A stretch of 64,000 nucleotides of DNA, from positions 3,077,280-3,141,279 of the forward strand of contig OZ244839.1 in the NCBI GenBank assembly GCA_965220825.1, given 5' to 3'. This stretch comes from Alphaproteobacteria bacterium (lineage in GTDB: Bacteria; Pseudomonadota; Alphaproteobacteria; UBA828). Every line of letters begins with the position of its first letter. Position 1 is the stretch's first letter. The translations under genes and the position numbers were made by a program. The notes under the pieces were generated by a model. The model saw only the letters and a program-made list of their open reading frames with translations, did no database searches and was not told where the DNA came from. This document shows positions 1 to 64,000 of the stretch, one piece after another.

Positions 1-793
1 CGTCGAGCCAGTAGACGCCGTCCATGGCAACGCCGCCGATGACCGGAAGGTCGATGCCCGCGGCCCGGACCTGTTTGAGGATTGGCGTGCCGCCCACGCC
101 GGCGGCGCCGGTGAAAACGATGAAGTCGGCATCCGATTCCTTGATCCGGGTGATCTGTCCGGCCGCCGTGGTGTCGGTCTGCCCGTTGAAGGTGTCGTGG
201 CCCGCGACCGTGCCCAGGCCGTCCTCCCAGCGGGCGCGGAAGTAGCCGGCGAGCTTCTTGGTGTATTCGACCTGGGTATCCTCGAAGATAAAGGGCTTGC
301 GCCACCCTTGGGCGTGCGCCCATTCGGCCATGATCGCGCCTTCGGCGGGGGTGCCGATACCCATGGAGAAGGCGAGGTCGCCGATGCCCTGGACGCCGAA
401 CTTGGGGTCGCCCGCGCAGAGCGAGAAGGCGATCTTGCCTCGGCTCTGGGCGGTGATCGCCGCCGGGCTGCCGAAATCGAAATCGCAGGTTACGAGAACC
501 AGTTCGGCGCCCTGCTCCATCACCGCGATGGCGGCATTGGCCCCTTGCGCGGGGTCGGATTTGGTGTCGGCGGTCACGAACTCGATCTGCCTGCCGAGGA
601 CGCCGCCGGCGGCATTGACGTCGTCGATCGCCAGGATGGCACCCTTGTGCGGGTCGTCGTAGGGCGCGAGGAATCCCGAAAGTGCGATCGCCGCACCGAC
701 GACCACCTTGTCGTCTTCCGCCGCCGCACCCTGCACGAGGCCGCCCGCGGTAATCGCCGCCGCCAGCGCGATGGCACCCGTTCTCCAGCCCAT
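1..793 (-). CDS. ABC transporter periplasmic substrate-binding protein, type I PBP (LivK/amide-binding like), 3' end truncated by window edge
   Basis: Reverse-complement translation starts MGWRTGAIALAAAITAGGLVQGAAAEDDKVVVGAAIALSGFLAPYDDPHKGAILAIDDVNAAGGVLGRQIEF... (signal peptide then Leu/Ile/Val-binding-protein-like fold). ATG at 793-791 preceded by GGAGA RBS. Confidence 0.75.
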   Translation of the reverse strand, partial: MGWRTGAIALAAAITAGGLVQGAAAEDDKVVVGAAIALSGFLAPYDDPHKGAILAIDDVNAAGGVLGRQIEFVTADTKSDPAQGANAAIAVMEQGAELVLVTCDFDFGSPAAITAQSRGKIAFSLCAGDPKFGVQGIGDLAFSMGIGTPAEGAIMAEWAHAQGWRKPFIFEDTQVEYTKKLAGYFRARWEDGLGTVAGHDTFNGQTDTTAAGQITRIKESDADFIVFTGAAGVGGTPILKQVRAAGIDLPVIGGVAMDGVYWLD

Positions 794-977
794 TCTCCGT
801 CTCCTTCCAGCCTGTCGCCGACGGCTCCGCTTGCCGCCGGGGAATACCTTAACGGACCGACCCGGTCCCGCAATGGCTTGTCGAAGGCGGTGTCCCGCGT
901 GGTGCGAACCCTGCCGCGCACAAAACAGGGGCGCGCGGGCCCGTCGATTCGCGTCCTGTTGTCGCGACGAACGCCTG

Positions 978-1739
978 TCAGGTGCGGAAGCCGCCGCCCG
1001 CAGGACCCGATGCGGTGCCGGCGCCGCCGAGCTTGCGGTAGGCCACCGATAGCACCGCCACGGGCACGCCGACGGTCAGGAAGGTCAGGGCGTTGATGAA
1101 GGAGACCATGCCGCCCAGGCCGAAATTGACCAGAACGAACGGCCCGAATATCCCGCCGATGAGGAAGAGCACCATGGCGATGGCGAGGAACGAGAGCAGC
1201 ATGGCGCCCAGCAGCTTGAGCGCGGCACCCTTGAGCAGGCCGTAGGCGGAGGCGAAACCCGCGTATGAATCCACCGCCGTCGCGGGGAAGATCATGGAGA
1301 AGGGCGTGACGATAAGCAGCGTGATCAGCAGAAGCAGAAGTACGAGCCCCGGATCCTGCGCCTGCGCCGCCACCAGGACGATCTCCTGCGGCAGGAGGAA
1401 GAGAACCAGCCGCAGGAAGTATTTGACATCCCGAAGGCCCGGCCAGAATTGCACGGCGACGCTCGTATCCCGTGTTCCCAGCAGGAGATAGCGGTGCCAG
1501 GCCACCGCGAAAACGGCAAGCAGGAAGAGCCGCACCACCTCGTGGACGATGAGCAGCTCGGCGGACTCCATGTCCTGGAGATCGAGCCGGAGAACGGCCG
1601 GCAAGAGTATGGCGAGCACCATGGGGATCGCCGCAAGCCCCAGCATCACGCGGAAGTTGCGAAACGTCAGACGGATCGCCTCGCCGACGGTTGCGTACAC
1701 GCCGAGCGACGGTGGTAACGGGGCACCGGGGCCGTACAT
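978..1739 (-). CDS. hypothetical polytopic membrane protein (about 6 predicted TM helices)
   Basis: 253-aa ORF. Hydrophobic helices such as LGLAAIPMVLAILLPAVL and LLSFLAIAMVLFLIGGIFGPFVLV. Start codon abuts the stop of the upstream FtsX-type permease gene (1740), so it may be co-transcribed. Confidence 0.5.
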   Translation of the reverse strand: MYGPGAPLPPSLGVYATVGEAIRLTFRNFRVMLGLAAIPMVLAILLPAVLRLDLQDMESAELLIVHEVVRLFLLAVFAVAWHRYLLLGTRDTSVAVQFWPGLRDVKYFLRLVLFLLPQEIVLVAAQAQDPGLVLLLLLITLLIVTPFSMIFPATAVDSYAGFASAYGLLKGAALKLLGAMLLSFLAIAMVLFLIGGIFGPFVLVNFGLGGMVSFINALTFLTVGVPVAVLSVAYRKLGGAGTASGPAGGGFRT

Positions 1740-4268
1740 CTATTCCATCCGGAGGAGCGGCGCGGCCTTGCGGCCGAGCGCGCGCCATGTGCTTGCGAAT
1801 CCCAATATCAACGTAATGGTAATACAGGCGGCAGCCATGGCGATTACATATTCCACGCGGAACCGCAACTCCACGCCAAGCACGCCCGTGGTGAAGCCCC
1901 AGGCGGCCAGCGTGCCGATACCGAAAGCGAGCCCCGCCGCAATGCAACCCAGAAGCAGATGCTCGACGAGGAATGCGCGGGTGAGGTCGGCCCGCCGCGC
2001 GCCCAGCACTTTCATGACCACCGCGTCTCGCACGCGCCGCTCGCGGCCTGCGGCGATGGCGCCCGCCATGACCAGCAGGCCGGTGCCGACCGTCACTGCG
2101 GCGACCGCCTGGACTGCGCCGGCGACGCGCCCCAGCATCTCGTCCAACGCGGCGACGACGGCCCGGATCGGAATTGCGGAAATATTGGCGAACCGCTCTG
2201 TCACGCGGCGTTCCAACACGGGTTCCGCCTCGGGTGTCGCGCGGACGGTGGCGAGGTGGATCTGCGGCGCGCCGTCCAGAACGCCCGGCGAGAAGATGGC
2301 GATGAAGTTGATCTCGAGTGCGGTCCAGTCTACTTCGCGCAGGCTCGCGATTTGGGCCGTGACCTCCCGCCCCAGCACATTGAGCGTGAGGGTGTCGCCG
2401 ATGCCGACGCCGAAATCCCGCGCGATCTCGGCGCCGAGCGAGAGCAGCGCCGGGCCCCGGTAGTCCTCGTTCCACCAGCGGCCCTCGACGATCGCCGCAT
2501 TGGCGGGCGGCGTCGCGGCGTAGGAAAGACCGATATCGCTTCGAACCGCCCATTCCGAACCGGGTGCGACATCGGTCTCGCTCACGGGCTTCCCTGCGAT
2601 GCGAATGATGCGACCGCGCAGCATCGGCATTCGTGCGTCCCGCTCCGCGCCTTCCGTCTCGCTCACCAGCCGGTCGAAGGCCTCGGCCTGGCCGGGTTGG
2701 ATATCGACGAAGAAGAAGGCCGGCCGGTCGGCACTGCGCTCGACGAGCCGCGCGCCGAGCGAGGACTGCACCAGGACCAGCGCGATGAGCACGGCAAGCC
2801 CGGTTCCGAGGGAGAGGGCGACGGGGACCGTGGGCGCACCGGTGCGCGAGAGATTGGCAAGCCCGAGACGCAGTGCGAGGCCGCGCCGCGGCCGGGTGCG
2901 CCGGGCTGCGAGCACCACCACAGCAGCCGCTCCCCGGAAGAGTGCGAGAGAGACCGGCACTCCCGCCGCAAACCAGAGCGCGACTTCGGGGAGAGGCGCG
3001 GTGGCGACGACGAGTGCGGCGAGGCCGCCGGCCGCCAGGACCGTGCCGGCGACGGCGGCGAGCGGCGGCCGTCCGCTCGAAGGGTCGACGGCGCTCCGAA
3101 ACAGGAGGCCCGGACGGGTGCGTGCCGCGCGGCCCAGCGGCCAGAGCGAGAAGGTGAGCACGGTCAGCGCCCCGCAGGCCGCCGCGAAGGCCAGCGGCGC
3201 GGCGTGCAGCGTGCCGGATAGCGGCAGGGGGAGCGCGCCCCCGGCAAGGCTCGCGAGCACCGGGGGCAGTGCGGCGCCCAGCGCCAGCCCAACCCCGATC
3301 GCGGCAAGGCCCAGAATGGCGATCTGGATCAGATAGGCAAGCAGCACCACAGCTTGTGTCGCACCCACGCATTTCAGCGTGGCGATGGTGCGGAGCTTGC
3401 CTTCGAGATGATTCGAGACGGCGCTGGCGACGCCAATACCGCCGATCAGAAGCGCAGCCAGGCCGGTGAGTGTCAGGAACGATCCCACCCGGTCCAACTG
3501 GCGCTCGAGGGAGGGATTGGCGTTTCGCGAATCCCGCAGCCGCCAGCCGCCGTCGGGGAAGGCGTGCTCCAGCGCGTCGCTCCACGCTTCGGGCGTCACA
3601 CCGGGCGGGAGGAGGGCCCGATAGCGGTGCCGGCTCATGGTCCCCGGCCGTACCAGGCCGGTCCGCTCGAGGGAGGCGTGGTTCACCATGACGCGTGGGC
3701 CGAGGGCGATGCCCGCCGTGAGCCGGTCCGGCTCTCGGGTGATGACGGCGCGAAGCACGAGCAAAGCGCCGCCGATGCGAATCCTATCGCCGATTTCGAG
3801 TCCGAGCCTTTCGAACAGCCCGCGGTCCGCGGCGACGCCGCCGTCGGCGAGCGCCGCGGGCAGATCCGCACCACCCTCGAGTTCCAGAGTGCCCGTCAGC
3901 GGATAGGCTCCGTCCACCGCCTTCAACTCGATGAGCGAGCGTCGGGTGCCGTCCTCCGAATGCGCCATGCCGCGCATGGTGACGATATGGGAGACCGCCT
4001 GCGCCTCGGCCGCGAGCCAGTCCTCGGCGTCCGGCGGCAGGGGCCGGGAAAACTGCGCCAGTTCCACATCGCCGCCCAGGATCGTGCGCGCCTCCCGCGC
4101 GAGCCCAGCCTGTAGCGCTTCGGTCAGCGAGCCGATTCCTGCGATAACGGCAACGCCCAGAGCGAGGCAGGCGAGGAAGATGCCGAATCCCCGCACGCCG
4201 CTTCGGAGCTCCCGCCGGGCGATGCGCCAAGCGGGTCCCGCAAGGCCGGTCCCCGAAGTGCCGCCCAC
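1740..4268 (-). CDS. ABC transporter permease, FtsX family with two FtsX domains (YbbP-like)
   Basis: 842 aa. N-terminus MGG..WRIARRELRSGVRGFGIFLACLALGVAV typical of YbbP. Repeated 4-TM FtsX modules. 3-nt gap to the upstream ATPase gene. Confidence 0.85.
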   Translation of the reverse strand: MGGTSGTGLAGPAWRIARRELRSGVRGFGIFLACLALGVAVIAGIGSLTEALQAGLAREARTILGGDVELAQFSRPLPPDAEDWLAAEAQAVSHIVTMRGMAHSEDGTRRSLIELKAVDGAYPLTGTLELEGGADLPAALADGGVAADRGLFERLGLEIGDRIRIGGALLVLRAVITREPDRLTAGIALGPRVMVNHASLERTGLVRPGTMSRHRYRALLPPGVTPEAWSDALEHAFPDGGWRLRDSRNANPSLERQLDRVGSFLTLTGLAALLIGGIGVASAVSNHLEGKLRTIATLKCVGATQAVVLLAYLIQIAILGLAAIGVGLALGAALPPVLASLAGGALPLPLSGTLHAAPLAFAAACGALTVLTFSLWPLGRAARTRPGLLFRSAVDPSSGRPPLAAVAGTVLAAGGLAALVVATAPLPEVALWFAAGVPVSLALFRGAAAVVVLAARRTRPRRGLALRLGLANLSRTGAPTVPVALSLGTGLAVLIALVLVQSSLGARLVERSADRPAFFFVDIQPGQAEAFDRLVSETEGAERDARMPMLRGRIIRIAGKPVSETDVAPGSEWAVRSDIGLSYAATPPANAAIVEGRWWNEDYRGPALLSLGAEIARDFGVGIGDTLTLNVLGREVTAQIASLREVDWTALEINFIAIFSPGVLDGAPQIHLATVRATPEAEPVLERRVTERFANISAIPIRAVVAALDEMLGRVAGAVQAVAAVTVGTGLLVMAGAIAAGRERRVRDAVVMKVLGARRADLTRAFLVEHLLLGCIAAGLAFGIGTLAAWGFTTGVLGVELRFRVEYVIAMAAACITITLILGFASTWRALGRKAAPLLRME

Positions 4269-4271
4269 GGC

Positions 4272-4961
4272 TCAGGCCGTGCCGGCGGGCGGGTCCGCGA
4301 TGCGCCCGTCGGCGATATGCACCATGCGGTCGCAGCGTCCGGCCAGCCCTCTGTCATGGGTTACGAGCACCAGGGTCGAGCCCCGCTCGGCGCGAAGCTC
4401 GAGGAGCCGCTCCATCACGGCGTAGCCGGTCTCGCCGTCCAGATTTCCGGTGGGCTCGTCCGCGAGCAGCACGGCGGGGGCCGGCGCAAAGGCGCGGGCG
4501 AGGGCCACACGCTGCTGTTCGCCGCCGGAAAGCTGGCCGGGATAGTGCTGAAGCCGGTGGCCGAGCCCCACGCTCTCCAATGCGGCCCCGGCCTCGCCGA
4601 AAGGGTTCGGATGGGCGCCGAGCTCGAGCGGAAGCGCCACATTTTCGAGTGCGGTCATGGTGGGGATCAGGTGAAACGCCTGAAATACGATGCCGACCGA
4701 CTTGCAGCGGAAGGCGGCAAGCGCGCTCTCGTTCAACGCGCCGATGTCCGTGCCGACGACCGCGACCCGGCCCTTGTCGGCCTTCTCCAGGCCCGCGACG
4801 ACCGCGAGCAGGGTGGACTTGCCGGCGCCCGACGGCCCCAGCACGGCAATGCTCTCACCGCGCGCCGCGGTCAGCGAGATGCCGCGGAGGACATCGACAG
4901 GCCCCGCGCGGCTGTTGAGAGTAAGATGGACATCTTCGAGGGCCACGGCCGGATCATCCAT
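4272..4961 (-). CDS. ABC transporter ATP-binding protein (YbbA/LolD-like)
   Basis: Walker [10 protein letters not shown], signature [14 protein letters not shown], Walker [13 protein letters not shown]-loop VTHD. Confidence 0.85.
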
Positions 4962-5637
4962 GCTTTATCGCCTTTCCGTCCCGCGCGGTGCGCGCCTCGT
5001 CGCCGCCGCGCTCGCCGTCCTCTCCGTCGCGGTCTTGTGGTCTGCACCGCTCGGCCACGCCCGCGCCGCCGGCGACGAACCCATCATCCTCGTTTTCGGT
5101 GACAGTCTGACAGCTGGCTATGGGCTCGCGGCGGAGGAGGCATTCCCCGCCCGGCTCGAAGAGGCTCTCCGCGCAAAGGGCCTGGACTGGCGCGTCGTCA
5201 ATGGCGGGGTTTCGGGCGATACCAGCGCCGGGGGGCTCGCGCGTATCGATTGGGCGCTGGCCGACCGGCCGGAGATCGTGATCGTCGAACTCGGCGCGAA
5301 TGACGGCCTGCGCGGCCTGCCGACGGAACAACTCGAGGCCAATCTCGATGCCATCCTCGACCGGGTGCGGGAGGCGGGCGCCGCGATTCTGTTCGCCGGC
5401 ATGCGCGCACCGGCCAATTTCGGCGCGGATTATGCGGCCCGTTTCGAGGCCGTCTACCGGGCCCTTGCGGCGCGGCACGAGGTCGCCTTCTACCCGTTCT
5501 TTCTCGAGGGCGTGGCCATGGTGCCCGAACTGAATCAGCCGGACGGCATCCATCCGAACGCGGCCGGCGTGGTCGAAATCGTGAAACGCATTCTGAGCCA
5601 TGTGACGGCGGTTATTGCCGCGCGCACGAGCGGCTGA
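4960..5637 (+). CDS. tesA: SGNH/GDSL arylesterase - acyl-CoA thioesterase I family (TesA-like), secreted
   Basis: Signal peptide followed by GDSLTAGYG block. GANDGLRG and DGIHP motifs (catalytic Ser-Asp-His of SGNH hydrolases). Divergent from ybbA-ybbP as in E. coli. Confidence 0.8.
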   Translation: MLYRLSVPRGARLVAAALAVLSVAVLWSAPLGHARAAGDEPIILVFGDSLTAGYGLAAEEAFPARLEEALRAKGLDWRVVNGGVSGDTSAGGLARIDWALADRPEIVIVELGANDGLRGLPTEQLEANLDAILDRVREAGAAILFAGMRAPANFGADYAARFEAVYRALAARHEVAFYPFFLEGVAMVPELNQPDGIHPNAAGVVEIVKRILSHVTAVIAARTSG

Positions 5638-5652
5638 GGCACGGTACACGCC

Positions 5653-6210
5653 ATGAGCCGCTTGTTCACGGCCGTCACGCCGCCGGAGTCCGTTCGCCAG
5701 CAGCTCGCGGGCCTTTGCGGGGGCGTGCCCGGTGCGCGGTGGCAGGATCCGGAGCGGATGCATATCACGCTCCGTTTCATCGGAGAGGTGGACGCCACGG
5801 CCTTCGTCGAGATTCGGGATGCGCTCTCTGATGTGGAAGCGCCGTCGTTCTCCCTCATGCTGGAAGGCGTTGGCTGTTTCCCTCTGCGCGGGCCGGCGCG
5901 GGTGCTGTGGGTGGGTGTTACGCTTGATCCGGCGCTCGCACGCCTGCGCCGCCGCACGGATTCCGCGCTTGCCCATGTCGGATATGGGCCCGAGAGCCGC
6001 AATTTCTCGCCTCATGTCACCATCGCCCGCTTCGCCGCGCGGGCGCCCGCGCGGCGGCTGCGGGAGTTCCTGGCCTGGCATGGGGGTTTCCGCGCGGGGC
6101 CCTTTCCGGTGTGCTCCTTTGCGCTCATGTCGAGCAGCCTCGGTGAGGACGGCCCCCACTACACCACGGAGGCCCGCTATCCTCTTCTCGATGCGGGAGA
6201 GCGTCTCTGA
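5653..6210 (+). CDS. thpR: RNA 2',3'-cyclic phosphodiesterase (2H phosphoesterase, ThpR/LigT)
   Basis: Two H-x-T-x motifs (HITLRF and HVTIARF), about 185 aa, typical LigT architecture. Confidence 0.8.
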   Translation: MSRLFTAVTPPESVRQQLAGLCGGVPGARWQDPERMHITLRFIGEVDATAFVEIRDALSDVEAPSFSLMLEGVGCFPLRGPARVLWVGVTLDPALARLRRRTDSALAHVGYGPESRNFSPHVTIARFAARAPARRLREFLAWHGGFRAGPFPVCSFALMSSSLGEDGPHYTTEARYPLLDAGERL

Positions 6211-6218
6211 CGGCGACG

Positions 6219-6617
6219 TCAAACCGCCGACTCTATGCGTTCCATGTCTTCGTCCGAGAAGCCGAAATGGTGGCCGATCTCATGGATCAGTACATGGTGC
6301 ACGAGCTCTTCCAGCGTGCCGCCCGTCTCAACCCAGTAGTCGAGGAGCGGCCTGCGGTAGAGAAACACCATGTCCACATCCTGGCGCACGTCGCCGACGC
6401 CGCTTCGGTCCAGGGAAACGCCGCTATAGAGGCCCAGCAGGTCGAACGGGCTCTCGAGCGCCATGTCCTTCTGGACCTCCTCGCTCGGGAATTCCTCGAC
6501 CCGGATCATCACTTCGTCGACGCATTCGCGCAGGAAGGCGGGGATGCGGCGGTATTCCCGATCCGCGATGCGTTCGATGTCCGCCGCGCTCGGGGGCGTG
6601 AGGCCGCCGCCGGCCAT
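6219..6617 (-). CDS. small zincin-like metallopeptidase (HExxH)
   Basis: 132 aa ending ...VLIHEIGHHFGFSDEDMERIE. HEIGHH zinc-binding motif. 19 nt downstream of the CCD gene on the same strand. Confidence 0.6.
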   Translation of the reverse strand: MAGGGLTPPSAADIERIADREYRRIPAFLRECVDEVMIRVEEFPSEEVQKDMALESPFDLLGLYSGVSLDRSGVGDVRQDVDMVFLYRRPLLDYWVETGGTLEELVHHVLIHEIGHHFGFSDEDMERIESAV

Positions 6618-6636
6618 GATGCGGGCGGGCTTCAGC

Positions 6637-8202
6637 CTATCCCGCGCGCCACTGGCCGTGGAGGCCGAGGGGCAGCGGATAGGGGAGCGCGGCTTGCGCG
6701 ATGGGGCCGTCCGCCGGCGCCGTGGCGTCGAACACGGAAAGCCGCGTGATCCTCTCGCCGATATCCAGCGACGTGCCGAGGAGCCAGCCGTCGTCCTCCG
6801 TTCTGCCGCCGGGTTTCGGCACGAAGACATGCTCCTCGGGGATGATCCCGGGTCCGTAGTCGAAGCGGACGATGTCGCCGGTCTCGTGGTCGAAGCGGGC
6901 GAGGCCGCGGCCGGCCCCCGTGTAGGCGCTCGCATTTTCGTCCGAGTCCCAGTCCCAGGATTCCCCCAGAAGGAAATATTCGTAGCGGTGGCGGCGGCTG
7001 ACGGCGGCCGGCGCGATACGCGGGAATTCCGCGGCGAAGGGGGCGGTTTCCTGTGCCGCAGCCTTGCCGCCCGGCCGCAGCACGACACGCGCGAAGCGGG
7101 TGGGCGCGTCCGGCGGGCGCCACTCGCCGCGCATGACCGAGCGGAGGGTTTCCGTAAGGATGGAGCCGTTCTCGGCAACGCAATAGGTGAAGCAGATCGT
7201 GCCGTCCGATTCCTCCCACGCATTGCCGAAATGGAAGGTGAAACCGGTGGGCAGAGTATAGAGGTGCCGTTCGGCGGTATCGTCCTTGGCGATGGTGAGT
7301 ACCTGGAGTCCGAGTTCGGGCCGCCAGACGAAGCCGTCCAGCAAGGCGCCGTCGGCCATGACCTCGGGTTCGAAGGTGAAGGGAGACAGGGCGAAAACGA
7401 GATGGCGCTCGGTGACGGCGAAATCGTGCACGACCGCCGGTATGAAGGGCAGTTCCGGCAGCGGTACCGCTTCTGCGCCGATCAGCGTGCCGTCGGCGGC
7501 GATGCGGTAGAGCACCACCAGCTTGCGGTCCAGCGTGACGCCGAAGTTCCAGATCGTGCCGTCCGGCTCCTGCTTGTAGTGGGCGGAGAAGGGAACGCCC
7601 TTGAGCTCCTGGTTCCAGACCTTGAGCCCCAGGGTCTCCAGAGTCCCCGGATCGAGCCGGTGGGCGGAGCCGCCCTCCCAGAGCGCGAGCACCTCGTCGC
7701 CCAGCGGCAACAGGTTGATATTGGCGGTATTCAGGTCATCGGGGCGCATCACCGGGGCATCGCGGATCGCGGTACCGAAGCTCGGATAGACCAAGCGCCC
7801 GGCTTTCTCTTCCGCCAGGCGCTTTTTGGTCTGGACGAAACGCCCCCTGTGGCTCGCGCGCCCAGCTGAAAACCGAAAGGCCTGGACCATGCCGTCGCCG
7901 TCGAACCAGTGCCGGTAACGCAGGCCGGCGCGCTCATGTTGCGCGGGGCCGACGCGGTAGAACGTGCCGGCGAGCTCTTCGGGAAGGCGGCCCTCCAGCG
8001 CGAGGTCCGGTGCGTCGAAGGCGGGCCTCAGCGCGGTCTGCCAGCCCAGGAAGCTGGGGTCGGAAGCAAGAGCCGTGTCGAACCGGGTCTTCCAGGAGGC
8101 GGCTTCGGCCGTCGCGGGCCGGGGCTGTGCGAGATGCGCGCCTGCGGCTGAAACGAGGCCGGCCGCCGTTAACGTCCTCAGCACTTCTCTTCGCGTCAGC
8201 AC
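6637..8202 (-). CDS. carotenoid cleavage oxygenase family protein (RPE65/CCD/lignostilbene dioxygenase-like), Tat-exported
   Basis: 521 aa. Twin-arginine signal MLTRREVLRTLTAAGLVSAAGA. Conserved His-containing blocks (HDFAVTERH, FHFGNAWEE, LHGQW) of the CCD family. Confidence 0.8.
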   Translation of the reverse strand: MLTRREVLRTLTAAGLVSAAGAHLAQPRPATAEAASWKTRFDTALASDPSFLGWQTALRPAFDAPDLALEGRLPEELAGTFYRVGPAQHERAGLRYRHWFDGDGMVQAFRFSAGRASHRGRFVQTKKRLAEEKAGRLVYPSFGTAIRDAPVMRPDDLNTANINLLPLGDEVLALWEGGSAHRLDPGTLETLGLKVWNQELKGVPFSAHYKQEPDGTIWNFGVTLDRKLVVLYRIAADGTLIGAEAVPLPELPFIPAVVHDFAVTERHLVFALSPFTFEPEVMADGALLDGFVWRPELGLQVLTIAKDDTAERHLYTLPTGFTFHFGNAWEESDGTICFTYCVAENGSILTETLRSVMRGEWRPPDAPTRFARVVLRPGGKAAAQETAPFAAEFPRIAPAAVSRRHRYEYFLLGESWDWDSDENASAYTGAGRGLARFDHETGDIVRFDYGPGIIPEEHVFVPKPGGRTEDDGWLLGTSLDIGERITRLSVFDATAPADGPIAQAALPYPLPLGLHGQWRAG

Positions 8203-8215
8203 GACCGGTCTCTCC

Positions 8216-8662
8216 TCAATAACTCAGGACGATCTCTGTGGTGCGCTCACCCTCCTCCACCGCGACGGCGGCATCGTCGAATCTGGGCGGGCCGAAGCTT
8301 CCCTGCGCCTTCTCGGAAAAACCGAATCCCTCGATGGGTATCCCGAGGAGATTCTCGTCGAGCGTGTTGTTGGCATCTTCGTCATGGAACGCCGCCACGG
8401 CATATTTGCCTGGCGGCAGATCGGCGAACACGATATCGACGGTGCCGGGCATGGCCTTCCGCCACTGCGCGGCGAGCACGCCGCTTTCCGAAGGGAAGCC
8501 GCCGTCGCCGTCGGGCGCATGCAGTGCGGCCCGCAGCAGGCCGTCCGAACTCTTGACCCCCTGGATCTGTACTCTAAGGTCGCCTGCAACAAGAGGCTCC
8601 GCCGCCAACAGGCCACAGGCGAGCGCTGCGGCGGTCAGCGTCGCTTTGGGAAAACATTGCAT
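8216..8662 (-). CDS. secreted DUF2141-domain protein
   Basis: 148 aa with signal peptide. Motif YAVAAFHDEDANNTLDENLLGIPIEGFGFS characteristic of DUF2141. 13 nt upstream of the CCD gene on the same strand. Confidence 0.65.
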   Translation of the reverse strand: MQCFPKATLTAAALACGLLAAEPLVAGDLRVQIQGVKSSDGLLRAALHAPDGDGGFPSESGVLAAQWRKAMPGTVDIVFADLPPGKYAVAAFHDEDANNTLDENLLGIPIEGFGFSEKAQGSFGPPRFDDAAVAVEEGERTTEIVLSY

Positions 8663-8789
8663 TGCTGGGTTCCTGTGTGTGAACGGCCGGGTCGGGCTCT
8701 CCCGACGCAGCCATGTCTGGATCGACGAAGCGGAACATAGGGTGGGTCGGTATCCGTTTTCAAGTGCCCGGCGGTGACGGGGGCGCAGA

Positions 8790-9674
8790 ATGACCGGGAT
8801 TCTGTGGATTGCCTCCTACCCCAAGTCGGGCAATACGTGGATGCGGGCGTTCCTGCACAATCTGTTCCGCAACGCGCGCACGCCCTTCGACATCAACAGC
8901 ATGTCCGAGCTCACGGCGGGAGACAGCCAGGCTCGTTGGTTCGCCCGCATCGATCCGCGCCCGCCGACGGCGCTGAGCAGGGCCGAACTCGCGCGACTCC
9001 GGCCCGAGGCCCATGCGCTCATCGCCGGCAGCGCGCCGGACACCGTCATGGTCAAGACCCACAACGCCCATGTGGAAGTCGGCGGTGTTCCCATGATCAC
9101 GCCGGCGCTCACCGCGGGCGTCCTCTATGTGGTGCGCAATCCGTTGGACGTCGCAGTCTCCTATGCGCACCATCTGGGTATTTCGGTGGACGACGCCGTA
9201 ACGGTGATGGCGACACCGGGGTTCGAGACGCCGGCGTCCGAGACCCATGTGCCCGAACATCACGGCGACTGGTCGAGTCATGTGCTGAGTTGGACCGCGC
9301 GCCCCCATCCCGGCCTCCACGTGGTGCGCTATGAAGACATGACCAAGCGGCCGGGCTCCACCTTTCGCGGCGTCGCCAAGTTTCTCAGCCTGCGGCCGCC
9401 CCGAGAACGCCTTGAGCGCGCCATCCGGCAGTCGTCCTTCAAGGTGCTGCGGGCCCAGGAGGAGAAATCGGGCTTCGTCGAGCGCACACCCGCCCAGGAC
9501 CGGTTCTTCCGTTCGGGCAAGGCGGACGGCTGGCGCAGTGTGCTCGAGGAACACCAGATACGGGCCGTCGTGGCGCACCACGGCATTCAGATGGCCCGTT
9601 TCGGCTATGTACCGGCGGGCTACGAGGACGCCGTGCCGAAGGGGGTTGAAGACGCGCCACAGGACGCGCCATGA
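8790..9674 (+). CDS. PAPS-dependent sulfotransferase family protein
   Basis: 5'-PSB loop SYPKSGNTW and 3'-PB motif RNPLDVAVS. 294 aa, no signal peptide. Confidence 0.8.
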   Translation: MTGILWIASYPKSGNTWMRAFLHNLFRNARTPFDINSMSELTAGDSQARWFARIDPRPPTALSRAELARLRPEAHALIAGSAPDTVMVKTHNAHVEVGGVPMITPALTAGVLYVVRNPLDVAVSYAHHLGISVDDAVTVMATPGFETPASETHVPEHHGDWSSHVLSWTARPHPGLHVVRYEDMTKRPGSTFRGVAKFLSLRPPRERLERAIRQSSFKVLRAQEEKSGFVERTPAQDRFFRSGKADGWRSVLEEHQIRAVVAHHGIQMARFGYVPAGYEDAVPKGVEDAPQDAP

Positions 9675-9739
9675 CACGGGGGCCGGGTTCTAAGCCCTGA
9701 AGCGCGCCTTCGCGCACCGCGTGACGGCGAACGCGGTCG

Positions 9740-11275
9740 CTACAAGGATTGCAGAACCAGCAGGGCGGCGAGCAGGGCGGCGATGGCGGCGAGCAGGGTG
9801 TGGAGTATGAGGCGGCCGCGCCCCTTCCGCGTCCGCATCCCCGCGCCGGCGCTTGGCTCGACGTCCCGCTCGAGCCTCTCGAGCACCCGTTCCGCGCGCG
9901 TGGCGAGGCGGGGCAGCCGGTGAATGGTCTCGAGCGTCTCGGCGAACGCACTGCGCAGGAGCGCCGCCGGTCCCAGATTCTCGCGCGCCCAATCCTCGAT
10001 CAGCGGCCGGGCGAAGACCCACATGTTGCGATCCGGCGTGAGCCGGCGCGAGAGCCCCTCGGCCATGAGCATGGTCTTTTGCAGCAGGAGAAGCTGCGGT
10101 TGGGTCTCCATTTCGAACGCCTCGGTAGTACGAAAGAGCTGCGCCAGCAGGCGCGCCATGGAGATTTCGTTGAGCGGCTTGCCGAGAATCGGCTCGCCGA
10201 TGGCGCGCAGGGCCTGGACGAACGCCGCCTTGGACTTGTCGCGGGACACGTAGCCCGCCTCGAAATGCACATCGGCGATGCGTTCGTAGTCGCCGGCGAG
10301 GAAGCCCAGCAGCATTTCCGCGAGATAGCGCCGCGTATGGCGGTCGAGCCGGCCCATAATGCCGAAATCGACAGCGGCGACCGCACCGTCCGGCTGCACC
10401 ATGAGGTTGCCGGGATGAAGATCGGCGTGGAAGAAGCCGTCGCGAAAGACCTGGAGAAAGAACGCCTTTGCGGCCTTGCTGGAGACGTCCTCCGGGTCGT
10501 GTCCGGCTGCGATCAACGCTTCCCTCTCGTCGATGGGAGCACCTTCCACGCGCGCGAGAGTCATCACGCGGCGGCCGGTGCGCTCCCAGTCCACCGCCGG
10601 GACGATGAAGTCCGGGTCGTCGGCGAAGTTCCGTCCGAGTTCGGCCGCGGCGGCGGCCTCGAAGCGGAGATCCATCTCCATCCGGACGCTCTCGGCGAGG
10701 GTCCCGATGGCGTCCACCGGGCGCAGCCGCCGCCAGGCCGGCAGAGCCTGCTCGGCGAGTTCGGCGAGCCAGTAGAAGAGTTCCAGATGGCTCTCCACCG
10801 CGCGCTCCACGCCGGGCCGCAGGATCTTGACGGCGACCGGCTCGCCCGACGCGGTGACGGCGAGGTGCACCTGCGCGATAGAGGCCGCCGCGACCGGCTC
10901 GTCGTCGAAGGAGCGGAAGAGCGCGTCCACCGGACGGCCGAACTCGGTTTCGACGATGGCGCGCGCGTCCCTCGCGCTGAAGGGCGGGAGGCGGTCCTGC
11001 AAGTCGGAGAGATCGGCGGCAATGTCCTCGCCCACCAGGTCCGGGCGGGTGGAAAGCGCCTGGCCGAACTTGACGAAGGTGGGCCCGAGCGCCTGCAGTG
11101 CCGCGGCGAGCCGCTGCCCGGGCCTGCCGAGCCCGCGCTTGCGGGGCGCGAGGCCGGCGGCGAGAGTCACCGCCGGCACCAGGCGGTGATCGCTCAGCAG
11201 GAAGAGCGCATCGTAGCGTCCCAAAATCCAGGCGATGCGCAGCAGCCGCCCGATATTTCTGAGCGCTCGGCGCAT
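9740..11275 (-). CDS. ubiB: ubiquinone biosynthesis regulatory protein kinase UbiB (ABC1/AarF family)
   Basis: 511 aa from MRRALRNIGRLLRIAWILGRY. ABC1 kinase blocks (VAVKILRPG, HADLHPGNL, DFGIMGRLD) and C-terminal TM helix. Immediately downstream of ubiE. Confidence 0.85.
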   Translation of the reverse strand: MRRALRNIGRLLRIAWILGRYDALFLLSDHRLVPAVTLAAGLAPRKRGLGRPGQRLAAALQALGPTFVKFGQALSTRPDLVGEDIAADLSDLQDRLPPFSARDARAIVETEFGRPVDALFRSFDDEPVAAASIAQVHLAVTASGEPVAVKILRPGVERAVESHLELFYWLAELAEQALPAWRRLRPVDAIGTLAESVRMEMDLRFEAAAAAELGRNFADDPDFIVPAVDWERTGRRVMTLARVEGAPIDEREALIAAGHDPEDVSSKAAKAFFLQVFRDGFFHADLHPGNLMVQPDGAVAAVDFGIMGRLDRHTRRYLAEMLLGFLAGDYERIADVHFEAGYVSRDKSKAAFVQALRAIGEPILGKPLNEISMARLLAQLFRTTEAFEMETQPQLLLLQKTMLMAEGLSRRLTPDRNMWVFARPLIEDWARENLGPAALLRSAFAETLETIHRLPRLATRAERVLERLERDVEPSAGAGMRTRKGRGRLILHTLLAAIAALLAALLVLQSL

Positions 11276-11285
11276 GAGGGCTGGA

Positions 11286-12068
11286 TCAGATGCGCCAGCC
11301 CGAATGGAGCGCCGCGATGCCGGCGGAAAGCCGGCGGACGCGGACGCCGCCGAAGCCCGCCTGGCTGAGCATGGTGGCGAACCGCTCCGGTGGGGGGAAG
11401 GTTCGTATGCTCTCCACCAGATAGGCGTAGGCGTCCCGCTGGCCGGTGAGCATGGCGCCGAGGGACGGAATAACGCCGAAGGAATAGATGTCGTACAGCC
11501 GGTCGAGACCGGGCGGTGGGTGGGGAGCGAATTCGAGACAGAGGAAACGCCCCCCGGGCCGCAGCACCCGCCGGGCCTCGGCCAGCGCGCGGTCGATGCG
11601 GGCCACGTTGCGGATACCGAAGGCGATGGTATAGGCGTCCATGCTGCGCGAACGCAGCGGCAGCGCCTCCGCATCGCCCACCATCCACTTGACGGCGCCG
11701 AGATGCCCATCGTTCCAGAAGCGGTCGCGCCCCGTCTCGACCATGGCCGGGCTCGCGTCGCAGATCAGGATTCTGCCATCGCCGCCGATGCGTTCGAAAA
11801 CGCGGCGCGCGATGTCGCCGGTGCCGCCGGCGGCGTCCAGCAGGGCGAGGCCCGGACGGGGATCGAGCCAGTCCACCATCTCGCGCTTCCACAGGCGGTG
11901 GACGCCGCCGCTCATCAGGTCGTTCATCAGATCGTAGCGATGGGCGACGCGACCGAAGAGATCGCGGACCAGGTCCGGCTTCTCGTCCGCGGCCACGCGT
12001 CGATAACCGAACCAAGTGTTTTCGGAAGCGTCCTGTTCGCCGTGCGCAGAACCCATGGCGCGGACCAT
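11286..12068 (-). CDS. ubiE: ubiquinone/menaquinone biosynthesis C-methyltransferase UbiE
   Basis: 260 aa. THFGF-like start (TWFGYRRV), SAM-binding LLDAAGGTGD, PGGRFLCLEF block. Confidence 0.9.
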   Translation of the reverse strand: MVRAMGSAHGEQDASENTWFGYRRVAADEKPDLVRDLFGRVAHRYDLMNDLMSGGVHRLWKREMVDWLDPRPGLALLDAAGGTGDIARRVFERIGGDGRILICDASPAMVETGRDRFWNDGHLGAVKWMVGDAEALPLRSRSMDAYTIAFGIRNVARIDRALAEARRVLRPGGRFLCLEFAPHPPPGLDRLYDIYSFGVIPSLGAMLTGQRDAYAYLVESIRTFPPPERFATMLSQAGFGGVRVRRLSAGIAALHSGWRI

Positions 12069-12164
12069 ATCCCAGCCTTTTGGGGCGCGCCATGCCGCCT
12101 TTGGACGCGCTTCCCTTACCAAGAAACCGTCGTTTCCCGGGCGCCGGGCCGGTACAGTCGCGCC

Positions 12165-12989
12165 ATGCCGGAACTGCCTGAAGTGGAGACCGTTCGCCGG
12201 GGGCTCGCCCAGCGCCTCGCGGGGCGCCGGATCGTCCGCGTCATCGTGCGCCGGCGCGACCTCCGGCGGCCCATTCCGCGGGGCTTTGAGGGCGCGCTGG
12301 AGGGGCGGCGGATCGGCGCGTTCGGGCGGCGGGGAAAATATCTGCTCGCCCATCTGGAGGGGGCGCGCGTGCTTATCGTCCATCTCGGCATGTCCGGGCG
12401 CCTCGCGGTGGTCGAGACCGCGAGCGGCAACCCGCACGAGCATGTGCTCTTTTGCTTTGATGACGGGGCGGTTCTGAGCTTCACCGACCACCGCCGCTTC
12501 GGCTCGATGGACATCGCCGATGAAGGCACGCTCTCGGGCCACGCGCTTTTTCGCCATATGGGGCCGGAGCCGCTCTCGGAGGGGTTTACGGGCGTGCTTC
12601 TGGCCGAACGCCTTCGCGGCAAGAAGACCCCCGTCAAGGCCGCGCTGCTGGACCAGCGCGTGGTCGCGGGGCTCGGCAACATCTATGTCTGCGAGGCGCT
12701 CTATTATGGCGGCGTGAGCCCCCGGCGCAGCGCCCACACGGTGCAGGGCGCGCGCGCGGCGCGGCTCGCCGTCGCGATCCGCGAGGTGCTCGACGCGGCA
12801 ATCGAGGCCGGCGGGTCGAGCCTCAGGGACTATGTTCAGGCGTCGGGCGAGCTCGGCTACTTCCAGCACCGTTTCGCGGTCTACGACCGGCTGGGCCGAC
12901 CATGCCCGGGATGCGATTGCGGCGGCGGCGTGCGGCGCATGGTGCAGAGCGGGCGCTCCACCTTCTATTGCGCGAAGCGCCAGCGATAG
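12165..12989 (+). CDS. mutM: formamidopyrimidine-DNA glycosylase (Fpg/MutM)
   Basis: N-terminal MPELPEVETV (catalytic Pro2/Glu3), H2TH region, C-terminal zinc finger CPGCDCGGGVRRMVQSGRSTFYC. Divergent from ubiE, a common arrangement. Confidence 0.9.
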   Translation: MPELPEVETVRRGLAQRLAGRRIVRVIVRRRDLRRPIPRGFEGALEGRRIGAFGRRGKYLLAHLEGARVLIVHLGMSGRLAVVETASGNPHEHVLFCFDDGAVLSFTDHRRFGSMDIADEGTLSGHALFRHMGPEPLSEGFTGVLLAERLRGKKTPVKAALLDQRVVAGLGNIYVCEALYYGGVSPRRSAHTVQGARAARLAVAIREVLDAAIEAGGSSLRDYVQASGELGYFQHRFAVYDRLGRPCPGCDCGGGVRRMVQSGRSTFYCAKRQR

Positions 12990-13058
12990 GGTATCACGCG
13001 GCGCCCGGCGGCCTCGCCGCCGTTCCAGCCGCGCTCATCGTCCGATGGAGAAGAAGAG

Positions 13059-13832
13059 ATGGCGTACGAGACTATCGTCGTCGACCGTCGCGGTCGCGTC
13101 GGATTGATAACCTTGAACCGGCCCAAAGCGCTGAACGCGCTGAACGCCGCCCTTGTACGCGAGTTGAATGACGCGCTCGACGGCTTCGAAGCCGACGACG
13201 AGATCGGCGCAGTGGTGATCACCGGGAGCGAGAAGGCCTTCGCGGCCGGTGCCGATATAACCGAGATGCGGGATCTGGGTTTTTCCCAGGCCTATGCGAC
13301 CGATTTCATTGCTCCCTGGCACCGCGTGACGGCCTGTCGAAAACCCGTCGTCGCGGCCGTGGCGGGCTATGCGCTCGGCGGCGGGTGCGAACTCGCCATG
13401 ATGTGCGATATCGTCATCGCTTCCGACACGGCGAAGTTCGGCCAGCCGGAGATCAAGCTCGGCGTCATCCCGGGCGCCGGCGGAACCCAGCGGCTCACCC
13501 GCGCCATCGGCAAGTCCAAGGCCATGGAAATGATCCTGACCGGGCGCATGATGGACGCCGAGGAGGCGGAGCGAAGCGGGTTGGTGAGCCGGGTCGTGCC
13601 GGTCGACGACCTCCTCGACGAGGCGATGAAGGTCGGCGAGCGCATCGCGCACTTCTCCATGCCCGTGGTGGCGTTGGCGAAGGCGAGCGTCAACCGCGCC
13701 TTCGAGACCACCCTCGCAGAGGGCGTGCTCTATGAGCGGGCGGCGTTCTACTCCGCCTTTGCGACCGACGACCAGAAGGAGGGGATGGACGCCTTCGTCG
13801 AGAAGCGTGAGCCCGCCTTCGCCAACCGCTAG
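13059..13832 (+). CDS. enoyl-CoA hydratase (crotonase family)
   Basis: 257 aa, [29 protein letters not shown]..., oxyanion-hole blocks [18 protein letters not shown] and typical crotonase fold length. Confidence 0.85.
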
Positions 13833-13843
13833 AGCGGCCTTCG

Positions 13844-13871
13844 TTGACGCGCGTTGCGGGCGTGATATAAG
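13844..13871 (+). promoter_or_regulatory. candidate sigma70 promoter for rpsT (TTGACG-N16-TATAAG)
   Basis: TTGACG at 13844-13849 and TATAAG at 13866-13871 with 16-nt spacer, about 50 nt upstream of the rpsT ATG. Confidence 0.45.
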
Positions 13872-13921
13872 GCGGCACCGCGATCCGGGCGGCTTTGAAA
13901 ACGCAGAGAGAGAACAGTCAC

Positions 13922-14191
13922 ATGGCGCATTCCCTTCAGGCCAGGAAGCGGGTTAGGCAGAACAAGCGCCGCGCGGCCACCAACCGCGCTCGCATCTCGC
14001 GGATCCGTACCTTCATCCGCCGGGTCGAAGAGGCGATCGCGAGCGGCGACAGGGCGCGCGCCGAACAGGCTCTGCGCGAGGCCCAGCCCGAGATCATGCG
14101 CGGGGTGACGAAGTCCGTGCTGCACCGGCGAACGGCTTCACGCCGGGTTTCCGTGCTCGCGCGGCGCGTGAACGCACTCTCCGACGCCTGA
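13922..14191 (+). CDS. rpsT: 30S ribosomal protein S20
   Basis: [39 protein letters not shown]... classic S20. Chosen start is the second in-frame ATG. Confidence 0.85.
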
Positions 14192-14555
14192 CGGAAACCG
14201 TCGGCCAAACCGGCCGATTCCGGCATTTTGCGCCTTTTCCGGCACCGCTCAATCGATTGCGTGCCGTCCTTCACAGAAGCCGCCAGCGGTGCGGCCCGCG
14301 AATCTTTTTTGTGTTCCGCTTTCGAACCCGTTGTCAGCCCTTTCGCCGCTCATTAATCTGATCGTCATGAGGACGCCGGGGCGTTTCGCACCGGCGAAAT
14401 CAAAAGGCGGTAGTTTCGAGGCGGTACTTTCGAGGATGTGGGCGTCGCGGCGCGGCTCCGCCGGACCGTGACGAGCGAGACCAATCGCGCCGCTTCCGGG
14501 AGGCCGCCGCGGCAGGCGCGAAGGTGTCGGAGGAGGGGCCTCACGTGGAGCACTC

Positions 14556-16049
14556 GTGCGACGGTGCCCCGATGCGGATTGCGGCATCCCCCAGATTGCG
14601 CGGCCTCGTGACCGCGCGCTTTGCTACCGAAGCCTGACCTTGCCCGCCGCCCGACCCTCGCAGAATGCCAACCCCGCATGGGAGCGGATCCGCACACGCC
14701 TGCGCGCCGAGCTCGGAGACAACATCTTTTCGAGCTGGCTTGCACCGCTGACCTTCGATCGCATTGAAAACGGAAGGGTGGAGCTCTCCGCCCCGACACC
14801 TTTCGTGCGTGACTGGGTGGCGTCGCACTATGCGCATCGCATCCGCGAACTTTGGGCGCTCGAGCAGGAGGGCGTCACGACTGTCGACATCGCCGTGGGA
14901 ACGAATGCCCCCGCCGCTCGCCGTTCCGGTTCCGCACCCGCGAGGGCCCGCGGTGGAAGAGGATTGGCCGTCGGCCCATCCTCGGACGCGGAGCGGTCCG
15001 GCGAAGTGGCGAACGCGGGTTCGCCGCTCAACGGGCGCCTCACCTTTCGCGAGTTCGTGGTCGGCAAGCCAAACGAGTTCGCTTACGCCGCGGCCTTGCG
15101 GGTGGCGGAGGCCGATCGTCCTCCGTTCAACCCGCTCTACATCTACAGCGGAGTCGGCCTCGGCAAGACCCACCTCATCCATGCCATCGCCTGGCGGGTG
15201 CAGGAGAGCAACCCCAACCGGCACGTCCTCTATTTGTCCGCCGAGAAGTTCATGTACCACTTCGTGCGGGCGGTCCGGTACAAGGACACGATGGCCTTTA
15301 AGAACTATTTCCGCTCTGTCGACGTGCTGATGATCGACGATGTCCAGTTCATCTGCGGCAAGGACAGTACCCAGGAAGAGTTTTTCCACACCTTCAACGC
15401 ATTGGTGGATCACAACCGCCAGGTGGTAATCGCGGGCGACCGCCCGCCGTCCGATCTGGATGGAATGGAGGAGCGGCTGCGCTCGCGCCTCGGATGGGGG
15501 CTGGTCGCCGATATCCACCCCACCACCTATGAGCTCCGGCTCGGCATCCTTCAGTCGAAGGCGGAGGCCCTGGGCCTCGCCGGCGCTCCGAGGAGCGTGT
15601 TCGAATATCTCGCGCGCCGCATCACCTCCAATGTGCGCGAACTGGAGATGGCGCTGCTGCGCGTCGCTCACCACGCGACATATTTGAATGCGCCGGTGAC
15701 ACTGGAGATGACCCAGGAGGTCATGCGCGATGTGCTGCGAAGCTCCACCCGGCGCGTTACCATAGAGGAAATACAGCGGCGGGTGGCCGAGCATCACAAC
15801 ATCAAATATTCGGAAATGATGTCCAACCGGCGCGCCCGTGCCGTCGCGCGCCCGCGTCAGATGGCGATGTATCTTGCCAAGCAGCTAACGGGGCGCTCGC
15901 TGCCGGAGATCGGCCGCAAGTTCGGCGGGCGCGACCACACCACGGTGATGCACGCCGTGCGCCGGATCGAAGACCTGATGGCGAAGGACGTCGCTATCGA
16001 GGAAGACGTCAAGCTGCTGCGCCGCAGGATCGAAGAGGGAGACGGCTAG
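14556..16049 (+). CDS. dnaA: chromosomal replication initiator protein DnaA (start uncertain; alternative TTG at 14640)
   Basis: W..I..RLRAELGDNIFSSWLAPL N-terminal motif, AAA+ Walker A GVGLGKTHL, Walker B LMIDDVQF, C-terminal DNA-binding helix (RDHTTVMHAVRRIE). Confidence 0.9.
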   Translation: MRRCPDADCGIPQIARPRDRALCYRSLTLPAARPSQNANPAWERIRTRLRAELGDNIFSSWLAPLTFDRIENGRVELSAPTPFVRDWVASHYAHRIRELWALEQEGVTTVDIAVGTNAPAARRSGSAPARARGGRGLAVGPSSDAERSGEVANAGSPLNGRLTFREFVVGKPNEFAYAAALRVAEADRPPFNPLYIYSGVGLGKTHLIHAIAWRVQESNPNRHVLYLSAEKFMYHFVRAVRYKDTMAFKNYFRSVDVLMIDDVQFICGKDSTQEEFFHTFNALVDHNRQVVIAGDRPPSDLDGMEERLRSRLGWGLVADIHPTTYELRLGILQSKAEALGLAGAPRSVFEYLARRITSNVRELEMALLRVAHHATYLNAPVTLEMTQEVMRDVLRSSTRRVTIEEIQRRVAEHHNIKYSEMMSNRRARAVARPRQMAMYLAKQLTGRSLPEIGRKFGGRDHTTVMHAVRRIEDLMAKDVAIEEDVKLLRRRIEEGDG

Positions 16050-16324
16050 CCCCCCACCCGGTACGCGGCCCGCATCACGCATGAGTCCCGCCTCGGTGCA
16101 TGCCGGGCGTCGCAGCGGCGGGTGGGAGGTGGCTTTCACGTCGGCGCCGCGCTGCAACCCGGCGCGGACCGGGCCCACGGGGCGGGCGGAAAAGTCTGCG
16201 GCGGTGGCCCGTTGTTGGCTATAATCTATATTGTCGATTCATTCGCGCGAGAGCGTCGAGCCTTGCGCGAAGAACGAAGGGCTGGCCACGCCGGCCGCCG
16301 GCACTGAACGGGTGGCGATCGGGT

Positions 16325-17452
16325 ATGAAACTGACCATGGAACGTTCCGCGCTTCTGGGCTCGCTGGCGCATGTCCAGAGCGTTGTGGAGCGCCGCAACA
16401 CCATTCCCATCCTCAACAATGTCCGCATGGATGCGGATGGGAACGACCGCATCCGCCTGACGGCGACGGATCTCGACCTCGCCATGGTCGAGGGCGCACT
16501 GGCAGGCGTCGAGCAGGGCGGCGGTGCGACGGCGCCCGCACACACCCTCTACGATATCGTGCGGAAGCTCCCGGCAGGCGCGCAGGTCTCCCTCTCGCTC
16601 GATGCGGAGGCGGGACGCCTCGAACTCCGCTCGGGCCGCTCGACCTTCACGCTGTCCTGCCTGCCGCTCGAGGATTTTCCGGCCGTTGCGGATGGGGAGT
16701 TTCCCCACGCCTTTTCCATCCCCGCTAACGACCTCAAGCGGCTCATCGACAAAGCCCGCTTTGCCATGTCGACCGAGGAAACGCGCTATTACCTGAACGG
16801 AATTTACCTCCATCCGGCGGTCTCCGAGGGCAGCGGCGAGAGCAAGCTCCGGGCGGTCGCGACCGACGGGCATCGCTTGGCGCTTGTCGATGTCCCGCTG
16901 CCCGAGGAGGCGGCGGGCTTGCCGGGTCTCATCATCCCCCGCAAGACCGTGACGGAGGTGTACAAGCTGATCGAGGAAGACGAGTCGTCCGTCGCCGTCG
17001 CGGCGTCGGAGACCCAGATCCGCTTCACCGTCGGCGAGGTGGTCTTCACCTCGAAGCTGATCGACGGCACGTTTCCCGATTACGAGCGCGTAATACCGCG
17101 CGGCAACGACAATCTGCTGGCTCTCGGGAAGGAAGAGTTTTCGGACGCGATCGACCGGGTTTCCACGATCAACGCGGATCGCAGCGGCGGGGTGAAGCTC
17201 GCCGTCGCGCAGAACGGCGTGACTCTCACGGCCGGTAGCGCCGATACGGGCAAGGCGAGCGAGGAGTTGGAAGCGCGCTACGATGCCGCGCCGTTCGAGG
17301 TGGGCTTCAACGCCCGCTACATTCTCGACGTGGCCGGGACGATCGAAGGCGACCAGATCCAGCTCTTCTTCGCGGACGCCGGCTCGCCGGCTCTGGTGAA
17401 GGACCCGGAGGATCCCGGCGTGCTTCATGTCGTCATGCCGATGCGCGTCTAG
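16325..17452 (+). CDS. dnaN: DNA polymerase III beta sliding clamp
   Basis: MKLTMERSALLGSLAHVQSVVERRNTIPILNNVRMDADG..., 375 aa, three-domain beta-clamp. Follows dnaA as usual. Confidence 0.9.
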   Translation: MKLTMERSALLGSLAHVQSVVERRNTIPILNNVRMDADGNDRIRLTATDLDLAMVEGALAGVEQGGGATAPAHTLYDIVRKLPAGAQVSLSLDAEAGRLELRSGRSTFTLSCLPLEDFPAVADGEFPHAFSIPANDLKRLIDKARFAMSTEETRYYLNGIYLHPAVSEGSGESKLRAVATDGHRLALVDVPLPEEAAGLPGLIIPRKTVTEVYKLIEEDESSVAVAASETQIRFTVGEVVFTSKLIDGTFPDYERVIPRGNDNLLALGKEEFSDAIDRVSTINADRSGGVKLAVAQNGVTLTAGSADTGKASEELEARYDAAPFEVGFNARYILDVAGTIEGDQIQLFFADAGSPALVKDPEDPGVLHVVMPMRV

Positions 17453-17483
17453 TTGGGTGGCGGCGTCGCCCTCTCGCGCCGCC

Positions 17484-21099
<3,616 letters not shown>

Positions 21100-21123
21100 G
21101 CCCAGGCCACCCATTTTCGCTCC

Positions 21124-22986
21124 ATGGCAGCGAAGCGCCGCACCCCGGCCCGAGCCAAGCCGAAACGATCCGACGGGGCGAACCCGCGGAAGAAGCCCGC
21201 AGCGGGCGGCGCGCGCGCGAAGCGGGGCGGCCCGTTGCGCACCCTCAAATGGGGGTTCGTCGTCGTGCTGTGGCTTGCCCTTATCGCTGCCGGCTTCGTC
21301 GGCTATTACGGGCACGACCTCCCGGACACCGACCGGCTCGCCGCCCCGGTCACGCCGCGCTCCGTCTCCGTCCTGGCGGCCGATGGCTCCGAGATCGCGA
21401 ACTATGGCGAGATGTGGGGCGAGCTGGTGCCGGTTTCGGAGATGGCGCCCGCGCTGCCCCAGGCGGTGCTCGCCATAGAAGACCGGCGCTTTTTCGAACA
21501 TGGCGGCGTTGATGCGTTCGGCGTGATTCGCGCCGCTTGGCGGAACGCGGTGGAGGGCCGCCTCGCCGAGGGCGGCAGCACCATCTCGCAACAGCTTGCG
21601 AAGCTCGTGTTCCTCTCGCCGGAACGCAGCGTGAAGCGCAAGATCCAGGAAGCGATGCTGGCCTTCTGGCTGGAACGCACCTTCTCCAAGGAGGAAATCC
21701 TCACCATCTACATGAACCGCGCCTATTTCGGTGCGGGCGCCTACGGTGTGGACGCCGCGGCGCGCCGCTATTTCGGCCGCACGGCGCGTGACGTGACCCT
21801 TCCCCAGGCGGCCATGATCGCCGGGCTGCTCAAGGCGCCGTCCCGCTACAGCCCGGCCGGCGATCCGGAACGTGCCAAGGCCCGCGCCCGCGTCGTGCTT
21901 GACGCCATGGTGGACGCGGGCTTCCTCGAGAAGCGGCATGCGGCGGATGCGCGCGGGGCGCTGGAGCGGCTCAAGCCCTTCCGTGTCAACGCCCATCAGC
22001 CGGGCCATTTTGCGGATTGGGTGCTGGAGCAGTTCCCGGGCTTCGTGGGCGAGGGCCATGGCACGGTGCGCGTTCGCACCACGCTCCGGCCTGCGCTCCA
22101 GAAGGCTGCGGAGACGGCGGTCGCGGAAACCCTGCGCAAGGCGGGCAAGGCGAGACGTATCGGCGAGGCGGCGCTGGTCGCGCTCGATCCCGAGGGCGCG
22201 GTCGTTGCCATGGTGGGTGGGCGGGACTACCGGAAGAGCCAGTTCAACCGGGCGACGCAGGCCAGGCGGCAGCCGGGTTCGGCCTTCAAGACGGTGGTCT
22301 ATCTGGCGGCGGTGGAGGCGGGAATCGCGCCCGACGACAGGGTAGAGGATGCGCCGATCACCCTCGCCGGCTGGTCACCCCGCAACTATGACGGCAAATT
22401 CCGGGGGCTCGTGACGGTGCGGGAGGCCTTCGCCTATTCCATCAACACCGTCGCCGTCCGAATGAGCCAGAAGGCGGGCGTGAAGCGCATAAGGGCGACC
22501 GCGCAGAGGCTCGGCATCGAGAGCGACCTGCCGGCGGATGCGAGCCTCTCGCTCGGTACCGGCGAGGTGACGCTGATCGAGCTCACCGCGGCTTATACTG
22601 CGCTCGCCAACGGCGGTATCCGTGTGCTTCCTCACGGGATCGCCGAAATCCGCGACCGCTCCGGGCAGCTCCTCTATGGCCGCTCCGGCTCCGGTGCGGG
22701 CCGGGTGATCGGAGGAGGGGCGCTCGCCGTCATGCGGGACCTGCTCTCCGCCGCCGTGGCGGAGGGCACCGGCCGCAATGCCGCGCTCGCCGGTCCCCAC
22801 GGCCCGGGCTACGGCAAGACCGGCACCAGCCAGCGCTTCCGCGACGCCTGGTTCGTGGGATGGGCGGGCGATCTCACCGTAGGCGTCTGGCTCGGCAACG
22901 ACGATGGCGAAGCCATGGATGGCGTGACGGGCGCCGGCGCGCCGGCGGAACTCTGGCGCGACTTCATGGAAAGCGCGCTGCGCTGA
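21124..22986 (+). CDS. class A penicillin-binding protein (transglycosylase + transpeptidase)
   Basis: N-terminal TM anchor. GT51 motifs EDRRFFEHGGVD and GGSTISQQLAK. Transpeptidase SxxK (SAFK), SxN (SIN), KTGT. Confidence 0.8.
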   Translation: MAAKRRTPARAKPKRSDGANPRKKPAAGGARAKRGGPLRTLKWGFVVVLWLALIAAGFVGYYGHDLPDTDRLAAPVTPRSVSVLAADGSEIANYGEMWGELVPVSEMAPALPQAVLAIEDRRFFEHGGVDAFGVIRAAWRNAVEGRLAEGGSTISQQLAKLVFLSPERSVKRKIQEAMLAFWLERTFSKEEILTIYMNRAYFGAGAYGVDAAARRYFGRTARDVTLPQAAMIAGLLKAPSRYSPAGDPERAKARARVVLDAMVDAGFLEKRHAADARGALERLKPFRVNAHQPGHFADWVLEQFPGFVGEGHGTVRVRTTLRPALQKAAETAVAETLRKAGKARRIGEAALVALDPEGAVVAMVGGRDYRKSQFNRATQARRQPGSAFKTVVYLAAVEAGIAPDDRVEDAPITLAGWSPRNYDGKFRGLVTVREAFAYSINTVAVRMSQKAGVKRIRATAQRLGIESDLPADASLSLGTGEVTLIELTAAYTALANGGIRVLPHGIAEIRDRSGQLLYGRSGSGAGRVIGGGALAVMRDLLSAAVAEGTGRNAALAGPHGPGYGKTGTSQRFRDAWFVGWAGDLTVGVWLGNDDGEAMDGVTGAGAPAELWRDFMESALR

Positions 22987-24340
22987 CACTCCCGGCTTCC
23001 AGCCTGTCGATCAAATGGATGAACGAGCCGGAGACGGTGCCGCGCGTCATGCCGGCCCGGCCGAGCGGTACCTTCTCGGAATCCTCGGTCTCGAAGAGCG
23101 GCCCGTCATGGGCATCCGCCGCCCGGTCTGCGCCGATTTCCTGGCAATAGTGGAATTCGTGGCCCGCATAGCGGGTGCCGGCGGCGCCCAGCGGGCCGTC
23201 CCGAAGCAAGCGGGCGTAACGGTAGCCGAGGGAGAGGCGCCGTTTCTTGAAACTCGTTTCCAGCGGCAGGAGGCCCGCCATGGCGTGTCGCCGCCCGTTA
23301 CCGTCGACGAGGCCCCGGCCCAACACCATGTAGCCCCCACATTCGCCGAACACCGCAGCCCTGCGCAGGGCGGCCGCACGAAGGCCCTCGAGGAAGCGTC
23401 CGTTCGCGGCGATATGCCCGGCGTGAAGTTCGGGATAGCCGCCCGGAAGATAGACGGCGTCGGCCGCGCCGTCCGGTGCTTCGTCGGCGAGCGGTGAGAA
23501 GGGGCGAAGCTCGGCGCCCTGCGCACGCCAGTCCTCGACCACGGCGTCATAGACGAAGCCGAAGGCCGCATCCCGCGCAAAAGCGATCCGCTGCCCGAGC
23601 GGCGGGACGGGGGGATGCCACGCTCGATGCCCGGGCGGCTCCAGGGCGAAATGGCGGGCATGGGTGCGCACCGCCTCGACGACCGATTCGGGGATCGCGT
23701 TCGCTGCATCTGCGAGCGGTGGGCCGTCGCTCTCCGAGGCCTGTACCAGGCCCAGATGCCTCGACGGCAGGTGGAGCGCCGGCGTCTCTCGCACGGCGCC
23801 GAACACGGGGATCCGTCGCTCCCCCAGCGCGTTCCGCAGGATCCGCTCATGCCCTCGGCTCGAGACCCGGTTGAGAATGACGCCGGGCACGGAAAGACGC
23901 GGGTCAAAGCCCACGAAACCCTCGGCCAGCGCGGCGACCGATGCGCCAACGCCCCGGCAATCGATGACGAGAAAGACCGGGAGGCCGGTCCGGGCCGCGA
24001 AGTCGCCGGTGGAGCCGCGCCCGTCCCGGGCGCCGTCGAAGAGGCCCATTGCGCCTTCGCCCACAACCAGCGCCGCGCTCTCGGATAGCAGGGCCATGCG
24101 GTGCATGAGAGTTTCCGGTCGCATGCCCCATGGGTCGAGGTTGACGCAGTCCGCACCGGTCGCGGCCCGGTGGAAGCCGGGGTCGATATAGTCCGGCCCG
24201 ATCTTGAAGGCGCGGACCGGCGCATCCTTCTGCCCAAGCCTGGAGAGGATGCCGGCGCAGACCGCCGTTTTGCCGCTGCCCGAGCGCGGCGCGGCGATCA
24301 CCACGGCGCGGGCGTGGCCTCGCGGCTTCAGGCGCGACAA
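22964..24340 (-). CDS. cobB: cobyrinic acid a,c-diamide synthase (CobB/CbiA)
   Basis: 458 aa. N-terminal ATP-binding GSGKT, DxxG, C-terminal type-1 glutamine amidotransferase region (FGECGGYMVLG, HEFHY). Confidence 0.8.
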   Translation of the reverse strand: MSRLKPRGHARAVVIAAPRSGSGKTAVCAGILSRLGQKDAPVRAFKIGPDYIDPGFHRAATGADCVNLDPWGMRPETLMHRMALLSESAALVVGEGAMGLFDGARDGRGSTGDFAARTGLPVFLVIDCRGVGASVAALAEGFVGFDPRLSVPGVILNRVSSRGHERILRNALGERRIPVFGAVRETPALHLPSRHLGLVQASESDGPPLADAANAIPESVVEAVRTHARHFALEPPGHRAWHPPVPPLGQRIAFARDAAFGFVYDAVVEDWRAQGAELRPFSPLADEAPDGAADAVYLPGGYPELHAGHIAANGRFLEGLRAAALRRAAVFGECGGYMVLGRGLVDGNGRRHAMAGLLPLETSFKKRRLSLGYRYARLLRDGPLGAAGTRYAGHEFHYCQEIGADRAADAHDGPLFETEDSEKVPLGRAGMTRGTVSGSFIHLIDRLEAGSVSAARFP

Positions 24341-24347
24341 CGGGGTT

Positions 24348-25034
24348 TCAGCCGGGCAGATGCCGCCCGAGTTCGAGGGCGAGCCGGGTGGGGCCCTGCT
24401 CGGGCTCGAAATGCGCGACGAACTTGCCGTCGGGGTCCATCAAATAGACGAAGGAAGCGTGGTCCACCAGATACTCGGTGTCGTCCGGACTCTTCTTGTG
24501 GGAGCGGCGATAGACGCCGAACGAGGCGAGTGCACGGCCCACCGCTTCCTGCGAGCCGGTAAGCGCCACAAGGCCGGGGACGAGCTGCGGCGCATAGGCC
24601 GCGAGCCTGTCCACCGTGTCGCGCTCCGGGTCCACGGTGATGAAGAGCGGCGTGACGCGCTTGCCCTGTGCGGTGAGGTCCTCCACCGCCTGCGCCATTA
24701 CCAGCATGGAGGTGGGGCAGACATCCGGGCACGATGTGTAGCCGAAATAGATCAAGGTATGGCCGCCGTGGAAATCCGCATCCGTCCGGGGCATGCCGTT
24801 TTGGTCCACCAGTGCGAAGACGCCTTCGATCTCCTCGGGCGGAAGCGTCATGCGGGAGAGGTGACCCTGGTTGAGGTTGCCGAAGAGCGAGCCGTCATAC
24901 TGGGAATAGATCAGGATGGCGCCGATCACCACGATCCAGAGCAGCGGGTTGCGCCGCCGCCCATGCGTGCCTTCCTTGTCGGGGCCGCCGCCACCGAAAC
25001 GCCCGAAGTTCTGCCACATGCCCACCGCTCCCAT
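24348..25034 (-). CDS. SCO1/SenC family copper chaperone (thioredoxin fold)
   Basis: N-terminal TM helix, CPDVCP (CxxxC) copper-binding motif, conserved His near C-terminus. Start could also be the ATG at 25019. Confidence 0.8.
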   Translation of the reverse strand: MGAVGMWQNFGRFGGGGPDKEGTHGRRRNPLLWIVVIGAILIYSQYDGSLFGNLNQGHLSRMTLPPEEIEGVFALVDQNGMPRTDADFHGGHTLIYFGYTSCPDVCPTSMLVMAQAVEDLTAQGKRVTPLFITVDPERDTVDRLAAYAPQLVPGLVALTGSQEAVGRALASFGVYRRSHKKSPDDTEYLVDHASFVYLMDPDGKFVAHFEPEQGPTRLALELGRHLPG

Positions 25035-25268
25035 GGAGGCGCGCGGACCGCGACTATCGCCGCCCGGGATGGGGCACGCAACCCCGCGTCCTCGACATCC
25101 CGGGTCCTCGATACCCCACGTCCGCGCCGGTGACCTGTGGGCGTCGCGACGCGTTGGGGGGAGGGAGATGCGCTCACCGCCCCTGGTGCGGTGGCGTGCC
25201 TTGAGGCATAGAAGGTGGAGCAGGCTGGCTACCTCGCCCGCCCCGCCCGTCCGCAAGCCGGGAGCACC

Positions 25269-26417
25269 ATGAAATACGACGTCATCTCGGCCGATTGCCA
25301 TATCGACCTGGTTTGGCTGCCGCCGGACCTCTTCACCGCCAACGCGCCGGCCGCCTTCAGGGACCGCATGCCCTATGTCGCGGACGGCGAGAACGGACCG
25401 GTCTGGGTGAGCCGGAACGGCGCCCGCTTCGGTCTGCAGAACGGCATGGGCTCCGCCGGGCGCGAATATGTGCCGGGGCAGATTCGCCGATCGGACCGAA
25501 TGGCGGAAACCGGGCTCTTCCGGGACGGCAAGAAGGGCATTCGCCGCCTCACGGACCCGGACCTGCGCATCAAGGACCAGGACCTCGACGGCATTCAGGG
25601 CGAAGTGCTTTACGGCATTCTCGGTGCGGCTCAGCGCCTCGGGGATCCGCCGGCCGCGACCGTAATGATGGGCATCTACAACCGCTGGCTCGCCGCGTTC
25701 TGCGCGGCGCATCCGGCACGCTTCGCAGGCATCGCGGCGGTGCCCAGCCACGACGTCCCGGCGGCCGTGCGCGAGATCGAGCGTGTCGGGGCGGAGGGGG
25801 TTCTGCGCGGTGTCGAAGTGCCGCTGACCCGCGATATGACGCCGCTCTATGCGCCCGAATGGGAGCCGCTCTGGGCGGCGGCGGCGGATACCGGCCTGCC
25901 GATGCACTTCCACACCATCGGCGGCGCGCGGCCGGATTCGGAAGGCCTGCCGCCGCTCCGCCGCCGCCAGGACTGGGCGGTGTACATCACCGGTTTCCAG
26001 CTGGGCATGTCGCGCTTTCTCATGGAGGTCGTGTTCGGCGGCATCCTGGAGCGCTACCCGGCGCTCACGGTGGTGATCGGCGAGAGCGGCATTGGCTGGA
26101 TTCCCTATCTCCTCGAACATATGGACCTGGAGTGGGAGGAGCAGTTCCGGGATCTGACCCTCACCATGAAGCCCTCGCTCTACTGGCACCGGCAATGCCG
26201 GGCCACCTACCAGTCGGATCCGGTGGGGATCGCGCTCATCGACCGGCTCGGGGAGGATAACGTCATGTGGGGGTCGGACTTCCCGCACCCTGACGGCGTG
26301 TGGCCGGACAGCCGCGATTTCATCGACCGGGAGCTCGGCCATCTTCCGGCCCGTCAGCGGCGCAAGGTGGTGTGCGAGAACGCGGCCCGGCTCTACGGTT
26401 TCCCTCTCGACGCCTGA
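25269..26417 (+). CDS. amidohydrolase-2 family metal-dependent hydrolase/decarboxylase (ACMSD/LigW-like)
   Basis: MKYDVISADCHIDL (HxH-type metal site), internal HFHT, C-terminal WGSDFPHPD typical of PF04909. Confidence 0.75.
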   Translation: MKYDVISADCHIDLVWLPPDLFTANAPAAFRDRMPYVADGENGPVWVSRNGARFGLQNGMGSAGREYVPGQIRRSDRMAETGLFRDGKKGIRRLTDPDLRIKDQDLDGIQGEVLYGILGAAQRLGDPPAATVMMGIYNRWLAAFCAAHPARFAGIAAVPSHDVPAAVREIERVGAEGVLRGVEVPLTRDMTPLYAPEWEPLWAAAADTGLPMHFHTIGGARPDSEGLPPLRRRQDWAVYITGFQLGMSRFLMEVVFGGILERYPALTVVIGESGIGWIPYLLEHMDLEWEEQFRDLTLTMKPSLYWHRQCRATYQSDPVGIALIDRLGEDNVMWGSDFPHPDGVWPDSRDFIDRELGHLPARQRRKVVCENAARLYGFPLDA

Positions 26418-26474
26418 TCCGCCCATGTCTCCTGCGCGCTTCGTGCAGGCGCCGGCACGCCCTATCATGAGGCG

Positions 26475-27764
26475 GTGGAAACGTTCTGCCGCGATTGCGG
26501 CCGCCGGCCGCCTTCCGGGGCGCAGGCCTGCCCGGCTTGCGGGTCCGCGCATATTCTGCGCCATGCGGAGCTGCACCGCCTTGCGGTCGCACATCTGGAC
26601 TGCGATGCCTTCTACGCCGCCATCGAGAAGCGGGACCGGCCGGAACTCCGCGACGTTCCGGTGATCGTCGGCGGACGCCACCGAGGCGTGGTGGCGGCCT
26701 GCTGCTACCAAGCTCGGACCTATGGCGTGCGCTCCGCCATGCCGATGTTCAAGGCGCTCCGTGCGTGCCCGGATGCCGTGGTCGTGCCGCCCGATATGAA
26801 GAAGTACATGGCCGTCGGCCGAGAGGTCCGGGCATTGATGCAAGACCTGACGCCGGTCGTGGAGCCGCTCTCCATCGACGAAGCCTTCATGGACCTTGCC
26901 GGAACGGAAGCGTTGCACCGGGCCAGCCCGGCGGAGAGTCTGGCGTCGCTCGCGCGGCGGATCGAGGCGGCCCTTGCCATCACCGTTTCCATCGGCCTCA
27001 GCTACAACAAGTTCCTGGCCAAGATCGCCTCCGATCTCGACAAGCCGCGCGGTTTCGCGGTCATCGGACGGGGCGAGGCCCGGGCCTTCCTCGCCGGAAA
27101 GCCGGTGGGCCTGCTGTGGGGTGTGGGTGAGGCCATGCGGCGGCGGCTCGCAGCGGACGGTATCCGGCGCATAGGGGACCTCGCGCGTCTCGACGAAGCC
27201 GCGCTCGTCGGACGCTATGGCAAGATCGGTCGGCGGCTCTATTTGTTCGCTCGAGGCGAGGACGACCGCAAGGTGGACCCCGCGCGCGAGGCCAAGAGCG
27301 TTTCTGCGGAGGTCACGCTGGATGCGGACCTCTCCGACCCGGCGGGTCTCCGGCCCGTTCTGTGGCAGCTCGCGGAAACGGTGGCGCGGCGCTTGAGGAC
27401 TGCCGGTCTTGCCGGTACGCGGATGACGCTCAAGCTCAAGACGGCCGACTTTCGCTTGATCACCCGTTCCCGCCGGCTCGGCCGCGCGACCCGCTCGGCC
27501 GATGAGATGTTCCGCGTTGCCGAGGTCCTTCTGTCGGCAGAGGCGGACGGCCGCGCCTTCCGCCTGATCGGGATCGGCGCCAGCGATCTGGTGGAGGTGG
27601 AGCGGAGCTCGCAAGGCGAACTCTTCGGCACCGCGGATTCCGGTGGAAGCGACCTGGACAAGGCGCTGGACGCCGTACGCGACCGGTTCGGCACGGACGC
27701 CATCGTCAAGGGCCGGGCCTTCGGCGTCAACCTGAAGCGGAAGGGGCCGTCGAAGGTGGAGTAG
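26475..27764 (+). CDS. dinB: DNA polymerase IV (Y-family) with N-terminal CxxC...CxxC zinc-ribbon extension
   Basis: LDCDAFYAAIEKRDRPELRDVPVIVGG core, SIDEAFMDL catalytic block, little-finger domain. N-terminal extension CRDCGRRPPSGAQACPACGS. Confidence 0.9.
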   Translation: METFCRDCGRRPPSGAQACPACGSAHILRHAELHRLAVAHLDCDAFYAAIEKRDRPELRDVPVIVGGRHRGVVAACCYQARTYGVRSAMPMFKALRACPDAVVVPPDMKKYMAVGREVRALMQDLTPVVEPLSIDEAFMDLAGTEALHRASPAESLASLARRIEAALAITVSIGLSYNKFLAKIASDLDKPRGFAVIGRGEARAFLAGKPVGLLWGVGEAMRRRLAADGIRRIGDLARLDEAALVGRYGKIGRRLYLFARGEDDRKVDPAREAKSVSAEVTLDADLSDPAGLRPVLWQLAETVARRLRTAGLAGTRMTLKLKTADFRLITRSRRLGRATRSADEMFRVAEVLLSAEADGRAFRLIGIGASDLVEVERSSQGELFGTADSGGSDLDKALDAVRDRFGTDAIVKGRAFGVNLKRKGPSKVE

Positions 27765-28329
27765 GCGGAGCCGTCCCGACGGCATGCGCGTCCGTTGCGC
27801 CGCCAAGCCATTCGTCGGCGTGCGGCAACGTGTAGAAGAATGGAAGAGAGAGGGAATTCCCGGTGAATGTGCAGCCTGCCGACTACATTCCCGGTTCCTG
27901 GCTCGATTCCTATCGAAAGTTCATCAAGCCGATTCTATCGGGCCGTTCAATGAGGGCAGCTTCCAAAGACGTCAGTTTCTGCCGAATTGCAACCCAACGT
28001 TGGCTTGCCGCGTCCTGGAAGCAGGCGGCGTTTTCGCACATGGCGCAGGTTTGAGACAAAGACCATCTTGTTTCACGCATGGAGAGTGAAGTGAAGATCA
28101 TGCGCTATGCGGGACCGCCAAGCGCATCTCGGAGGGATTGGTCGACGCCGATTTCGGCAGCGGGGTAGCCGAGCGGTGCACCGCCTTTAACGGCAATGGC
28201 CGCTCCAGCGTATTTCACGTGATCATGCGGATTCGGCGGGGCGGAATGCCGGGATTCTCGCCGTATCGATCTTTCGAGAACGAGTCGCTTCCGGGGAAGT
28301 CGGGCGCCCGCTTTGCGGGCGCCGTACGC

Positions 28330-28614
28330 CTAACGGCTTGCGGCCTCGACGACGAGGCGACCGCGACCGCGCTTGACCAGATAGCCGCCGCGCGGGATGC
28401 GAAGCGTACCGTGCTTGACGAGCGGCCAGAGAGCGTTGGCGATGGCCTCCGCATTCCGGTCCGCCTTGTTCGGTCCCGGTTGCGAGTTGAGCCACTCGGC
28501 AAAGGCGCGCTCGCCGATGGAGCCGCCGACGGACTTGCGCAGGGCATTCAACTTACGGAGCTGCCCTTTTGTGAGCGCGCTCTCGTCGATGGCGTTTGAC
28601 GATAGAGTTCTCAT
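28330..28614 (-). CDS. hypothetical protein (94 aa) in lower-GC islet
   Basis: ORF MRTLSSNAIDESALTKGQLRKLNALRKSVGGSIGERAFAEWL... No family recognised. Followed by a GC hairpin at about 28290-28318. Confidence 0.35.
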   Translation of the reverse strand: MRTLSSNAIDESALTKGQLRKLNALRKSVGGSIGERAFAEWLNSQPGPNKADRNAEAIANALWPLVKHGTLRIPRGGYLVKRGRGRLVVEAASR

Positions 28615-28969
28615 GATCTTCCTGTGTTCGGTTGGACAAGGTGATGCATTCCGCTCAACGGACGTTGCTCAGAACGTGGCCATATCTTGCATGAGGCCGG
28701 AGAGAAACGAAAGAACTTTTTTGCCGAGATGCTCCCCATCCTGCGCGCATGTCGAAATTTTCGAATACGTCTATCCGATGGGTATTGCCGGTGCGGTGGC
28801 CGAATCGTCGCACACGATCGTCGCACCACTGCACGAGGCCCTGCGTTCGTTCGGGTGAGCGACGAGTGGCGCTCCGAATAGCCGGTGGCGAATCAGGGAA
28901 GCAGGAGGAAATCGTAATTTCCGGCAGGATCCAGGTCGTAAAGAACCCCTGGTGGTCTATGATATTTCC

Positions 28970-30151
28970 ATGCGGACCAGCTACGACGTAGTGATTGTAG
29001 GTGGAGGCGTAACCGGGTGTTCCACGGCGGTATTCCTCGCCCGGGAGCCGGGGTTCGACGGAACGATCCTGGTCGTCGAGCGGGATTCCACCTATGAAGA
29101 TGCACCGTCGGCGAAGGCGACGGGCGGATTCCGGCAGCAGTTCTCCACACCGGAGAACATTCGTATGGGCCTGTTCGGAGCCCGCTTTCTTAAGCGGATC
29201 GGGGACTATCTGGCCGTCGACGGCGAGGTTCCGGACGTGGGTTTCCGCGAGAACGGTTACCTGTTGCTCGCGACCCGGGCGATGCTGCCCGTCATGCTGG
29301 AGAACAATGCCTTGCAGCGCGCGCTGGGTGCCGACGTGCACTTCCGTGAATCCGCCATGTTGCAAGCGCGCTATCCGTGGCTCCGGGCGGACGGCTTGGC
29401 CGGCGGGTTTTTGAGCGACAGCAACGAAGGCTATCTCGATCCTTATTCGCTGTTGCAGGCCTATCGGCGCAAGGCGCGGGCGGCAGGCGTCGCGTTCCTC
29501 GAAGACGAGGTGGCAGCACTCAGGCGGGCAAGCGGGCGGATAACGAAGCTGCGCCTTGCCGGCGGCCACGAGATTTCCTGCGGTGCGGTCATTAACGCCG
29601 CGGGTGTCGCCGGTGCGCGGGCGCTCTGCGATTCGGCAGGGCTTCCGCTCCCGGTGGAGTCTCGCAAGCGCTGCACGTTCGCGTTCGAATGCCGCGAGGC
29701 TCTCGCGCCCACGCCGCTCACGATTACCGAGACGGGAGTCGGCTTCCGTTCGGAAGGCGCGGGCTTCATCGTCAACTTTGCGCCGCCGCCCGAGCGGGAT
29801 CCGGATACGCGGGACGACACGGTCGATTACGGTTTGTTCGAGGAGTTCGTCTGGCCGGGGCTTGCGGCGCGCGTATGGCCCTTCGAGGCGATCCGGCTCA
29901 CCGGCGGCTGGTGCTGTCACTACGACTACAACACGTTGGACGAGAACCTGATCGTCGGGCGTCTGCCCGGATATGAGAATTTCTACATGGCGGCGGGTTT
30001 TTCCGGCCACGGGCTGCAGCAGTCGCCGGCGGTGGGGCGCGCGCTGAGCGAGCTCGTCACCTTCGGCGAATATCGTACGATCGACCTCTCGCGCCTCGGC
30101 TATGAGCGCGTGACGACCGGTGCCGCCGTTCGCGAGACGAACTGCTATTGA
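28970..30151 (+). CDS. FAD-dependent oxidoreductase (DAO family; sarcosine/glycine/D-amino-acid oxidase-like)
   Basis: [20 protein letters not shown] Rossmann FAD motif at N-terminus. About 394 aa. In-frame ATG also at 28952. Confidence 0.75.
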
Positions 30152-31112
30152 GGCGAGGGGCCGTGCCGCCGGCCTTCGGCGGCGGATGCCAATGAACGCC
30201 CGCGACGTCGGCATCGACGGTCGTGCCCGCTTCACCCGCCACCAGTGCCGCCAGATCCTCGAGCGCGCTGATCGCCGCCCGCTGGCCTGTGCGCTCGGCG
30301 AAGCGACAGGCCGCCTCCACCTTCGGCCCCATCGAACCTTCGGGAAAGTCCCATTCCCGCATCGCTTCGGGCGAGGCGCTCCGGATCGCCCTGGCCGAAT
30401 CCGAGCCCCAGCCGGCGTAGACCGCGTCCACGTCGGTCGCAAGAACGAGAAGGTCGGCCGCGAGTTCCCGCGCCAGCAATTCGCTCGCGAGGTCCTTGTC
30501 GATCACCGCTTCGATTCCTCGAAGTGCCCCGTCCCCGCCGCGAATCGTGGGGACGCCGCCGCCGCCGGCGCAGATGACGACGGTGCCGTGCTCCAGCAGC
30601 CATTGAACGGGGCGGAGCTCCAGGATGCGTATCGGGCGCGGCGACGGCACCACGCGCCGCCACGCGCCACCGTCCTTTCGCAGCGCCCAGCGTTTCTCCG
30701 CGGCGAGCCGCGCGGCGTTCGCATCGTCGTAGGCCGGGCCGATGAACTTGGTGGGCGCGCCCAGCGCCGGATCGGCGGCATCGACTTCCACCATGGTGAG
30801 GATGGTAGCGATGGCCGTGTCCGGGGGCAGGAGGCTCGCGAGCTCCCGCTCGACCGTGTAGCCGATCATGCCCACGCTCTCGGCGCCCAATATGTCGAGC
30901 GGAAACGCCTCGTCGGGCTTGGCAGCGTCCTCCCGCAGCGCGAGGAGCCCGACCTGGGGACCGTTGCCGTGGGTCACGACGAGCCCGTGCGCCCGTGCAA
31001 GCGGCGCGAGCGCCTCCGCGGCGAGCCGCGCATTCCGGCGCTGTGCGGCCTCCGTCGCCGGCTCGCCGCGGCGCAGAAGGGCGTTGCCGCCGAGAGCGGC
31101 GACAATGCGCAT
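30057..31112 (-). CDS. arcC: carbamate kinase with about 45-aa low-complexity C-terminal extension
   Basis: [18 protein letters not shown].. (amino-acid kinase fold), internal [11 protein letters not shown], typical end motif AGEAGTTV followed by an R/S-rich tail that overlaps the convergent oxidoreductase gene. Confidence 0.8.
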
Positions 31113-31212
31113 GATCAACCCTCCTCGGCCGCCGCAACGGCCCCGGTGGGGCGCGTCCGTCGCTCCGCCGGTCGATATGGTGGGGCTCCGCCCGCCGGTG
31201 CGCTCTTTCCCC

Positions 31213-32442
31213 TCAATCGACCGGATCCCTTTGGAGCGGGCAGGTCATGCAATGGCCGCCGCCCCGCCCCCGGCCCAGCTCGGCGCCGTGGATCGTGATC
31301 ACCTCGACCCCGGCTTTGCGCAACAGCGTGTTGGTGTGGGTGTTTCTGGCATAGGCCACCACGACGCCCGGCTCCAGCGCGAGCAGGTTGTTGCCGTCGT
31401 CCCACTGCTCCCGTTCCCGCTCGTAGCGGTCTCCACCGGTGAAGACCACACGCAGCCTGTCCAGTCCGAGGCAGTCCGCGACCACATCGAAGAGATGGAC
31501 CTTCGTCTGGCGGCAATCGATTTCGTTGTCCGTCGCGCCGGGCCGGAGCTCGTAGCAGACGATTTCGTCGCAGGTCGCCCTGTAGGCCGTCGCAAGGTCC
31601 CGATCGCAAAGCGAGAAGACGGTATCGAGATGCATGGCCGCGTGCGTGATGGGCATCCGGCAGGAGATGACCCTTTCCGCCGCCTCCCGGCGGAAGAGCG
31701 AAAGCGCGATCTGGCCCACCGCCTGGGGTGAGGTGCGCTCCCCCATTCCGACCAATACCGCCCCCCGGCCGATGGGCATCACGTCGCCGCCCTCCACTGT
31801 CGCCGCGCCGTGGTCACGATCCGCATCGCCCCACCAGACGGTGAAATCGGAGTCCTTGAAGTCGGGATGAAACCTGTAGATCGAAGCGACAAGCAGCGTT
31901 TCCTGACGCCGGGCGGGCCAGCGCATGGGGTTGAGCGTCACGCCGCGGTAGATCCAGCAGCTGCTGTCCCGCGTGAAGAGCGTGTTGGGCAATGGCGGCA
32001 GAACGAACCCCTCCGGCCCAAGGCAGCATCCGGTCAGGCCCGTGGGACCGAACGGGAGCTCCTCCGGGGCGATCCCGCCGATCAGGCAGCGGGCCAGTTC
32101 CTCCGCCGGCATGGCGTCGAGCCAGGCGCGGATGTCCGCCAGCATGCCGACGCCCACCTGGTCCGCCGTGATCTTCCGGTCCAGAACCCAGTCTCGCGCG
32201 TCCCGCGCCGCGAGCGTCGTACCGAGCAGCTCGTGCAGGTCGAGAACCGCCACGCCGTGCGCCTTCATCTTGTTGCAGAAGTCGTAATGGTCCGTCCTGG
32301 CCTGTTGCACCCAGAGCACATCGTCGAACAGCAGCGCCTCGCGGTTGCCGGGGGTGAGGCGCTCATGCGCCTTGCCCGGTCGGCAGACCAGCACCTTGCG
32401 GAGCCTGCCGACCTCGGAATGGACGCCGTAGATCTCGGCCAT
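31213..32442 (-). CDS. arcA: arginine deiminase
   Basis: 409 aa. [15 protein letters not shown] start, catalytic Cys block [13 protein letters not shown] near C-terminus. Confidence 0.9.
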
Positions 32443-32473
32443 GGCGGATTCTCGCTGCGGATCCGCGGCCGCG

Positions 32474-33907
32474 TCAGGCGAGCGCGCCCGCGCCCAGCGC
32501 CGCCATGACCATAAGGGTGAGGACGAGGCAGAGCGGCATCACGAAGCGGATCCACCGTTCGTAAGGCACGCGCCCGATGGCGAGACCGCCCATGACCACG
32601 GCGAAGGTCGGGTTGAAGAAGTTCACCAGGCCGTTTGCCGACTGATAGGCGGTGACAACGAGGTCGCGCCCGCTTCCCGCGAAATCCGCAAGCGGCGCCA
32701 TGATCGGCATGGTGAGCACGGCGAGGCCCGAGGACGACGGCACGAAGAACGAAAGCGCCACTTCGATCCAATAGAGGACGATCACGAGCGCCGCCGGCGC
32801 CATGCCGTCCACGGCCTGGGCGGAGTGGTGGAGGATCGTATCGGTGATGCGGCCGGCGTCCATCACCACGACGATCCCCCGGGCCACGCCGATAATGAGC
32901 GCGACGCCCAGCAGACTGCGCGCGCCGTCGACGAACGTCGTGGTGAATCCTTCCTCGCCGAGGCGGCCGATGACGCCGACGAGCATCGCCGAGGCAAGAA
33001 ACAGGGCGGACATTTCGGCCATCCACCAGCCGCCCGACGAGACGCCCCATATCATGGCGCCGAACGTCGCGGCGAAAACGACCAGAACGATCTTGTGGGT
33101 GGTGGTGAACGCGCGGGCCTCGGGCGCGCCGCCGGTCCGCAGGAAATGGGCCTCGTTCGCCTCCTTCCGGTCCGCCACGATGGATTTCGAAGGGTCTTTC
33201 CGCACGCGTTCGGCATAGCGCATCACATAGCCGACACAGACGGCCCAGCCCGCGATCAGGATGGCGAAACGGAGCATGATCCCCTGGGTGAAGGGAATGC
33301 CGGCCGCGTCCGAGGCGATGACCGTCGCGAATGGGTTGATGGTGGAGCCCAGGACGCCCATGGCGGCGCCCAGCATGACGATGGCGACGCCGGTCAGCGC
33401 GTCGTACCCGGCAGCGATCATGACCGGTATGACGATGCCGTAGAACGCGAGGGTTTCCTCCGCCATGCCGTAGGTCGTGCCACCGGCCGCGAAGAGCGCC
33501 ATCAGCACCGGGATCATCCATTTCTCCCGGCCCCGGAGCCTCGCCATGACCCGGGCGATTCCGGCGTCGATGGCGCCTGTCTTGGAGACCACCCCGATGA
33601 AGCCGCCGATCACGAGGACGAAGATCGCGATGTCGATCGCGTTGGCCTGATAGCTTTCGGGGTCGTAGAGCCCGGCTATGGGCGCAAGAATGATCTCCTT
33701 GAGGCCTTGCGGATTGGCCTCGATCTCCTGGTAGGTGCCGGGGACGGGGACATCCCTCTCCAGCGCCTCGTTGAAGGTCCTGTCATATTCGCCAGCCGGC
33801 ACGAGCCAGGTGAGCGCGGCGACGACGACGATCAGGATGAACAGGATGGTGAAGGCCGTGGGAAACCGGATGCGGGTCTTCGCATCGCCGGCGCGCGCGC
33901 TCGTCAT
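32474..33907 (-). CDS. YfcC-family (DcuC-like) membrane transporter, candidate arginine/ornithine antiporter (ArcD-type)
   Basis: About 477 aa from [28 protein letters not shown]; many TM helices. YfcC-family proteins serve as ArcD in several ADI clusters. Adjacent to arcA. Confidence 0.75.
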
Positions 33908-33990
33908 GGCGGCAAGCCCCCCGATAGCGACGCGCGCCTCAGATATGGGAAGGCACGGGAGCCGGAACAAGGGCGTCACGGCATTGCAGA

Positions 33991-34025
33991 CTGTCCCAGT
34001 TCAGACAGGTGCGAGACGCGGCTCT
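33991..34025. repeat. 35-bp copy of IS-left-end-like sequence (ctgtcccagttcagacaggtgcgagacgcggctct)
   Basis: Near-identical to 34156-34194 (ctgctgtgcaagttcagacaggtatgagacgcgtctct), which contains the proposed left terminus of the IS481-family element. Confidence 0.6.
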
Positions 34026-34076
34026 CCAGGCCCGCATGTTTTTGTTTTCGAGGAGAAGAAAAATGCGGGCCTGGAG
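34024..34076. repeat. 53-bp imperfect palindrome (14-bp perfect arms ctccaggcccgcat / atgcgggcctggag around a T-run/A-run spacer)
   Basis: Read directly from sequence. Lies between the two IS-end-like repeat copies, about 120-170 nt upstream of the arcD-like gene start. Confidence 0.7.
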
Positions 34077-34159
34077 ACCCGCGCACCGAAAAAAGCGCCG
34101 CACCCCTGAAAGCGACGGAAGCCCCCGTCGTCTATTTCGTCCCGAACCAGGCCATCTGC

Positions 34160-35281
34160 TGTGCAAGTTCAGACAGGTATGAGACGCGTCTCTTGAAACG
34201 GGGTTGGGGGTCTCCGAAGCTGTTGGTGTAGACACATCAACCTCGAGGAGACCCCCATGCAGGTTCTTGGCCTGCCTCGTCAGATTACACGAGGCGCGCG
34301 GCTCGCGTCGCGTCTTTGCGATGCGCAGCGTAGCGAAGCAGAGCAAAGACGCGACGCGGTGCGTCGTTGGCGCGCTGCCATGGTGGCGGGCCTGACCGCC
34401 GAGGAAGCGGCCCAAGCCATCGGCGTGTCCCGTGCCACGCTCTACCGCTGGAAGAAGCGCTCCGAGCGGTACTCCAGCCGACCGCGGAGGCTGCGAAAGC
34501 CAAACTGGTCGCGGGCTCTGGTCGCCGCCATCCGCGAGATCCGCGCCGACTACCCCATGTGGGGCAAGGCCAAGATCACCGTTCTACTGCACCGGCGCGG
34601 CTTCCAGACCTGCGAAAGCACCGTTGGGCGCATCCTGAAGACCTTGATCGACCGCGGCGAGGTCGTCCCCGTCCCGACACTGCGGCGCAAGGCGCCACGG
34701 GCCTTGCGCCGCACCCGGCCCCATGCCCGGCGCCTGCCCAAGGGCAGAAAGCCCGCACGGCCCGGAGAAATCATCCAGATCGACACCATGACCATCAATC
34801 CCGGCCACGGACGGCCCACCATCAAGCAGTTCACTGCAATCGACCCCATCGCCAAATGGACCTGCGCACAGGCCTGGCGACGCGCAACGGCCCATAACGC
34901 CGCCCAATTCCTCGACAAGCTCCAGGACGACATGCCCTTCCCCGTCAAGGCCATCCAGATCGACGGCGGCGCCGAGTTCAAGGCAAGCTTCGAAACCGAA
35001 TGCCAAAGGCGCGGCATCAATCTCTGGGAGCTGCCGCCCCGATCCCCTGAACTCAACGGTCATGTCGAACGCAGCAACGGCACATGGCGCTATGAGTTCC
35101 ATGCCTCCTGGGAGCTCCCCGACGACCTCGAAGGCCTCAACCGATGGATCGACGCCTTCGCCGACGAGTTCAATACCATCAGACCCAACCAGGCCCTTGG
35201 CGGACAAACACCGGCCGAATACCTTGACAACCTGACAGCAGAAGAAACCACAGCGTCTCAAACGTCCTGAACGAGGACACA
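34160..35281 (+). mobile_element. IS481-family insertion sequence (boundaries approximate)
   Basis: Single DDE transposase ORF. Proposed imperfect terminal inverted repeats TGTGCAAGTTCAGACAGG (left) and reverse complement of CCTGAACGAGGACACA (right: TGTGTCCTCGTTCAGG), both starting TGTG with shared GTTCAG core. About 1.1 kb, typical for the family. Confidence 0.55.
34257..35270 (+). CDS. IS481-family transposase (HTH + rve integrase core, DDE)
   Basis: [27 protein letters not shown] residues in IQIDTMTI / QIDGGAEF / [12 protein letters not shown], 337 aa. Confidence 0.85.
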
Positions 35282-35355
35282 GCCTTGAATTCGGGGGGCG
35301 CTGCGAGTACAAAGCGTCCGCCGCACGCGCCTCCGGGACCGGCGACGGGGAAGAC

Positions 35356-35553
35356 ATGTCCAAGCTCAAGACCAAAAGCAGCGCCAAGAAGCGGTTTTCC
35401 GTGACCGGACGGGGCCGGCTTCGGCGGCGCGCGGCCTTTCATCGCCACAACCTCACCAAGCGGGCGAAAAAGGTGAAGCGCAACCAGCGCGGCGCGCGCG
35501 GGCTGGCGGCTTCGGATGCGGCGCTGATGAAGCCTTTCCTGCCTTACCTCTAG
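35356..35553 (+). CDS. rpmI: 50S ribosomal protein L35
   Basis: [39 protein letters not shown]... classic L35. Confidence 0.85.
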
Positions 35554-35570
35554 AACGGCGGACCGGATCC

Positions 35571-35936
35571 ATGGCACGGGTGAAGAGGGGCGTCGCAGCC
35601 CACGCGCGCCACAAGAAGGTGCTCAAGATGGCGCGCGGCTATCGCGGCCGGGGCCATTCAAGCTACCGCGTGGCGCTCGAGCGGGTCGAGAAGGCGCTGC
35701 AATATGCCTACCGCGACCGCCGTACCCGCAAGCGCCGCTTCCGCGCGCTCTGGATTCAGCGCATCAACGCGGCGGCGCGCGCGCATGGCGTCACCTATTC
35801 GGAGCTGATGCACGGCCTGTCGCTCGCCGGCGTGGAGGTCGACCGCAAGGTTCTCGCGGATCTCGCCGTGCGCGAACCCGCCGCCTTCGAGGCGGCCGTG
35901 GAGCAGGCCCGCGCCGCCCGCGGCGCGTCCGACTGA
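35571..35936 (+). CDS. rplT: 50S ribosomal protein L20
   Basis: [47 protein letters not shown]... classic L20. Confidence 0.9.
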
Positions 35937-35979
35937 CCACCTGTCGCTCCGTCGGGCCCTAGCCGTCGGAGGGAGTGCC

Positions 35980-37056
35980 GTGGACGATCTGAATTCCCTT
36001 CGAGAGGCGTTGCTGGAAGCGGTCGCCGGCGCGGCGGACGGCGCCGCCCTCGAGGAGGCCCGCATTGCGGCGCTCGGCAAGAAGGGTCGGCTTACCCAGG
36101 CCATGAAGGGGCTGGGCGCGCTCGATATCGCGCAGCGCAAGGAGGTTGGCGCCCAACTCAACCGTATCAAGGCCGATGTGGCGGAGGCGCTCGATGCACG
36201 CCGCGCCGCGCTGGAGGCGGACGCCCTCGAACAGCGGCTTGCCGCCGAGCGCGTGGATGTGACGCTGCCGCCGCGCCCGCAGCCTACGGGCGCCATACAT
36301 CCCATCAGCCGGGTGCTCGACGAGCTGATCGGCATTTTTGCCGGCATGGGCTTTCAGGTCGCCGACGGGCCGGATATCGAGGACGATTTCCACAATTTCA
36401 CGGCGCTCAACATCCCGCCTGAACACCCGGCGCGCCAGATGCACGACACCTTCTATCTTGCGCCCGACGAGGCGGGCAGGCACCCGCTGCTGCGCACCCA
36501 CACGTCGCCGGTGCAGATCCGCAGGATGTGTGCGGCGCCGCCGCCCCACCGGATCATCGCGCCCGGCCGCACCTATCGCTGCGACTACGACATGACGCAC
36601 ACCCCCATGTTCCACCAGATCGAGGGGCTGGTCGTCGACGAGCACACCCATATGGGCCATCTCAAGGGCTGTCTGATCGATTTCGCCCGCGCCTTCTTCG
36701 AGGTGGAGAAGCTGCCGGTGCGGTTCCGCCCGAGCTACTTCCCCTTCACCGAGCCCTCCGCCGAGATGGATATCGGCTGCTCGCGGGAAGGCGGCGTCCT
36801 GCGCATCGGCGAGGGCGCGGACTGGATGGAGATCCTCGGCTGCGGCATGGTGCACCCCAAGGTCCTGCGGAATGTGGGCCTGGATCCGGAGCGCTATCAG
36901 GGGTTCGCCTTCGGTCTCGGCGTCGAACGCTCCGCCATGCTGAAATACGGCATCCCGGATCTCCGCGACTTCTTCGACACCGATATGCGCTGGCTCCGCC
37001 ATTACGGCTTCGCCCCGTTCGATGCGCCGGCGCCGGCCTCCGGTCCACAGGCATGA
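35980..37056 (+). CDS. pheS: phenylalanine--tRNA ligase alpha subunit
   Basis: 358 aa, class II aaRS motifs (FRPSYFPFTEPSAEMD, GCGMVHPKVL), follows rplT. Confidence 0.9.
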   Translation: MDDLNSLREALLEAVAGAADGAALEEARIAALGKKGRLTQAMKGLGALDIAQRKEVGAQLNRIKADVAEALDARRAALEADALEQRLAAERVDVTLPPRPQPTGAIHPISRVLDELIGIFAGMGFQVADGPDIEDDFHNFTALNIPPEHPARQMHDTFYLAPDEAGRHPLLRTHTSPVQIRRMCAAPPPHRIIAPGRTYRCDYDMTHTPMFHQIEGLVVDEHTHMGHLKGCLIDFARAFFEVEKLPVRFRPSYFPFTEPSAEMDIGCSREGGVLRIGEGADWMEILGCGMVHPKVLRNVGLDPERYQGFAFGLGVERSAMLKYGIPDLRDFFDTDMRWLRHYGFAPFDAPAPASGPQA

Positions 37057-39458
37057 AGTTCACCCTCTCCTGGCTCAAGACCCATCTGGAGACCGATGCG
37101 CCGCTCGTGGAGATCGCCGAGACGCTTACCGCCATCGGCCTCGAGGTGGAATCGGTTTTGGACCGCACCGCGGCGTTCGCACCCTTTACCGTGGCCCATG
37201 TGATCGAGGCAGGGCCCCATCCCAACGCGGACAAGCTGAAGCTCTGCCTCGTGGATACGGGCGAGGAGCGGGTGGAAGTAATCTGCGGCGCCCCCAATGC
37301 GCGGACGGGCATGAAGGGGGTCTTCGCCCCGGTGGGCACCACAATCCCCGGCACGGGAGTCAAGCTAAAGCGCGCGAAAATCCGCGGTGTCGAGAGTTGC
37401 GGCATGCTGTGCTCCGAGCGCGAGATGGGCTTGAGCGACGAGCATGAGGGGATCATGGAGCTGCCCCAGGATGCGCCACTGGGCGCGCCGTTCGCTGCCG
37501 TCATGGGTCTCGACGATCCGCTGATCGAGATCGCCATCACGCCCAACCGCGCCGACTGCCTGGGTGTCCGCGGTATCGCGCGGGACCTCGCGGCGGCCGG
37601 CATCGGCCGGCTCAAGCCGCGGCAGATCGCGCCCGTCCCCGGGGTGTTTCCGAGCCCGGTGGGAATCCACCTGCGCTTTCCGGAAGAGGCGCGGGATGCC
37701 TGCCCGCTCTTTCTCGGGCGCTACATTCGGGGCGTGCGCAACGGCGAGAGCCCTCGCTGGCTGCAGGAAAGGCTGAGCGCCGTGGGCCTGCGTCCCATCT
37801 CCGCCCTGGTGGACATCACCAATTTCCTCACGCTGGACGAGAACCGCCCCGCGCATGTCTTCGACGCGGACAAGATCGCAGGCGACCTCTGGGTGGCGCT
37901 CGGGCAGGGCGGCACGCAGTTCGGCGCACTCGACGGGAAGACATACGAGATCGACGACGAGATGACGGCGATCGGCGACGACACCGGCATGCTGAGTCTT
38001 GCCGGCGTGATGGGCGGCGAGGCCTCGGGCTGTACGGCGGAGACCGTCAACGTCTTCATCGAGATCGCACTGTTCGATCCGCGCCGGACTGCGGCGACCG
38101 GGCGCAAGCTCGCCGTGGAAAGCGATGCTCGCTACCGCTTCGAGCGCGGTGTGGATCCGGCGTTCGCGGAACCGGGCATGGAGCGCGCGACGCGCCTCGT
38201 GCTCGATCTCTGCGGCGGTGAGGCCAGCGACGTTGTGGTGGCGGGCGCGGCGCCGCCGCTGCCGCGACCGATTGCGTTCCGCCCCTCGCGGGTCGAGGCG
38301 CTCGGCGGTGTCGCGGGTGCGGGCGGACGCGCTCAGGCGGTCCTGGAGGCCCTCGGTTTCGCCTGTACGCCGGAAGGCGACGACGCCATGACGGTGACCC
38401 CGCCCACCTGGCGGGGCGACGCGGAGGGAGAGGCGGATCTGGTCGAAGAGGTACTCCGAATCGAGGGTTTCGACCGTATCCCCGCGGTCTCGCTGCCGAG
38501 GCCCGAAGGCGAGGGCGCGCGGCCGCCGGAGACGCTCCTGTCCCGGACGGGCGCGGTGCGGCGGACCCTTGCGGCCCGCGGCATGCTGGAGGCGGTGACC
38601 TGGTCGTTCCTTCCGCGCCGGCAGGCGGCGCTCTTCGGCGGCGGTGCGGAGTCGCTCAGGCTCGAGAACCCCATCAGCGCGGATCTGGACTACATGCGGC
38701 CCTCGATCCTTCCCAATCTCGCCGCCGCCGCCAAGCGCAATGCGGATCGCGGCATGGCGGACGCGGCGCTCTTCGAGATCGGCCCCTGCTACGAAGGCCC
38801 GGGCGAGGATGGCCAGCGCCTTGCGGTCGCGGCCCTGCGCGCGGGCAGGACGGTCCCCCGCAACTGGTTGGGGCCCGCGCGCGCGGTGGATGCGTTCGAT
38901 GCCAAGGCGGATGCGCTGGCCGCGCTGGAGGCGGCCGGCGCGCCCGCGGACCGCCTCAGGACGGAGGTGACGGCGCCCGGCTGGTACCATCCCGGGCGCG
39001 CCGGTACGCTGGCGCTCGGGTCTACCGCGCTTGCCTTCTTCGGCGAACTGCACCCGACCGTTCTCAAGGCGCTTGACGCGGAGGGTCCCATGGCGGGTTT
39101 CGAGGTTTTGCTGGACGCCTTGCCCGCTCGCAAGGCCAAGGCGAGCCGGGCCCGGCCGGCGCTTCGGGCTTCCGATTACCCGGCGGTGGAGCGGGACTTC
39201 GCGTTCGTGCTCGATGCCGCGGTTCCCGCCGCCGAGGTGGAGCGCGCCGTACGCAATGCGGACAAGACGTTGATCGCGAATGTCGGGATCTTCGACCTGT
39301 ATGACGGCGAGGGCGTCGAGCCCGGCAAGAAGTCGCTCGCCGTGGCTGTGCGCCTCGAGCCGCAGGACCGCACGCTCACCGATCCCGAGATCGAGGCGGT
39401 GGCCGGGCGTGTCGTTGCCAATGTCGAGAAGACCGTCGGCGGCACGCTTCGGCGCTGA
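37053..39458 (+). CDS. pheT: phenylalanine--tRNA ligase beta subunit
   Basis: 801 aa, [33 protein letters not shown] start, tRNA-binding, B3/B4, B5 and FDX-ACB domains. ATGA overlap with the pheS stop. Confidence 0.9.
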
Positions 39459-39490
39459 AGGGTCCTCGCGGGCCACGCCGTGGGCATGAG

Positions 39491-41293
39491 ATGACCGCGC
39501 TCGCGCATATCCGCAACTTTGCGATCGTCGCTCATATCGACCATGGCAAATCGACCCTGGCCGACCGCATGATCGAGCGCTGCGGCGGGCTCGATAAGCG
39601 GGAGATGACCAGCCAGGTGCTCGATTCCATGGCGATCGAGCGCGAGCGCGGCATCACCGTGAAGGCGCAGACGGTGCGGCTCGTCTATCCCGCCGGCGAC
39701 GGCATCCCCCACATGCTCAACCTGGTGGATACGCCCGGCCATGTGGACTTCTCCTACGAGGTCAGCCGCTCGCTCGCCGCGTGCGAGGGCTCGCTCCTGG
39801 TGGTGGACGCGACCCAGGGCGTCGAGGCACAGACCCTCGCCAACGCCTATCAGGCGGTGGAGCACGACCATGAGATCGTTCCCGTGCTCAACAAGATGGA
39901 CTTGGAATCGGCGGAACCCGAGCGGGTCAGGCGTCAGATCGAGGACGTGATCGGGATCGATGCGAGCGATGCCATCGAAGTTTCCGCCAAGACCGGCCGG
40001 GGTGTGGACGACGTACTTCGCGCGCTCATCGCCCGCCTGCCTCCGCCGGCGGGCGATGCCGACGCGCCGCTCAAGGCTCTGCTGATCGATAGCTGGTACG
40101 ACCCCTATCTCGGTGTGGTGGTTCTGGTGCGGGTGCTGGACGGGCGCGTATCCGCGCGCATGCGCATCCGGATGATGGCGTCGGGCGCCGAGCACGAGGT
40201 GGAGCGCGTCGGCGTGTTCACGCCCAAGAAGACGCCGGTGGAAAGCTTAGGTCCCGGCGAGATCGGCTTCCTCACCGCTTCGATCCGCGAGGTGGCGGAC
40301 TGCGAAGTGGGCGATACCATCACCGCCGCCCGGCGCCCGACGGCGGCGGCGCTGCCGGGTTTTCGCCCCAGCGTTCCCGTTGTCTTCTGCGGCCTCTTCC
40401 CGGTGGATTCCGGGGATTACGAACGGCTGCGGGAGGGTCTGGCCCGGCTGCGGCTGAACGATGCCAGCTTCCATTTCGAGGCCGAGACGTCGCCGGCCTT
40501 GGGCTTCGGCTTCCGTTGCGGCTTCCTCGGCCTGCTGCATCTCGAGATCGTGCAGGAGCGGCTCGAGCGGGAGTTCGGGCTCGACCTGGTGGCGACGGCG
40601 CCGAGCGTGGTCTATCGCCTCGCTCTCACGGACGGCGAGGAGCGCACCATCCACAATCCGGCCGACATGCCGGACGCAACCCGTATCGCGCGCGTGGAGG
40701 AGCCCTGGATCCAGGCCACGATCCTGGTGCCCGATGCGAATCTGGGCGGGGTGCTCGCGCTCTGTGAAGAGAAGCGCGGGATCCAGGTGAACCTCACCTA
40801 TGCGGGCAGCCGCGCCATGGTGGTCTACGAACTGCCGCTCAACGAGGTGGTGTTCGATTTCTACGACCGGCTGAAATCGGTCTCGCGGGGCTATGCGAGC
40901 TTCGACTACCGTTTCGAAGCGCATCGCGAGAGCGATCTCGTGAAACTCTCCATCCTGATCAACGGCGAGCCGGTGGAATCGCTTGCGCTGATCGTTCATC
41001 GGAGCCAGGCGGAGAAGCGCGGCCGGGCGCTCTGTCTGCGGTTGAAGGCGCTGATTCCGCGCCAGCTCTTCAAGATCGCCATCCAGGCCGCGATCGGGGG
41101 GCGCATCGTCGCGCGGGAGACCGTGAGCCCGCTGCGCAAGGACGTGCTGGCCAAGTGCTATGGCGGAGACGTCTCCCGCAAGCGGAAGCTGCTCGAGCGC
41201 CAGAAGCGGGGCAAGAAGCGCATGCGCCGCATCGGCAATGTGGAAATCCCGCAGGAAGCCTTCCTGGCCGCCCTCAAGATGGAGGAATCCTAG
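39491..41293 (+). CDS. lepA: elongation factor 4 (LepA)
   Basis: [24 protein letters not shown]-domain. 600 aa with conserved LepA C-terminal domain ([18 protein letters not shown]). Confidence 0.9.
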
Positions 41294-41317
41294 GCGCCGG
41301 CCCGCCGTCCGAAGGGT

Positions 41318-41623
41318 CTACCGGCGCCGTCTTCGGTGCGCGCGCCGCCTGCAGGCGAGCAGCAACAGCGCGCCCGGCGCCAGCGGGACGGCCCAGGCGG
41401 GGGCCAGAAGAACCGGAAGGACGATGTCGGACCAGAGCCAGGGTTTGGCGTTCTTCTCGATGAGCGCCTGGAAGCCCACCAGGCTGTTGCCGTCGGCCCG
41501 TGCCCAAAGCTCTCCGGCCGCGATGAACCGGTAGCCGTCGCCGACGGCGTGGTAGATCTCGTGGCCGAACGCGGCGAGTGCGGCCAAGAGCAGCACTGTT
41601 GCAATGGCTCGGCAAGCGATCAC
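41318..41623 (-). CDS. hypothetical small membrane protein (101 aa, Arg-rich C-terminus)
   Basis: ORF with two hydrophobic segments (AIATVLLLAALAAF, IVLPVLLAPAWAVPLAPGALLLLA). No recognised family. Confidence 0.4.
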   Translation of the reverse strand: MIACRAIATVLLLAALAAFGHEIYHAVGDGYRFIAAGELWARADGNSLVGFQALIEKNAKPWLWSDIVLPVLLAPAWAVPLAPGALLLLACRRRAHRRRRR

Positions 41624-41650
41624 GTTCTCCTCCCTTTTATATCGATATTA

Positions 41651-41678
41651 TTGCAGAGTCCTGCGTTCGCGCTATTGT
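41651..41678 (+). promoter_or_regulatory. candidate sigma70 promoter for tRNA-Ser (TTGCAG-N16-TATTGT)
   Basis: AT-rich patch immediately upstream of the tRNA. -10 ends 11 nt before the mature 5' end. Confidence 0.4.
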
Positions 41679-41689
41679 TCGCAGCCTGC

Positions 41690-41774
41690 GGAGGGATGGC
41701 CGAGCGGTTTAAGGCGCACGCCTGGAAAGCGTGTTCACCGAAAGGTGTCCGGGGTTCGAATCCCCGTCCCTCCG
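41690..41774 (+). tRNA. tRNA-Ser (anticodon GGA)
   Basis: GGAGGGATGGCCGAGCGGTTTAAGGCGCACGCCTGGAAAGCGTG..GGGTTCGAATCCCCGTCCCTCCG: 7-bp acceptor stem, D-loop GAGCGGTTTAAGGC, anticodon loop CUGGAAA, long variable arm, TPsiC GGTTCGAATCC. CCA not encoded. Confidence 0.8.
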
Positions 41775-41933
41775 CCGCGGTCTCCGTCGCCGTCACTCTG
41801 GGCGGCAGGATCGCGCCGCCCGCGGCCCGGTTCACGCGCCAATTCGCCACCGAGCGTTTGGACGATTCTCCAGGGTCGAAAAATTTTCTAGACTGCTTCC
41901 ACGGGCTTCGGGCGAAGGGGGGGGCAACGGGCA

Positions 41934-43193
41934 TTGAAGTGCTTGGTGCTTGGAGCCGGCGTGATCGGGACCGCCACGGCCTATTTCCTGGCCAAGGACG
42001 GCCACGAGGTCACGGTCCTGGATCGGCAGCCGGGCGCGGCGCGGGAGACGAGCTTCGGCAATGGCGGCGTGCTCCACACCAGCGAGTGCGAGCCGTGGTC
42101 GCGCCCGGGCATGGCGGGCAAGGTGCTGGGCTGGCTCGGCAGGGAAGACGCGCCCTTCGTGCTCCGCTACAGCGCGATCCCGAAGATGTGGCGCTGGGGG
42201 CTCGCCTTCGCGCGCAACTGCGAGCATGGCCGCTTCATGCGCCACACCCGCACCAACATGGCGCTCTCACTGCTCACGCTGGAGCTTATCCGGGATATCC
42301 GCGCCGAGACCGGCATCGCCTACGACCATCTCGAGACCGGTTCGATGAAGATCTACAGGAACCGCGAGGCGATGGCCCGGGTCGAGGCCGATTGCAGGGC
42401 GCTGGAGCCCTACGGCCTGGGCTTCGAGGCGGTCGACGTCGCACGCTGTGTCGCGCTCGAGCCGGCACTTGAACCGGTGGCCGAAACGCTGGCGGGCGCG
42501 CTCTACTTTCCGCCGGACGAGACTGGCGATTGCCAGAAGTTCACTGCCGCGCTCGCCGCCCACTGCGCCGGGATGGGCGTGGCCTTCGAATGGGGCGCGA
42601 AGGTGCGGACGCTGCGGCGCACGGGCAGGCGCATCGAGGCGGTCGAGACCGACAAGGGTACGCATGTCGCAGACATCGTGGTCGTCGCGCTCGGCAGTCA
42701 CACACCTCTCCTGCTGCGGCCGCTGGGCATCCGTATTCCGATCTATCCGGTGAAGGGCGTCACCGTCACGGTGCCCGCCGATGCGTGGCCCGACAGGCTC
42801 CGCATGCCGATCATCGACGATTCGCGGCTCTTTGGCCTGATCCCTCTGGGCGACCGCCTGCGCTGCTCGGGCTCGGCCGAGATCGCGGGCTATGACACGG
42901 TACCGAGCCGGGTGCGGTGCCGGACCATCGTCGACAATGTGATCGGCGTGTTCCCGAAATTCGCGGACTGCTTCGATCCCGAGACGGCGCTCTACTGGGC
43001 CGGGCTGCGTCCGATGACCCCGACGGGCGTGCCCTGCCTCGGTCGCACACGGCTGGAGAACCTCTATGTCAATGCGGGCCACGGCCATCTGGGATGGACC
43101 ATGTCCTGCGGGTCCGCAAGGGTGTTGGCCGACATCGTCGCCAAGCGTCCGCTCGAGGGCGCCCTCGCCGCATTCGACAGGGAGGCCGCCTGA
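41934..43193 (+). CDS. dadA: D-amino acid dehydrogenase small subunit-like FAD oxidoreductase
   Basis: MKCLVLGAGVIGTATAYFLAKDGHEVTVLDR dinucleotide-binding motif, about 419 aa DadA-like. Apparent TTG start. Confidence 0.75.
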   Translation: MKCLVLGAGVIGTATAYFLAKDGHEVTVLDRQPGAARETSFGNGGVLHTSECEPWSRPGMAGKVLGWLGREDAPFVLRYSAIPKMWRWGLAFARNCEHGRFMRHTRTNMALSLLTLELIRDIRAETGIAYDHLETGSMKIYRNREAMARVEADCRALEPYGLGFEAVDVARCVALEPALEPVAETLAGALYFPPDETGDCQKFTAALAAHCAGMGVAFEWGAKVRTLRRTGRRIEAVETDKGTHVADIVVVALGSHTPLLLRPLGIRIPIYPVKGVTVTVPADAWPDRLRMPIIDDSRLFGLIPLGDRLRCSGSAEIAGYDTVPSRVRCRTIVDNVIGVFPKFADCFDPETALYWAGLRPMTPTGVPCLGRTRLENLYVNAGHGHLGWTMSCGSARVLADIVAKRPLEGALAAFDREAA

Positions 43194-43285
43194 GGCGGCA
43201 GTCCCCCTCGGCCGACGGAGGCCGCGGAATGCCCGACGGCAAGCCTGTTCGCGAAAGCCTCGACGACCGTTCGGTATCGATTTTC

Positions 43286-44785
43286 CTACCGGCGGCCGAG
43301 GAGCAGGAAGCGCGCACGCGGCGCCGGGCGAGGGGTGGGCGTCGTGTCGATCTTCAGGGGTCTGTCGGGCCCGGAGAGGCCGAGGCGGAGATCGCGCAGA
43401 AGGGTCGCGACCGTGACCGTCGCCAGCACCTCCGCGAAGCCGTGGCCCAGGCAGTAATGCTCGCCGATCCCGAAGGGCGTGTAGACGCCCGGCGTCCGGT
43501 GCTCCTCGCGGCCCGGCAGGTAGCGGTCGATGTCGAAACGGTCGGGGTCGGGGAAGTGTTCCGGCAGGCGCAGCGTCGCCGCCGTCGCGACGAGCACCCG
43601 CTCCCGCGCCTTGATGTGGTAGCCGCCGAACCTGAAGGACGTGGCGACGGTGCGGCTGAGCGCCGGCGCGATGGGATGCATGCGCAAGGTCTCCATGAAA
43701 GCCCGCCGCGTGGCGTCGAGCGACGGCAGTGCTTCCAGCCCCGCGCCCGCGGCGAAGAACGCATCCGCCTCCTCCGTTACCCGCGCGAGCAGGGCAGGGC
43801 GCCGCAGCAGGGCGTGCAGCATGAAGGAGACCGCACTCGCCGCCGTTTCCAGACCTGCGAAATAGGGCCCGAGCACGGCGATGAGCATGTCGGTCTCCGG
43901 CAGGAACTGGGAATCCGTCCCGTGCAGTTCCAGCAGGTGGTCGATCAGGTCCGGCTCGCGGCCGGCGCGCGCCTCGGGCCGGTGTGCGGCGAGCACTTCG
44001 CCATAGAGCGCCTCGAGCCGCAGGCGTGCGCGGCGGACACGCGGCACATGGGTCGTGAAGCCCGGCCGGTGATGCGTGACGCGCGCGCCGAGCGCGGCTT
44101 CCAGGAAGTCGATCAAATCGTCCCGGTAGGCCCGCGGCGAGAAGCCGGTGGTGAGGATGCCGAGCTGCTCGGCCACCAGGCGCTGTATCGCACGGTGGCC
44201 GGGTCGCGGCTCCCGCTCCAGCCAGTCGCCGATCTCGTGGCGCGTCACGGCGACGAGTTCCGGCAGGCGGTTCTCGACGGCGGCGCGGGAGAAGCTCTCC
44301 CGCTGTGCCTTGCGCATACGGGCATGCTCCGCGCCGTCCATGCTGGTCATGGAGCGCGCGGCGCCGAGCTCGGTGTCGAAGTCCTGCCAGAACTCCCGCG
44401 AACGGAAGTAGCGCCGCCCGGCCCGGTGGGCGAACAGCGTGGCCTCCGGTCCGGCCAGCACGACCCAGGAATATTGCAGGGTGCCCACCCGGAAGACCGG
44501 ACCGAGAGCCCGGTACTGGGCGGTGAGAAAGCCGCCCATGTCGGTCGCGAGCGGAAGGGCGTTTCCGATCAGCGGCAGTCCCGGTGCGCGGGGAATAGCC
44601 GGCGGGCGGGTGGGGCGGAAAGGCGGTGTCCCTACCTTCTGGCGCGCGTGCTCCCACGCCTCCGCGGCCCGGCGCGGCAACGCGCCTGGCAAGGTCTCGA
44701 GCAGCTTGCCGACGCCGACCGGCTGCCAGGGGCGGCCGGCAGGGTGGAACAGACCGGGGAAGACTTTCATGCCGCTGCCCGCCAC
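43286..44785 (-). CDS. cytochrome P450
   Basis: Heme-binding loop FGIGEHYCLGHGFA (FxxGxHxCxG), ETLR motif in K-helix (AFMETLRMHP), about 499 aa. Confidence 0.8.
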   Translation of the reverse strand: MAGSGMKVFPGLFHPAGRPWQPVGVGKLLETLPGALPRRAAEAWEHARQKVGTPPFRPTRPPAIPRAPGLPLIGNALPLATDMGGFLTAQYRALGPVFRVGTLQYSWVVLAGPEATLFAHRAGRRYFRSREFWQDFDTELGAARSMTSMDGAEHARMRKAQRESFSRAAVENRLPELVAVTRHEIGDWLEREPRPGHRAIQRLVAEQLGILTTGFSPRAYRDDLIDFLEAALGARVTHHRPGFTTHVPRVRRARLRLEALYGEVLAAHRPEARAGREPDLIDHLLELHGTDSQFLPETDMLIAVLGPYFAGLETAASAVSFMLHALLRRPALLARVTEEADAFFAAGAGLEALPSLDATRRAFMETLRMHPIAPALSRTVATSFRFGGYHIKARERVLVATAATLRLPEHFPDPDRFDIDRYLPGREEHRTPGVYTPFGIGEHYCLGHGFAEVLATVTVATLLRDLRLGLSGPDRPLKIDTTPTPRPAPRARFLLLGRR

Positions 44786-44858
44786 ACCTCGCGAACGCCG
44801 TAACGAGGATATGGGAGGGCGGCCCCGTTTTACCAGAGACCGGTTTCGGTCGGCGTCT

Positions 44859-45587
44859 TCAGGCGCCGTTCGATGTGGGCGCCTCTCCTCCCATGCCGAC
44901 GAATTCGCCGATCAGATCCGGATCGGAGAGCTGGTCGGGTGAGACCTCGCCGGTGAACTGGCCGCGCTGAATGATCAGCACACGCTGGGAGAGCGCGGCG
45001 ATGAAGTCTAGATTCTGCTCCACCAGCACGACCGTAAGATTGCGCCGCGCCTGAAGGGATCGGAGGATCTCGACGATCTCCTCGACGATGTTGGGCTGGA
45101 TGCCTTCCGTGGGCTCGTCCAGGAGGATCAGTCGCGGCCGACCGCAGAGGCAGCGCGCCAGCGCAAGGATCTGCTGCTCTCCGCCCGAGAGCACACGGCC
45201 CGCGCGGCCCAGCAGGGGCTTCAGCCGCGGGAACTCCTCGAGCACCTCCTCCAGAATCTCGTTCTCGTCGAACTTCCGCACCGCGAAGCCGAGGCGCAGA
45301 TTGTCCCTCACGCTCACATTAGGGAAGATTTCCCGCCCCTGGGGAACATAGCCGATACCGCGACGGCTCCGCTTGTGTGACGGCTCCCGCGTGATGGTAT
45401 CGCCTTCGAAGACGATCGAGCCGTCGGTCGTCCGGACCAGGCCGATCAGCGTCTTGAGAAGGGTGGTCTTGCCCATGCCGTTATGGCCCAGGATGCCGAT
45501 GAATTCGCCTTCCCGCACCGAGAGATCGATTCCGTGCAGGATGGGGATCCTGCCGTAGCTCGCGCGAACGCCTTGGACTTCGAGCAT
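44859..45587 (-). CDS. urtE: urea/amide ABC transporter ATP-binding protein (UrtE/LivF-like)
   Basis: Walker A GHNGMGKTT, signature LSGGEQQILALARCL, Walker B LLDEPTEG. Last gene of a five-gene urtABCDE-ordered operon. Confidence 0.75.
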   Translation of the reverse strand: MLEVQGVRASYGRIPILHGIDLSVREGEFIGILGHNGMGKTTLLKTLIGLVRTTDGSIVFEGDTITREPSHKRSRRGIGYVPQGREIFPNVSVRDNLRLGFAVRKFDENEILEEVLEEFPRLKPLLGRAGRVLSGGEQQILALARCLCGRPRLILLDEPTEGIQPNIVEEIVEILRSLQARRNLTVVLVEQNLDFIAALSQRVLIIQRGQFTGEVSPDQLSDPDLIGEFVGMGGEAPTSNGA

Positions 45588-45590
45588 GAT

Positions 45591-46319
45591 TCAAGCCGCG
45601 TGCTGTTTGCCGAGATAAATATCGCGCACCTGCTGGTTCTTCTCCAGGTTCGCCATGGTGTCCTCGATCAGGATGGCACCTTGGTGGAAGACAGTCACCC
45701 GCTCCGCGATCGCCTTGATGAACTGCATGTCGTGCTCGACGACGATGAGCGAGGCAGTCTTGTTGATCTCGTGGATCAGCTCGGTGGTCTGGTGGACCTC
45801 CTCGCCGGTCATGCCGGCGGTGGGCTCGTCGAGCAGCACCAGATTCGGCTCGCCCGTGAGCACGGTGCCGAGCTCGACCCGCTGGCGCTCGCCATGGGCG
45901 AGCTGGCCCACCAGGCGGCCGCGGATCGCGCCGAGCCCGATGCGTTCCAGAATCTCGTCCACGATGCGGTTCGCCTCGCGCCGCCCGCGATGACGCCGCG
46001 CCGCCACCCAGATGTTCTCGTGGACGCTCAGCCCGTCGAACACGCTCGGCACCTGGGTCTTGATGCCGATGCCGCGCCGCGCGATCTGGTAGGTGTGGGA
46101 GCCCGTGATGTCCATGCCGCGAAAACGGACCCGCCCGGCGGTCGCCTTGTACTGGTGGGTGAGGCACTTGAAGAAGGTGCTCTTGCCCGCGCCGTTGGGG
46201 CCGATCAGGCAGCGGAGCTCCCCTTCGGCCATGGAGAAGTCCACATTGTCCACGGCGACCACGCCGCCGAAGCGCATGGTGAGTCCCTGGGTCTCCAGAA
46301 TGGGAGGGGTTTCGGTCAT
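45591..46319 (-). CDS. urtD: urea/amide ABC transporter ATP-binding protein (UrtD/LivG-like)
   Basis: Starts MTETPPILETQGLTMRFGGVVAVDNV. Walker A GPNGAGKST, LAHGERQRVELG signature variant, LLDEPTAG. Confidence 0.75.
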   Translation of the reverse strand: MTETPPILETQGLTMRFGGVVAVDNVDFSMAEGELRCLIGPNGAGKSTFFKCLTHQYKATAGRVRFRGMDITGSHTYQIARRGIGIKTQVPSVFDGLSVHENIWVAARRHRGRREANRIVDEILERIGLGAIRGRLVGQLAHGERQRVELGTVLTGEPNLVLLDEPTAGMTGEEVHQTTELIHEINKTASLIVVEHDMQFIKAIAERVTVFHQGAILIEDTMANLEKNQQVRDIYLGKQHAA

Positions 46320-47386
46320 GGAGCCGCCTCTTCCCGCCTTGCACTGCCGCCTGCCGAGGCACCGGGCGGCCTGTCGGACCAGCCGCCCAGGACGCGCTGC
46401 ACAAGCGCGCGCGCCGTGGGCACGATACCGGCCGGCACCAGCAGGACGAACAGCATGATGATCGCGCCGAAGATCAGATAGGTGTTGGTGATCTGCTGCT
46501 GGCCGATCTCGAATTTGAGCATGAGAAGCCCGATGCATCCGATCATCGGGCCGACAAGCGTACCGAGGCCGCCGATCAGCGTCCACATGATGATTTCGGC
46601 GGCGAAGTTGAGGGCGAACACGTCCGGGTTCACGAAGGAGTTGAAGTTCACGCCCAGGCAACCGGCCAGCCCGGCGACGGCACCGCCGATGGTGAAGGTC
46701 TGCAGCTTGTGGAGCCGCACGTCGTAGCCCAGAAGTTCGGCGCGGAGCTCGTTCTCCCGGATCGCGACGGCGACCCGCCCGAAACGCGATCTCAGCAGAA
46801 GCTTGAGGCCGAAATAGCAGAGGATGAGACATCCCATGGCGAGGTGGAACACGTCGTCCGGAAAGAGGAAGGCCTTGGCGTTGCCGGGCCAGTTGATGGG
46901 CTGGATCGAGGAAATTCCGTTGAAACCCATGAGGCGCTGCTCGCCGATGGCGTATTCCTCGCCAGCGGTCGAGCGCATGAAGTTGTAGAGGATCAGGGTG
47001 ACCGCAAGCGTCACCACCGCGAGATAGACGTCGCTCAACCTGCCGTAGAACATGAAGTAGCCGAGCAGCGCCGCGAACGCCGCCGGCACGGCGATGGCGA
47101 GCAGGAAGGGCGCGGTGCTCTCCCCGATATTCCCCACGGCGATGGCGTAGGTGTAGGCGCCGAGGCCGTAGAACGCGGACTGGCCGAAGCAGAGGATGCC
47201 GCCATAGCCCCAGATGAAGCCCATGGAGAGCGCGAGGATCGCCATGGCGACGAAGAGGGTGACCTTGAAGAGGGTGAAGAGGTCGAAGATATGCGGGCCG
47301 GCGAACAGCAGGACCACCATGACGAGTCCCACGAACGCCGTGCCCCGGGCCTCCCAGCTGCCGAGGGGGATGCGCGGCATCGTCAC
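46316..47386 (-). CDS. urtC: urea/amide ABC transporter permease (UrtC/LivM-like)
   Basis: 356 aa polytopic, branched-chain-amino-acid permease family. 4-nt overlaps with neighbouring genes. Confidence 0.75.
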   Translation of the reverse strand: MTMPRIPLGSWEARGTAFVGLVMVVLLFAGPHIFDLFTLFKVTLFVAMAILALSMGFIWGYGGILCFGQSAFYGLGAYTYAIAVGNIGESTAPFLLAIAVPAAFAALLGYFMFYGRLSDVYLAVVTLAVTLILYNFMRSTAGEEYAIGEQRLMGFNGISSIQPINWPGNAKAFLFPDDVFHLAMGCLILCYFGLKLLLRSRFGRVAVAIRENELRAELLGYDVRLHKLQTFTIGGAVAGLAGCLGVNFNSFVNPDVFALNFAAEIIMWTLIGGLGTLVGPMIGCIGLLMLKFEIGQQQITNTYLIFGAIIMLFVLLVPAGIVPTARALVQRVLGGWSDRPPGASAGGSARREEAAP

Positions 47387-48252
47387 AGCGAGCGCCGGAA
47401 AATCTTGCCGGTGATGCCCTGCGGCAGCAGCCGGAGCATGACCACGGCGACGATCAGCAGGCCGACGCCGCCCAGCACCGGCGTGAACTCGTAGCTCAGA
47501 AGCTGGCGCACGGTGCCGAACACGCCGGAGGCGACCAGCGTGCCGGTTACCGCGCCGCTGCCGCCGGTAATCACGGTAATGAAGGTCTGCGCCACATAGG
47601 CGGCGCCGGCCGTCGGGATCACCTGGGAGATTGGTGCGAGCAGGCCGCCGGCGAGCCCGGTTATCGCCGCACCGACGGCGAACGTCACCATGTAGACCCG
47701 CTGCGGGCTGATGCCGAGCGCCGAGGCCTGGCTCGGGTTCTGCATGGTGCCGCGGGCGATCAGTCCCATGCGGGTGCGGGTGAGCGCGAGATAGAGCGCA
47801 ACGAAGAGCAGGACGACGATGCCGATAAGAACCATGCGGTACTGTGCAATCTTGTAGACGCCGACGTCGAAGCTTCCCATGGGCGCGGAGACGCCCTCGA
47901 TCACGTTACCGAAGATCGCGGTCACGATGCCGATGAGCAGCAGGCTGAGCCCCCAGGTCGCAATCAGCGTGTCGACCATCCTGCCGTAGAAGAAGCGGAT
48001 GAAGGTGCGCTCGACGACGATGCCGATAAGGCCCACGACAATGGGCGAGATTATCAGCATCGAGATCCAGATATTGATGCCGAGGGTCTTGGTGCAGACC
48101 ACCGTGGTGTAGGCCCCGAGCATCATGAACTCGCCATGGGCGAAGTTGATGACCCGCATCATGCCGAAAATGATCGCCAGCCCGGCGCAGGCGAGCGCCA
48201 GGCTGGCAATGCCGTTCAACACCTCGATGACGAGCAGCGCGGCCGTATCCAC
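47383..48252 (-). CDS. urtB: urea/amide ABC transporter permease (UrtB/LivH-like)
   Basis: 289 aa polytopic LivH-family permease. Confidence 0.75.
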   Translation of the reverse strand: MDTAALLVIEVLNGIASLALACAGLAIIFGMMRVINFAHGEFMMLGAYTTVVCTKTLGINIWISMLIISPIVVGLIGIVVERTFIRFFYGRMVDTLIATWGLSLLLIGIVTAIFGNVIEGVSAPMGSFDVGVYKIAQYRMVLIGIVVLLFVALYLALTRTRMGLIARGTMQNPSQASALGISPQRVYMVTFAVGAAITGLAGGLLAPISQVIPTAGAAYVAQTFITVITGGSGAVTGTLVASGVFGTVRQLLSYEFTPVLGGVGLLIVAVVMLRLLPQGITGKIFRRSL

Positions 48253-48300
48253 GGCGCGGCCCTCTGCGGCGCCCGTCCGCTCTGCCGTTCGGAAGCGCGC

Positions 48301-49548
48301 CTAGAGAATCGGCTCGAGATGCGCGTCCATGTCCGGCGTCTTGGTCAGGTCGCAGCGGTCGATCACGTCACTGGGATACAACTGCGAGAAACTCTCGAAG
48401 ATGTCCCAACTCCGGTCCTTGCACACGGCCATGTGCATGTCCTGGACGACGTGGTTGGTCACCGGATCCACCACCATGCGACCCGACGGTCCGTCCCAGG
48501 CGATGTCGCCGCTGCGGAGCGCCGCCATCACCGCCTCCCGCTCGTGGCTTCCGGCGGCCTTGACGCCGAGCGACCACAACATGGTACCGAGATAGCCGCC
48601 GATGCCCACCGAGTTGAGATATTGAGCCTGGTCGCCGAAGCGTTCCTGGTAGCGCTTGACGAAGTCCACATTGGCGGGGAGCTGGAGTTCCTGGAAGTAG
48701 GGCTGGGCGCTGACGATGCCGTTGCCTTCCTCCGCGCTGAGCTGGATATGCTCGTTGCCCACTCCGAACGTCACCGAGACGATGGGGATTTCGTTCAGCA
48801 TGCCCGCCGCATACCACTGGCGATAGAAGCCGGTATGGGCGGCGCCCACGAGACAGGTGGAGAGCCAGTCGGGCTTCGCCTCCTGGATCTTGGCGATCGC
48901 CGGGCCGAACTCCGACACGTCGAGGGGGAAGAAGTCCTTGGTGACGACCTCCGCGCCGTGCTCGCGCGAGAAGAACTCGGTCCACTTGCCGATGATCTGG
49001 GGCGCGTTGTAGTCCGCACCGATGTAGTAGCAGCGCTTGCCGTGAGTCCTGAAGCCATAGTCCGCCATGGGCTTCACCCACTGCACGGCGGTGACGCCGC
49101 TTACGAAATTGTTGATGTCGCAAACCCCGCCCTCATAGATGACGCTGTACCAGAGCAGGGTCTGGAAACGCCGGAGGATCGGGCGGATGACCTCGCGCGA
49201 GGCACTGGTGATTCCGCCATGCACCAGATCGACCTGTTCCTTGAGCGCGGCTTCCTGCGCATATTGCGCATAGAGCTCCATGTTGGACTGCGGGTCGTAC
49301 TTGATGAGCCGGACCTTCTTGCCCAGGAGGCCGCCCGATGCGTTTATCTCCTCGACCGCGAGCTCGCAGGTCTGGGTCATGGGCGTGCCGTAGATGTCGA
49401 GACCGCCCGACTGGTCGAAGATGCTGGCAATGACGATTTCGTCGTCCTGGGCGTAAGCCTTGGGCGATGCGGCGAGACCCGCAGCCACCAGCGTGGCGGC
49501 CGTGCCGGCCGTGCCTTTCAAGAACTGTCTCCGGTTCGTCTGGAACAT
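48301..49548 (-). CDS. urtA: urea/short-chain-amide ABC transporter substrate-binding protein (UrtA/FmdD-like), Tat signal
   Basis: MFQTNRRQFLKGTAGTAATLVAAGLAASPKAYAQ twin-arginine signal. About 415 aa type I PBP with UrtA-like length and composition. Confidence 0.75.
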   Translation of the reverse strand: MFQTNRRQFLKGTAGTAATLVAAGLAASPKAYAQDDEIVIASIFDQSGGLDIYGTPMTQTCELAVEEINASGGLLGKKVRLIKYDPQSNMELYAQYAQEAALKEQVDLVHGGITSASREVIRPILRRFQTLLWYSVIYEGGVCDINNFVSGVTAVQWVKPMADYGFRTHGKRCYYIGADYNAPQIIGKWTEFFSREHGAEVVTKDFFPLDVSEFGPAIAKIQEAKPDWLSTCLVGAAHTGFYRQWYAAGMLNEIPIVSVTFGVGNEHIQLSAEEGNGIVSAQPYFQELQLPANVDFVKRYQERFGDQAQYLNSVGIGGYLGTMLWSLGVKAAGSHEREAVMAALRSGDIAWDGPSGRMVVDPVTNHVVQDMHMAVCKDRSWDIFESFSQLYPSDVIDRCDLTKTPDMDAHLEPIL

Positions 49549-49745
49549 GGCTTCTGGTCCTCCCTTCCTCGGTTCCGTAACGCCTCCCGGTACGAGCGGG
49601 CGGCCGGGCCGCCAGGCGCTTCTTCCGGCGTCGCGACAGGTTAGGCATGGCGCACGGCCCGCGCAACGCCTTGTCCTCGTTCAGGACGCTTGAGACGCTG
49701 GAGTATCTTCGGCGGTCAGATTGGAAGGGCATGTCGGCCTGTGTG

Positions 49746-50906
49746 CTATGCGGCGAAGCCGAGGGTGCGTTCGACGAACGCGTGCAATATCGCCGCCGCA
49801 TCGACCATCTGGGCGAGCGGCACATGCTCGTTCGCGGCGTGGCTGGTGGCGCCGTTGCCGGGGCCGAAATTCACGATCTCGATGCCGTCCCGGGCGAAGA
49901 AACGGCCGTCGCTCGCGCCGAGTGCGTCGAGCACCGCCGGCGCCCGCCCCAGGTGCTCTTCGGCGGCTGCGGCGAGCGCCGAGACGAACGGTCCGTCGGG
50001 GGCGGCGGCGTAACCCGGCGTGCCGACCAGACGGCGAAGCGTGTAGGAGCCGGCGGGCTCGCCTGCGCCCGCGAGAACGGCCTCGATCTCGGCCGTCGCC
50101 GCATCGACCGGCTCGTCCGGCAGCAGGCGGCGGTCGATCCGGGCGACGCAACGGTCGGGCACGACGTTCGGGTTCTCGCCGGCGTGGATGGTGCCGATAT
50201 TCATGGTGGAGGTCTTCGCGCCGTCCCGCCGGGACGCGAGCTTCGGTGCGAGCGTCGTGTCGAGGCGGTCCAGCAGGCGCATGGCGCGAAGGATGGCGTT
50301 GTCGCCGGCGGCGGGGTCGCCCGCATGGGCGGCGCGGCCCGAGGTCTCGATCTCGAGCCACAGAATGCCGCGCTCCTCGACGACGAGCTCGTTCTCCGTC
50401 GGTGCGCCGAGCACCAGGGCGTCCGGCGCGATCAGCCCTTCCTCGCGGAGGAAGGCCGTGCCCTCCGTTCCGAGGCGCTCCTCGTCGCCGGCGAGTACGA
50501 AGACCAGGCTGCCGCGCGCCGGCCCGCCGCGCTTCGCCACCTCGCCCGCGAGCCACAGATGGACCGCAGCCGATCCCTTGCAGTTGTTCGCGCCCAGGCC
50601 GCAGATATTGCCGTCCACCATGGTCGCGGCGAACGGATCGGTACGCCAGGCCGCGGCGTCCCCGGGGGCGACCGTGTCCACATGGGCGTTGAACAGGAGG
50701 CACGGCGCGCCTTCTCCGAGCTGCGCAACCAGATTGGCGATGGGCGGAGTCCGCATTGCCACGTCCACCCGGTAGCCGTCCGCCCGCAGCCGGTCGGCCG
50801 CAAAGTCGCAGACTGCCCGTGTGTCCCCGGGCGGCGTGATGGAGGGGATGGCGATCAGTGCGGCGAGCAGGTCGTGCAGCGCCTCGGCCGACTTGTCGTC
50901 GCTCAT
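49746..50906 (-). CDS. M20 family metallo-amidohydrolase (ArgE/DapE/acylase-like)
   Basis: 386 aa. Metal-binding blocks NAHVDTV, LAGDEE, and C-terminal HAANEHV. 4-nt ATGA overlap with the upstream hydrolase gene. Confidence 0.75.
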   Translation of the reverse strand: MSDDKSAEALHDLLAALIAIPSITPPGDTRAVCDFAADRLRADGYRVDVAMRTPPIANLVAQLGEGAPCLLFNAHVDTVAPGDAAAWRTDPFAATMVDGNICGLGANNCKGSAAVHLWLAGEVAKRGGPARGSLVFVLAGDEERLGTEGTAFLREEGLIAPDALVLGAPTENELVVEERGILWLEIETSGRAAHAGDPAAGDNAILRAMRLLDRLDTTLAPKLASRRDGAKTSTMNIGTIHAGENPNVVPDRCVARIDRRLLPDEPVDAATAEIEAVLAGAGEPAGSYTLRRLVGTPGYAAAPDGPFVSALAAAAEEHLGRAPAVLDALGASDGRFFARDGIEIVNFGPGNGATSHAANEHVPLAQMVDAAAILHAFVERTLGFAA

Positions 50907-51805
50907 GCCGATGCGCCGCCGCTGGTATCGGCCGGCGTGATCGCCGAGTCGGTTAGGGAGCGCGGGTCGCGTACGCCCCAGGTGCCGCGTTCCACCCGGG
51001 CGAAGAAGTCGTCGCAGGCGCGATTGAAGGCCTCGGGCTCCTCCAGGTTGATGGTGTGGCCTGATTTGGGGATCGCGAGCAGGCCCGCCGTCGGGATCGT
51101 ACGCTTGAGGTAGAGGGTCGCGTCGAGGCAGGGCTCGTCCTCGTCGCCCACGATCAGCAGCACGGGTAACGTCATGCGCGAGAGGCCTTCCTCCAGGTCG
51201 TAGAGCGAAGGCCGCCGGGCCTGGACGCCGCGCAGGGTGTTCGCCGAGCCCGTCGCCGAGTGCGCCATCAGTTGACTGCGAAACGCGGCCCAGCCCTCCG
51301 GGTCCTTGTTCTGGAACTGGACGCGCGCGGGCCCCAGCGCATAGTCCGCACCGACGACCGTCGCGCCCTCGCGCTCGAAGCGGTCGGCAACGGCTTCGGT
51401 CTCCGACTTGAAGCCCGGACGCGCCGTCTTCCGCGCGCCGTAGCCGCAACCCGCGACCACCAGGGCGGAGGCGCGCTCGGGGCAGCGCAGCCCGATATGG
51501 AGCGCGGCGAAGCCGCCCATGCTGAGGCCGATGATATGGGCGCGGTCGATTCCCAGACGGTCGAGGATGGCGAGCGCGTCGTCCACCGCCCGCTCCTGGC
51601 CGTAGGCCTCCTTCGCCGCCGGGACGTCGGAGGGCGGATAGCCGCGGGCGTTATAGGCGATGCAGCGGTAGCGCGCGGCGAAGTGGCGCAGCTGAGGCTC
51701 CCAGCTTCGCCAGTCCCCGGCGAATTCGTGGATGAAGAGCAGCGGCGGGCCGTTGCCTGTCTCTTCGTAATAGAGCTTGATACCGTCCGAACGCGCGTAG
51801 GGCAT
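50903..51805 (-). CDS. alpha/beta-fold hydrolase
   Basis: 300 aa. Nucleophile elbow GLSMGG, HEFAGD oxyanion region, C-terminal His block (KSGHTINLEEPE). Confidence 0.7.
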   Translation of the reverse strand: MPYARSDGIKLYYEETGNGPPLLFIHEFAGDWRSWEPQLRHFAARYRCIAYNARGYPPSDVPAAKEAYGQERAVDDALAILDRLGIDRAHIIGLSMGGFAALHIGLRCPERASALVVAGCGYGARKTARPGFKSETEAVADRFEREGATVVGADYALGPARVQFQNKDPEGWAAFRSQLMAHSATGSANTLRGVQARRPSLYDLEEGLSRMTLPVLLIVGDEDEPCLDATLYLKRTIPTAGLLAIPKSGHTINLEEPEAFNRACDDFFARVERGTWGVRDPRSLTDSAITPADTSGGASA

Positions 51806-51923
51806 TGCGTTTCTCCCATTGCAGCCATGATAGCGAGTCGGGAGGCCGGTGCACCTGTTCATGCTATGATGCGCGCGAGCCAACGGTATCGCACCGTGTT
51901 CGGACAACGTTTGGAGCGGGGTC

Positions 51924-52835
51924 ATGTGTGGAATTGCGGGCGTCATGTTCAAGCATGGCGGCACCGGCCTGGAGGCCGGCCGCGCGCTGATCGATATGCT
52001 CGACGGCTGCCAGCACCGCGGACCGGATTCAACGGGCTTCGCGCTCTATGAGGAAGCGCGCGAGGGCGAGCTCAGATTCCGTTTCCTCGTGGGTGAGGGC
52101 GCCGGCAGGGACGATTCGATCGCGCGCATCCGCGGCCTCCTCGAGGAGAAGGGCGCGGAAATCGTGGACGACGAGCAGGTCGGCAACAGCTACCGCGCCG
52201 TCGTGCGCTTCTCCGGCGACGTTCAGAAGCTCGCCTACGAGATGGAGAACGCGGCGACACTCGTTTCCATCGGTGAGAGCCTCGACATCCGCAAGGATGT
52301 GGGCGGTGCGCACGATGTGGACGAACGCTTCCAGGTGAGCGCCGTAAGGGGTACGCACGGGCTCGGCCATGTCCGGCTCGCCACCGAATCGGACGTGAAG
52401 CCCGAGGCGGCCCATCCGTTCTGGGCCACGGGTTTCACCGACATCGCCATCGTGCATAACGGTCAGATCACCAATTATTGGAAGATGCGCAGGCGGTTGG
52501 AGCGGCGGGGCTTCGAGTTCCATACCGACAATGACAGCGAGCTGATCGCCGTCTATCTCGCGGACAAGCTCGCGAACGAGGCGACGCTCGAGGACGCGCT
52601 GAAGACCTCCATCGAGGACCTGGACGGCACGTTCTCCTTCCTGGTCTCCACCAAGGACGAAATCGGTTACGCCAAGGACCATCTCGCCGCCAAACCCATG
52701 ATCATGTACGAGAACGACGACATGATCGCCATCGCGTCCGAAGAGGTCTCGCTCAACCGCCTCTTCCCGGGCCGTGCGCTCGACACCCGGGAACCGCCGC
52801 CAGGGAGCTACGGTACATGGTCCAGGTCGATCTAG
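51924..52835 (+). CDS. class-II (Ntn) glutamine amidotransferase domain protein (GlxB / N-methylglutamate synthase subunit A-like)
   Basis: N-terminal MCGIAG nucleophile Cys2, about 303 aa stand-alone GATase-2 domain. Confidence 0.75.
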   Translation: MCGIAGVMFKHGGTGLEAGRALIDMLDGCQHRGPDSTGFALYEEAREGELRFRFLVGEGAGRDDSIARIRGLLEEKGAEIVDDEQVGNSYRAVVRFSGDVQKLAYEMENAATLVSIGESLDIRKDVGGAHDVDERFQVSAVRGTHGLGHVRLATESDVKPEAAHPFWATGFTDIAIVHNGQITNYWKMRRRLERRGFEFHTDNDSELIAVYLADKLANEATLEDALKTSIEDLDGTFSFLVSTKDEIGYAKDHLAAKPMIMYENDDMIAIASEEVSLNRLFPGRALDTREPPPGSYGTWSRSI

Positions 52836-54802
52836 GCGAAATCGCCGTACGCGAAGCCAACGAGGCGATCCGCGAATATGGCGCCCGTGGCGAGGATGTG
52901 GAGGTTCTCAACCCGGACGCACGGCACCATATCGGGGTCGGCCTGATCCATCCCGTCACGGTGCGGGTGCGCGGCTCGGCGGGCTATTTCTGCGCGGGCC
53001 TCGCCGACCGGGCGCGCTTCGAAATCGATAACAATGTGGGCTGGGGCCTGGGCGACAACATGTATTCCGGCACCGTGATCGTCCGCGGCAATGCGGGCGC
53101 GATCGCGGGTGTCGCCATCCGGGGTGCCGAGATCGTGATCCACGGCAATATGGGCTCCCGCGCCGGCCAGGTGATGAAGGCCGGCACGCTGTGCTGCGTC
53201 GGCAACGCCAACTTCATGGCGGGCTACATGATGTATGGCGGGCGCATCATCATCCTCGGGGAATCCGGCGAGCGCGTGGGCGAGGACATGTCCGCCGGCG
53301 AAATCTATATCGGCTCCCGCATCCATAGCCTGGGCTCGGACGCGGAACTCGCCGACATCGAGGCGTCGGAACTCGACGGCGTGCGGGAGTTCCTGGACCG
53401 TCACGAGATCCCGTTCAAGGGGGGCTTCCAGAAGGTGGTGAATGCGGGCAAGCGGCTGCGCTACGCCACCTCGGAGCGGCAAGTGCGCAGCATTCCGTTC
53501 TTCACCTTCTCCGGCAAGTCGGACTACTGGAACGACAAGGTCCAGGAGGACATCTACATCAAGTCCCAGATCGGGCGTTACCGGGTGCGGGGGTATGGCG
53601 GTGCGCGGGAGCTCCCGCACCTCTCCGACATCGCCTTCCGCAAGGATCTCTCGTCGGCGGGCACCCGGGGCGACCCGGTGGCGGCGGTCGAGATGCGGAC
53701 GGAGATCGGCGGGTTGAACGGTGCGCGCCCGCTCTCGCTCTCCATGCCGGTGATGATCGCGCCCATGAGCTACGGCGCGCTCTCACGTTCCACCAAGCAG
53801 GCGGTGGGCATGGCGTCCAGCATGGCGGGAATCGCCGAGAATACGGGCGAAGGTGGCATGAGCGACGCCCAGCGGGGTGCGGCGGAACAGCTCGTCTTCC
53901 AGTGCCTGGGCGGGCGGCTCGGCTGGAACATCCACGACATGAACCGTGCCGACGGGCTCGAAATCTATATCAGCCAGGGCGCGAAGCCCGGTTTCGGCGG
54001 CCAGCTCATGGCGAAGAAGGTCACGAAGGAGCTTGCCACCATCCGCGGCATCCCCGAGGGGATCGATCTGCGCTCGCCCTCGCGCCACCCCGATATCCTC
54101 GGTGCCGACGATCTGGTCATCAAGGTGGAGGAGTTCCGGGAGGCGACGGGCTACCGCATCCCGGTGAGCGTGAAGCTCGGCGCGGGCCGCGTCCGCGATG
54201 ACATCAAGATTGCCTACAAGGACGGCTTCGACTTCGTGGAGCTCGATGGCATGCAGGGCTCCACAGGTGCCGGCGGCGCGGAGGTGATGGAGCATGTGGG
54301 GGTGCCCACCATCGCCGCCATCGTCCAGGCCATGCGCGCGCTGGAGGAAGTGGACGGCCTCGGCAAGATGCAGATCGTCCTCATGGGCGGCATCCGCGAC
54401 GGGGTGGACGCGGTGAAGGGCCTCTGCCTCGGCGCGGACGCCGTCGCCATGGGCACCGCGGTAATCATTGCCGGCGGTTGCATCGCCTGCATGCAGTGCC
54501 ATGTGGGCCAGTGCGTGACCGGAATCGCGACCCAGGACCCGGAGCATGAGCGCCGCTACAACCCGGTGGCGGAGGCACGCAACATCCACCGCTATCTGGA
54601 GGGGGTGCGCTGGCAGATCGCGGCGCTGACCCAGGCGCTCGGCTATTCCAGCACGGTTGATCTGAATCGCGGCGATCTGGTGGCGCTTACGCGCGATGCG
54701 GCCGAGATGACGGGCCTTCCCTACGAACCGCAATACCGGGAGCGGGAACGCGAAACCGCCCTTGCACAGCGCTTCCGCGCGGTTCGCGACGGCGTGAGCT
54801 GA
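52817..54802 (+). CDS. fused GXGXG-domain + FMN-binding glutamate-synthase-central-domain protein (GlxC-GlxD / MgsB-MgsC-like fusion)
   Basis: N-terminal repeated GxGxG beta-helix region (VRGSAGYF..VIVRGNAGAIAG..IVIHGNMGSRAG..). C-terminal PF01645-like blocks (MIAPMSYGALS, ENTGEGG, SQGAKPGFGGQL, GMQGSTGAGG, MGGIRDGVDAVKGLCLGADAV, 3Fe-4S-type CxxCxxxxC GGCIACMQCHVGQC). Confidence 0.75.
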   Translation: MVQVDLGEIAVREANEAIREYGARGEDVEVLNPDARHHIGVGLIHPVTVRVRGSAGYFCAGLADRARFEIDNNVGWGLGDNMYSGTVIVRGNAGAIAGVAIRGAEIVIHGNMGSRAGQVMKAGTLCCVGNANFMAGYMMYGGRIIILGESGERVGEDMSAGEIYIGSRIHSLGSDAELADIEASELDGVREFLDRHEIPFKGGFQKVVNAGKRLRYATSERQVRSIPFFTFSGKSDYWNDKVQEDIYIKSQIGRYRVRGYGGARELPHLSDIAFRKDLSSAGTRGDPVAAVEMRTEIGGLNGARPLSLSMPVMIAPMSYGALSRSTKQAVGMASSMAGIAENTGEGGMSDAQRGAAEQLVFQCLGGRLGWNIHDMNRADGLEIYISQGAKPGFGGQLMAKKVTKELATIRGIPEGIDLRSPSRHPDILGADDLVIKVEEFREATGYRIPVSVKLGAGRVRDDIKIAYKDGFDFVELDGMQGSTGAGGAEVMEHVGVPTIAAIVQAMRALEEVDGLGKMQIVLMGGIRDGVDAVKGLCLGADAVAMGTAVIIAGGCIACMQCHVGQCVTGIATQDPEHERRYNPVAEARNIHRYLEGVRWQIAALTQALGYSSTVDLNRGDLVALTRDAAEMTGLPYEPQYRERERETALAQRFRAVRDGVS

Positions 54803-54805
54803 GCC

Positions 54806-57322
54806 ATGACGATCTCCGAGATGGACAGTGGCGGGCAGCTTCTCGCCGAACTTCCCGACGATACCGGCGACATCCACTTCGTCCCGGCGCCTTGCCAGGT
54901 TGCCTGCCCGGTGGGCACGGACGCGCCCTCCTACATCGCCTATATCTGGGAGCGGAAGTTCGAGGAGGCATTCGAGGCCATCACGGCCACCAACCCGTTC
55001 AGCTCCATCTGCGGGCGGGTGTGCGACGCGCCCTGCGAACCGGCCTGCCGGCGCACCGATTCCGACGGGCCGGTGCAGATCCGCAACCTCAAGCGCTTTG
55101 TCATGGACGCGGTCGGCCCCGATCACGCGCTGCCGCCGGTGCCGGTGACGAAGCAGCAAACCGTCGCCGTGGTGGGTTCGGGTCCCGCCGGGATGACGGC
55201 CGCGCACGATCTTTGCGTCGCGGGTTACGAGACGCATGTCTATGAAATGACGGACCGTCTCGGCGGCATGATGGTCTGGGGAATCCCCGCCTTCCGGCTC
55301 CCGACGGGCATCATCGGGGAGGATATCGATCGCATCGCCAAGCGCTGCCCCGGAATGAAGATCCATCTCGATACCGCCCTCGGGCGGGACGTGACGCTCG
55401 ATGAGTTGAAGGAGCGCCACGACGCGGTGATCCTCGCCATCGGCGCCTGGTGGGGCAAGAAGATGGGGATCCCGGGCGAGGACGATCCGAGGGTGATCGA
55501 CGGCGTGCAGTTCCTGAGGGACGTGAATGAAGGCGCCCGGCCCGAGATACCGGAGACCGTGGTGGTGGTGGGCGGCGGCGACGTGGCGATGGATGCCTGC
55601 CGGGTCGCCAAGCGCCTCCCCGGCTGCAAGCATGTCAAGGTGATCTACCGCCGGGGTCCGGCGGAGATTCCGGCGCGCAAGATCGAACTCGAGGGTGCCG
55701 TCGCCGAAGGAATCGAGTTCGTCTACCACACGCAGCAGACGGAAATCGTGAAGGACGGCAACGGGCTCGCGGTCCGCTGCCTCCGGACGACCCTTGGCGA
55801 TCCGGACGAATCGGGCCGCCGCAGCCCCGTCAACATGCCGGGGACGGAGCATGATATCTCGTGCGGCATGGTGATAGCCTCGGTGGGCCAGGAGGGGCTC
55901 TGCGACGATCTGGACGGCCGCGGCATGATGGGGACCGACCGGGTGCGGACGGACTGGGAGACCATGCGCACGAGCGATCCCAAGGTCTTTGCGGCCGGCG
56001 ACGGCGCCTTCGGCGGCTCCACCATCGTCATGGCCATGAACCACGGCCAGCGGGTCGCCTATTATGTGAAGGCTTTCCTCGAGGGGCGGGACGATCCGCT
56101 TCCCTATCGCACGCCCTTCCGTACGCGCCGCGTACCCGTGGCGCAGGATCTGAAGTGGGAGCTGCTGCCGGTGCAGCACCCCGATTTCCTCGGTCTCGGC
56201 GAGAAGCCCGTGGAGTTCCCCGAGATCGAGACCACCTACGACTGGAATGCGGCGCGGGACGAGGCGGCGCGCTGCTTCCGCTGCGATGCGGAGACGGGCT
56301 CGGCCGACTATTCGGTCGACCACCGGGAGGATATTTTCGCCATGGCGCGCACCAACCCGGTGGATGCGGCCCGTCAGACGACGACGCTGCGCAAGCGCAT
56401 GGAAGGCCGCGACGACCCCTTCCCGCCGGAGCGCCTCGGGGTGCTCGACGACCTCGCTTTCCTTCCGGCCAACCTCTCCCGCCTCGTGATCGACCCCTAT
56501 CGGGAGGCCTGCCGGATCGACACCCGGGTGGGCGAGCTTCGCCTCGACCTTCCCTTCCTCGTCGCCGGCTTCGACACCGCGCCCGCGGATGTGCGCCGCG
56601 CGGTCGGGCAGGGCCTCGCGGAGGCCGGCGCCGCCTATCTCGGGCTCGAGCCTCTGGGCGGAGAGGCCGCTTGGTTCCAGCTCGTGATGCCGGATCAGAT
56701 TCCGCCGTCGCCCGAGGCGGCGGGTATCGTCCACGCGCTGGGCCACAGCTTCCGCCCCGTGGAGCCCAATCGCCTGCGCGAGGGCCAGGTGGCGGGTCTT
56801 GCCGTCTCCTCGCCCGCCGTTCTGGAGGAGGCGATCCCCCATGCCCTCGAAGCCGGCTTCGACATGCTGCTGCTGGACGGCAGTGCCGGTCTCGGAACCT
56901 CCTGGGCGGAACTCCAGGGCCCGCCTGACCTCACGATCCTGCGGGATGCCGTTTCCATCCTGCGCCGCCTCGGGCGCGAGGAGGAGATCGACCTGGTCTA
57001 TTTCGGCGGCGTGCGCTCCGGCACCGATGCGGCGAAGGTGATCGCCATGGGCGCGGTGGCGGTGGTACTGGGAGTCGTGGTAGGGCTCGCCGCGGGCGGT
57101 GCCGTCGACCAGACCCACGCGATGCGCTTCTCCGCCGACCGCACGGACGAGGACCGCGCGCGGGGCGCCACCAACATCGTGAAGGCGTCCGCCTCGGAAG
57201 CCTCCATGATGGCCCGCTGTACGGGCAAGACGAACCTCCAGAATGTGGAGCCCGAGGACCTGCGCGCACTGACCGCCGCCACCGCCGAAGCGACCGGCAT
57301 CCCACTCGCGGGGACGCAGTAG
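54806..57322 (+). CDS. GltD-like NAD(P)H flavin oxidoreductase fused to a second, degenerate glutamate-synthase FMN-type TIM-barrel domain
   Basis: N-terminal Fe-S Cys clusters (CQVACPVG, CGRVCDAPCEPAC), two dinucleotide-binding motifs (VAVVGSGPAGMTAA, VVVVGGGDVAMD). C-terminal about 370 aa with PF01645-like blocks (LLLDGSAGLGTS, IDLVYFGGVRSGTDAAKVIAMGA). Confidence 0.65.
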   Translation: MTISEMDSGGQLLAELPDDTGDIHFVPAPCQVACPVGTDAPSYIAYIWERKFEEAFEAITATNPFSSICGRVCDAPCEPACRRTDSDGPVQIRNLKRFVMDAVGPDHALPPVPVTKQQTVAVVGSGPAGMTAAHDLCVAGYETHVYEMTDRLGGMMVWGIPAFRLPTGIIGEDIDRIAKRCPGMKIHLDTALGRDVTLDELKERHDAVILAIGAWWGKKMGIPGEDDPRVIDGVQFLRDVNEGARPEIPETVVVVGGGDVAMDACRVAKRLPGCKHVKVIYRRGPAEIPARKIELEGAVAEGIEFVYHTQQTEIVKDGNGLAVRCLRTTLGDPDESGRRSPVNMPGTEHDISCGMVIASVGQEGLCDDLDGRGMMGTDRVRTDWETMRTSDPKVFAAGDGAFGGSTIVMAMNHGQRVAYYVKAFLEGRDDPLPYRTPFRTRRVPVAQDLKWELLPVQHPDFLGLGEKPVEFPEIETTYDWNAARDEAARCFRCDAETGSADYSVDHREDIFAMARTNPVDAARQTTTLRKRMEGRDDPFPPERLGVLDDLAFLPANLSRLVIDPYREACRIDTRVGELRLDLPFLVAGFDTAPADVRRAVGQGLAEAGAAYLGLEPLGGEAAWFQLVMPDQIPPSPEAAGIVHALGHSFRPVEPNRLREGQVAGLAVSSPAVLEEAIPHALEAGFDMLLLDGSAGLGTSWAELQGPPDLTILRDAVSILRRLGREEEIDLVYFGGVRSGTDAAKVIAMGAVAVVLGVVVGLAAGGAVDQTHAMRFSADRTDEDRARGATNIVKASASEASMMARCTGKTNLQNVEPEDLRALTAATAEATGIPLAGTQ

Positions 57323-57377
57323 CCCCAGTTTGCTCCGTGGTGCCTGGGGACCGGCCGCCGTGCCTACACAGCAATTG

Positions 57378-57557
57378 ATGCTCCGATGTGGATCATGTGA
57401 GAAAATGACGCTTCATGTGCGTCAAAGAATAAACCATCTTCTGCATTTTGTTATATCGGCATCAACCATTATATGGGCGATTGTTTGGCTTATTCTTATA
57501 TTTAGTGACAGACGTATGGCGCAATGTACGCAGTGTGGTGGATCGAACAAGGTTTAG
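57378..57557 (+). CDS. tiny zinc-ribbon membrane protein (CxxC - TM helix - CxxC), hypothetical
   Basis: MLRCGSCEKMTLHVRQRINHLLHFVISASTIIWAIVWLILIFSDRRMAQCTQCGGSNKV. Located in a 250-bp segment of about 42% GC. Start uncertain (ATGs at 57330, 57378, 57405). Confidence 0.35.
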   Translation: MLRCGSCEKMTLHVRQRINHLLHFVISASTIIWAIVWLILIFSDRRMAQCTQCGGSNKV

Positions 57558-57650
57558 TCGAAATATGCGCGTTAGTACGGGCGGTCGCATTGACGCCGGC
57601 AGCAGCGTGAACCTGAACGGGGAGCGATCTCTCGCATAGGATGGCAGCCC

Positions 57651-58946
57651 ATGCGCGTTCACCTGAATTACGGCCGCGGCAAGCGTGCGGTAGAGCTTCC
57701 GGAGGGGTGTGACGTCACCGTCATTGCCAAGCAGGCGATGCCGGTGCTGGCGGCGCCTTCCGCCGCCATGGCGCGGGCGCTCGCCGAGCCCGTGGGCTGT
57801 GCGCCGCTCGCCAAGGAGGCCGCGGGCGCGGCGAGCGCCTGCATCCTGATCTGCGACGTCACCCGCCCGGTACCCAACGGGGTCATTCTTCCGGTTCTCG
57901 TCCGCGCCCTGCTGGGTGCCGGCCTTGCGCCCGATTCCATCACGGTGCTGGTGGCGACCGGCCTGCACCGGCCCAATGAAGGGGCGGAACTCGCGGAGCT
58001 GGTCGGCGACCCCTGGGTGCTCGAGACGGTCCGGGTCGAGAACCACTTCGCCCGCAGCGACGCCGACCACCGCTTCGTGGGCCGCACCCGGAGCGGCACG
58101 GTCGTCCGGCTGGACCGGCGCTTTCTGGAAGCGGACCTCAAGATCGCGACGGGGCTGGTGGAGCCCCACTTCATGGCGGGCTGGTCCGGCGGGCGCAAGG
58201 TGGTGGCGCCCGGCATTGCCCACGCGGAGACGGTGACGACGTTTCACAGCGCGCGCTTCATGGAGCACCCCGACTGCGCGAACTGCGTGCTGGAGGGCAA
58301 TCCGCTGCACGCGGAGCAGCTTGAAATCGTGGGCATGCTGGGGCCCTTGCGGGCGGTCAATGCCGTCATCGACGACGAGCGGCGCGTCTCCTTCCTCAAC
58401 TATGGCGAGATCGTCGCGAGCCATGCGGCGGCGGTCGGTTTCGCCGCGCCCTTCGCCACCGTGTCCGTGAGCGAGCGCTTCGCCACCGTGCTCACCTCCG
58501 CCGCCGGCCACCCCCTCGACCAGACCTACTATCAGACGGTCAAGGGCATGGTGGGACCCATGCAGATTCTGGCGCCCGGCGGGGACCTGATCGTGGCCTC
58601 CGCCTGCTCCGGCGGTTTGGGGTCGGCGGACTATGCCGAGGCCCAGCGCCGCCTGGTGGCGCTCGGCCCCGAGCGCTTCCTCGCCGGCATCGAGGGAAAG
58701 ACTCACGCCGCCATCGACGAGTGGCAGACCGAGATGCAGCTCAAACCCATGCGCGTGGGCACGATCCATCTCTTCACCGAGGGGCTCTCGGAAGAGGAGC
58801 GTGCGCTCACCGGCGTCCGCACCGTGGACTCCCTCGAGGGCGCCGTCGCCGAGGCCGCCGCGCGCCACGCCCGCAACGGCGACCGCCGCATCGCGGTTAT
58901 CCCCGAAGGCCCCTACGTCGTGCCGCTTCACCGGCACGCGGCGTAG
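57651..58946 (+). CDS. LarA-family protein (nickel-pincer-nucleotide-dependent 2-hydroxyacid racemase/epimerase-like, DUF2088)
   Basis: 431 aa. LVATGLHRP and HFMAGWSGGRK blocks characteristic of LarA N-terminal domain (Lys for NPN tethering), second catalytic His region. Confidence 0.7.
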   Translation: MRVHLNYGRGKRAVELPEGCDVTVIAKQAMPVLAAPSAAMARALAEPVGCAPLAKEAAGAASACILICDVTRPVPNGVILPVLVRALLGAGLAPDSITVLVATGLHRPNEGAELAELVGDPWVLETVRVENHFARSDADHRFVGRTRSGTVVRLDRRFLEADLKIATGLVEPHFMAGWSGGRKVVAPGIAHAETVTTFHSARFMEHPDCANCVLEGNPLHAEQLEIVGMLGPLRAVNAVIDDERRVSFLNYGEIVASHAAAVGFAAPFATVSVSERFATVLTSAAGHPLDQTYYQTVKGMVGPMQILAPGGDLIVASACSGGLGSADYAEAQRRLVALGPERFLAGIEGKTHAAIDEWQTEMQLKPMRVGTIHLFTEGLSEEERALTGVRTVDSLEGAVAEAAARHARNGDRRIAVIPEGPYVVPLHRHAA

Positions 58947-58959
58947 AGCGGTTCCATCG

Positions 58960-60507
58960 ATGGCTGAACCTGCGCGCCGGCGCGGGGCGAACCCCGTCTG
59001 CCTGTTGGCGGCGACGGTCATCGGCTCCGCTCTCGTCTATATCGACGGCACCGCGGTCAATGTCGCGCTTCCCGTGGCGCAGCGGGATCTGGGCGCGGAC
59101 CTGGTGGACCTGCAGTGGGTGATCGAGTCCTACGCGATCATGCTGGCGGCGCTCCTCCTTCTCGGTGGCGCACTGGGGGACCGCTACGGACGCAAGCGGT
59201 TGTTCGCGCTGGGCCTCTCCCTGTTCGCCGTCGCCTCCGTCTGGTGCGGGATGGCGCCGGATGTGGGCCAGCTCATCGGTGCCCGGGCGCTCCAGGGAGC
59301 GGGCGGTGCCCTGCTGATTCCGGGGAGCCTCGCACTGATTACCGCCCATGTGCCGCCGGAGCGCCGAGGCCGCGCCATCGGCACCTGGGCTGCGTTCTCT
59401 TCCGTTTCGGTGGCGATCGGGCCGGTGCTCGGCGGCTGGCTGATCGATCATGCGTCCTGGCGCTGGGTCTTCTACATCAACCCGCCGCTTGCGCTCGTCG
59501 TCCTGGCACTGCTTGCGGCCGGTGTGCCCGAGAGCCGGGACGAAAGCCGTAGTGGACGCTTCGACTATGTCGGTGCGGCGCTCGTGGCGCTCGGCCTCGG
59601 CGTGCTTGTCTACGGGCTGCTGGAGGCCGCACGCCACGGCTTCGACGACCCTGCGGCAGCGGTTTCGGTTGCGGCCGGCGTGGTGCTGCTCGCGGCTTTC
59701 ATCAGGGTGGAAGCACGGGCCGAGGTACCGATGATGCCGCTTGGTCTCTTCCGTTCCAGGGTCTTCAGCGGCGCGAACGCCGCCACCTTTTTTCTCTATG
59801 CGGCGCTCGGCGGCGGGTTCTTCTTCCTCTCCTTCAACATGGTGCAGGTGCAGGGCTGGAGCGCGACGGAGGCGGGCCTCGCCTTCCTGCCCCTGATCCT
59901 CTCGATCTCCGTCCTCTCCCAGGCGGTGGGCCGGACGGTGGATCGCGTTGGCGCCCGCTGGCTGCTGATCGCGGGGCCCGCGCTTTCGGCGGTGGGCTAC
60001 GGGCTCTTCATTCTGCCGGGTCCGGACGCGGACTACTGGCAGACATTCTTTCCCGCCATGGCGGCGCTCGGCGTCGGGACCGGCATCGCGGTGGCGCCGC
60101 TCACATCCGTGGCCATGGGCGCCGCGCCCGTCGCCCAGTCGGGCGTCGCGGCCGGTGTCAACAACACGGCGTCCCGCTTCGGCACCGTGCTCATGCTCGC
60201 GGTCTTCGGCCTGATCGTGGTCGCGGCCTTCAACGCCCGCCTGGATGTGGAGCCCGTGCTCGAAAGCCTCTCGCCCGCGGCCCGTGCCGCGTTCGATGCG
60301 GAGCGGCTCAACCTCGCGGCCGCGGCACTCCCCGAGGGGCTTCCGGCCGACGCGGCCGCCGCCCTTCGCGCCGCGGTGGAAGAGGGCTTCGTCGGGGGTT
60401 TCCGCATCGTGATGGCGGTCTGCGCCGGCCTGGCGTTGCTTGCGAGCCTGGCCGCCGCCCTCACCGTCCCGTCCGGCGGCGCCCGCGCGCCGGTGGACGG
60501 CCGCTGA
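58960..60507 (+). CDS. MFS transporter, DHA2 (14-TMS EmrB/QacA) family
   Basis: 515 aa. LGGALGDRYGRKRLF motif A region, 14 hydrophobic segments. 13 nt downstream of the LarA-like gene. Confidence 0.8.
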   Translation: MAEPARRRGANPVCLLAATVIGSALVYIDGTAVNVALPVAQRDLGADLVDLQWVIESYAIMLAALLLLGGALGDRYGRKRLFALGLSLFAVASVWCGMAPDVGQLIGARALQGAGGALLIPGSLALITAHVPPERRGRAIGTWAAFSSVSVAIGPVLGGWLIDHASWRWVFYINPPLALVVLALLAAGVPESRDESRSGRFDYVGAALVALGLGVLVYGLLEAARHGFDDPAAAVSVAAGVVLLAAFIRVEARAEVPMMPLGLFRSRVFSGANAATFFLYAALGGGFFFLSFNMVQVQGWSATEAGLAFLPLILSISVLSQAVGRTVDRVGARWLLIAGPALSAVGYGLFILPGPDADYWQTFFPAMAALGVGTGIAVAPLTSVAMGAAPVAQSGVAAGVNNTASRFGTVLMLAVFGLIVVAAFNARLDVEPVLESLSPAARAAFDAERLNLAAAALPEGLPADAAAALRAAVEEGFVGGFRIVMAVCAGLALLASLAAALTVPSGGARAPVDGR

Positions 60508-60512
60508 GCGGG

Positions 60513-61331
60513 CTATTGGGGTGCGAAGAAGGCGAGGGTCCGCGCTTCGATGCTTTGGCGCGGCGGTGCGTCCGGCGGCGTTTCCGGGTCCGCGAACGCC
60601 GTGTGGGCGGTGAATCGCGACCGTCCGTCCCGTAGCGAATCGTAACATTTGAAGACCAGGGCTTCCTCGCGCTCCATCGCCGGGAAGTAGTACCAGCGGT
60701 GGCCCGGATTGTGGCTCATCTGCAGAACCTCGCCGACGCGGTCCTCGTAGATCAGGTCGGTCTCCACCAGGTCTTCGGGCTGGATGCTGCGGGCGTCGCA
60801 GATGGCAAGCGGCATGTCGTGCACCGGCCCTGTGATGGGCCGCCAGACCTGGATGACGGCGAAGCGGTGCTCGAGCAGCGCGTCCGCGCGGTCCGCCGGC
60901 AGGAGGTCGCGGACCCTCTGGGGGGCGGACCTCTCCGTATAGTCGTTGTGGGCGATAAGCACGGGCTCGCGCGCACGGCGCTCGGCCCGGATTGCCGACT
61001 CGTTGACGCGGATGGTGTGGTCGAACACCAGGACCTCCGAGGCCCCGCTGTGGTCCTTCACCAGCCGTTCGACCTCGGGGTAGTAGACGGCCTCGACCTC
61101 CGCGTCGTCGAAGAAGTCGGCGACACGCGTCTCGTGCCGGGCAAGCGCGAAGCCTTCCCGGTCCAGCGCGAAGCGGTCGGCCTCCGCCCGCCCGTCCCGG
61201 ATGACCACGGAGACCTCGCGGAACGCCGCGTCCCGGAGCGCGGTGCGCTCGCCCGGCCGTGCGATATGCGTGGCGGGCTTCTCTCCGGACGGCACCAGAT
61301 AGTTGACATGCGCTCGGATGGAATCCTGCAT
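60513..61331 (-). CDS. hypothetical protein, possible CmcJ/NvfI-family hydroxylase-like
   Basis: 272 aa, MQDSIRAHVNYLVP... No cofactor motif recognised with certainty. Family call is from overall resemblance only. Confidence 0.4.
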   Translation of the reverse strand: MQDSIRAHVNYLVPSGEKPATHIARPGERTALRDAAFREVSVVIRDGRAEADRFALDREGFALARHETRVADFFDDAEVEAVYYPEVERLVKDHSGASEVLVFDHTIRVNESAIRAERRAREPVLIAHNDYTERSAPQRVRDLLPADRADALLEHRFAVIQVWRPITGPVHDMPLAICDARSIQPEDLVETDLIYEDRVGEVLQMSHNPGHRWYYFPAMEREEALVFKCYDSLRDGRSRFTAHTAFADPETPPDAPPRQSIEARTLAFFAPQ

Positions 61332-61444
61332 GGCTTGCGCTTCGTTGCCGCTGTGAACGGATCCGCAGAGTAGACCGAAACCGGTCGAAAACCCATCTTG
61401 TCGGCATACCCGTCGGGCGCGCAGCCCGGGCGCTCGGGGCGCGG

Positions 61445-63469
61445 CTACGCGGCGGCGATCTCCACCTCCACGCCGTGGACGCAGGTGCTTTCGCCCATGT
61501 CGGACTTGATGCCCGGGTTCAGCACGTTCACGTTGGCGCGCGCGGCACCCTCCTGGCGCGGCCAGCGCCCCTTCGGACTTAGGGCGACGCCGGGGGGAAC
61601 GATCTCGGCGGTCTCGAGGGTGAGCGTGAGGCTTCCGGTGGCGTTGGAAAGCCGCACCCTTTGCCCCGCCGCAAGCCCCCGCGCCGCCGCATCCGCCGGG
61701 TGGAGCGTGACGGTCGCCTTGCCGAGCTGCTTCGCGATCCGCGCGTCGTTCGCGTAGGAATCGTTCATCAGCCAGGGCGAGGCCGGCGAGAGAAGCCGAA
61801 GCCCGCCATTTGTGGGGCGCGCATCCGAATCCGGTGAGGGCACGCGGGGATGGCCGTCGGCCTCGGCGCGGGACGACGCAATCTCGAACTTGCCGCTTTC
61901 CGTCGGGAAGACGAGATCGGGAAACTGGATCTCGGGCTCGGCCGAGGGGAAGACCGTGCCCTTGGCCTTGAAATCCTCGAACGTGCCGGCGATTCCCACC
62001 TGGCCCATCACGGCCGCGATGATCTCCTCGTCGCTCTCGAAGAGGGCGGGCTCGCTGAAACCCATGGCACGGGCCAGGCGGCGGAAGATCTCCTGGTTGG
62101 GGAGCGATTCACCCAGGGGCTCCTGGAGTTTGGCCTGCGTCGAGAAGGAGAGGTTGAAGTAGCCGGAGACCAGATCGTCGAACTCGAGGAAGGAAGCCGC
62201 CGGCAGGACGTAATCGGCGTAGTCCGCCGTGTCGGTCTGGAAGATGTCCACCACCACGGTAAAGAGGTCGTCCCGCGCGAGCGCCCGCTGCAGGCGCGCC
62301 TGCTCCGGGCTGGAGGCTGCCGGGTTGATGTTCCAGCAGAGGAAGGCCTGGATGTCCGCCGGATCCTCGAGACGGGCGGCGAGTTCCATCTGGCTGAAGC
62401 TCGCCGGGCTCCGGCTGAGTGCGGCGCCGCTCAGATAGTCGCCGTCCACACCTTTCCGACCGCCGCCATTGAGATAGAGCATGCCGGCGCCGGGCTTGCC
62501 GAAATTGCCCGTCGCCGCAGCCAGCAGCGCGCAGGCGCGTATCACATTGCCGCCGCGCGCCTGGCGCTGCAGCCCCTGGCCCAGCCAGAGCAGCGCCGGC
62601 CCTGCGCCATAGGCCCGCGCCGCCTCCTCGATCAACGCGGAAGCGACGCCGGTCTCCCCTTCGGCCCATTCCGGCGTCGCGGCTTGCACGGAGGGCTCGA
62701 CCTCCTCCCAGCCCACGGTGTGGGCGGCGAGGAACGCGCGGTCGATCAATCCGTCCCGCACGAGGACATGCACCATGGCGAAGGCGAGCGCCGCGTCGGT
62801 GCCGGGAAAGGGCTGGAGATGGAGATCCGCCTCGGCCGCCGTCGGATGGCGCACCGGATCCACCACGATCACCGTGCCCGGAGCCTCCTTGAGCCAGTGC
62901 TTGTGCTGATGCGGCGCGGAGGCGGAGGGGTTTGCACCCCACACCAGGATGCAGGCGGAATCTTTTGCGGTGCGCGGATCGAACCCCACTGTGGACGTGC
63001 CGATGACGTAATCGAGCGCGACATGGCCCGCCATGTTGCAGACGGTGTCGGGCTCCACTTCCCGAGCGCCGAGCCGGCCGAGAAAACGCATCGGGAAGTT
63101 GTTGGCGATCAGGGAGCAGGTGCCGGTGTAGTGGGCATGGACGATCCGGTCCGCGCCGGGGCCTTCGGCGATGGCGGCGAAGCGCGCGGCGATGTCGGAG
63201 ATGGCCTCGTCCCAGCTCACGGGCGTGAAGCGGCCTTCGCCCTTGGCGCCTTGGCGCTTGAGCGGCGTGAGCAGCCGGGCTTCGCGGTCGCGGAAGACGC
63301 CATTGTAGGCGAGCGCGCATTTGCCGCAGAGCGCACCGCGGCTCACCGGATGGTCCGGATCGCCGAGAACGCGGGTGATGGCGCCGTTCCGTCTTATGGC
63401 GACGATCCCGCAGGCGTCATAGCAGTCCCTCGGGCAGGTGGTCTTGAGAACTTCCTTCTCGCTCGGCAT
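61445..63469 (-). CDS. molybdopterin (MGD) oxidoreductase, cytoplasmic, with N-terminal 4Fe-4S cluster
   Basis: 674 aa from MPSEKEVLKTTCPRDCYDACG...CGKC (four-Cys Fe-S motif). MopB-superfamily length with C-terminal MGD-binding barrel. No Tat signal. AGGAAA RBS. Confidence 0.8.
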   Translation of the reverse strand: MPSEKEVLKTTCPRDCYDACGIVAIRRNGAITRVLGDPDHPVSRGALCGKCALAYNGVFRDREARLLTPLKRQGAKGEGRFTPVSWDEAISDIAARFAAIAEGPGADRIVHAHYTGTCSLIANNFPMRFLGRLGAREVEPDTVCNMAGHVALDYVIGTSTVGFDPRTAKDSACILVWGANPSASAPHQHKHWLKEAPGTVIVVDPVRHPTAAEADLHLQPFPGTDAALAFAMVHVLVRDGLIDRAFLAAHTVGWEEVEPSVQAATPEWAEGETGVASALIEEAARAYGAGPALLWLGQGLQRQARGGNVIRACALLAAATGNFGKPGAGMLYLNGGGRKGVDGDYLSGAALSRSPASFSQMELAARLEDPADIQAFLCWNINPAASSPEQARLQRALARDDLFTVVVDIFQTDTADYADYVLPAASFLEFDDLVSGYFNLSFSTQAKLQEPLGESLPNQEIFRRLARAMGFSEPALFESDEEIIAAVMGQVGIAGTFEDFKAKGTVFPSAEPEIQFPDLVFPTESGKFEIASSRAEADGHPRVPSPDSDARPTNGGLRLLSPASPWLMNDSYANDARIAKQLGKATVTLHPADAAARGLAAGQRVRLSNATGSLTLTLETAEIVPPGVALSPKGRWPRQEGAARANVNVLNPGIKSDMGESTCVHGVEVEIAAA

Positions 63470-63578
63470 GGCGGTTTCCTCTTGCGCGCCGCGGTCGGTG
63501 CCAGCGTAAGACGGTTTCCTTCCAAATGGAATCGCTCCAGGCTTGCGGCCGTTGCGAGATGTGTGGGGAGGAGTCGTC

Positions 63579-64000
63579 ATGCGGGAGGTAACGCTGCCGT
63601 CGGGAGAGCGCGTGCCGGCGCTGGGCCAGGGCACGTGGCGCATGGGAGAGAAGCGGAGCGCCTTCAAGGAGGAGGTGGCGGCGCTCCGCCACGGCATCGC
63701 CCGCGGCATGACCCTGATCGACACGGCCGAAATGTACGGCGACGGCGGTGCCGAGCGGGTGGTGGGCGAGGCGATGCGTGGACAGCGGGATTCGGTTTAT
63801 CTCGTGAGCAAGGTCCTGCCGCAGAACGCCGGGCGCAAGCGGCTCGTGCGCGCCTGCGAGGCGAGTCTGGAGCGGCTGGGGACGGACCGTCTGGATCTCT
63901 ACCTGCTGCACTGGCGCGGTAGCGTTCCGCTGGAGGAGACGGTGGAAGGCTTCCTCGCCCTCCGGGAGGCCCGGAAGATCCGCGCGTTCGGGGTCAGCAA
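63579..64000 (+). CDS. aldo/keto reductase (partial, runs off window end)
   Basis: [24 protein letters not shown]...[20 protein letters not shown]...LDLYLLHW: AKR catalytic Asp/Tyr/Lys/His blocks. Confidence 0.75.

Follow-up and report, generated by a model that had tools for sequence, protein, structure and literature searches.

The window analysed here, a 64-kb stretch of a 3.28-Mb chromosome from an uncultured alphaproteobacterium, contains a LarA homologue (LarAH) that probably encodes a working nickel-pincer nucleotide (NPN)-dependent enzyme that racemises small 2-hydroxy acids or epimerises them at C2. The gene would be co-transcribed with a DHA2-family MFS transporter, and the pair would close a split glutamate-synthase-like operon, with the cofactor genes larB, larC and larE located elsewhere. 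A new feature of the LarAH clade to which it belongs is its invariable position at the 3' end of this operon, where it is followed by either an MFS or an aldehyde oxidoreductase gene. LarAH resembles a normal NPN-dependent racemase, and LarA homologues usually lack adjoining cofactor genes. Published work offered no informative genomic context for LarAH2/Sar, the nearest characterised group; the placement beside three glutamate-synthase-like genes (the trio), together with the MFS or aldehyde oxidoreductase, gives testable hints on substrate and role. Dozens of 90%-identity clusters, drawn from soil and ocean, make up this large clade, so a single enzyme assay would annotate many genes that are automatically named 'lactate racemase'. 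The features of the locus are as follows.

51924..52835, + strand: class-II (Ntn, Met-Cys start) glutamine amidotransferase subunit, 303 aa, first of the trio; GATase_6 and GATase_7, begins MCGIAG
52817..54802, + strand: fusion of GXGXG and glutamate-synthase FMN domains, 661 aa; Glu_synthase E 9e-90, GXGXG E 8e-14
54806..57322, + strand: GltD-like NAD(P)H/FAD/Fe-S subunit with a second, degenerate GltS-FMN-like domain, 838 aa; Fer4_20, Pyr_redox_2
57323..57650, + strand: low-GC spacer from the GltD-like gene to LarAH, 328 nt; 45-51% GC versus 63-71% for the window
57378-57557, inside the low-GC spacer: 59-aa ORF from the ORF list, no Pfam match
57651..58946, + strand: LarAH, 431 aa, stop TAG at 58944-58946; Pfam and PDB matches
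58947..58959, + strand: spacer from the LarAH stop to the MFS start, 13 nt, AGCGGTTCCATCG, read from the sequence
58960..60507, + strand: DHA2-family MFS transporter, 515 aa, start ATG at 58960; 14 predicted transmembrane helices

Family, active site and substrate pocket of LarAH

LarAH combines both domains of the LarA superfamily in a single polypeptide of the expected ~420-430 aa: residues 7-207 match Pfam Lar_N (PF09861; 176.8 bits against a cut-off of 23.3, E 4e-52) and residues 279-423 match LarA_C (PF21113; 52.5 bits against a cut-off of 25, E 7e-14). The original prediction of a LarA-like ORF with an SGGRK lysine is borne out by the Pfam match and by a W-S-G-G-R-K block at residues 178-183, in which K183 is the lysine. 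The start codon, an ATG, is preceded by AGGA at 9-12 nt upstream.

The protein aligns over its full length with five solved LarA-family structures, the best PDB match being Isosphaera pallida LarA (LarA_Ip; 9EID/9EIA, E 1.4e-95, 41% identity). In the alignment R72, H106, H173, K183, H199, Y294, Q295 and K298 are all intact, and the same eight residues do not vary among 120 homologues that are 65-81% identical. The catalytic histidines, His108/His174 in Lactiplantibacillus plantarum LarA (LarA_Lp) and His107/His173 in LarA_Ip (PMC11770544, PMC11851776), are represented by H106 in ATGLHRP and H173 in VEPHF, both aligned to LarA_Ip. The reference cofactor set, comprising the tethering Lys184 in SGGxK, the nickel ligand His200 and Arg75 (PMC11770544, PMC11851776), aligns with K183, H199 and R72. 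The residues expected to bind the 2-hydroxy acid, Y294, Q295 and K298, lie in LDQTYYQTVKG. The original prediction had also allowed for a non-catalytic paralogue should the conserved Lys and His residues be lost on alignment; the full Lys/His set is kept. The gene shows dN/dS values of 0.15-0.23 against clade relatives, indicating purifying selection.

Judged from its I. pallida and L. plantarum homologues, LarAH would tether NPN to Lys183 and complete the nickel coordination with His199. Arg72, Gln295 and Lys298 would hold the substrate carboxylate and Tyr294 the 2-hydroxyl group, with His106 and His173 alternating as acid and base. Hydride would move to the pyridinium C4 and back, and C2 would be inverted via a bound 2-oxo-acid intermediate.

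The substrate pocket of LarAH consists of F174, M175, W358 and Q359, as aligned to F175, F176, W358 and T359 of LarA_Lp. The pocket consensus is F, F, W, E/Q in the LAR group and Y, F, H/Q, T in 2-hydroxyglutarate racemases (PMC11770544), and the LarA_Ip pocket is L, M, W, Q (PMC11851776). LarAH matches the LAR pattern at three of four positions and the LarA_Ip pattern likewise at three of four. This pocket predicts lactate-like or short-chain substrates, with lactate, 2-hydroxybutyrate or glycerate as candidates. The assignment is soft because LarAH lies below every equivalog cut-off and shares only 41% identity with its closest characterised homologue. It scores 314.3 bits against the cut-off of 460 for NCBIfam NF033504 ('nickel-dependent lactate racemase') and also falls under the cut-offs of LarAH5, LarAH6, LarAH10 and LarAH14/15/16.

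Among known systems, the closest is I. pallida LarA (LarAH2/Sar; PDB 9EIA, 9EID, 9EIF), a broad short-chain 2-hydroxy-acid racemase. LarAH shares with it the length, the two-domain fold, end-to-end alignment, the Arg, His, His, Lys, His, Tyr, Gln and Lys at equivalent positions, and an identical M175, W and Q in the pocket. Unlike LarA_Ip, however, it differs at 59% of residues and carries a bulkier Phe rather than Leu at pocket position 174, which is nearer to L. plantarum LarA; its host is not a member of Planctomycetota, and its genomic context also differs. L. plantarum LarA shares the superfamily, the catalytic residues and the tethering SGGxK lysine, although the alignment is far weaker (E 4e-43). 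The larA/larBCDE system of that organism resembles the locus in that a membrane permeation gene accompanies the racemase, LarD there and the MFS in the window. Its larB, larC and larE have no counterparts adjoining LarAH, and the window transporter is a 14-helix DHA2 MFS, unlike the aquaglyceroporin-type LarD or the LctP lactate permease.

Location of the cofactor genes

As the original prediction had it, larB, larC and larE are absent from the window, and they are equally absent from ~5 kb beyond it (together ~69 kb of the 3.28-Mb contig), where their presence would have pointed to a standard lar system. A tblastn search of the window with 72 proteobacterial LarB, LarC and LarE queries returned noise only. 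HMMs built from those proteins gave no match at E<=10 among six-frame ORFs of the window and locus L001, and the same HMMs recovered the genes in their source loci. Pfam scans of the remaining large ORFs in the window likewise revealed no LarB, LarC or LarE. The locus therefore differs from a canonical lar operon, in which larBCE lie beside the racemase gene. The three genes were also not found within 6-10 kb at ~20 loci of the same LarAH clade (>300 kb in total).

The original prediction treated this absence as remarkable, a view that does not hold up against most of the orthologue loci and the published tables. At 80 species-level orthologue loci, whose LarAH proteins are 60-71% identical to that of the window, larC lies directly beside LarAH on the same strand in 26, larB in 24 and larE in 22, as confirmed with NCBIfam TIGR00299/NF052512 (LarC), NF033503 (LarB) and TIGR00268 (LarE). 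The larC-larE-larB set adjoins ~30% of these orthologues, 54 of the 80 have no larC within 10 kb, and more than half lack any lar gene within 10 kb. Even for bona fide LarA (group 1), LarC and LarB are adjacent in just 42% and 33% of cases, and the LarAH2 group of I. pallida, like the window LarAH, has no associated lar genes, with no associated gene whatever in the context table (PMC7583248 Table S1). Since missing neighbouring cofactor genes are normal for the family, LarAH cannot be called an orphan. The presence of larB, larC and larE beside sister orthologues indicates that the family depends on NPN and, because LarAH is under purifying selection, its cofactor genes are likely to lie elsewhere on the chromosome. 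The most likely arrangement is that all three reside elsewhere on the 3.28 Mb, as for most family members.

The opposite reading, that this genome, and perhaps the whole glutamate-synthase-linked LarAH clade, lacks larBCE and that the protein is inactive, uses imported NPN, or works with another cofactor or none, appears very improbable. It draws on the absence of lar biosynthesis genes from the window and the 5 kb beyond, and from the surroundings of every clade member inspected. A protein search with the LarC of locus L017, the closest lar-linked relative, also returned none from the source or clade-relative contigs among the best 120 matches, but closer relatives of the query filled that list (every entry was at least 57% identical to it, and even the LarC of locus L006, 60% identical over the aligned core, was missing), so the search had no power and is not a valid negative. 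Against this reading, every residue that tethers NPN, ligates nickel or takes part in catalysis is invariant across the clade despite overall identities of 60-80% and with dN/dS as low as given above, a degree of conservation that would be unexpected without a cofactor. Sister clades in the same orthologue group, moreover, have larBCE adjoining the gene. In a survey of >1,000 genomes, LarA and NPN-pathway homologues occur together in ~9%, and the sole decoupling mentioned is larBCE without larA, in ~15% (PMC11796402). The 'orphan' label of the original prediction, which holds for ~69 kb of the contig, is unproven, and purifying selection on all cofactor-binding residues makes it unlikely.

The glutamate-synthase-like trio and its synteny with LarAH

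The trio upstream of LarAH supplies the four modules of glutamate synthase (GOGAT; GltB/GltD, in its split archaeal-like form): an Ntn amidotransferase with Cys1, an FMN synthase domain, a GXGXG domain and a GltD-type FAD/Fe-S NAD(P)H subunit. Unlike in GOGAT, the modules are split over three proteins, GXGXG stands ahead of the FMN domain, and the GltD-like protein has an extra, degenerate copy of the FMN domain. The GXGXG/FMN fusion matches the FMN domains of GltB in the PDB, and the GltD-like protein matches GltD- and NfnB-type subunits. None of the three reaches an NCBIfam equivalog.

The extra domain is recognised through weak Pfam matches to Glu_synthase and FMN_dh at residues 680-775 of the GltD-like protein, and residues 677-833 are 28% identical to the FMN domain of the preceding gene. 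An interpretation of this C-terminal domain as an FMN 2-hydroxy-acid oxidase, which would have given the GltD-like protein a chemical tie to LarAH, was considered and rejected: the oxidase His motif is not aligned, and a weak L-lactate-oxidase match spans only the generic FMN-phosphate-binding strand-loop. The domain instead resembles the GltS FMN domain encoded by the adjacent gene.

In every clade member for which sequence is available, the trio lies directly upstream of LarAH and in the same orientation, with gaps mostly of 39-79 nt. In clade relatives the amidotransferase subunit is 74-88% identical, and the GXGXG/FMN fusion, 70-89% identical, stands beside a GltD-like gene. Phylogenetic analysis places the LarAHs adjacent to the trio in one clade, save those of L094 and L095, which sit on a long branch outside it. 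Clade members range from 81% down to ~60% identity and include marine and soil forms. In several relatives glnE, a gene of nitrogen assimilation, occurs near the locus. A LarA homologue located 3' of glutamate-synthase genes does not appear, by glutamate-synthase COGs, in the published LarAH context table. The original prediction had raised a possible link of LarAH to the upstream cluster, which is confirmed for synteny only, the trio being conserved next to the LarAH clade.

The racemase might serve the glutamate-synthase-like enzyme by interconverting enantiomers of a 2-hydroxy acid corresponding to the reduced 2-oxo-acid substrate of that enzyme, such as 2-hydroxyglutarate for 2-oxoglutarate or lactate for pyruvate, in a salvage, repair or feed-in role, with the MFS or aldehyde oxidoreductase handling the same carbon skeleton. 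The near-monophyly of the trio-adjacent LarAHs across such divergence and across marine and soil habitats, the short intergenic gaps on one strand throughout, and the proximity of glnE in several relatives all speak for this proposal. Seen from the other side the association is weak, because among metagenomic loci with a GltB-like/GltD-like pair and enough downstream sequence only 7 of 57 contain a LarAH. The pocket F, M, W, Q is also lactate-type, whereas 2-hydroxyglutarate racemases have Y, F, H/Q, T (PMC11770544); a racemase sets free no 2-oxo acid; at the aligned position, the GltD-like protein's second FMN-like domain has no 2-hydroxy-acid-oxidase catalytic His motif; and the 328-nt insert breaks the operon in the window. 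On balance the proposal is unlikely. A stronger form of it, somewhat less likely still, is that a nearly monophyletic LarAH clade of uncultured marine and soil Alphaproteobacteria has long been wired to the 3' end of the trio operon, never near larBCE, and that the gene order reflects function through a 2-hydroxy acid connected with the trio's 2-oxo-acid chemistry; its radical version would have the clade without larBCE altogether. If true, this would provide the first physiological context for the poorly understood LarAH2-like group.

Apart from the insert that parts LarAH from the upstream operon in this genome, only one other stretch of the window has such low GC (<52%). The insert, at 57323-57650, corresponds to a junction of just 39-79 nt in most relatives. 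An origin from a repeat or mobile element was rejected, since neither the window nor any locus contains another copy. The insert has no Rfam match to a riboswitch or known RNA, even at E<=1, and a scan of 57250-60700 for sigma-70-type promoters found no site. The LarAH-MFS promoter of this genome is probably located within 57323-57650.

The DHA2 transporter downstream of LarAH

The gene downstream of LarAH matches Pfam MFS_1 (E 4.7e-58), passes the NCBIfam DHA2/EmrB subfamily model TIGR00711 (254.7 bits against a cut-off of 230.2) and contains 14 hydrophobic 19-residue segments in a Kyte-Doolittle scan. With ~500 aa, it conforms to the DHA2 (EmrB/QacA) family. The original prediction of a 14-TMS DHA2 transporter at a spacing of 13 nt is accurate in both respects. 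The best family matches are the efflux pumps EmrB, LmrA, SmvA, LfrA and QepA, but the protein lies far under the cut-off of each pump model. It has no adjoining EmrA-type or outer-membrane genes, and the partner conserved beside it is a racemase. Drug/H+ antiport is the typical activity of DHA2 transporters. To our knowledge, no characterised member is partnered with a racemase and none is known as a hydroxy-acid carrier.

No terminator-like site occurs between the two genes, the 13-nt spacer leaving no room for one, and inspection of the spacer reveals no clear Shine-Dalgarno-like or GGAG-like motif. The missing motif would be compatible with reinitiation at the MFS start. The translational coupling named in the original prediction is an interpretive reading: the LarAH stop and the MFS start do not overlap, and the spacing in three loci is ~7, 13 and ~50 nt, i.e. 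not conserved.

Orthologues of the MFS with 52-60% identity are located 3' of LarAH at six further loci (L002, L029, L055, L086, L088 and L122), where LarAH is 63-77% identical to that of the window. In the sample drawn by LarAH search, the adjacency is found at 4 of 81 loci (the source and 3 of the 80 species loci). It arose once in the LarAH tree, and the MFS loci are basal in one monophyletic LarAH clade, in which a sister subclade has an aldehyde oxidoreductase and a ThiS-like gene where the MFS stands. The MFS after LarAH is the ancestral state and the aldehyde oxidoreductase a replacement, from which it follows that the MFS is dispensable.

The transporter most likely shares the LarAH transcript and would transport the acid, or some compound related to it, through the membrane, the pair forming the distal end of the conserved operon in this lineage. 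There is, however, an appreciable, if smaller, chance that it is functionally unrelated, a generic DHA2 efflux pump that shares the transcript through inherited gene order. The drug-efflux character of its best family matches, the rarity and single origin of the adjacency, the substitution in the sister subclade and the variable spacing are consistent with such a pump. A transporter functionally tied to the racemase is favoured by retention of the pair in marine and soil lineages while identity fell to 63% for LarAH and to 52% for the MFS, and by the very short spacer without its own Shine-Dalgarno motif. Precedents also exist in the lactic-acid channel LarD of the L. plantarum lar operon and in the lactate permease that adjoins 25% of LarA group 1 genes (PMC7583248 Table S1).

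Several observations count against the overall reading of an NPN-dependent racemase paired with a transporter at the end of the operon: the absence of larB, larC and larE from ~69 kb around the gene and from the surroundings of ~20 clade loci, the DHA2 type of the transporter, the 328-nt insert, the below-cut-off scores of LarAH with its 41% identity to LarA_Ip, and the replacement of the MFS in the sister subclade. The ORF list also gives a longer ORF from 58633, which is an upstream extension in the MFS frame that overlaps the LarA gene.

LarAH, a LarA-superfamily member

As the original prediction held, two real genes lie side by side here, according to ORF calls and Pfam:

57651-58946, + strand: LarAH (LarA homologue), 431 aa, Lar_N (E 4e-52) and LarA_C (E 7e-14), stop TAG at 58944-58946
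58960-60507, + strand: MFS (DHA2 transporter), 515 aa, MFS_1, ATG start at 58960

Over its entire length, LarAH aligns with the crystal structure of Isosphaera pallida LarA (LarA_Ip, LarAH2/Sar group) bound to its cofactor, nickel-pincer nucleotide (NPN) (9EID/9EIA; E 1.4e-95, 41% identity); its alignments to T. thermosaccharolyticum LarA (28%), L. plantarum LarA, and malate racemase Mar2 are weaker. In LarA_Ip, Arg73, Gln295, and Lys298 bind the carboxylate, Tyr294 binds the 2-OH group, His107 and His173 carry out catalysis, Lys183 forms the thioamide tether, and His199 is the fourth nickel ligand (PMC11851776). The LarAH residues that align with these are R72, Q295, K298, Y294, H106, H173, K183 (in WSGGRK), and H199. 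None of them varies among 120 database homologues (65-81% identity), which bears out the earlier expectation that the cofactor-tethering lysine and catalytic histidines are kept. As far as sequence can tell, LarAH is catalytically intact. It evolves under purifying selection, with dN/dS of 0.15-0.23 against its closest relatives, at dS near saturation.

At the four positions that reportedly determine which substrate is used, LarAH carries F174, M175, W358, and Q359. The corresponding residues are usually F, F, W, and E/Q in the lactate-racemase group and Y, F, H/Q, and T in 2-hydroxyglutarate racemases (PMC11770544); LarA_Ip has L, M, W, and Q (PMC11851776). Comparison of the pocket with these patterns predicts a substrate such as lactate, 2-hydroxybutyrate, or glycerate, whose side chain is small and mostly aliphatic or hydroxylated. 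LarAH falls below every NCBIfam equivalog cut-off (LarA model, 314 vs 460 bits) and is therefore classed within the LarA superfamily, close to the LAR/Sar groups, rather than being called a "lactate racemase". It adds a new, uncharacterised member to an established enzyme family, and its conserved operon context is of modest interest. We think it likely that LarAH is a working NPN-dependent 2-hydroxy-acid racemase with the MFS as its partner and the NPN synthesis genes larB, larC, and larE (larBCE) elsewhere.

Location of the cofactor synthesis genes

The original prediction described LarAH as an orphan. The local absence on which this was based stands: neither tblastn with 72 LarB/LarC/LarE proteins from related loci nor HMMs built from them, for which a positive control worked, matched the window, and Pfam scans identified only unrelated genes (e.g., dnaA, dnaN, and gyrB) among its other large ORFs. 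None of larBCE lies just beyond it either, on the ENA contig that reaches ~5 kb past the window end. Orphan status itself is a claim that depends on the size of the window, and it is probably incorrect.

The LarAH family comprises at least 7,832 proteins at E<=1e-30 among 8,000 candidates scored. In a sample of 80 species-level loci with LarAH orthologues (60-78% identity), whose neighbours were clustered and named by Pfam and NCBIfam, larC adjoins LarAH in 26, larB in 24, and larE in 22, mostly arranged as larC-larE-larB on the same strand. Nickel pincer cofactor-dependent isomerase group 22 (NF052515, 515 bits), a second NPN enzyme, adjoins the orthologue at 20 of the 80 loci (L007, L013, L016, L019, L021, L023-L025, L027, L033, L035, L038, L043, L047, L052, L056, L059, L062, L068, and L077), suggesting a two-enzyme NPN module in these lineages. 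These neighbours tie the orthologue family to the NPN pathway. Just over half of the loci (42/80) have neither lar genes nor the second enzyme, and the lack of lar genes within 10 kb is the commonest state of the family.

Published surveys report that genuine LarA is adjoined by LarC in 42% and LarB in 33% of cases, and that no gene at all is associated with the I. pallida group (PMC7583248 Table S1). Among >1,000 genomes, LarA and NPN pathway enzyme homologues co-occur in ~9%, the only decoupling mentioned being larBCE without larA (PMC11796402). The lack of larBCE in the window is not informative on orphan status. Since the orthologue family is NPN-linked, local absence is usual, and LarAH is under purifying selection, larBCE most likely reside elsewhere on the chromosome, a placement we hold with considerable confidence.

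The MFS partner and its evolution

The predicted DHA2 transporter is borne out: the protein passes the DHA2/EmrB subfamily model TIGR00711 (254.7 bits vs a cut-off of 230.2), has 14 hydrophobic segments, and starts 13 nt after the LarAH stop codon. This spacer is too short for a terminator and contains no GGAG-like motif, which makes co-transcription very likely and translation of the MFS by reinitiation plausible. Spacing varies between orthologous pairs (~7 nt in L002, ~50 nt in L029), so tight coupling has not been conserved.

When 91 LarAH sequences are placed in a neighbour-joining tree, those adjoining glutamate-synthase-like genes form one clade, except L094 and L095, which lie elsewhere on a long branch. 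MFS-bearing loci (the source locus, L002, L029, L055, L086, L088, and L122) are basal within the clade, and an oxidoreductase-plus-ThiS arrangement forms one derived subclade; larBCE are absent within 6-10 kb of LarAH in all clade members. The tree indicates that the LarAH-MFS pair arose once, and it was kept while LarAH fell to 63% and MFS to 52% identity. Such long retention is a mild point in favour of a functional connection. Its loss to another gene in a sister subclade, and family matches that resemble drug pumps, argue that the MFS is dispensable.

In that sister subclade (L003, L004, L005, and L082-L085), the MFS's place is taken, ~100-870 nt downstream of LarAH, by a gene for an aldehyde:ferredoxin-oxidoreductase-family protein (AFOR_N and AFOR_C), followed by a ThiS/MoaD-like 80-aa protein and, beyond it on the opposite strand, an AhpC-type redoxin and glnE. 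In L029 (12831-14384) and L055 (3008-4567), the gene after the MFS encodes a glycerol-3-phosphate-oxidase-like FAD oxidoreductase (DAO and DAO_C) that might act as a dehydrogenase for the racemase product. In the window (60505-60515 and 60513-63469, - strand), the MFS gene converges with one for a CmcJ/NvfI-family oxidoreductase (NF041278, 338 bits), their stop codons only 5 nt apart, and next on the minus strand comes a molybdopterin oxidoreductase gene; neither of these two oxidoreductase genes was seen beside LarAH in relatives.

Upstream block, low-GC insert, and genomic setting

The closest relatives share a block with a Liv-type ABC transporter, an M20 peptidase, and an alpha/beta hydrolase on the minus strand, and a glutamate-synthase-like trio followed by LarAH on the plus strand. 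This conservation supports, at the level of synteny, the suspected link to the upstream cluster. By domain matches, and for the first gene its MCGIAG start, the trio comprises:

51924-52835, + strand: class-II glutamine amidotransferase (Ntn)
52817-54802, + strand: GXGXG and glutamate-synthase-FMN fusion
54806-57322, + strand: GltD-like FAD/Fe-S subunit with a second, degenerate FMN-type domain

The layout (51924-57322) is unusual in being split, in having GXGXG fused before FMN, and in the extra domain on the GltD-like subunit; none of the three proteins reaches an NCBIfam equivalog cut-off. The GltD-like protein has 324 relatives, many of marine origin, in JGI metagenomes. LarAH directly follows its gene in only 7 of 57 metagenomic loci with enough downstream sequence, and is itself followed by an MFS in 3 of these 7 and by an aldehyde:ferredoxin-oxidoreductase-family gene in 1.

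Between the GltD-like gene and LarAH lies a 328-nt low-GC insert (57323-57650; 45-51% GC); the window, at 63-71% GC, has just one other stretch below 52%. The insert contains a 59-aa ORF (57378-57557, + strand; MLRCGSCEK at one end, CTQCGGSNKV at the other) in which two CxxC pairs flank a hydrophobic helix. The insert has no Rfam match, its ORF has no Pfam match, and no second copy occurs in the window or any locus. LarAH has its own upstream AGGA motif, and the insert probably supplies a local LarAH promoter; a sigma-70 consensus scan of the region found none. The junction spans 39-79 nt in most relatives and holds other small ORFs in some (66 aa in L083; 129 aa, with a weak aspartyl-protease match, in L004 and L082); the site resembles a hot spot for small insertions.

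The host is an uncultured alphaproteobacterium whose closest named relatives are MAGs that bear the label Rhodospirillaceae or Rhodospirillales. One NCBI contig (3,279,725 bp) and one ENA contig carry the exact proteins, which form singletons at the 90% identity level. Three genes show that the window covers the chromosomal replication-origin region:

14472-16049: dnaA
16085-17452: dnaN
18451-21099: gyrB

LarAH lies ~42 kb from dnaA. The ENA contig (contig_18, L001, identical proteins) starts at window position 57181, inside the end of the GltD-like gene and 142 nt upstream of the low-GC spacer; this break may reflect strain variation or assembly difficulty at the GltD-like/LarAH junction.
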